A stretch of 37,951 bases of DNA from Chrysochromulina tobinii (Eukaryota): positions 1-37,951 of the forward strand of contig JWZX01002472.1 in NCBI GenBank assembly GCA_001275005.1. The letters run 5' to 3'. This document shows positions 1 through 37,951 of this stretch, piece by piece (the stretch's first letter is position 1; each line of letters begins with the position of its first letter). The translations under genes were made by a program, and so were the position numbers. The notes beneath the pieces were generated by a model. It was not told the DNA's origin, did not search any database, and saw nothing but the letters and a program-made list of their open reading frames with translations.

Positions 1-1338
1 GGCGCGCTCAGCGCGCGCGGCGCGTGCGGCACATGCGGCCGCGTGGGCGGCGCGGCGGCGCCATCGGCGCCACATGATCGCGAGCGGCATGCGGCCAACA
101 CGACTGCCGCGGCTGCCTCGCTCGTCGGCGAGCACTCGAAGTAACCCGTCGATGGCCTGCCGTGCGCGCCACGCGCACAGCGCACGCGCGAGTAGGCTGC
201 TGCGCACTCGGCTTGTTCGCGCGCGAAGCGGCCGCACTGCCGCGGTCCACCCGCGCCACATGCGCAGCGCGCGCTGCCTCGGCAGCCATCCGCTGCCAGC
301 GAGGGCCCGAAGCGGTAATCGAAGCGGCCGCGCGGACGCCAGCCGTATGCGCCACGTGCGCAGCGCCCGCGCAAGGGTTTGGACGCCGCGTGAGCCACTC
401 GCCGCTCGCAGAGTCACATCCCGTTCGGCGGCTATCCGCGCGCGCCACACGCGCAGAGTCCGCGCGAGGGTCGCATAGGTGCGCCCCAGTGCGCGCGCGA
501 CCGTCGCATGCCGAGTGTGCACGGCGCGCTGCCAGGCGTACAAAGCGCGGCGCGCGGCCGCCTGGCGCACGCGATGCCCATCGAGCGCCTCCACGTGCGC
601 GCAAAGCTCGAACTGACGCCACGTCGAGAGCGCGCGCGCCACCGTCTGCCGAAACGCACAGGCATCCGCGGCGTCCCCAAATGGTAAGTCCGCCCGAACA
701 GGACCCCGCGGCCCGCCTATGACGATGAGGCAGCGCCGGCGGGCCTCCTGCTGCCGCCGTTCGGCCGCGCGCCGCCGCCATAGCCGCAGCCGACGCGTCA
801 CGGTCCGAGTGCCGGCGATGCCGTCGAGGAAGCGCACGAACTGCTGCTCGGCCGCGTAGCTGAGCCAGACAGTGATGGCGCGCCCGGCGGCGACCCAGGG
901 CGCCTCGCGCGTCGCCGCACCGAGCACGCGCTCGTGTCGCTCGCATCTGCGCCACCGCTCCATGGCGCGCGTCAGCATGGCAAGCGCAAACCACCGTGTA
1001 CCAATCTGCAAGTGTCGTTCGAGGCGCGTGGCCGCCGCCCACACTGCCATGGCCGAAGAGAGCGCCGTCGTCTCGGCGAGCTCGCATGCCAGCGAGGAGG
1101 CGAGCCGATGGACGGCGCCCGCGCTCCGCGGTTGCGGCAGAATGGATGGGCTCGCAGCAGGCATCCCGAGGTCGGGAGAGTCGCCGGTTTGCGGCGAGTC
1201 GGGCACTTGGATTTGGTACGGTGGCGTTGGCGTTGGCAGTCCGAGCTGCGCAGCGGCGGCCTCCAGCCACTCGGGGGTGCCCACCTCTGGCGACTGCGGC
1301 GATCGGAGAGTGTGGAGGAGGCGGCGAAGGTTGCCCAT
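1..1338 (-). CDS. Sfi1-like Trp-periodic repeat protein (putative centrin-binding), 3' end runs off the window
   Basis: Manual translation from ATG at 1338 (MGNLRRLLHTLRSP...) is open to position 1; there is an in-frame stop upstream at 1402-1404. Recurrent xRAL/TLxxWR units: LTRAMERWRR, RRLRLWRRR, ARALSTWRQF, RRALYAWQRA, ARTLRVWRAR, ARALRTWRIR, RALRMWRGW, ARALCAWRAR. Not in the ORF track because no stop lies in the window. Confidence 0.7.
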   Translation of the reverse strand, partial: MGNLRRLLHTLRSPQSPEVGTPEWLEAAAAQLGLPTPTPPYQIQVPDSPQTGDSPDLGMPAASPSILPQPRSAGAVHRLASSLACELAETTALSSAMAVWAAATRLERHLQIGTRWFALAMLTRAMERWRRCERHERVLGAATREAPWVAAGRAITVWLSYAAEQQFVRFLDGIAGTRTVTRRLRLWRRRAAERRQQEARRRCLIVIGGPRGPVRADLPFGDAADACAFRQTVARALSTWRQFELCAHVEALDGHRVRQAAARRALYAWQRAVHTRHATVARALGRTYATLARTLRVWRARIAAERDVTLRAASGSRGVQTLARALRTWRIRLASARPLRLPLRALAGSGWLPRQRALRMWRGWTAAVRPLRARTSRVRSSLLARALCAWRARQAIDGLLRVLADERGSRGSRVGRMPLAIMWRRWRRRAAHAAACAARAARAERA

Positions 1339-1739
1339 TGAACACCGTCCGCCGTGCCGCGCCGTCCCAGTGCGGAGTCCGCCCGGGCTCCCGGGCTTTT
1401 TTCAGGCTGTGAATCCGTGTGTGAAAAGGGAGCGGGCGGGAGCGAAGCAAAGACTTTGTGGACCGCCATGTAGGCAACAACACGCAAGATACACTCGTGT
1501 GGTAACGCGTGCGTTGCGCGGTATGCGTTAGCGTTTGGTTTCGTTAGCCCGGCCCGCAGGCACGCGACACGCACACACTGACTGCCGATCTCGGCGTCGC
1601 GCAAGCGCAGCGTACCATGTGTCGTGCCTGTTGAATTTCTACAACAATGTTAACTTGCAGGTGCTGACTACGTCGGACGGGACTCATCTCTCGGGACTCG
1701 GCAAGAATCACAAGAGCGCCCTCCGGCTTCACCCCTCCC

Positions 1740-3275
1740 TTATGCGCTACCACCAGCGCCACTTCCCGTGGAGTGCCGTGATGATGGCGCGCGTCGCTTG
1801 GGTGCGGGTGGATCCTGCTCTTCCCATGGCTCTTCCGTGAGATCATCCTCGGTCCGAACGCGCTTCTTGGCGTCGGCGAGCTGCTTGCGCAACGCCTCAA
1901 TCTCCGCGTTGGCAGCGGCCTCCTTCGCCTCGGCAGCCGCCTTGGCAGCCGCCTCCTTCACGTTGGCTGCCGATTCCGCCTCAGCGACGGCGGTGGCCAA
2001 TCGTGCCGCCATCTGCTCGGCCATCCGATCGAGCTCTGCCTCGTGGTCCTCGATGCGCCGCCGCAGGTTGAGGTTTGGCACCAGCGCCGTACCGAGCGTC
2101 GCGCGCGTGAGCGGGCTGAGCGGGTGCGGGCCGCGGAGGACCTCCTCAATCGCGCTGCGCTCGTAGGAATGGCCATCGGATGCGACCACTGGGTCCTTCA
2201 TCTTGTCGTACGTGATCGGGCATGTGAAGTCGGCAGGCAGCGGCACGTTCAGCCCGACGGACTCGCGCCGCGCGCGCCGTGCCGCCGCCGTCTGCAGCTC
2301 CTCAAGCCGCGAGCGCACGCGCTCCGTCACCGCCTCGTCCGCCGCGCCGACGGCCGCCGCCGTTGCCAGCGCCGCCTCCAGCGCAACAACAGTCTCACCA
2401 GCCTCAGCACGATGCAGCCGCGCCGTCGCAACTGAACGGAGCTTGCGCTGCAGCTCAGAGAAGGCGTGGAGAGGCGCGGCGGTGTTGGCGACGGCGGCAA
2501 GGATGGCATCGCTGCAGGTGGGGTTACATGCGAGGACGCACAGTGTTTCTGCTGCAGTTATCGCCGCCTCCGACTCAGCCCCCGCATGCAGCAACGCCAC
2601 GAGCGGCGGGATGGCGCCCGCCTCTCGGATGGCGTCTTGGTTGGTGGGGTTGTCGTGGGCGAGGAACCACAACGCGCAAGCCGCATGCTTCGCCGCCTTC
2701 GACTCAGCCCCCGCATGCAGCAACGCCACGAGCGGCGGGATGGCGCCCGCCTCTCTGATGGCGTCTCGGTTGGTGGGGTTGTCGCAGGCGAGGCTCCCCA
2801 ACGCGCCTGCCGCATTCTCCGCCGCCTCCGACTCAGCCCCCGCATGCAGCAACGCCACGAGCGGCGGGATGGCGCCCGCTTCTCGGATGGCGTCTTGGTT
2901 GGTCGGGTTATTGCCGGCGAGGATCCACAACGCACAAACCGCATTCTCCGCCGCCTCCGACTCAGCCCCCGCATGCAGCAACGCCACGAGCGGCGGGATG
3001 GCGCCCGCCTCTCGGATGGCATCGCGGGCAGTATCACTGGTGTCGGAGAGTCTGAGCAGGGTCGATGCAGCCATTGAGGCTCCGCCGCTAAGCTTGAGCA
3101 GCTGCACAAGGCTTGGGATCGCCGGCCGGACGGCCTCACAATCGTCAGCGCTCATGCCAGAGTCAGTGAGCTCATGGAGCTCCTTGGCATGGCGCTCATC
3201 GAAATGGCATCGCTCCTCGGCGTGGCGCTTCAAGGTCGCCGTTACTCGCTCGGTTAGCGGGACGCGGGACGACAT
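1740..3275 (-). CDS. Armadillo-repeat protein with C-terminal U-box (putative E3 ubiquitin ligase)
   Basis: ARM repeats DAIREAGAIPPLVALLHAGAESEAA...; U-box LPADFTCPITYDKMKDPVVASDGHSYERSAIEEVL...SPLTRATLGTALVPNLNLRRRI; coiled-coil tail; ATG at 3275; no intron needed. Confidence 0.92.
   Translation of the reverse strand: MSSRVPLTERVTATLKRHAEERCHFDERHAKELHELTDSGMSADDCEAVRPAIPSLVQLLKLSGGASMAASTLLRLSDTSDTARDAIREAGAIPPLVALLHAGAESEAAENAVCALWILAGNNPTNQDAIREAGAIPPLVALLHAGAESEAAENAAGALGSLACDNPTNRDAIREAGAIPPLVALLHAGAESKAAKHAACALWFLAHDNPTNQDAIREAGAIPPLVALLHAGAESEAAITAAETLCVLACNPTCSDAILAAVANTAAPLHAFSELQRKLRSVATARLHRAEAGETVVALEAALATAAAVGAADEAVTERVRSRLEELQTAAARRARRESVGLNVPLPADFTCPITYDKMKDPVVASDGHSYERSAIEEVLRGPHPLSPLTRATLGTALVPNLNLRRRIEDHEAELDRMAEQMAARLATAVAEAESAANVKEAAAKAAAEAKEAAANAEIEALRKQLADAKKRVRTEDDLTEEPWEEQDPPAPKRRAPSSRHSTGSGAGGSA
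2562..3020 (-). repeat. 129-bp near-identical tandem repeat (43-aa ARM units, about 3.5 copies)
   Basis: gagcggcgggatggcgcccg recurs at 2601, 2730, 2859 and 2988 (period 129). Confidence 0.95.
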
Positions 3276-3508
3276 CAATACACCACACTAACGCTGCTCT
3301 CCAGGGTGTCGCCCCCCCTGGACCGGCCGCATTCGCGCCGTGAACAAAACTTGTTCACACCGCGTGACCTTGAAGCGACGGGCGCGCCTGTTTGCGCTTG
3401 TCATTACTGCTTTTTACTACTCAGGAGTTCGCTCGAGCGCATCGAACAACACAACAGACATCGAACAACACACAACTCCAAGCCCGCTGTGTTTGATGCT
3501 CGTTAGAC

Positions 3509-5419
3509 TCACAGGGACGCGCCCAGCTCCGCCCCATACTGCTGCATCATCTTGCGCATGCCAGCGAGGAAGTCCTCGCCCGCGACGTTCACATCCGCCG
3601 CGCCGTCCCCAGCCTCGAGTGCATCCCCGTCATCACCCCCGGGTTCATGCTCGTCCCCGTGCTGTGGCATCCGCGCGGCGAGGCACGAGAGCTTGGGGGC
3701 CGGCGTGAGGAGCGGCGAGGTGGCGGTGGCCATGGGCGCCTTGAGCGGCGGCGGCTGGCACGCTCCCTCTTCCTCGCCCTGAGCCGCCGCCGTCGTCGCC
3801 GCCGCCGTCTGCTGCTGCCGGCGGCGACGGAGGAGCTTCTGACGAAGCAGAGCAGTCCTCTCACGCTCGAGCCGCTCGGCACGCTGCTCATCGGTCTCGC
3901 GCGCGAGCAGCGCCTCGCGCCGTGCGTGGCGCGCCTGCTGCCTGCCGCGCGCGCCGCGTGCCGCCGCCTGGACCGCTGTCGCCGCGGCATGCGAGGCTGC
4001 CTGACGCGCTGCTACTCGTCGAGTGAGCTCCAGTCTCCGGAAGGCCATCTGCACGGCGGTCGCGGCCTCGAGAGCAGTGCGCCGGCGGCGTGCGTGCTCG
4101 GCAGCCATGCGCCGGCGCGCGTGCGCCTGCAGCACCAGAGCAGCATGCATTTCGATCCGTCGACGGACCACAGCCCGTGCGCCAGCTAACCGACGAGCGC
4201 TCGACTGCAGCTTGATCGCTGCGCCCACGGCCGCGAGGAGATGCGCCTGACGCTCGCGCTGCCGACGCTGGAGGCACGTGGCGGCGCGCGCCTCGACCTT
4301 GTCCGCGAGCAGCACTTCGCGCAGCACGACGATCGCACCCGAGTGCGCGGCGACATCGCGCGAGGCGGGGAGGACTGTCTTGCACACGCGCTGCACGATC
4401 GCAGCGAGCGATCGCCGTCCTGTCGAGTCGAGTGGCTGCAGTTGGCTGATGAGCACCGAGGAGAGCATGCGCCCCCCCTTGGCGCGGAGCAGCTCCACTA
4501 CCATCTCCTCCGTCACCACGCGCGCATGCATGTGCTCACCACGGCGCTGTCCCTCCGCGCCGCCGCTCGGGACAGCGCCGCTCGTCATCGAGGAGCACCG
4601 GGAGGCCTCGGCGGCGGCGGCGCTCGTGAGGGCGCTGGCCTCCCCGTCGGGCGCGTCGCGCAGCATGAGCACGGGCACGAGCTTGCCGTGCCCGTCAAGG
4701 CGCTCCGTCACGCGCGCCACCTCGGCGACCACTCGCGCGAGACGTTTCTTGGCTCCGGCGTCAGCGGGGGAGATGAGCTTGGCGAACTGTGCGGCGCTCA
4801 GGCCGCCCGGGCTCGAGCCGAGCACCTTGCGCACGAGCTCGCGCTCGACTGACGTCACCGGCTGCGCGGCGTCGTCGGGCGACAGCACCGATGCGGGCGA
4901 CGTGCCACCACCGCGCACGACCTTTGCGTCCGACGAGGGCGGCGTGCGCGCACCCTCGCGGCGCAGGCGCAAGATAGGACCGGCGCCCGGCCTGTCCGAG
5001 GCGGCGAGCTCGCCCACGTCCGAGATGGCCGCGACGAGCAGCTGCCGCTCGGCCTCGTCCGCAGGGGCGAAGCGCTCGCGCAGCGCCTGCACGTCCATCT
5101 GCTCGCCAGGCTGGGCCAGCAGCAGTGCACGCACGGCCATGGCGCCGATGGGCAGCGGCGGCGAGTGCGCGGCACTGCTGCCGCGCAGGCGCACCGCCGG
5201 CTCGCCTGCCGGGGTGGTGCGCATGTCGCACAACCTTGAGATCGCCCGCGTCAGCTTGAGCCTCTCGGCGTCGTCGCGTGGAGAGAAGAGGGCGGAGAGC
5301 GCGGCCGCCGGCATCTCGGTGCCCGGCTGCGAGAGTAGTACCTCATGGACGGCCTGCTCGGAGATGGGCAGGTGCTGCGGCGGCACTGGCGGTTGGCGGC
5401 GGGAGGCCATGGCGGGCAT
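3509..5419 (-). CDS. Protein with four tandem RAP74-C-terminal-like winged-helix domains followed by about 5 IQ-like motifs
   Basis: Likely ATG 5419 (MPAMASRR). Repeats begin ISEQAVHEVLL, IGAMAVRALLL, VERELVRKVLG and VTEEMVVELLR, each ending in ...V/L-x-LR. IQ-like motifs AATCLQRRQR, AAIKLQSSAR, AALVLQAHAR, AATAVQMAFR, AATAVQAAARG. The winged-helix assignment is by eye. Confidence 0.75.
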   Translation of the reverse strand: MPAMASRRQPPVPPQHLPISEQAVHEVLLSQPGTEMPAAALSALFSPRDDAERLKLTRAISRLCDMRTTPAGEPAVRLRGSSAAHSPPLPIGAMAVRALLLAQPGEQMDVQALRERFAPADEAERQLLVAAISDVGELAASDRPGAGPILRLRREGARTPPSSDAKVVRGGGTSPASVLSPDDAAQPVTSVERELVRKVLGSSPGGLSAAQFAKLISPADAGAKKRLARVVAEVARVTERLDGHGKLVPVLMLRDAPDGEASALTSAAAAEASRCSSMTSGAVPSGGAEGQRRGEHMHARVVTEEMVVELLRAKGGRMLSSVLISQLQPLDSTGRRSLAAIVQRVCKTVLPASRDVAAHSGAIVVLREVLLADKVEARAATCLQRRQRERQAHLLAAVGAAIKLQSSARRLAGARAVVRRRIEMHAALVLQAHARRRMAAEHARRRRTALEAATAVQMAFRRLELTRRVAARQAASHAAATAVQAAARGARGRQQARHARREALLARETDEQRAERLERERTALLRQKLLRRRRQQQTAAATTAAAQGEEEGACQPPPLKAPMATATSPLLTPAPKLSCLAARMPQHGDEHEPGGDDGDALEAGDGAADVNVAGEDFLAGMRKMMQQYGAELGASL

Positions 5420-5632
5420 CGCCTCGATGACGGGTGCTCCCTTGCAGAACACGAGATGGCAGTTGGTGTTCTTGGTGCGCGATCGTTTCACGCAACTTTC
5501 ACGAATCGAGCCGCGCGATACAAGTACACGTGCTCGCAACAGCGACCTTACGGCGACCTGCCACCGTTTCATGCCCTACTTAACACTTCCGATCGTGAAA
5601 GTCGTGGTGTGTGTATTCATGAAAGTCGCGCC

Positions 5633-6784
5633 ATGGACGTCTCGGCGGCGGCCGAGGGCGTGCTCTGGGTCGACCGGCACCTGCACAAGAATGGTGGCTC
5701 GACGTTGCGCGAGGTGATGCTCCGCAACGAGGAGGCGGGCAACTGCGTCTACTACGGCTACCAGCAGACGGGCGAGGGCTGGGACCGGCTCATGAACGCG
5801 ATGCGGAGCAACGCGAGCGTGGCGGACACTCGTCGGCTCCCGCGCCTGTGCATCGAGGCGCACGCGTCGACGGCGTCGGCCGATTGGACGTCGCGCCGGC
5901 TGCCGGAGCTCATAGGCTTGCGCGAGCACTTTAGCCGCCTCGGCGCGCCCGTCCGCATCGTGGTGACCACGCGGGTGCGCGAGCCGCTCTCCTACTACCT
6001 GAGCTTCTACCGGTGGCGCATCGCGGGGATGCAGCGGCGGGGCAATGTGATTCGGCTCTCGGCGCACAAGAGCGTCATCAACCCGCTCGGCGCCTCCTTT
6101 CTCGAGTGGCGCCCACCGAACCTGCAGTCGATCGGGCTTCTCCACGGCGACGTTGAGCTGTTCGCTGGGCTCAAGGCGGGCGGCTTCCCGGGCGTACGTG
6201 GCGAAGGGCGGCGGCCGCACTCATACTGGCTGCAGCACCACGAGCACAGCCGTGCCGACCATCGCGCACTGTTGCGCGTCCTGCGCTCCTACGACGTCGT
6301 CGCGCCGATGGATCAATTCGATGAGGCTCTGTTGCTGACGACGGACGCGACGCGCCTTGCGCCGCTGCAGGAGAGGAAGCACGTGGCGGTGCGGCCCGAG
6401 CCGCAGGGGATGGACGGCATGCGCCTGGCCGACCACGCCATCTGCCCCGACATGGCCGCGTGCCGCGCACACATCGAGGCGATCGCTCCGTGGGACGTGA
6501 GGCTCTACAAGGCCGTACGTCGGGACTTTGCAGCGCGGGTGCGACGGGAGGGGCCGGCGCTCGAGCGTCGACTGGCGGCGCTGCACGCGGCGCGTGCGCG
6601 CGGCGAGGGCGGCGCGTGCGAGCGCAGCCGCTGCTGCTGCAACGAGCGCCGGCCGTGTTTCAACTTGACCGGGCGCGATCGCGGCCGCTCCCTAGAGCCG
6701 CCGGCGTGTTTGCCGGGCACGCGCAGCCTGCAGAGGCTGGTGGCCACCGACATGCCGGTTGGCTGGTGCTGCGTGAAGCTGTGA
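5633..6784 (+). CDS. Sulfotransferase-family protein (Sulfotransfer_2 / Gal-3-O-ST-like)
   Basis: ATG 5633 (MDVSAAAEG); 5'-PSB-like RHLHKNGGSTLR and 3'-PB-like TRVREPLSYYLSFYRW; Cys-rich C-terminus. Confidence 0.8.
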   Translation: MDVSAAAEGVLWVDRHLHKNGGSTLREVMLRNEEAGNCVYYGYQQTGEGWDRLMNAMRSNASVADTRRLPRLCIEAHASTASADWTSRRLPELIGLREHFSRLGAPVRIVVTTRVREPLSYYLSFYRWRIAGMQRRGNVIRLSAHKSVINPLGASFLEWRPPNLQSIGLLHGDVELFAGLKAGGFPGVRGEGRRPHSYWLQHHEHSRADHRALLRVLRSYDVVAPMDQFDEALLLTTDATRLAPLQERKHVAVRPEPQGMDGMRLADHAICPDMAACRAHIEAIAPWDVRLYKAVRRDFAARVRREGPALERRLAALHAARARGEGGACERSRCCCNERRPCFNLTGRDRGRSLEPPACLPGTRSLQRLVATDMPVGWCCVKL

Positions 6785-6897
6785 TATTTTGTACCCAAAC
6801 TTAGTCACTGAAGATTCGTCAAATTTGGCCGACATTTCGTACGCCTCCGGCGCCGGGAACTCGCGAACCGTCCAGGACGGCTCCTAGTCCGAAGCCG

Positions 6898-7305
6898 ATG
6901 GCGGCGCTCGCCATCAACGTAGCCGATGCCGGCGCTCAACGTAGCGCGGAGGTTGCAGAGCCACCTCGTCACCCCACTCTTCAGACACATGTCAGGGTTT
7001 CGCTTCACCCTTCCAAGCACCTCGCTTCTCTCCCATACACCTTCCACGAGCGAAGGCAACTCATCACGACCGGCGCGGAACCACAGGGCGAACTAGAAAT
7101 CCAGTCAGTCCGGCCCAGGCTCATCTCATCAAGGAGTGACAGTGGCAGCCTCCGCGGGAGTGGAATGCTTGGTAGCCTTTGCGCTGGCGGCTTGCCACTG
7201 AACGCACGCACACGCTTCTACCAGGATGAGCCACCAGAGCAGCCTGCCAGCGACAGCGAAGCTCTCGCCCACCTTCGCGCCGAGTCTCGAAGTAGCTCTA
7301 GATGA
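6898..7305 (+). CDS. Hypothetical protein (135 aa)
   Basis: ATG in good context (gccgATGG) and an open frame; no recognisable motif. Confidence 0.25.
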   Translation: MAALAINVADAGAQRSAEVAEPPRHPTLQTHVRVSLHPSKHLASLPYTFHERRQLITTGAEPQGELEIQSVRPRLISSRSDSGSLRGSGMLGSLCAGGLPLNARTRFYQDEPPEQPASDSEALAHLRAESRSSSR

Positions 7306-7915
7306 TTATGTATTAGATGAAGAAGCCGTCGTGCGTACTCCTCTGGGTCGACATGTCTCGTGCATGCGTTGCGGGTCCACACATGTGCAGTGTCCATGGC
7401 AGTGTCGCACTCCGGGTGCGGCGGGGCGGACGTGCGTCGAGTTGGGGGCTCAGGGGCACATGAGGCCGAGTGAGGACATCTCGCCAGCTCCCTGACAGTT
7501 CATATCTGTCTCAGGTAATTTACACCATACTATCCGCGGTACCGCGCGACTCGGCACTCGCGGCGCGGAGCAGCAGTTCTGTAAACGTCACCATGCACGC
7601 ACGTCGAGAGGGGCCCCGTATACACCTCGTGGCTGTAGCCGTTGCAGCTGTGCGGGTCGCGGGCCGTGACTCATACCAGGAGCCTGCTGTTGTTGTTCGC
7701 AGAGAGACCGCAGCACTTCGACGAGCCTACCCCGTACCATAGCGCAGGCGTCAGCCGGCCGGTCCTGACGGCGAGGCGAGCTTGCATGCTGATTGCGACT
7801 GATGAGCACTGATGGTCTCCCCCATCAGCCGGCTGGTCCTGACAGCGACGCGACCATCCGTGCAGTAGCCGCCATCCGTAGACGCCCTCGCCGCACACGC
7901 GCCTCAGAAAGCGAC

Positions 7916-8576
7916 TCAGAGTGCGACGCCTTTAGCATCCCATCCCTTCTTGGCAAGCTCGGCCGCGATGTAGTTGAGCCGCTTGCCGTTGACGCCGAAG
8001 TCGGAATCGCCGACGCGGCTCGAGGAGCGCACGCCAACGGTCGTCTCCTCGATAGAGAACTCGAGGTCATCCACGAAGGGTTTTCCGCCGTTGAAGAATT
8101 TAGCAAAGTTGCCGATGCCCGAGCGGAACTCAACACGCTGGTAGCTCGGCGTGTCCTCGACCAATGTCCAGCCGCCGAGATCCACGCCGCCCTGGCCCTC
8201 CTGCGGGTACGCCTGCAACGCAGCTCCTGCGCAAGGGGCAAAGCGGACCGAGCCGGGCGTGAGTGGCATGGCGAGCGCAATCACAAGCGTGCCTCTTAGA
8301 GTTCATGAGCACATGCGCACGAAGATCGGCCATGGCAGCCGTTCGGGAGGTGGACGAAGGCCACGTCCACGTCGAGAGCTTCGTCTTGTCCGTGGACGCC
8401 GAGGACCAGCAGTTGTTGGCGCCGCTCGGGCAAGGCTTCAGTGCAGCGTTGGCTGGAGCGAGGCCGATCGCAGCAGCAGTGGCACCGGCAACTGCGGCAC
8501 GGCGAGACACCACGACGGGGATGCGCAACGCGCTCGCAGCGGCGATCACGGCGAGAAGGAAAATGCGGGTCAACAT
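7916..8576 (-). CDS. DUF1499 family protein, probably plastid thylakoid-lumen targeted; exons 8576-8321 and 8226-7916
   Basis: Intron 8320-8227 (GTGCGC...GCGCAG) joins ADLR|AALQAYPQ. Motifs LKPCPSGANNCWSS, FVDDLEF and VRSSSRVGDSDFGVNGKRL; signal peptide followed by SRRAAVAG...ANA (Tat-like). Confidence 0.88.
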
Positions 8577-8724
8577 CGTGCTTCGGAGGTTCGTCGAGAT
8601 GACCGGTTGACGAAATCCTTGGCGAGATGTTTCAACCCAAAGAGACTGGGTTATTGCGTGGCAATGATTTCACGGGTTGGGCTCTTAGCATCACACCGCG
8701 GTCCGGGAAACTGCGGCCCTGGTC

Positions 8725-10347
8725 ATGTTGCCATGGAGCTTGCTGAGCACCATCGCCGTCGCAGCCGTCCTGCTGCGCCCGACCGTAATGCCCGCGACCG
8801 TAATGCCCGCGATCGCTGCCAGCAGCGCCCGCATGAGCGCACCGTCCGCTTCGGCACCCGACGATGCCGCAGAAGCGCTCGCGCTCTACCAGCGGCTGAA
8901 GCAAGACGCCGAGGACACGCCGCTCGGCCGCGCGCTCAAGCGCGTGCTGGGCGTGTGCCGCGACGCGCTGCGCCTGTACGGCCCGGATGGCGTCGTCGTG
9001 TCGTTCAACGGCGGCCAGGATGCCGTCGTCATGTGTGCCGATCTGCTGCTCTGCCCTGCGGCCACAGGCTACATGACCAACTCGCGGTTCTCGACGTTCA
9101 AGTTCGTGGACGACGCATGCCCTCCACAGCGGCTCCTCAGCAAGCGCCTTGTACCCGACGCGCTCGTCCCCGATGGCGCTCACGACGGCGCTCACGACTA
9201 CGATTCGGTCGTTGCATCGCTGACAGTGCAAGTGCCGGGACAGGTACGGGCACCGTCACCAGTGCGTGTGCCTACCCGTACGGCGGGTTCGGGGCCGAGG
9301 ATGAGTGCGGCGGAGCCCGCAGTGCCTGTAGAGCCCTGGACGCTGTGCGTGGACGACGCTGAGCTCGGTGCGGTCCTGCGCGTGGCGGAGGAGGCGGGTC
9401 GTGCCGCTGCGACCATGGTCAAGGCGCGGCTTGGCGCGGACGTGGTGAAGACAAAGGCTTCGCGAGGGGACCTGCTGACTGAGGTGGATGGCGCAGCGGA
9501 GCGGCTGATTGAAGCGCGCGTGCGCGCAGCCTTCCCGACACACGCGTTCCTTGGAGAGGAATCCGTGGCGGCGGGGGCCAAGGCGAGCGCCGAGGCCATC
9601 GCCGCTGCGATGGACGCGGCATTCGATGGCATGGGTGGCGGCGCTGCCTCTGAGGCGCAGAGCTCTGGATCTGGATCTGGATCTGTATCAGCATCGACCT
9701 CCAGCGCGCCGGGCGATGACTGGCTCTGGATTGTCGACCCAATCGACGGCACGACGAACTTTGTGCAGTCCCTCCCGATCGTGGGCATTTCGATTGGGGT
9801 GGCCCGACGGCGACGTGGGGGTAGCCGCGACCCCACAGTCGGCGGCGGCGGCGGCGGCGGCGCGGGCGTATGGGAGATGGCCGCAGGCGTCATCGTCGAT
9901 CCCTTCAAGGGAGAGGTCTTCTCTACCGCCGCCCGATACGGCGCCTTCCTCGATGGCGTACCGATCCGAGTGAGCACAGAGCGCCTCGCCGACGCCGTCG
10001 TGGCCACCGGCTTCGCCCCCAATCAGGCCAGCTTGCGCCCGATGGCGCGCGGCATCGTGGCGGTGGGCGCGCGCGCACGCACCGTCCGTATGCTCGGCTC
10101 GGCGGCCATCATGCTTGCGTGGGTGGCGTGCGGACGTCTCTCCGCGTACTTCGAGGCTGATCTGAACGCGTGGGACACGGCGGCGGGCGTACTGCTCGTG
10201 AGGGAGGCGGGCGGGCTCGTGACCGAGCTCTCCGGCGCACCGTTTGGGATTGCGAGCCGACCGTTACTTGCCGCGAATGCGGCGGCTCACGCCGAGCTGC
10301 GCGACACGCTCGTCGAGGCGAATGTGATCGGGCTCGACCCCGAGTGA
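8725..10347 (+). CDS. Inositol monophosphatase family protein with N-terminal signal and an FAD-synthase/PAPS-reductase-like fragment
   Basis: IMPase motifs LLTEVDGAAE, FLGEE, WIVDPIDGTTNF, RMLGSAA and WDTAAG; N-terminal DALRLYGPDGVVVSFNGGQDAVV resembles the SFNGGKD PP-loop of FAD synthase. Confidence 0.88.
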   Translation: MLPWSLLSTIAVAAVLLRPTVMPATVMPAIAASSARMSAPSASAPDDAAEALALYQRLKQDAEDTPLGRALKRVLGVCRDALRLYGPDGVVVSFNGGQDAVVMCADLLLCPAATGYMTNSRFSTFKFVDDACPPQRLLSKRLVPDALVPDGAHDGAHDYDSVVASLTVQVPGQVRAPSPVRVPTRTAGSGPRMSAAEPAVPVEPWTLCVDDAELGAVLRVAEEAGRAAATMVKARLGADVVKTKASRGDLLTEVDGAAERLIEARVRAAFPTHAFLGEESVAAGAKASAEAIAAAMDAAFDGMGGGAASEAQSSGSGSGSVSASTSSAPGDDWLWIVDPIDGTTNFVQSLPIVGISIGVARRRRGGSRDPTVGGGGGGGAGVWEMAAGVIVDPFKGEVFSTAARYGAFLDGVPIRVSTERLADAVVATGFAPNQASLRPMARGIVAVGARARTVRMLGSAAIMLAWVACGRLSAYFEADLNAWDTAAGVLLVREAGGLVTELSGAPFGIASRPLLAANAAAHAELRDTLVEANVIGLDPE

Positions 10348-10570
10348 GTGAGTGAGTGAATGACACTATGACAGATCGGGCTCGATCCCCCCGCCTCCGC
10401 TTCGTTACGTGTGAGGATGGCTGACGGGAGCGGACGTGCTGGTCGAGGATAAATTTTTAGAACTCTCAGAGCGAACCCTGTTCACAGTCAATTCACACGA
10501 CCGCGGTCGCCCCCCGAAAGACAACCTTGCGCCGTGCGCGCGCGCACTCGAGGTGCATTAGCGTGCAGGC

Positions 10571-10795
10571 ATGGAATTCGATAGCTATACAGTCATTATC
10601 GGTACGATCGTTGGAGGCCTCATCGCCCTCATCGCGTTCATGGCTTTGCCACAGCCAGAGAAGAAGAAGAAGTCAACGGGCGGCGGTGGTCTCAAGCCGC
10701 GAGGTCAGTATTGGCCTTCTGACGCCGGTCTCCCGAGCATTCGTCTGACCGTGTGGCTCGATTCGTGCGACGCAGAGGATCTCTACACGCAATAG
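10571..10795 (+). CDS. Small single-pass membrane protein (50 aa if intron 10704-10775 is spliced)
   Basis: MEFDSY, then hydrophobic TVIIGTIVGGLIALIAFMALP, then basic EKKKKS; 72-nt GTCAGT...CGCAG intron candidate gives ...LKPREDLYTQ*. Confidence 0.6.
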   Translation: MEFDSYTVIIGTIVGGLIALIAFMALPQPEKKKKSTGGGGLKPRGQYWPSDAGLPSIRLTVWLDSCDAEDLYTQ

Positions 10796-11469
10796 TTCAG
10801 GGGATGCGCAACAGTCGAGACTTGCGGTTGGATCAGACGCAACTCAGTTGCAGCAGCAAATTGATGCCCGCTGTCGGGTGGTGGCAAGCGGCTTTCTGCG
10901 GACATCGTAATTGGTACCGCTTTGAAGCGCAAGTCTTAGTACTTCAACCCGGCGCGGCCGCGCTCTAGGGACTTTACTGGACAATGTGTAGCCGTGTTCC
11001 GATCTTCCCGGTGCACAGCTGAACGCACATGTAGCGTCTATAAACGGCTTTTTAAGCCGCTGAAGCCGCTGAAGCCGCGGTAAAGCTCAAGCTTCACTGG
11101 CATTTGGCTTTTCTGTTTCCAACGGTACACTCAGTCAACGGTCACTCAGTATCGGTAAAGTATCGTCACGTGTACACTGAACACTAACCGTTACGAAGGC
11201 CCCGGGGAACCTTGCGGGGAACATATTCCAACAGACCATCCAATGCACATGCCAATGCACGAGGTTTGCAGTTTGCACACCGTACTTTGTTGTAGGCACC
11301 GCCCCAGGCGCGCGCCGACACAGACGGAACACTCGCATCAGCGCGTGCTCTTCGACATGCGCCATCCCTCATGCTGCAGGCTCTAGCCGCCCTGTTCCTC
11401 GCGCAGGAGACCTCCCGCCACGTAGCTCGCTCTGGCGCAGATCGCGCTCCCACCTGGGTTCCGCTCGCC

Positions 11470-11602
11470 TGCTGGGGTAAGTAGGGGTGGGCCACCCTAA
11501 TATGGTTAGTAGGGTTGGCCCACCCTAATATGGTAAGTAGGGGTGCGCCACACCCCTAATATGGGTACCGCTCGTGCGCCTCTCAGAGTTGCCTAATTTG
11601 GG
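11470..11602. repeat. Cluster of CCTAATATGG-containing short tandem duplications
   Basis: cctaatatgg at 11496, 11524 and 11555 and cctaatttgg at 11592, within ~28-31-bp units (taagtaggggtgggccacc...). Confidence 0.85.
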
Positions 11603-11621
11603 ACACGAGTTAGAGACATCT

Positions 11622-12535
11622 CTAACTCGACGTAGCAAACCTGCCCAGATTGAGGTCGTCAGTCAGCTTCAGAAAGGCTTCGAACGAGAACTCTTTCTTG
11701 CCGCCCACGTCCTTGTCAGCGTAGCCGAGCATGCGCGCCCAGTGCTCCGCGTAGTCTGCGCGCTCGGACGTTGGCGTGCTATCCATGGCCGTCTTGAGCT
11801 CCTTCTCGTCGAGGAAGCCGCTGCCGTCCGTATCGATCTGCTCGAAGAGAGCGGAGCGTCCATGAGAGGCCATGAGAGGCCATGAGAGGCCATCAGTGGC
11901 CATCAGTGGCAATCAGTGGCCATCGACCTTGTTGAAGAGAGCCCGAATTTCCTCGTCTGACTTTTGGACATCCTCGATTAGGGCGCCGGTCTTGACCGCC
12001 AAGATCAGCTTGCGGAACGCATCCTCATCCAGCTCCTTGCCGTCCTTGAAATCCTTCCGCGTGTACTTTGGGATCGATTTGCGTAGCTGCGGCGGGCGGC
12101 GGGCAGCGGCGGGCAGCACACACACGACGCGCTCGGTGGCACGAGAAGCGGCGGAGATCTCACCGCGAAGATGAGAGAGGCGCGCGCGCGCTGAGTGCCG
12201 GCGTACGACACGGGGCACAGGCTGAGGTGGCCGGCGGTAGCACGCACCACGCGGTCCTCTGGACATATGGTCGCCTTGAGCGACTTGATCGCCTTCTTGA
12301 GCTCCTCGAGCGAAATGCCTCCGCTGTGGTCCTCATCAAACTCCTCAAAGATCTTTTTGATGTCCGCGACCTCCTCAACGTGCATCCCGGAGAATTGTGC
12401 TTCAAGGTCGCGCGACTTGCGGCGCGCCTTTTGGCCCGCTTCGTTCAGCTTTGCGGAAGCCTCTGTAGCGTCCGCCGTAGCGCTGGCGGCCGCCGCAGCC
12501 ATGCTGTTCAGTTGGTCTGCGAGCACAGTAGGCAT
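11622..12535 (-). CDS. EF-hand calcium-binding protein; exons 12535-12248, 12086-11928, 11837-11622
   Basis: EF-hands FDEDHSGGISLEEL and IDTDGSGFLDEKEL plus degenerate ADKDVGGKKEFSFEAF; both GT-AG introns (12247-12087, 11927-11838) splice in frame. A further 3' exon near 11350-11470 is possible. Confidence 0.85.
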
Positions 12536-12830
12536 GATCCATGAGCGCGCGGGTGCGGCACGCACGGCCACACGAGTGCCTTCAACCCGCGTTGCGCACC
12601 CATCAGCGAAGGAGGCATTGCTCGTCCCCTATTGAGCGCCCCATTTCCTGCGCAAGCCTACGAGAGTCTGTGAAACAGCCAGCCACAAGAAGAGGCTTGT
12701 CTGTGAAATCTTAGGAGGATCAACTCTGTACGTAGACGTCTGGCGTGATACATACCATCGCGAAAAAGACGGCTGCGGAATCACGCGTACGCGCCGAGGC
12801 ACTCTGGAAATACCGTCCGGACTGCCCACG

Positions 12831-14003
12831 ATGGTGGGCAACACCGCTGTGGCTGCGGCCCTCGACCGGCTCGCGGCGACGGTGCGCGAGCAGCATCAGA
12901 GCATGGCTGAGCAGTACTCGGGCTTGCGCGGCGATCTCGAGCACTTCGGCAAGCCGCTGCCGGCGGCAGCACCAAAAGTCGGCACCGCAGAGCATCTCGT
13001 CGCTGCGGAGGCGGCAGCACGGCGGCTGGCCGAGCGACGTTTGCGCGAAGCAGCTGCAGACGCCTCCGCGCGCGAGCAGACGATCCAGGAGCTTCGAGAG
13101 ACGCTCGAGCGCACCAAGCTCGACGCGGCCGAGGAGCTCCGCAGGTTGACCTTCCAGCTGAGGCTCACGCAGGACGAGCTGGCGGATGCGAAGCGGCAGC
13201 TGGACGAGCAAGCAGACGAGATGGTGGTGCTCAGGCAGCGCGAGGGCGAGGCGAACCGTGCTGCCGAAGCCGCCAAGGACGACCTCGAGGCGCTGAGCGA
13301 GACGATGTCGACCGCGGCGGCACAAGAGGCGAGGCTCCGGGCCAAGTTGGAACAGCGAGATGCGGAGCTCGCGTCTCGAGATGCGGAGCTCGCGTCTCGA
13401 GATGCGGAGCTCGCGGAGCTCGCCGCGGCGCTGGAGAGCGAGCGCCAGGCCTCTGCTCGGCCGTCGCTGTCGGCTTCGCTGCGCAGCGAAGTGTCCGACG
13501 TGGACACGTCCGCCTCCGCCTCGGTGGCGGGCGAGCCGAGCGTCGTCTCGGGCAAGCCGAAACGCAAGGCGAGGCTGGGGCTGCCGTCGCTGATGAGGCG
13601 CCGGCCGAGCGCATCCGCCGCCGCGCCCGCCACAGCGCTCGCCGCCGCGACGGCGACGGCGGCGACGACGGCGACGATCGCGGGCGCGGGCGCAGCCGCG
13701 TCAGCGGCGGCGGCGGTGACGGCGGCGGTGACAGCGTCGGTGGCGGCGGTGGATCCTCGACTGGATGCACTGATGGCCAAGGTGGCGGCGGAGCCGAGCT
13801 TGGTCGGCACGACACGCTCCGATGCGGCGCGGGTGCTGGCGGAGCAGGGGGGGCACGTAGGGAAGGCGTTCAACGAGCTCCAGCTGGTCGATCGCCTCGA
13901 CCAGGCGTTCCACAAGGCACCCAGCGGCGGGCTAGCGACCGCCTCAGCCACCGCGAAGGCTGCGAGTCGGTTCAGCTTTGGGCTGGGCAAGGGCAAGAAG
14001 TGA
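12831..14003 (+). CDS. Coiled-coil protein with possible C-terminal UBA-like helical domain
   Basis: Long E/R/A/L heptad region; 21-bp repeat encoding RDAELAS x3; C-terminal RSDAARVLAEQGGHVGKAFNEL. Confidence 0.7.
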   Translation: MVGNTAVAAALDRLAATVREQHQSMAEQYSGLRGDLEHFGKPLPAAAPKVGTAEHLVAAEAAARRLAERRLREAAADASAREQTIQELRETLERTKLDAAEELRRLTFQLRLTQDELADAKRQLDEQADEMVVLRQREGEANRAAEAAKDDLEALSETMSTAAAQEARLRAKLEQRDAELASRDAELASRDAELAELAAALESERQASARPSLSASLRSEVSDVDTSASASVAGEPSVVSGKPKRKARLGLPSLMRRRPSASAAAPATALAAATATAATTATIAGAGAAASAAAAVTAAVTASVAAVDPRLDALMAKVAAEPSLVGTTRSDAARVLAEQGGHVGKAFNELQLVDRLDQAFHKAPSGGLATASATAKAASRFSFGLGKGKK

Positions 14004-14232
14004 GGGGTGCGTCCGGCCAGCTTGTAAAAGCAGCTTGTGGGGGTATGCGCATTTCGTCTCTATCTTTTGTTCTCCGTCTGTCGTTCTTATTTGATCGGTG
14101 GTCGTATCGCGTTGCCTAACGCCGGAACGTTGCTTCGCGCCAAACATGACGAAACTCAGACCGAAACCGTCGTGAGCGAGATGATGAGGGACTGCGAGTG
14201 CCGAGAGAGCCGACCGACCAGGGCCCCGCGGC

Positions 14233-16102
14233 ATGCTACGGCTGTCTGAGGGAGGGGCGCGACGTCTGGCCTCTATACATCATCACGTCATTGTCGCCCT
14301 CTTGGTGCAGCTCCCCGTGGTCGCGGGGCTAGCTCTTGGTCCGGCCATGCGGCATGTGAACATGGTTCGGCCCGTTCTGGCCCCTCGCATCGTGCCGCCT
14401 GTGGCCAAGGTTGCGCAATGGCAGCATGCTGAGCTTGCCTACGAGCTGCTGCACGAGCGCGTGCAGGCGTCTCGCGTCGGGCCGCTAGTCCATTCAGCGC
14501 TGAAACTCCTCCAAGATGTCAGTTGGCACTGGAGTGACTGGGTGAAGCCACTCGCCGAGTCGCTCTGGCAGCCGCTCGACATTGCGACCATCGTGGGCGT
14601 CTGGGCACTGCGAGGGCCAGCCTCGCGCCTCGCGCACAGCATGGCCAGCGACATTGCGCCCGCCGAGTGGAAGGGCCCCTATGAGGAATCGATCTTCCCG
14701 GTGCTCGCGGAGGTCGCACTCCAGTTTGCCAGGCTCTTCTTCGTGCTGCTCCTCGCGGATGCGGCATGCTGGACGCTCTCGTGCACCAAATTGATGTCCA
14801 AGATTGTCGCGGGCGAGATCCCGACCGTGCTCGACACGGTCGGCTACTCGTTCCTCTCTGGCTTCCTCTTCACGCGCGTCAAGACCCATCTGGTCCGCAA
14901 GTCAGCTGGCTCGAGTGCCGCTGAGAAGCTCAAAGGAATCCCCGCGACGCTCGATCGGCTCTGGGGCGCTCTGATCTGGTTCTTCGCGGGCGCGGGCTGC
15001 GCCCAGGTGCTCTCAGTCGAGCTCGGCTTCCGTCTCAAGTCAGTCCTAGCCCTCGGAGGCTTTTCTTCCATTGTCGTCGGCCTCGCGTGCCAGACGCCCC
15101 TCGCCAACGTTGTCAAGGGACTCATCATCGCAGCGAGTGGCTCCTTCGGCACCGGCGACAAGATCGCAAGCGCTGGCATGACGGGGGTCGTCGAGGACTT
15201 TGGGTGCGTGCGACTTTGCGCCTGATTGCACCAGGATGGCACCGGAATGCACCCGATTCAGAGGGCTCCGCACCTGATGTGGCACCTGATTATGGCATCT
15301 GATGTGGCATCTGATGTGGCATCTGATTGCACTCGCCTGTCTGAGTGCTCTGCATCTGTGCCCGGGCGCATCAGGTGGTACCAGAGCCGACTGCGCACGG
15401 AAGAGAACGATCTCGTCACACTGCCCAATAGCCTGCTTGCCGAGAAGCAGGTGATTGCCACTGATTGCCTTTGCTTGCCTCTGAACGCATCTGATTTTAT
15501 CTGATTGTGTATCGGTTTGCATCCGATTGCATTCGATTGTATCTGATTGTATCTTTTATCTGATTGCATCTCCGATCGGCAGATTGTCAACCTCTCGCGT
15601 CGGACGGCGAAGAAGGAGGTGGTGAGGCTCCGACTCAAGTACGATGATCTGGCAAAGATCCCGCAGGTGATTGCAACTGATCCGAGTGCACCGGAGTGCA
15701 CCGGAGTGCACCGGAGTGCACCGGAGTGCACCGGAGCGCACCGGAGTGCCTCTGATTTCAACCGATGGCATCCGATGGCCCCTGAGTGCTCCTGAGTGCG
15801 CCTGATTGCAGTTGATCAGCCAGATCCGCGAAGTCGTGGCGAGGATGCCCAATCTCGCTCCGGGGAAGCCGGGGGAGGCGTACCTGGTCGATTACGGCAA
15901 GAGCTCGATTGAGCTCGAGGCCTCCATCAACGTGGCCACGACGGCGCCGAACAAGCAGATCCGGCAGGACTTCCTAATCGAGATCGCGAAGGTGCTCGCA
16001 CGGACGGGGGTGCGCTTCGAGAAGCAGAGCGGTGGCAGCGGCGGCGAGCTCGGCGGCGGCGGCGAGGAGGACGAGGAGGACGAGGAGGACGAGGAGGACT
16101 GA
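14233..16102 (+). CDS. MscS-family mechanosensitive channel; exons 14233-15203, 15375-15450, 15583-15666, 15812-16102
   Basis: TM3-like VLALGGFSSIVVGLACQTPLANVVKGL; beta domain FGTGDKI...GVVEDFG|WYQSRLRT...VTLPNSLL...|IVNLSRR; acidic tail. Three GT-AG introns restore the frame. Confidence 0.9.
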
Positions 16103-16613
16103 AGAAGAAAGAAGAGCGTTCAGTAGAGGGAAGGGGCATCATACAGTATCCACATACGCTTCAGAGTTGCGGCACGGGGGCAGCCGAGCGAGCAGGGGGC
16201 AGCGAGCAGAACAAACTAAATGGGCGCCGGGCGCTTTTCGCTTCGCACGGCTTTAGGCCTGCTGGTGGCCCGCTTTATAACATTCAGGTGGCCGTTGATA
16301 CCGTCATCCCACGCAGCGGGCGAGGGTGGCACTGGCAGCGCCGCTGCTTCCTGCATTCTTTGTGGTAAGTCGTAAGTGGTGTGGTTACGAAGTGTGGACC
16401 TGACTAGAGGACGGGACCTGACGGTCCGCACCGCTGTGCGAAAGGGAAACCGGAAAGCCGGGGAGCAGCTAAACCGTTTTAGTTAATCCGCACCGCACGT
16501 CTGGTCTCTCATAGGTTGGTACGTGCGGTACCGTACAGCCGGTATTCTATTAATCTGAAATGAATTATGAGAGACATCGCATAGCTGTCATCTCGTGGAG
16601 CAGATCTCGTCGC

Positions 16614-19600
16614 TCATCGGCGCCTAGCCGCTCGGGCTGCCTTGAGCTGGCGCGCATGCCAGGCCTTGGCGACCTCATCGGACCGGTGGGCAAGCACCTG
16701 TGCACGATGAGATGCAATCAGATCCAGTCAGGGAGGTCATCAGGGAGGCTATCAGGGAGGCCGTAAAGATGCCATCAGGGCTCATCAACCCACCTGCACG
16801 ATCTGTGGAAGCGTCCACACGTCACCTCGCGCCGTGGTGAGCACGCCACCTCGCGCCTCGGCCACGTCCAATGTGCTCACTACGGCGCGCTCACTACGGC
16901 GCGCCTCGGCCACGTCCCACGTGCCGATCACAGGCCACGCGCCGTGCTGGGCAAGCGGTGCGCCCAGCGCCTCCACCTCCCGAAAGGCGGGGGCGCGCGC
17001 GCCGTGCTGGGCGCGAGGGGTGGCACCGCTCGCGACAGCGCCCCCGCTCGTTCCGGCGGCGGCGGCGGCGGCGGCGGCGCGTACGCTCTCGTGGTCTTCC
17101 CACAGCTGGAGCAGCGGCTCGCTTGGTGTGCCGAGCAGTCGGAGGAGTGCATGCAACGGCCGGCACACCTCGTCCACTCGCGTCGGAGAGACTCCCTGGG
17201 GCACGGCGCTCGCGTCCTTGGCGATGAAAAAGGCGCGAAGCTGCTGCAGGTCCTGATGGGCACCAACGGCACATCCGGAGGGTCGAAAGTGCGCTGATTG
17301 CAATCAGGGGCTCAATCAGGGGCTCAATCAGGGGCTCAATCAGGGGCTCAATCAGGGGCTCAATCAGTGCGCAATCACCTGATGAACCAACGGCACATCC
17401 GGAGGGTCGAAGGAACGCTCCGGGCCGCTGTGGAGCAGTACGTGCTCGATAGCGTGGCAGCACTCGCGTAGGATGGCGTCTACTAGCCGTTCACGCAGCA
17501 TCGGCTGTGGCGTACTGCGCACGATCGTGCCCAGCGCCGTGTTGAGCGCCTTGAGCACGTCGCGCAGCCGGGCGTCGGCCACCCGGGGCTGGTACAGGTA
17601 GGAGAGCATCGAGGGCTGCGGGGGACGAGTTATCAGGCGGTACTCAGGGAGGCAATCAGCGAGGCAATCAGGGAGGCAATCAGGGGCCATCACGGCCCCC
17701 CTCCGGCACGCCATCAGGCGCCATCAGACGCCATCACAGGATGTACCTGCAAGTCAACAAGGACCACCTTGGCGCCGAGCAGCTCGCACACGCGCTCGAG
17801 GCACACCAGCTGCGCCTGACGCGCCCTCGCAAAGCACGCCGTCGTTGGCGCCGTCATGGGCGAATCCCCTCCGACGCCCCCCCCGGTGCCCCCCCCGACG
17901 CCCCCCCCAAGCAGGTGCGCCTGCAGCGGCGTCACGAGCTCCTCGTAGAGGGCCGGTAGAAGCTCCCACACCCGCCCGAGCGACGCGCAGCGCACGAGCA
18001 GCGAGGTCAAGGGGAGATTGCGCGCCGTCTCGAGCACCTTCTCGTCACGGCGCCGGTTGGCAACCTCACTACTGCGCCAGAGTGGCCACTGCGTGCAGCC
18101 AGTGCAATCAGATGCGATCAGATGCAATCAGAGTGGCCACTGCGTGCAGCCAGTGCACTCAGATGCAATCAGAGGCCACCGGTGGCAATCTGTGTCAATC
18201 AGGTGCACTACGATGCAATCACCTGCCGCGTGAGCCATCCGAGCGAACCGCCGCCGACGCCACCAGTGCCGCCGCCAGCGTCCCCCCCGCCCGACTCCGC
18301 CGCCGCCGCCGCCGCTGCTGCTGCCCCCGCCCCCCCCACCAACGCCGGCTCCCGCGCCGACTGGGGGAAGCGCGACAGACGGGAGGAGAGCACTGAGCAC
18401 AGAACCATTCTCCGCGCCGACTCCAGCGACGTTCTGCGCGGACGCACGCACGGCGGCGGCGTCCACTAGATCATGCGTGAGCGCCGCCGCCAAGCCGGCG
18501 AAGGAATCGTCCGTGTGATCGAGGAGGCGACGGAGCCCATTTCGCATGAGCGCGTCAGGCAGCCGCATACGCATCAAGCTTAGGAACGAGGCGCGCACCT
18601 GTGGAAAAGGGGGAAAAGGCGCCGTGGTGAGCACTTGCATGCTCAGCATCAAGCTCAGGAACGAGGCGCGCACTATCTCGAGCAGCTCGTCGACGACGCC
18701 AGAATGGAACGCGCCTCGGTCGGCATCGATCGGCTCCCACCGAAACCCATGGGCCTCGCCTTGGCGCTCGCCACGGCGCCGGATCCGAGCGAGCACTTCG
18801 TCAAAATGAGACTGCTCATTAGCGACCCACGCGTTCACGAGAGGCTCGACGTGCGTGAAGGCCGCCGAGAGCTGCGCGTGCGTCCACAACGGGTGGCGTC
18901 AGTGGGCATCAGCCATCAAGGCAATTAGAAGAGGCAATGACCTGCGCATCCTTCCAGAGTGGCCCATGATGAGGGAGGCAATCATGATGAGGGAGGCAAT
19001 CAGAGGCCATCAAGGCAATTAGAGGAGGCGATGACCTGCGCATCCTTCCAGAGTGGCCCAAAGCGCATGTTCATGCGGCTCATCGCACGCCAGAGCGGCA
19101 GGAACTTTTCAAAGGCGCCGAGTTGCGATCCGCGACGTCGAGCGAAGAGGAGGAGCGCGCGTAGTGCGTGGCTGACCTCCTTGAGGAAGAGCTGATGAGA
19201 GGGGGCAATCAGATGTCATCAGAGGCCATCAGAGGCGGAGCGCGCGCAGTGCGTGGCTGACCTCGATGAAGAAGAGCTGGCGAGGGGGGCAATCAGTGGC
19301 ACTCAGGTGCAGGTCAGGGCCATTACCTGCCCCCACTCAGCCGTGGCGAGCTCGGCGATTTGAGGGGCGTACTGTGCGAAGACCGGATGGAAGAGTGTCG
19401 ACTCGAGCTCGAGCTTCGAGCTCACGGACTGTGTGAGCACGAGTAGCTGATGAGGGGGGCACTCAGTGGCACTCAGTGTGAGCACGAGTAGCTGATGCGG
19501 GGGGCACTCAGTGGCACTCAGTGTGAGCACGAGTAGCTGATGCGGGGGGCACTCAGTGGCACTCAGTGTGAGCACTAGTAGCTGATGCCGTCTCGGGGCA

Positions 19601-22600
19601 TAGATCCATGTCAGTGGCACTCCAAGGCACTCGGGGAGGCGAATGGAGGCACTCGGACCCACCCAGAGGCACTCAGAGGCACTCAGAGGCACTCAGAGGC
19701 ACTCAGAGGCACTCAGAGGCAATCAGAGGCAATCAGAGGCAATTGGAGGCAATCAGAGGCAATCAGACCCACTCAGAAGCACTCGGAGGCAATCCCACCT
19801 GATCCAAATCGAGGCATTGCTCCGTGTCCGCCTCGTCCCAAACGCCCTCATCCTCCGCCGCTGCCGCCGCTGCCGCCGCTGCGCCATGTGCCACACTCCC
19901 AGCACGGTACGCCTGCACGCACCGGTCGAGGGGGGCACAATCAGTGGCCATCAGTGGCCATCAGTGTCACAATCAGTGGCCATCAGTGGCCATCAGGAGA
20001 GCCATCAGTGGCAAGGAGAGGCGATGACCTGGCCGCACAGGTCGAGCCAGCAGCGGCGGATGGACGAGCGGCAGAGTGCCGTCACTTCTTCAAGCACCGG
20101 AGGCGGCGGACCGCCGAGCACAAGACCCCAATTAGGCAAGCCCTCGCCGTCGTACCATGCGGGCAGTGACATCCACGGAACTGTGAACAGCGCAGGAGGC
20201 AGGGCGGGCACCGGCGAAGGTTGCGACCCCAATCGAGCTCGGCTCATCTCGACGTTGCCGTTGGTTTCGGCGTCGTGGTGGGCACCTTCGGCGCTCACCA
20301 CGGCGCCTTCCGCCGCAGTGTCGCTGGCAGCGGAGGCGGCGCCGTCGCGAGCGCCCCGTGCCCACCACGACGCCATGGACGCATTCGTTGAAGCGAGCCA
20401 TTGCCAGACGGCAGCCGAGCGGCTCGTCTCGTCGCCCATATTAGGCAACTCGCCACCGCCGCCCTCGCCTTCCCTGCCGCCCTCGCGGTCGCCGCCGTCA
20501 CCGCCATCGCCGCCGTTGCCGCCGTCGCCGCCCTCCTTCACAGAGTCTTCACAGGCCGCCTTCGTACGAGTCTCACCCGCCTTCACAGAGTCGACTACCA
20601 AATTAGGGTCGACGACCCAACTCAGCGCGTCGCCGCTGACCTTTGTGAGGCCGACGCTCGTGTAGTACTCTGGAGGGAGGAGACTTCCTAATATGGGAGG
20701 GAGGAGACTGCCTTTCGCGCCCGAGTCCTCCACGTCGGCGATTGGTTGCGGGGGGGGAGGCGTGGGAGAGGGCGGTCGGAGTTCGGTACTGCCTAATATG
20801 GGAGAGGGCGGTCGGAGTTCGGTACTGCCTAATATGGGAGAGGGCGGTCGGAGTTCGGTCGCTCGGGCGGCGAGAGGAGCGCCGTGGTGAGCACATGCAT
20901 GCAGGGCGCCACCCGCGTCGCTCGCTTGGGCGGCGAGTGGAGCGCCGTGGTGAGCGCCGCCGCTCTCGCCGCCGATCGTCGTGAGGAAGGGCTGCTCCAC
21001 CGGATTGCCTAACATGGACTGCTCCACCGGATTGCCTGGCTTGACCCGCGCTGTCGAGAGCTTCTGTGGCGTCAAACCTCCACTGGCCGCCTTGGCCGCT
21101 CTCTCTGCATGCACGTGCTCACCACGGCGCTCCGCAACGTCATCATCACTGGCCGCCTTGGCCGCTCTCGCTGCTTCACGCGCCGCCTCGGCGTCCTCTG
21201 CATGCAAGTGCTCACCACGGCGCGTCGCTCTCGCTGCTTCGCGCGCCGCCTCGGCAGCCGCCGCCGCAAGCTCAATGATAGCGGCGACAGCCTCACTGGC
21301 CTCCTCCGGCGACGAGCGCTCGCATTGTCCCAAATTAGGGTCTGTCGAGCCCGGGCCCACCGGTGGCGCCACGTCATCACCACGGAGGAGCTCGGGTGCG
21401 CGTGAGGGTAGTGGCCGCGGGCACTCCTCCTCTGCATGCACGTGCTCACCATGGCGCTCCTCCACGTCCTCTCGTGAGGGTTGCGGCCGCGGGCAGGCCT
21501 CCTCCTCATCCGCTGCTGCCGCCTTGACGAGCTCCTCGTCCGCCGCCACCTCCACCACGCCCTCTTCCCACTCCTCCTCTGCATGCACGTGCTCACCACG
21601 GCGCTCCGCCACGCCCTCTTCCCACGCGATGGCGGCTTCGTCCACCACCACCAGCGGCACGCAGGCTGCGTTGAGGGCGACTGCGTCGAGGTCGTCGGCG
21701 CCGTGCTGGGCGTCACTCCTAAATAGGCAGGTGGAGCTCGGGACGGCGCTCGGAAGGTCAGGGGGTAGACCGGGGAAGGCGCCGTGCTGAGCGGAGATGT
21801 GGGGAGGTTGGGCGGCGATGCGAGCGCTAGCAGCGGGGGAGACGGAAGAAGTGTGAATGTGAATGCGAGCACTAGCAACGGGGGAGACGGCAGAGGTGTG
21901 AATGTGAATGCGAGCGCTAGCAGCGGGGGAGACGGCAGCGGAGGCGGCAGTGGAGGCGGCAGCGGAGGTAGAGGCGATGGCGGAGGCGGCAGCGGAGGCG
22001 ATGGCCGCCGCTGCGGCGTCCGCGTGCGACGAGCTGCCCGCGACGACGCCACTCAGCCCAGGGATCGCCATGCCAAGGACCGACCCAGCCGCCGAGGGCG
22101 TCACCTCGGGGGGCATCTCGGGGGGCACCTCGGGGGGCTCTAGGTATGCCGAGTACAGGTGCACGTACGCGTCGAGCATGTGCTGGATGAGTGCAACGGG
22201 CGCCGTCGGCAAGGTCGAGTGGAAGTTGCCGAGCAAGAGCGAGAAGTGGTTACGCATGCAACGGCAGATCTCATCGAGGGCGCGCGCCTCGACGCTCGCG
22301 ACGGCGCCCTGGTGCGCCGGCGTGCCGGGGTGCGGCGCCGTGTTGGGCGATTGCGCCGTGTGGGGTCGTGGCGCCGTGTTGGGCAGTGGCGCCGTGTTGT
22401 TGGGCAGCTGCTCGAGGCGCCGTAGCAGCGCGGCGGCGAGGTCGATGCTTTCGGGGTGGCGTCGGTGCATCGCAAAGGTGGCCTCCGCGAGGCAGATCCG
22501 GTGCACCTCGATGGGGACTCGTAGGCAGCGTCGCACGCGCGCGAGCAGGATGACGATCGCCTCCGTGCAGTCGAGAGGCACACCATCGTCACCAAATGTA

Positions 22601-22975
22601 GCGAGGAGCAGCAGAGCGTACAGCTTGAGCGAGATTGGGTAGGGCAGCTCCAGACGATGCTCGAACGCCGCCGTGGCCACCTCGTCCTCGAGGGAAGCGT
22701 ATGCCTCCCACACGCACCCGTGCAGCGCGCGCACCAGCGAGGTGTACTCGACCTTCCACAGATGAGACGCGCTCCGAGATGGGATCTCCGCGCTCCGAGA
22801 TGGGATCTCCGCAGGGAGCACCGGGGTCCACTTAGCCGTTGGCGGAGGTGCACCTCGAGAAGGCGCCGTGCTGAGCGCCGTGCTGACGGAGGGCACGGGA
22901 GCGAAGATCGGCGTCGTCGTGGCGCACGAGATGCTCAAGCTATTGCTCAAGCTATTGCTGAATGGCGGAAGCGGC

Positions 22976-23008
<33 letters not shown>

Positions 23009-23820
23009 GAGGCGGTGGAGGCGGCGGCGGTGCGCGCGGCCGTTTCGGCTGCCTCCACAGCGAGGGTGGACGCCTCGAGCGCCGTCTCGAGCGCTGCGAT
23101 CGCAGGGTACCCTGCCACGTGCTGCAGGATGCGCTGGCAATGGCGGCGGAGCTCGGCGATCAGTTTCGTCACGTGTGGAGTGTCGCCCGGCGCACCGCCG
23201 CCGCCGGCGTCGCGGCCAGCCGCTGCGCCGGAGCTGGCGGCCAGCGCGCTCGCGGCGCTATTGGCAGCCTCCGGCCCGCAGCCCGCGCCCGCGCCGGCGC
23301 CGGAGTAGGAAGACGCGGACGCGCCCGAGTGGCGCAGGACTCCGATCAGCCCGGCGAGCGTGAGCGCGATCTGCCGCTCGGCCCACGCGCAAAAGGCCTC
23401 GGGCGATGCAAAGTCCGCCGGTCGCTTCTGTACGAGTAGCAGCAGCCTGTAGTGAAGGTACGGCTGCAGCTGCTCGAGGTGGGCCGGGTCGTCGTAGCCC
23501 TCCAGACGCAGCGTCGCCGCAATCACCTCGGGCAATGTGGAGGGCGTGACGCCGAGAAGATGGCCAAGCACGTGCCGGAGCGCGCGATTGTCGCGCTCCG
23601 ACAGCTTGTGCAGCTGCGCCGGCATGCACAGAAGCAGCGCCTCGCAGCTCAGCATGTGCAGCTGCTGCCAGTCGAGCCGCAGGTCGTCCTCCACGTCGGC
23701 AAAGGGCAGCCGGCCCTCGCCGTGCACGCGCGCCACCGGCTGCGAAAGGGCCATGTCCTGTCGCGAGCCCGTCCGGCTCGAGGGTTGCTCCTTGGGCAGC
23801 ATGCTGGCGAAGAAGTCCAT
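16614..23820 (-). CDS. PATROL1/DUF810-like Munc13-homology (MUN) vesicle-tethering protein; exons 23820-20029, 19912-19799, 19446-19327, 19191-19036, 18871-18674, 18598-18223 (1-nt frameshift near 18330), 18088-17747, 17615-17379, 17252-16794, 16697-16614
   Basis: Collinear DUF810-type blocks: RPADFASPEAFCAWAERQIALTLAGL, PYPISLKLYALLL, VHRICLAEATF, LFHPVFAQYAP, RWEP, KVVLVDL...LY, HVLLHSGPERSFDPPD...DLQQLRAFF, VLAHRSDEVA. Nine GT-AG introns mapped by hand. Confidence 0.85.
19431..19588 (-). repeat. 45-bp tandem repeat duplicating the acceptor site and exon start (4 copies)
   Basis: gtgtgagcacgagtagctgatg at 19431, 19476, 19521 and 19566 (last copy with one mismatch). Confidence 0.95.
19613..19795 (-). 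repeat. Intronic decamer array (GCACTCAGAG/GCAATCAGAG on +)
   Basis: More than 10 tandem 10-nt units inside PATROL1-like intron 19447-19798. Confidence 0.95.
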
Positions 23821-23855
23821 CCCGTCGGCTGTGTGAATAGTGTCGGTTCAGTCAA

Positions 23856-24053
23856 AAGTCAAGTCAAGTCACGGCGCTTCATCGGCTCGAGTTTGGCCCC
23901 CTACTTCTCTCCTACTTGTTCTCCGAGGGCACGTAAGTCAGCATTCACGACGTGTCGCCTGGATCCCACTCCGGGCTCCACCATCTCCATCGACTCCCGT
24001 CCTCGCCAGCGTGCTTCCAATAGGCCTGCGCTGTTGTTTTGTTGACTTGACTT
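23856..24053. promoter_or_regulatory. Divergent promoter region with oppositely oriented GACTT pentamer runs
   Basis: (aagtc)3 at 23856-23870 beside the minus-strand gene start, and ttgacttgactt at 24042-24053 before the plus-strand gene; regulatory role inferred. Confidence 0.35.
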
Positions 24054-24172
24054 TTCGGGCGGCCGCGTTCGTTACATGTACATCTTTGGCGCGTCGTACA
24101 GCCGACCCTCTTTTGGCAGTTCCGTTCCTTCGAGACCTGAGGAGCCTGTTCGCCGTCTTTCGTCGGACGAGC

Positions 24173-25378
24173 ATGATCGACGTCAACGGCCAGACGGTCT
24201 CGCTGCTCAAGGGGCTGCCCCCGACCAAGACCAGCCACCATCACCGTGACTTCAAGACGGCCTTCGGCTCGGCGGCGCCATCCTTCATAAATTACTCCCT
24301 GCTCAAGCCCATGCCGCCAAAGGCGCACCAGATGCGGCCCAAGCGCCCAACGTCGGCGCCGAAGAGCGCAAGCTCGCAGCGCATTGATACAGAGGCCGAG
24401 CCTGGCGTAAAATCAGCCCGCGTCATACCTCGTATCACTCATGCCGCTCACCAAGCCAGCACGGTCGGTGTCGGCTATCGTCTCATGCCCATAAGGGTGA
24501 TCTACCCGGAGGAGGTGCCCACTCGCTCGCCTCGTGCGCCTGGCCCGCCCACGCTCACGACTGCGACGCGCATCCGCGAGAACGATCCGCGCCCGCCGCC
24601 GCCGCGTGCCGCCCGCCCCGATTCGACGAGCACGGCACGCGCAGGCCTTCATGCGCCGCGCCGGCAGCGGTTGCGTGCTGCCAAGGGGATGGAAGGTGCT
24701 GCGGCGCCGAGCGCGGCGGCCGCCGTCATCGAGTGGCGGCCAGCATCGAGTGACGGTGCGGCCGGACCGAGCGCTGCGCCCACGCCCGCTTCCAGCGCGT
24801 CTACTGCGCTGGCGCCGACGGCGCCGTGCCGGGCACCGACACCATGGGTGACCATTGGTGTTGAGGTACCTGCAGATGATCTGCTGTTCCACACCGAGCC
24901 TGGGCCCGCGCCACCGATGCAGCTCTCGCTGAGCGTGCTCGATGGGCTCTGCACGTGCTCGATGCACGTGCCGGAGGGTGGGACCCAGCGCACGCTGCTC
25001 CGCCCCTGGATCAACCTCTCGCTCAGCCTCTCCGACAGCGCCGTATCGAGCGCCCCTGGGCCTGAGGACGACGTGGCGGCGACGCATATTCAGGCACACT
25101 GGAGGGCCAGGGAGGCTCGGCGGGAGGCGGACGAGGAGCGCGCGCGCCTCGAGGCCCTCGAGTGCATCGAGCAGCAGGCGCTCGCGCATCTGCGCAAGCA
25201 ACTCGCGGGCAACTTGGCTGTCCTCGACCAGCTCCTCGATCACATGTGCCTCGAGGAGCTGGTCGAGGAGGAGGCGGCCGCGCTCACGATCCAGCGAAAT
25301 TACAAGCTCGGCGGGTTGAAGGCTACGAGCCCCGCGCGGAGCACGGAAAAGAAGAGGGGTGGGGGTGTGTCTCGCTGA
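24173..25378 (+). CDS. Hypothetical Pro-rich protein with IQ-like motifs
   Basis: ATG 24173 (MIDVNGQTVSLL); AATHIQAHWRAREARRE and AALTIQRNYK; GC3-rich codon usage. Confidence 0.7.
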   Translation: MIDVNGQTVSLLKGLPPTKTSHHHRDFKTAFGSAAPSFINYSLLKPMPPKAHQMRPKRPTSAPKSASSQRIDTEAEPGVKSARVIPRITHAAHQASTVGVGYRLMPIRVIYPEEVPTRSPRAPGPPTLTTATRIRENDPRPPPPRAARPDSTSTARAGLHAPRRQRLRAAKGMEGAAAPSAAAAVIEWRPASSDGAAGPSAAPTPASSASTALAPTAPCRAPTPWVTIGVEVPADDLLFHTEPGPAPPMQLSLSVLDGLCTCSMHVPEGGTQRTLLRPWINLSLSLSDSAVSSAPGPEDDVAATHIQAHWRAREARREADEERARLEALECIEQQALAHLRKQLAGNLAVLDQLLDHMCLEELVEEEAAALTIQRNYKLGGLKATSPARSTEKKRGGGVSR

Positions 25379-26206
25379 ACTTCGCTGCCGACGTGCTGTG
25401 TTGCCGCGCGACCCAAATATGTGCAAAGGAGAGTGGTTTAAAAGCAAAAAGGTGTTGACCCAAAGTACTACCTCTCGAGGACGCACCTCAATCCTCACCA
25501 AATAGCGAACAGAACCGTGAACCGGATGCCTCTTCGCTCTTGCCTGCACCATGGCCTGCACAGAGCCTTTGACCCGTCGCCGGACGCCGCGGTACACGCC
25601 CTCCATTGCGTTCCCGGAAAGCGAGTCGTGTTAAGAGAGCAGCCAGCAGGACACGCATCGTCGATCGTGGCGATTGGGGCGGGCGGGCGGCAGCGACGAG
25701 CAAGCCATTGGAGCGAGCACCGGGATCACCCTGTGTGCTGGGAGAGTGGGAGAGACCGACCTCAATCTAGCGAAATTGAGTACAAGCCCGTACTAAGCCC
25801 GAGCAAGCGAGTGCGAGATGTACTCAGTACTTGTGTTGACCGAGGGGTGCGGAGCCGTCCGTTGAGTCGGTGGTGTGTTGAGTGCGGGGGGACCGCGATG
25901 AAACTGAATCACTGACTGACTGGACGAGAGCACGAGACTTCAAAACTGACTTTAATCTTTATGATGTACATGTAGAGTTGAGTGCTGGGCTGCGGCTCTG
26001 GGAGCGGTCAGTTGAGGGGCGGGAGTCACACATTGGATGAGTTAATGTTCGTGCCAGGTTGAGGGTTCGGGTTCGTTTTAGGTTACAATGAACGCCTCGC
26101 GGTAATCAGTCAATCAGGAGTTGCAACTTGCAAGTTCTTCTCCTGGGACCCCGACGCGTCGGAAGTTCGGAACGAGCATCGAGGCCCGAGGTAGCCACGG
26201 CACCAC

Positions 26207-27767
26207 ATGTCGGTCACCAGCCTAAGCGCAACCTTGCCACGCCCTACGAGCCCCACCCTATTCAACGGCACGCTCTGGGGCTCGGTCGAGTTCGAGCGCA
26301 AGGAGAAGCGCCTTCCGGGGTACGAGGAGGTGATGGATCGCATGAACGCAAAGTGTGGACGGCGCATCCAGTCGGCTGCGGTCATGCTGGACCGCGACGT
26401 CGAAAGAATCGAAAGAGGCGAGAAGTTCGCATGCAAGCTTGCGGATAAGCGTAAGGCTGATCTCAGCTCGATGGAGCTGCTCGACCACATGCGGCAGAGT
26501 ACCGCTCGCTCGGCGCGGAGGACGCTCCTCAGGTCGCGCGACGGTCGCGTGGCCGGCAACTCGCGGTCGCCCACGCTGCGGACCTCGCAGACCGACCAGC
26601 AGCTCTCCGAAGCCATCCGCGAGACGGCGCGAGAGAGCCTCCGTAAGGACGAGTTACGGAAGAGGCAAGAGTGGGCCCAGCGCGCCGTCGACCTTGTGAG
26701 TGCTGCCCGCCACAGGCACAATGCGCCTTCCTTGTGTCCCCATCCCACCGCCACCGCCCCGCCCCGCCCTGCTCGTCACCTCGCGCGTTGTGCAGGCGGA
26801 GCTGCGTGCGTCGGAGCTCGAGTTCCAGCGGCAGATGGCGGAGGCGCGTAAGGAGATGGCAGCGCAGCAAGAGCGCGAGCAGATGCAGCGCAGGGTCGAG
26901 ATCGAAGAGGCGCGCAAGCGAGGCCAGGTGATGGCCACTGATCACCTTCGTTAGCCTCTGATGGCCTCAGAGGCCCCCTGATTGCATCTGACGGAACGCC
27001 CGCGCCCTCGAGGCCTGCTGACGGCAGCAGGACAACTCGTCCTAGCGGGAGGCCTCTAATGGCGTCTGATGGCGTCTGATGGCGTCTGATGGCGTCTGAT
27101 GGCCTCTAATGGCGTCTGATGGCGTCTGATGGCGTCTGATGGCGTCTGATGGCGTCTGATGGCCTCTGATGGCCTCTGATGGCCTCTGATGGCCTCTGAT
27201 GGCCTCTGATGGCAGCTGACTGTATCTCCGTGCTCGCGAGGGTAGCTGGACAACTCGACCGAGCGCGAGGCTGAGCGTATGGTCGTCGAGAAGAAGCGGC
27301 AGGAGCACTCGATGGTGCTCAAAGAGGCGATGGACGCTCGTCTCAGGGAGAAGGAGGCGCGCGAGCTAGCACGCAAGGAGCGCTCTGTGGCCGAGGCGGT
27401 CGCGCGCGAGGCCGCCGACGCGGTGCGCCGTCGCGAGCGCGAGAGCCTCAGGCTGATCACCGCGTCCAACCGGGCAGCAGAGCTAGCGCGGGCGTCGGAA
27501 AAGGTGTGGCTGGAGGCGCAGGCGGCGGCGTCGAGCGCCGAAGCAGAGCTGCTCAAAAAGCGCCAGGCACTGAGCATCCTTTATGGCGACGAGCCCCGCC
27601 CCGTCGATTCGCTCCTGGCCATCGACAAGCTCAAGAAGCGCCTCGACGAGAAGCGGACGCGCGAGGCGAGCGCCAAACAAGGCCTCGAGATGGCGACCGC
27701 GGCGGCGGCGGCGGCAGAGAGGAAGGCGGAAGAGGCAGTGGGCGTGGCGAAGACGCCCCGCCACTAA
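26207..27767 (+). CDS. Charged coiled-coil protein; exons 26207-26695, 26796-26927, 27246-27767
   Basis: Introns GTGAGT...TGCAG (26696-26795) and GTGATG...GGTAG (26928-27245) join three ORF pieces in frame; E/R/K/A-rich helical sequence. Confidence 0.75.
27049..27213 (+). repeat. Intronic decamer array (GGCGTCTGAT/GGCCTCTGAT) x ~16
   Basis: Directly visible tandem 10-mers within intron 26928-27245. Confidence 0.97.
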
Positions 27768-28018
27768 GAGCGTCGCCACGGGCACCCTCGCGGCCGAAGA
27801 GTCGAGCGACACACGAGAAACATTCTGACGTTACGAAAGGGGGTCAGAATCGAGTTGAACGGCACAGAGCCCTGCGCAGATCCCATACGCCATGAGGACG
27901 TGTCCAGGCCAGGTCTCCAGGGCGTGACGTACTGTGCTCTTGTGCAACGCGAGGGCTGTGGGCTTGCAAAAACGTACTTGAAACTAAAACTGGAACTTTG
28001 TGAGCTGCCTGGAGAGGA

Positions 28019-29653
28019 ATGGCAGGGGTGGAGGTAGTCGTCACGCGCAACGTGGATGAGCGCATCGCTACGGCCCACCAGCGGAACTGCTGCGGCCATA
28101 TCGTGATTGCTATTGCGCAGATGCTGTATCGCCCACTGGATCCGTCTCCGGACATCGCTCTCGAGAACGTGGCCAATGAGCCCGGACTGACAGCGCTTAT
28201 GGATGCTTCTGTGCACGGCGAGGCCGCAGTGGTTCGCAAGCTGCTGCAGAGCGGTGCGAGTGTGGGTCTCGTAAACCACTACGGTCGCAACGCCCTCATC
28301 CTGGCCACCATGGCAGGGCAGCGTGACATCGTGGCGTTGCTGCTTGCAGTCGATGCACCGATTGATGCAGTCGATGCGTGGGATCGGGACGCTCTGGGCT
28401 GGGCTGAGACCCGGGGGCACTTCCACATCGCCGAACTGCTCCGCGCGAAGGCGGACGCGCGACGAGCCGATCAGATACGGCGCCTCGGACGCCCGCAGCC
28501 TGGAGCCGCTGCACAAAACTCTGCTGCTTCTGCCGCCAAGCCGTCGTTATCGAAGCCTCAAGCCCTGCGGCAGCAGCAGCAGCGGCCGCAGCAGCAGGCT
28601 CCGTCGCCGTCGCCGCCGTCGCAGCAGCCGCAGCAGCCACCGCCGTCACCGCCGCCGCAGCAGCAGCCACCGCCGCCGTCGCCGCCACCGCCACCGCCGC
28701 CGCCGCCGCCGCCGCAGCAGCAGCAGCAAGAGCACCAGCAGCAGTTGCTGCCGCCACCGCCGCAGCCACCGCAGCCACCGCCGCCGCCGCCGCAGCAGCG
28801 GCAGCAGCATCAGCGGCCGCAGCAGCAGCGGCCGCAGCAGCAGCAGCAGCGGCGGCGGCAACAGCAGCAACGGCCGCAGCCGCAGCCACATGCACTTGAG
28901 GGCAGCAGCAGCAGCAGCAGCCTCGCTGCCGTCGGCGACGGTGCCGGCGGTGGCCTCAGAGGGGCCTTAAAGCCGTCGACCAAGGGGTTACACCACGGCG
29001 GTGCCCAGGACGGCGCGAACCCGCCTGCACCAGCTGACGAGGAGTTCCCCACAGCTGGCGTGGATTTCCCCACAGTGGAGGAGCCATCGGTGCCTGGACG
29101 CCCAGGACAGCGCTCGAGCTGGGTGAGGGGCGTGCTCTCGTCACGTGGCGCCGTCCTGGGCGCTGGGATCTTCTCATCTCGTTCGATCTCGTCTCGCCTT
29201 CGATCGGCCCCTCCGAGAGCGCACCCCAGCCAGCAGCATTCACATTCACACTCAAGCCAGCAGCCAGCTGCAGGCGGTACCGGTACACAGCCTAGTGGGC
29301 CATCATCGGCACCGCCCACAGGGCAGTGGGCATTTCAAGGACTGTTCGACGGGTTACTCGGTCGGCCCGCTATTCTGGACACGCCGCACTTTAGCCCCGC
29401 CGCGCCCTCACCCTCCAAGCTGCGCTTCTCTCCCGAGGCACTCGCAGCCGACGAGGCGGCTGCGGCGGTGCGCGCCGCCACCTCGCAACTGCCGAGTGCA
29501 GGCATGGGCTTCTTCGGGCAGAAGAAGGAAATCGTGTATGGCTGGGACGCCGAGCGGCCTGGCTGGGAATGGGGTCCCGAGCGTATCACCAGCGCTTCCG
29601 ACGTAGAGGCGCTCTACTACGACAAGCCGCCAGCAATAATAGTAGGAAAGTAG
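28019..29653 (+). CDS. Ankyrin-repeat protein with poly-Q/P low-complexity region
   Basis: Three ankyrin repeats: GLTALMDASVHGEAAVVRKLLQSGA, GRNALILATMAGQRDIVALLL, DRDALGWAETRGHFHIAELL. Confidence 0.85.
   Translation: MAGVEVVVTRNVDERIATAHQRNCCGHIVIAIAQMLYRPLDPSPDIALENVANEPGLTALMDASVHGEAAVVRKLLQSGASVGLVNHYGRNALILATMAGQRDIVALLLAVDAPIDAVDAWDRDALGWAETRGHFHIAELLRAKADARRADQIRRLGRPQPGAAAQNSAASAAKPSLSKPQALRQQQQRPQQQAPSPSPPSQQPQQPPPSPPPQQQPPPPSPPPPPPPPPPPQQQQQEHQQQLLPPPPQPPQPPPPPPQQRQQHQRPQQQRPQQQQQRRRQQQQRPQPQPHALEGSSSSSSLAAVGDGAGGGLRGALKPSTKGLHHGGAQDGANPPAPADEEFPTAGVDFPTVEEPSVPGRPGQRSSWVRGVLSSRGAVLGAGIFSSRSISSRLRSAPPRAHPSQQHSHSHSSQQPAAGGTGTQPSGPSSAPPTGQWAFQGLFDGLLGRPAILDTPHFSPAAPSPSKLRFSPEALAADEAAAAVRAATSQLPSAGMGFFGQKKEIVYGWDAERPGWEWGPERITSASDVEALYYDKPPAIIVGK
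28570..28921 (+). repeat. CAG/CCG trinucleotide low-complexity tract (poly-Q/P)
   Basis: Runs of cag and ccg codons within the ankyrin gene. Confidence 0.95.
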
Positions 29654-30031
29654 GGCGCAGGGATAGTGGACACAGCGCCCCGATCCTCTTTCCGTTCGGG
29701 GACGAGGACGGATCATGGTATAGGTTGCTCGACTACATGTAGCTTGTAGAATCACTTGACGGATGTGCAGCGCCAAGTGTGTGCGTAATCGGTGAGCACT
29801 GTGCTCTCCGCTCCGGCTTGAAAATAATGCGAACACCAACCCGCGCGGCGAAAACCGTAAACCCGCGAAATAACGCGTCGCTCGGCACGCGGGGTCTGGG
29901 CGTTCGCGACGGTCGCGCGCGCTTACTCGTCGCGTCGACACGAGGGTCAGGATGGGCAACGCACCGCCGAGGCTACAGCTGCTGAGACGCTCCACATCAA
30001 ACCCATCCGATACCAATTTTCACGCCTCATC

Positions 30032-31171
30032 CTACCGCTTCCGGCGCTGGCTGAGCCCTGGAGGTGCTTGCGCGCCCAGCCCTTGGACGAGATACACGAT
30101 GGCCACGAGGAGGGCTGTGTAAAAGGCGGCGGTGGTATTGGCCTCAAATCGGAATGTGTCCGGCAGGCTCTCGATGCCCTCGACGAGCACCTCCTGGGCG
30201 CGCACTTGGGCGTTGCCGCAGCCGTCGAGCAGGCCAATGGAGGCGGCACACAAAAGGTTGAGTCGCCGAGCGGAGCGCCTCCCAAGCTCGCCTCGCCGCG
30301 CGGCGGTGTACAGTTCGATTTGGATCGGAGAGAGAAGCAGTGCGATGTAGACTCCGAAGAGCGCGCGCGCAAGATAAGTGACGGGCAGCTCGGCCTCGTA
30401 CACGGCGAGCGGCGAGATCGGCGAGAGCGCGAACGCACCGCCGACGACGAGGCTTGCGATTGCGCTCGACCTGTAGAATAAGTCAAGAGGCGAGTCCGCT
30501 GCTGCCGCTGGGGCGATGGCTCGAGACTTGCCCCTCTGAGCTGGGGCGGAAGTGTCCTGTCCTAGCAAGCTGCGAGTGTCGGATGCCGCGAGCGCGCTCA
30601 GCTCGTCGGTCGAAATCTCGCGCAGCAGTGGTCGCAGCACTGACACTGCGCTGGCCCCGCACAGAGCGAGCACGACTGCTAATCCAGCGGGGTCCACGAC
30701 GGTCAGCCCCGTCGAGGCTGCAGCCACGCACGCCCCGAGCGCACCGCCTGCCGCGAGCACGACCGACGCTGAGAGGCGCGCGCGCGTCTCGACGGCCGCC
30801 TCATCCAGCGTACTCGAGGCGAGCAACTGAAGCAAAGCGGCTTCGAGGGGCATCAGCGTCGCGGCCAGCTGCAAAAAGCCAGCAGCAGGCTGCTGAACTC
30901 CGTATGTGCCGGCCACGTCTAGTGCAAATACGTGAAGTGCCACTTCGCTCGGGTTCAGCAGCAACGGCGCCGCGACGACCAACCAACTGACAGCACACCC
31001 TTGCAGCCAGTTTTTTTCGAGGTTGCTTGGCTTGGGCGGCGAGTAGCTCATGCGAATGTGGGTGCTCCGTGAGATGATTGGTGGTCTCGGCCGGGGCCAA
31101 CTGCAGCTACCAAGCGCAGCGCCGGACTGCGCGAGCAGCGCCATCATAAGAACCAAGCGCCGCGCGAGCAT
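30032..31171 (-). CDS. Multipass membrane protein with signal peptide (possibly plastid-targeted), function unknown
   Basis: ATG 31171 (MLARRLVLMMALLAQSGAA), then an S/R/P-rich transit-like segment and roughly 8 hydrophobic segments. Confidence 0.7.
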   Translation of the reverse strand: MLARRLVLMMALLAQSGAALGSCSWPRPRPPIISRSTHIRMSYSPPKPSNLEKNWLQGCAVSWLVVAAPLLLNPSEVALHVFALDVAGTYGVQQPAAGFLQLAATLMPLEAALLQLLASSTLDEAAVETRARLSASVVLAAGGALGACVAAASTGLTVVDPAGLAVVLALCGASAVSVLRPLLREISTDELSALAASDTRSLLGQDTSAPAQRGKSRAIAPAAAADSPLDLFYRSSAIASLVVGGAFALSPISPLAVYEAELPVTYLARALFGVYIALLLSPIQIELYTAARRGELGRRSARRLNLLCAASIGLLDGCGNAQVRAQEVLVEGIESLPDTFRFEANTTAAFYTALLVAIVYLVQGLGAQAPPGLSQRRKR

Positions 31172-31306
31172 CCTTGTACGGTCCAAACGCGGCGGCGCGC
31201 GGCCGGCAGGGTCCTCCTCGCACCGTACATTCTTTCCGTGTTTTTGTTCACAGTCTTCCCACCCTGCACTCTCGCCAATCTCCCCGCCAATTCCTCGACT
31301 TCTTTC

Positions 31307-32467
31307 ATGGAATCAGTCCTACATGTAGTCGCGAGCCCGCCAGTGGGACCAATCGGCGGCCTGCTGTCGCTACTTGGCCTCTGTGCAGTTCCCGATGACG
31401 AACATCTACTCCATCGTGCCTACAAGAAGGCTCTTCGCGCCGATCCATCCAAGGCCAGTGAATTACGCGCTGCGATGAATGCGCTGGCGACACCAGACTC
31501 GCGTGCTGAGTTCCTCCGCCAGCAGTCCGCTGCAGTTCGTGCGCTGGCCATTACGCAGGCCAAGACGCCGCGCGGCAGGGTGCAGATTACTGGCGGCGAA
31601 GCTGCCTCGCCAGAGCTGGTGTGCGCCTATGGTCACGCGTCTCTTCAGGGACGAAGGTCCTCGATGGAGGACGAGGTGCTGCTCGCTCCTCTCGGCGGAG
31701 GTCGCCACGCGTACGGCGTCTTCGATGGCCATGGTGGCCCTCGTGCTGCTCGCATGCTCCGCCGCCACCTGCCCGATGCCCTCCGCAAGCGAGCGTCGGC
31801 CAGCGCCGAGAGTCTCAAAGCGGCCTTCGAAGAGGTCGATGCAGCCATTTGCGCTCGATCCTCGGCGGACGGTTGGGATGATGGTTCGACCGCCCTTGTG
31901 GCCATCATTGGCTCCGGCCCACCAGGCACGAGCTCTGAGAGCCAGTCCACGACCGTGACGCTGCTGCAGGTCGGCGATTGCGACGCCATCTTGTGTCATG
32001 TGCCAACAGGCTCACTTCTTGGGGAGGCGCCGCTGCTGACACGCCATCGGCCCAACGAGCCCTCTGAGGCGCAACGGCTGGCTGCGCTCGGCGTGACAGT
32101 GAGTGCCACGGGGCGAGTTGCCGGCCTCGCCGTCTCGCGCGCCTTCGGCGACGTCAGCTTCAAGTCCAGTGCGCAGCCCTACCTGATCGCCACCCCCGAC
32201 GTGGTCACGCGTGTGCTCCGGCCTGAAGAAGCCTCTGGTACCGTCCTCGTGCTCGCGTGCGACGGCTTGTGGGACTTTGTGAGCCCCGCAGAGGCGTGCA
32301 GTCTCCTTGCCGCCGCACTCGAGCCCTCAGACGCCTCAGGCGCCTCGGCGTGGCATGCGGACGCTCTCAAAGGTGCTGCACTCCGATTGGCAGACGCTGC
32401 GCTCGACAAGGGCGGCGATGATAATGTGAGTGTAGTGGTGGTGCCTTTGGCTCTGCGCTGTGCTTGA
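31307..32467 (+). CDS. PP2C/PPM protein phosphatase with N-terminal degenerate J-domain-like segment
   Basis: PPM motifs GRRSSMED, YGVFDGHGG, DGSTA, VGDC, GLAVSRAFGD, VLACDGLWD and GGDDNVSVVVV; ATG 31307. Confidence 0.92.
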   Translation: MESVLHVVASPPVGPIGGLLSLLGLCAVPDDEHLLHRAYKKALRADPSKASELRAAMNALATPDSRAEFLRQQSAAVRALAITQAKTPRGRVQITGGEAASPELVCAYGHASLQGRRSSMEDEVLLAPLGGGRHAYGVFDGHGGPRAARMLRRHLPDALRKRASASAESLKAAFEEVDAAICARSSADGWDDGSTALVAIIGSGPPGTSSESQSTTVTLLQVGDCDAILCHVPTGSLLGEAPLLTRHRPNEPSEAQRLAALGVTVSATGRVAGLAVSRAFGDVSFKSSAQPYLIATPDVVTRVLRPEEASGTVLVLACDGLWDFVSPAEACSLLAAALEPSDASGASAWHADALKGAALRLADAALDKGGDDNVSVVVVPLALRCA

Positions 32468-32851
32468 GGGGTACTGCCTAAGGCCTGGCACCCTTGCGCA
32501 CGGACACACTCTGAGCAAGGAGTGTTGCTTGCACTCTGGTCGCTCACGTGCTGACGCGTTGATAGAAGCGTGTGCGAGCGCCGGCGCCGGTCCGGCACAC
32601 TGGCGGGGCGCAGCACGTGCACGATGGTCGGGCGCACTGGCGCAGCACGATGGTCGAGCGCGAATCGCTGACCGCAAATGTCGCGCCGGGCGGCGCGCGG
32701 AATACAGCCGAAAACGTGGACCCCAAGGACGCCCCGGAATACACAAGAAGTGGCAGTGTTGCAAAAATCTCTTTACTCGCTACGGCTTCATATAAAGAAT
32801 AAAATTGCAAAAATTACAGAAGATGCAGCCGCAAAGTTTACATGATCTACA

Positions 32852-33445
32852 TCATGTACCTGGACTCGGGAGACCCTCGCGTGCAAGCAGATGCTCTTGC
32901 AGCATCTGACGAGCCTCTTCGCGCGTCAGGCCCATCTCGGCAGCCGCGCTCTCCGAGTCAGATCTCCTTGGTGCAGGGGCACCCGAGGCTTCCCGAGAAG
33001 GCGGCAGGGGCCCCTGCGCCACCGCTCTCGCGCGAGCCTCGAGGTCCGCATCGCTAGGCAGGACCACGCCCTCGTGCATCCCCCATTGGCGTTGGATGGC
33101 GCGCACGGCATTGCGGTCGTTGTTCTCGACGGCGGTCTGCAGGCATCCGCCGTACGGGAGCCTTTCGAGCGCGGCGGCCGGAGGACTCCAAACCGAATCC
33201 GCATCCGGCGGCGGCAGGTCGGCCTCGGCTGTGAAGGCGCTCGTGCCTACCACGTGCAGCCGCGGTGGTTGCTCGCTCGAGAGGTGCAGCGCTCGACCTT
33301 GCGCGAGCTGCAGCGCCATCGAGCCGGGAGGCCCTTTATGCCTATCTTCATCGCCCAGGCAGATGTTTAGATGAAGCTCAAGATCGTGTTGATTGCGGAA
33401 GGGCGCCTGAGGGCACCCTGTGCCGTGAAGAGGGCATACGAGCAT
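32852..33445 (-). CDS. Hypothetical protein with possible C2HC zinc finger
   Basis: ATG 33445; CPLHGTGCPQAPFRNQHDLELHLNIC; C-terminal EMGLTREEARQML is weakly UBA-like. Gene ends are uncertain. Confidence 0.4.
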   Translation of the reverse strand: MLVCPLHGTGCPQAPFRNQHDLELHLNICLGDEDRHKGPPGSMALQLAQGRALHLSSEQPPRLHVVGTSAFTAEADLPPPDADSVWSPPAAALERLPYGGCLQTAVENNDRNAVRAIQRQWGMHEGVVLPSDADLEARARAVAQGPLPPSREASGAPAPRRSDSESAAAEMGLTREEARQMLQEHLLAREGLPSPGT

Positions 33446-34114
33446 GGGACAGACGCACAGCACCTGCGCACAAATCTCACGGGAGCGGCACACAATCGCG
33501 TGGGCAAACGGTGCAAGAAGGAGAAGTTGAGATGAAATTTATCCCCGTTGTGAGCATGCTGCGGGGCCAAAAACGGGCACCCGCGGGCTACTCTTCAAGG
33601 AGATGTGTTGCACGCGCTTTCTGCTGCCAATCCATTGCAAAACTGCGTATCGGCTGCCTATCAGGCGTGCGTGTAAGGAGGTGCCTCTGCTCGCTGTGGA
33701 CGGATATTCACCGGTGGGAGCAGTGCGTCCACCGCTTATCGCGAGCGCCGAACACACAGCAGTCGGCCCCTGTCGTCGAGGACGAATCCCAAGTTGTTTC
33801 ACATCAGCCCAGTGTGAAATCCGCCGGCCCTGGGGGACGTTAAATCACCACGCGCCCCTACGCCCTCGTCACGGCCAGAGCACGGCGAGCAGCGCGCGAA
33901 ACCCTTTTTCCGCACACGAGAGCCGAGAATGACCTCAGACAGCCCCCGCGCCACATACGAGACTGAGATCAGCGCTCGATTCTATCTGGCATCATATGGC
34001 CCCCGTTCCTTGAAGTCCCTCAGAAGGTTCCGAGAAGAAGTCCCTCAACTTAGTCGCCCAGAGAGCCGTTGGTGTGACGTTCGGAGCACGCGCCATCGCC
34101 GCTACGTCAAGACG

Positions 34115-34190
34115 CACGCCCTCGGTGTTCACGCTCGTCGGTGTTCACGCTCGTCGGTATTCACGGCTCGTCGGTGTTCACGCCGGCTCG
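34115..34190. repeat. ~16-bp tandem repeat (acgctcgtcggtgttc) x4 just downstream of the malate synthase stop
   Basis: Directly visible. Confidence 0.85.
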
Positions 34191-34191
34191 A

Positions 34192-37100
34192 TCACGGTGC
34201 AATCTCGATCGAGCTGCCTCCACGCTTCAGGATCTTGGAGTTGACGAGATTCGGGCGCGACCCCTCCGACGATGCGTCGAGGGCCTTGCGCTGCTGACGG
34301 AACTTGGTGAGCGTAGGCTCCGTGTACCTGAGGTGTGAAGAGGTGTGAAGAGGTGTGAAGAGGTGCAAGACGCGCGACACGACGGGTGTCAATCGAACAC
34401 AGCCCGGCCAGAACTGCAAATAGGCTGTGGGGAAGCTCGATGTGGCTGTGGGGAAGCTCGATGTGGCTGTGGGGAAGCTCGAGGTGGCAGTGGGGAAGCT
34501 CACCCGTTGGGCGCCGTGGTGCCGGAGAAGACGAGCTCGAGGGCAGCATGCCACTCCGGCCCATCGAAGCGCGGCGCGAAGGCTTTGTAGGTCGGGTCCG
34601 ACGCGTTCTGCTCGTCGACGAGGTGGGCGATTCGATGGAAGGCCTCGAGCACCTGCTCGTCGCTCACGACGCCGTGATGACGCCAGTTGGCAATGTGCTG
34701 GCTGGAGATGCGAAGGGTCGCGCGATCTTCCATGAGCTGCACGCCCTCGAGGTCCGGCACCTGTAGGGACGGGAGCATGGGTGGGAAGGGGAGGGTGCGG
34801 GGATGGGGTGGGATTTGGGAAGGGGTGGGTGCAGGGAAAGAGGAGGGTGTGGGGACAGGGGAAGTGTGGGGATGGGGAAGGTGTGGGGAAGGTGAGAGGC
34901 TGCGGGTACGTACCTTGGAGCAGCCCACGCCTTGCCCGACCCAGCGAACGACATAGCCGAGCAGAGACTGCACGTTGTTGTCGAGCTCCTTTTGGATGAT
35001 CACCGGGGTGAGCGCCTCGCGTTCGCTCGATGTCATCAAGGGAGGCGTGATCAGATCCGCGAGGAAGAGGGCGGGCGTCACTCCCTCAGACTTGTGCGCC
35101 GTCGCCATCGTCCCCTGGACGCTCGCCACGCTCGTCTGCAGGTAGTGCAACGCGTGCAGCGTGGCAGCGGTGGGCGACGGCACCCAAGCCGTGGAGGCGC
35201 CGGCCGCGATCTGCGCCCCCTTGGTGCGCAGCAGACCTGATAAGGGGGGTGATCGAGGAAGACGTGATGAGTGGGGCAATCAAGGAAGACATGATGAGGG
35301 ACGCAATCAAGCCCAATCAGAAGCAATCAAGGAGCTTGGGCAGGTACCTGATGAGGGGCGCAATCAGTCGTGCTCAGACGCACTCGGACGCAATCAGGGA
35401 CTCTCAGCCCCTGGGGTATCCTAATATGGGTGCGCGGCAGACCGTTCATGTTGTCCGGCTCCGCCCACATGCCCTTCCCAATCTGCCCTTTGCCGACGAG
35501 GCGGTGCGCGAGGCCCGCGGCGACGTTACTCTTCTCGTAAGCTTGCAGCCAAGGCGCGGCCTTCATCGCCCCGTTGTGCTTTGGCTTGACAGGGCCCGCA
35601 TGCATGCAAGTGTGGATCTCATCAGCGGTACCTGATGAGCGTGACCATCAGGCGAAATCAGGCGAAATCAGGCGAAATCAGGCGTTCATCAGGCGTGCAT
35701 CAGTCGTCATCAGGCATCATTAGTGGCACTCTCAACATACGATCGAGGAAGCCGGTGTTGATGAAGACGAGGCGCTGGCGCGCCGCCTGCATCGCACTCG
35801 CGAGGTTCACAGACGTGCGCCTCTCTTCGTCCATGATGCCCATCTTCATCGTCAGTGGAGGCATGCCAAGCGCCTTCTCGACGGCTGCGAAGAGATCCAC
35901 GGCGAGTCCGACCTCTTCGGGACCGTGCATCTTCGGCTTGACGATGTACACGGAGCCCTCGACGCTGTTGCGCACGTCGCCCGCCTCGCGGCGCACGCGA
36001 ACGTCGTGCAGCGCGCACGCGGCCGTCACCATCGCATCGACAAAGTGCTCAGGCACGGGCGCGCCCGCTTCCGTCGTCACCATGTCGGTATACTTGTGCA
36101 TGCCGACGTTGCGTGCGAGGAGAAGCACTTGCGCAGACATCGAGAAGTCGTCGCTCGAGGCGTCCTTGGAGGGCCAGTGCTTCGGCTGGTGGAACGCGAG
36201 CCGCGGATTGAGGGTGCGGTTCACTGTCGTCCCATTCTTGCCAGGGAACTCGCACGAGAGCGTTCGGTTCATCAGTCCTAGCCAGTTCGAGTACGCGGCG
36301 ACCTTGTCGTCGACGTCGACGGTGCACGCGCTGTCCTCAAAGTCGCAGATCGTGGTCAGAGCACTCTCGAGACGAACGTCGACGATGCCGGCAAGCGTCG
36401 CACGCCCAACCCCCTTCTCCTTGCCGTCGATGACGATCTCGCAGTGCAGCCCATTCTTACGGAGCAAGATCGACCATTTCTCACCCGCCCGCGTGCCGTA
36501 GCCGACAAGCTGGTCGGGGGCCGCCAGTCGAAGGGGTGCACTCTTCTCAGCGCCAGCCACCTTGGCGACGAGAGCGCCGTCGGCGATCGACAGGTTGGTC
36601 ACTTCTGACCAACGTCCCGCGGCAAACGGGAAGGTCTCATCGAGGAATTTGTGCGCCATCTCGAAGACCTGGACGCCGCGAGCGGGATCGTAAGGGCCGG
36701 GCTGGGGCGCTGGGAGCACTGCATTGGTGCCGTAGAAGGCGTCGAGCAGGGATCCCCAGCGTGCGTTCGCCGCGTTCAGCAGAAAGCGACTCTTGTCGAC
36801 CGGGCAGACTAGCTGTGGGCCCGCCACTCTGGCGATCTCGTCACCGACGCGCGCAGTCTCAATCTCGAAAGCTCCTGGCGAGGGCTGCAGGTAGCCGATG
36901 CGGCGGAGGAAGTCGAGCTGGGTCTCGCCCGTCTTGCTCTTGTGCCACGAGTCAATCTGCGACTGGATGGCATCGCGCTGCTCCAGCAGCTGTTGGTTGC
37001 GAGGCAGCAAGTCCTGCACGATCCCGTCGAGGCCCGTCCAGAATTGATCGGGGGTGCAGCCGGTGCCGGGTAGAACCTTGGTATCGATGAACGACTGCAG

Positions 37101-37323
37101 CGCCGGTGCGACCTTGATTGAGATGGGTGTCGGGGATGCCTGCGATCATGGGCCAGAGTGCTCACACCAGGGGTCATGGGATCCTCGGCGAGAGGCAGAG
37201 AAGCGAGAGCACGAGCGACCCGACGGGTTCGATCGCCCGCGCCACACGCACCCGCGGCGAGCTGGAGAGGGCCCGCAACGTGCGAAGAGCCGCATTCCGC
37301 GAGAGAGATGAGGGCAGTAGCAT
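34192..37323 (-). CDS. glcB: Malate synthase G; exons 37323-37252, 37139-35741, 35631-35443, 35236-34914, 34760-34504, 34327-34192
   Basis: MSG motifs AGPQLVCP, LNAANARWGSLLDAFYGT, DFEDS, LLARNVG, YIVKPKMHGP, MDEERRT, FINTGFLDR|TADEIHT, QIGKGMW, TAWVPSPTAATLHALHY, ELDNNVQSLLGYVVRW, LMEDRATLRISSQ, PNG|YTEP. Five GT-AG introns restore the frame. Confidence 0.96.
34331..34503 (-). repeat. Intronic 10-mer (aggtgtgaag) and 21-mer (ggctgtggggaagctcgatgt) arrays
   Basis: Both lie in the last malate synthase intron, 34328-34503. Confidence 0.9.
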
Positions 37324-37425
37324 GATAGGAGCCGACGCTGATGAGACCTCGGCGAGAAAGGCGGTCTCTTTGAGAAAGGGTCAGTTGAATCGACACACAA
37401 GGTACCGACCAGCCACTACCACACG

Positions 37426-37548
37426 AGTTCAGTTCAGTTCAGTTCAGTTCAGTTCACGAAACACAGGACAGACGGGCGCTGTCACCGCGGTCGCGTTCTG
37501 AACAAATCGTTCGGACCAAGTCAAGTCAAGTCAAGTCAAGTCAAGTCA
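37426..37548. repeat. Pentanucleotide microsatellites (AGTTC)6 and (CAAGT)6 upstream of malate synthase
   Basis: 37426-37455 and 37517-37546. Confidence 0.95.
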
Positions 37549-37951
37549 CGTCAATCTCTCGATCTCTCCGACTCTCCCTGCCAGCAGCAACGTAACGCCC
37601 TGCCCCTGGCCGCTGCAATGTCTCGAGTCCTCCGAAGATCGCCGCGCGCTGATAAACGGACTTGTACTGAGTACATTGTACTGTACAATTGTACTACCAA
37701 GGGTAGTCGACGGGGGTGTAACGGCGACGGGGGTGCTCTCGCGTCAGCGGGGCGAACTTGATTACCATCGTTATTACGCATTATTAACGAGATAAGGCAC
37801 CGTAATGCAGGGTGCCAATCGACAGATCTCGGAACGTAGACCCCCGAACCGCGGAAATTCGGTTTGCATCGGCAAAGCGAAGCCCGCAAACAGCATTTCC
37901 AACTTTGTTCACGAAACATCCCGCGCACACCTTCGCTTCCGGTGCGACCCA

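What the first reader, a model, noticed from the sequence alone, without database searches (positions are those of the whole stretch)
16698..20028. Introns that contain echo copies of their own flanking exon ends
Seen: most introns of the PATROL1-like gene repeat adjacent exon sequence. Intron 17253-17378 ends with a ~30-nt copy of the upstream exon end (TTCGACCCTCCGGATGTGCCGTTGGT..CATCAG). Intron 18599-18673 starts with a copy of the next exon (GTGCGCGCCTCGTTCCT.AGCTTGATGC). Intron 18872-19035 holds a full copy of exon end plus donor. Introns 18089-18222, 19192-19326 and 19447-19798 hold 1-3 copies of acceptor plus exon start. Introns 16698-16793 and 19913-20028 end in mimics of the upstream exon end. 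The same occurs in unrelated genes: EF-hand 11838-11927, coiled-coil 26928-27245 and malate synthase 35237-35442. Established: duplication of an AG|GT proto-splice site can create an intron, but documented cases are rare. Inference: a genome-wide, ongoing duplication process tied to splice junctions is creating or remodelling introns here.
Basis: partly seen in the sequence, partly recalled or inferred. Interest (0 to 1): 0.85.

Follow-up and report, generated by a model that had tools for sequence, protein, structure and literature searches.

The report
Introns born between long exon copies
In this alga many spliced introns consist of a short shared filler sequence plus a roughly 26-base copy of the neighbouring exon, which likely marks insertions that duplicate their target and so would create new introns across the genome.

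Summary
The echoes are real. Seven carry significant exon copies; 16698 is not significant and 17616 has none. In 0.66 Mb of related contigs, 53 of 109 perfect-motif acceptors, 26 of 55 second-motif acceptors and 32 of 98 filler donors have splice-anchored copies (controls 0.2-0.5%). The copy (median 26 nt) brackets a shared 20-52-nt filler module. The same copy-plus-filler also sits unspliced, in frame and antisense in exons (7 of 7 multiples of three), so the process is not confined to splice sites; selection likely imposes the splice geometry. Orthologue ORFs on 17-kb and 97-kb contigs run unbroken across all nine positions between them. Best reading: insertions with unusually long target duplications make new introns, and later local duplications remodel them. 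The enzyme and template are unknown, and no empty allele was found. It uses the logic of Introners and Daphnia break-repair introns, whose duplications are only 3-12 nt. This scan noted the footprint before on another piece of this genome (e1-2577349). New variant; interest 0.75.

The parts
16615..23820 (-). PATROL1/MHD2-like gene, 10 exons (end coordinate of the stop approximate); one unresolved 1-nt frameshift in exon 18223-18598
   Evidence: Pfam PF25761 E 1.2e-10; Prymnesium parvum homologue P0018; translation
17253..17378 (-). Intron with filler first, then a copy of the upstream exon end that supplies the acceptor (17262-17287 = 17386-17411, 26/26)
   Evidence: RNA joint in 4 of 4 runs
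18599..18673 (-). Intron starting with a 28-nt copy of the next exon that supplies the GT donor (18646-18673 vs 18571-18598, 27/28), then the 24-nt 'B' module and a pyrimidine tail ending CAG
   Evidence: RNA joint in 4 of 4 runs, 17 letters fit either side
18872..19035 (-). 55-nt duplication across the donor (53/55); the spacer is two copies of the 20-nt 'A' acceptor module lacking the final G; weaker older echo at the 3' end
   Evidence: (p=0.0125)
18089..18222 (-). 45-nt duplication across the acceptor (43/45), including 11 exon bases
   Evidence: (1 of 4 runs)
19192..19326 (-). 59-nt duplication across the acceptor (51/59); allele L127 has the same echo with 40 nt more filler
19447..19798 (-).
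   Evidence: (p=0.0025)
19913..20028 (-). Intron ending in a decayed copy of the upstream exon end (16/19)
   Evidence: p=0.0025; splicing implied by X13 record 5
16698..16793 (-). Filler intron; claimed mimic not significant
   Evidence: p about 0.045; p=0.08
17616..17746 (-).
   Evidence: RNA joint in 4 of 4 runs
20855..21625 (.). Five unspliced copy-plus-B-module inserts in exon 1 (offsets 63, 66, 63, 72, 54 nt, all multiples of 3; four antisense to the gene)
   Evidence: unspliced RNA piece X14-14 covers 21133-21964
16852..16924 (+). Antisense B-like insert with a 25-nt duplication (23/25), offset 48 nt, kept in a spliced RNA contig
   Evidence: X14 record 6
35237..35442 (-). Malate synthase intron starting with a copy of the next exon (14/15)
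   Evidence: RNA joint in 3 of 3 runs; DNA contig spans it
26928..27245 (+). Coiled-coil gene intron with an internal copy of acceptor plus exon start; splicing inferred from reading frame
11838..11927 (-). EF-hand gene intron ending in a weak copy of the upstream exon end (17/21); splicing inferred from reading frame

Best explanation
The echoes are likely long target-site duplications (median 26 nt) left when short shared filler modules are inserted, likely by microhomology-primed repair synthesis at staggered breaks that copies the ends of other introns. Shown: a copy of 13-55 target bases brackets a filler built from a few genome-wide modules (A: 10-mer CTGAT repeats ending in a fixed 20-nt acceptor; B: a 24-nt core; AB: a 52-nt donor-bearing module). 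Inferred: in coding sequence only three outcomes survive selection. (i) The copy starts with GT/GC and gives the donor while the filler gives the acceptor (18599, 35237). (ii) The filler gives the donor and the copy's AG gives the acceptor (17253, 19913, oldest layer of 19447). (iii) The insert is unspliced and in frame (exon 1). Cases (i) and (ii) are precise new introns. The same insertion, or simple slippage between the repeats and look-alike exon bases, then adds copies across existing donors and acceptors (18089, 18872, 19192, 19447), which are tolerated because the outermost donor and last acceptor are used (shown by RNA). Each new intron would be a further template, so the modules would spread without an autonomous element.
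For: Geometry: 66 of 132 motif acceptors have a copy of the next exon (control 1.8%), 56 of the 66 starting within 2 nt of the exon start; 117 of 132 are followed by GT/GC against 14% for any CAG. Donors: 32 of 98 (control 0.2%). Motif and echo decay together: 53/109, 15/40, 6/18, 3/11, 0/3, 1/25 with rising motif mismatches (control 0.5%). Filler comes from elsewhere: the spacer in 18872 is the A module with no source in that intron, and the AB module recurs in 8 loci. Splice-independent events: 41 of 57 B cores are bracketed by repeats (control 2%); the 28 splice-compatible ones show no frame bias (9/13/6), while 7 of 7 in reading frames are multiples of 3. Copy and filler lengths are anti-correlated (rho -0.45, n=33, p=0.008), as a minimum intron size predicts. 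A filler unit begins inside the copy in 11 of 45 junctions (control 7.5%). Gain: P0019 (17-kb contig) is unbroken across 7 positions, P0022+P0007 (97-kb contig) across 8, P0015 and P0020 across all 9.
Against: No empty allele: in the seven overlapping locus pairs inspected every intron that could be compared was shared, though these pairs were ascertained through the motif. Orthologues are only 38-45% identical and the tree leaves the window's place open, so loss in a common ancestor of the relatives is not excluded; P0015 and P0020 could be transcripts. A arrays are 192 sense to 2 antisense, none called intergenic (52 ambiguous, 36 at contig edges). Random break repair does not predict this without strong selection or a link to transcription. 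About half of the perfect-motif acceptors show no echo. No enzyme or template molecule was identified.
Confidence: 0.5

Rival explanations
1. Same insertion-with-duplication anatomy, but the inserts are very short non-autonomous retroelements (SINE-like or intron RNA) placed by target-primed reverse transcription using a non-LTR retrotransposon's enzymes; in effect an Introner with long, variable target duplications.
For: A-type fillers have one fixed end and a variable other end; the AB module has both ends fixed in 8 loci; strong sense bias 192:2. Variable duplication length is typical of non-LTR insertion (recalled, no call).
Against: Repeat units differ from locus to locus; fillers with opposite fixed ends exist; no poly(A); no longer parent copy was noticed in 0.66 Mb (by eye). 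The reverse transcriptase search of the source contigs could not be run.
Confidence: 0.27
2. Remodelling only: introns pre-existed. Slippage between intronic repeats and look-alike exon bases duplicated splice junctions, and precise loss of one half, or partial conversion by spliced RNA, left the one-sided forms. No intron gain.
For: Four of nine PATROL1 introns and 34 of 103 anchored events are junction-spanning duplications; many of the 32 donor events repeat the donor; microhomology at junctions; near-constant intron length; arrays lie almost only in sense introns.
Against: Does not explain antisense in-frame exonic inserts, the 88% GT/GC after perfect motifs against 5 of 25 after decayed ones, the joint decay of motif and echo, or intron-free orthologue ORFs.
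Confidence: 0.15
3. Classic tandem duplication of an AG|GT exon segment creates the intron; repeats expand inside it later.
For: Some copies contain AG|GT internally (35 A-class 'mid' events among 249 raw events); the mechanism is documented (PMC3443670).
Against: Copies are much shorter than the introns (median 26 vs 79 nt); 40 of 69 primary-like copies are not preceded by AG; the filler is shared between unrelated genes.
Confidence: 0.06
4. Assembly artefact or chance similarity in GC-rich repetitive DNA.
For: Short-read contigs break at these repeats; no long reads were seen.
Against: RNA joints, imperfect copies, an independent allele, bridging contigs, controls at or below 2%.
Confidence: 0.02

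Closest known systems
Introners that recruit one splice site from the target-site duplication (Gozashti et al. 2022, PMC9860276; Roy et al. bioRxiv 10.1101/2020.10.14.339549; passages read)
   Same: One splice site is carried by the insert and the other comes from the duplicated target, in either arrangement; splicing is precise; phase bias is expected. A marine Chrysochromulina MAG has Introners.
   Different: Their duplications are short and fixed per class (3-9 nt; 4 nt in that Chrysochromulina MAG) and members are similar end to end. Here duplications are 13-55 nt and variable, and most fillers share only 20-24-nt modules plus locus-specific repeats.
Daphnia pulex new introns from staggered double-strand-break repair (Li et al. 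2014, PMC4202315; abstract and sections 19, 25, 27, 33 read)
   Same: [quoted passage not shown]
   Different: Daphnia exon-shared repeats are 4-12 nt (33 cases) and shared motifs are AT-rich 4-17-mers. Here repeats are two to five times longer and the filler is GC-rich, splice-signal-like and shared genome-wide.
Tandem genomic duplication of an AGGT segment (reviewed in Yenerall and Zhou 2012, PMC3443670; passages and section 8 read)
   Same: Exon sequence duplicated into the intron supplies splice sites.
   Different: There the intron is the duplicate itself and both sites come from AGGT; here most of the intron is filler and usually one site comes from it.

Membership tests
Introner (TSD-bearing) | [quoted passage not shown] | tested here: met
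Introner (TSD-bearing) | Short duplication of fixed length (3-9 nt) | tested here: not met
   median 26 nt, quartiles 19-33, n=69; 11-49 nt at donors
Introner (TSD-bearing) | Family members similar along the whole intron | tested here: inconclusive
   Holds for the 52-nt AB module in 8 loci; not for A-type fillers or the window's introns, which share only modules
Introner (TSD-bearing) | Terminal inverted repeats (present in many, not all) | tested here: not met
   Only a 5-nt inverted pair inside the A motif; folding no better than shuffles, z -0.2 to -0.6
Introner (TSD-bearing) | Presence/absence polymorphism or empty sites in close relatives | tested here: inconclusive
   Absent in 38-45% identical orthologue ORFs; no empty allele in seven overlapping pairs
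Introner (TSD-bearing) | Autonomous partner element | not testable with these tools
   No genome held; source contigs not searchable
Staggered-break repair introns (Daphnia type) | Direct repeat of the adjacent exon end at the far end of the intron | tested here: met
   longer than the 4-12 nt
Staggered-break repair introns (Daphnia type) | Secondary internal duplications in young introns | tested here: met
   18089, 18872, 19192, 19447; 34 of 103 events
Staggered-break repair introns (Daphnia type) | Insert without a recurring source sequence | tested here: not met
   Exact 20-mer in about 2400 stored stretches (estimate; many are reassemblies of one culture); B and AB modules
Tandem genomic duplication (AGGT) | Intron consists of the duplicated exon segment only | tested here: not met
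   Filler typically about 50 nt
Non-LTR/SINE insertion by target-primed reverse transcription | Fixed 3' end, truncated 5' end, variable duplication | tested here: inconclusive
   Fits A-type acceptor fillers but not donor-first arrays; feature list recalled, no call

The most novel reading that the evidence does not exclude
A self-propagating intron factory without a transposon: a repair or reverse-transcription activity primes on a target GT or AG, copies the end of another intron in trans, and closes the break with a 15-50-nt duplication, so that most surviving events are precise new introns and each becomes a new template. It would account for a large share of this alga's introns and for low-complexity peptide inserts in its proteins.
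Probability: 0.35. Interest if true: 0.92.

Novelty: new variant of a known kind. Interest (0 to 1): 0.75.

Why it matters
The source of most new spliceosomal introns is an open question; Introners are the only established mass mechanism (stated in bioRxiv 10.1101/2024.06.04.597373, passages). Here an alga that grows in culture carries many young introns whose birth record (duplication, filler, later layers) is still readable, with spliced and unspliced outcomes of the same event in one gene. Gain rates, the enzyme and the filtering by selection become directly testable. Similarity-based Introner screens would likely miss most of these introns (inference). The extra donors and acceptors are also a natural test of splice-site choice and a trap for gene annotation.

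Tried and rejected
No whole genome was held, so 'genome-wide' rests on 133 motif-ascertained contig loci, 108 of the 134 fetched loci being kept after removing 26 redundant or allelic ones. The A motif was not found in viral contigs or prokaryote genomes; the B motif gave one viral-collection contig. A word-based homologue search with one exon found nothing. A search for related loci with alignment A1 was not possible, so no orthologue DNA was read and intron absence is inferred from unbroken ORFs. Reverse transcriptase search on source contigs failed. Hairpin priming: modules fold no better than shuffles, rejected as support. No Rfam match. L042/L094 looked like a presence/absence pair but diverge without rejoining, rejected. 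The first strand classification mislabelled intron-dense regions as non-coding and was replaced; its codon model was checked only on training pieces (90% of 162). The generic repeat survey mixes in protein repeats and partial copies and was used only for examples. A few of the 69 primary-like events are tandem arrays or protein repeats. The tree did not polarise gain against loss. Literature: ten full-text searches showed no paper describing long exon copies in haptophyte introns; I saw listings and abstract starts only, apart from the papers named. The Emiliania genome paper was not held; my recollection that it reports 10-11-bp intronic repeats is unchecked. Supplements of the Introner papers, which list families per genome, were not read and could include this organism.
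Full report
Setting. The window is GC-rich eukaryotic DNA. The gene at 23820 to about 16615 (minus strand) has a PATROL1-like TPR domain (PF25761, E 1.2e-10) and a Prymnesium parvum homologue, so the organism is a haptophyte. No call named the species; Chrysochromulina is my recalled guess from GC content (63.4% in PMC4580454, passages). No genome was held.

Splicing. Support is 4 of 4 runs for four introns, 3 of 4 for three and 1 of 4 for 18089. The listed joints use the outermost donor and the last acceptor. All nine introns are phase 0 if exon 18223-18598 (376 nt) has a one-base error in its G/C runs, which the contigs do not resolve. The spliced protein is colinear with orthologues at the conserved junctions. 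Four malate synthase introns are joined in 3 of 3 RNA runs.

Echoes in the window. Of 44 flank tests on 22 introns, seven reach p<=0.004 against real coding 40-mers, and 35237 does so against shuffles. An AG-anchored test adds 19913 and a decayed 31-nt copy buried in 19447 (both p=0.0025); 16698 fails (p=0.08). Four geometries occur. The intron ends with the upstream exon end (17253, 19913, old layer of 19447). The intron starts with the next exon (18599, 35237). A copy spans the donor (18872). Copies span the acceptor (18089, 19192, 19447, 26928). Artefact is excluded by imperfect copies, 0.91-0.94 word sharing in 12 DNA runs, bridging contigs and allele L127, which has the 19192 echo with 40 nt more filler.

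Beyond the window. A scan for the 20-nt acceptor motif found about 2400 stored stretches (estimate; many are reassemblies of one culture) and returned 133 loci. Of 132 unique motif acceptors with enough flank and no further filler downstream, 66 have a copy of the next exon upstream (control 1.8%), 52 starting at the first exon base, and 117 are followed by GT or GC (background 14%). After removing 26 redundant loci, echo frequency falls with motif decay from 53 of 109 to 1 of 25 (control 0.5%); 26 of 55 B-type acceptors have echoes. The 69 copies not preceded by a motif acceptor have median length 26 nt in introns of median 79 nt, 24 are perfect, and 40 are not preceded by AG; 34 further events are tandem repeats of acceptor plus exon start. 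At filler donors 32 of 98 have a copy of the upstream exon end ending at an AG (control 0.2%); by eye about 9 are followed by bases that cannot be a second donor and many of the rest repeat the donor. A 52-nt module joining A and B (for example L009:15022-15073) starts at a donor in 8 loci, most with a visible copy of the upstream exon end after it. The sample is chosen by the motif, so these are not genome-wide rates.

Not confined to junctions. Of 57 B cores, 41 are bracketed by a direct repeat (control 2%). The 28 splice-compatible ones have lengths in all frames (9/13/6). Of the 13 others, seven lie in reading frames and all are multiples of three; five are in the stop-free first exon of this gene (the script's score cut-off flagged only four of the seven as open) and may not be independent, and four of those five are antisense. 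The other six lie in closed frames and none is a multiple of three. A further 48-nt event at 16852-16924 is inside a spliced RNA contig. In 18872 the spacer is the A module without its last G, so it was inserted where it does not act as an acceptor. Against a purely random process, A arrays are 192 sense to 2 antisense, none intergenic, 52 ambiguous and 36 at edges; antisense copies carry many AGs, so selection could explain part of this (inference).

Gain or remodelling. P0019, an ORF on a 17-kb contig that itself runs off into unrelated sequence (so likely genomic), crosses seven of the nine positions unbroken. P0022 and P0007, each on a 97,107-nt contig (taken to be the same one), cross eight. 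P0021 crosses six and breaks five residues before 17616. P0015 and P0020 cross all nine but could be transcripts. These relatives are 38-45% identical, fall in two moderately supported groups, and the window's place is open, so gain is the simpler reading but not proved. No empty allele was found in seven overlapping pairs; repeat numbers differ between alleles.

Mechanism. Shown: long variable duplication, shared filler modules, joint decay, junction microhomology above control (11 of 45 against 7.5%), anti-correlated copy and filler length, precise splicing, in-frame unspliced survivors. Inferred: insertion at staggered breaks, copying of other introns' ends in trans, selection as the source of the splice geometry, and secondary slippage. 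I put insertion with long duplication plus selection at about 0.77 in total, split 0.5 for repair synthesis and 0.27 for a retroelement; remodelling only 0.15; plain AGGT duplication 0.06; artefact 0.02.

Comparison. It works like Introners that take one splice site from the duplication (PMC9860276, passages; bioRxiv 10.1101/2020.10.14.339549, passages) and like Daphnia break-repair introns (PMC4202315, abstract and four sections). It fails membership of each on duplication length or filler source. Ten searches found no description in haptophytes (listed under Tried and rejected); passages of PMC8379373 and PMC12480563 and PMC8469720 did not bear on it.

Verdict. Observation confirmed; interpretation partly supported; new variant of a known kind; interest 0.75.

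Noticed in passing
window 7751-7853: Copy-plus-A-filler on the + strand (26/29, offset 74 nt) with no gene assigned, just downstream of a minus-strand gene's stop; could be an intron of an unseen transcript or a neutral antisense insert.
   Followed up: partly
window 18223-18598: Exon is 376 nt between two phase-0 introns; a 1-nt frameshift in the G/C runs near 18284-18347 is either an assembly error or a broken allele.
   Followed up: partly
window 18022 and 18877: RNA contigs of two runs leave the window sequence at the same places with 130-255 loose letters; possibly a paralogue or chimera sharing these exons.
   Followed up: no
window 20127-21727, 35430, 11476-11602: A third short module (CCCA-A/T-ATTAGG) recurs in exon 1 in both orientations, in intron 35237 and in a 28-nt array; it resembles a telomere repeat (recalled), untested.
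   Followed up: partly
window 16698-20028: Eight of nine introns follow a CAG (Gln) codon in phase 0; orthologues mostly lack Gln at 19192, 18089, 17616 and 17253, so exon ends may have changed after gain.
   Followed up: partly
window 34328-34503 and 34761-34913: Two RNA-confirmed malate synthase introns have other fillers (21-nt and 10-nt units; purine/pyrimidine tract) and no significant echo.
   Followed up: partly
window 15204-15823: Three filler-rich introns of a mechanosensitive-channel-like gene (Pfam PF00924, below cut-off) have no clear echo.
   Followed up: partly
window 36094, 29954, 16445: All four laid runs read A at 36094, two lack a base at 29954 and the DNA run lacks 7 bases at 16445: small assembly errors or strain differences.
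   Followed up: no
L001:3880-4060: A contig of the viral collection ends in a duplication with 10-mer filler and a B module; probably host DNA or a chimera.
   Followed up: no
window 2562-3020: 129-nt coding repeat, 3.6 copies, in a gene that looks like an armadillo-repeat/U-box protein (label recalled).
   Followed up: no
L051:769 (+): A rare antisense A array apparently inside an exon, where it would read as a stop-free repetitive peptide.
   Followed up: no
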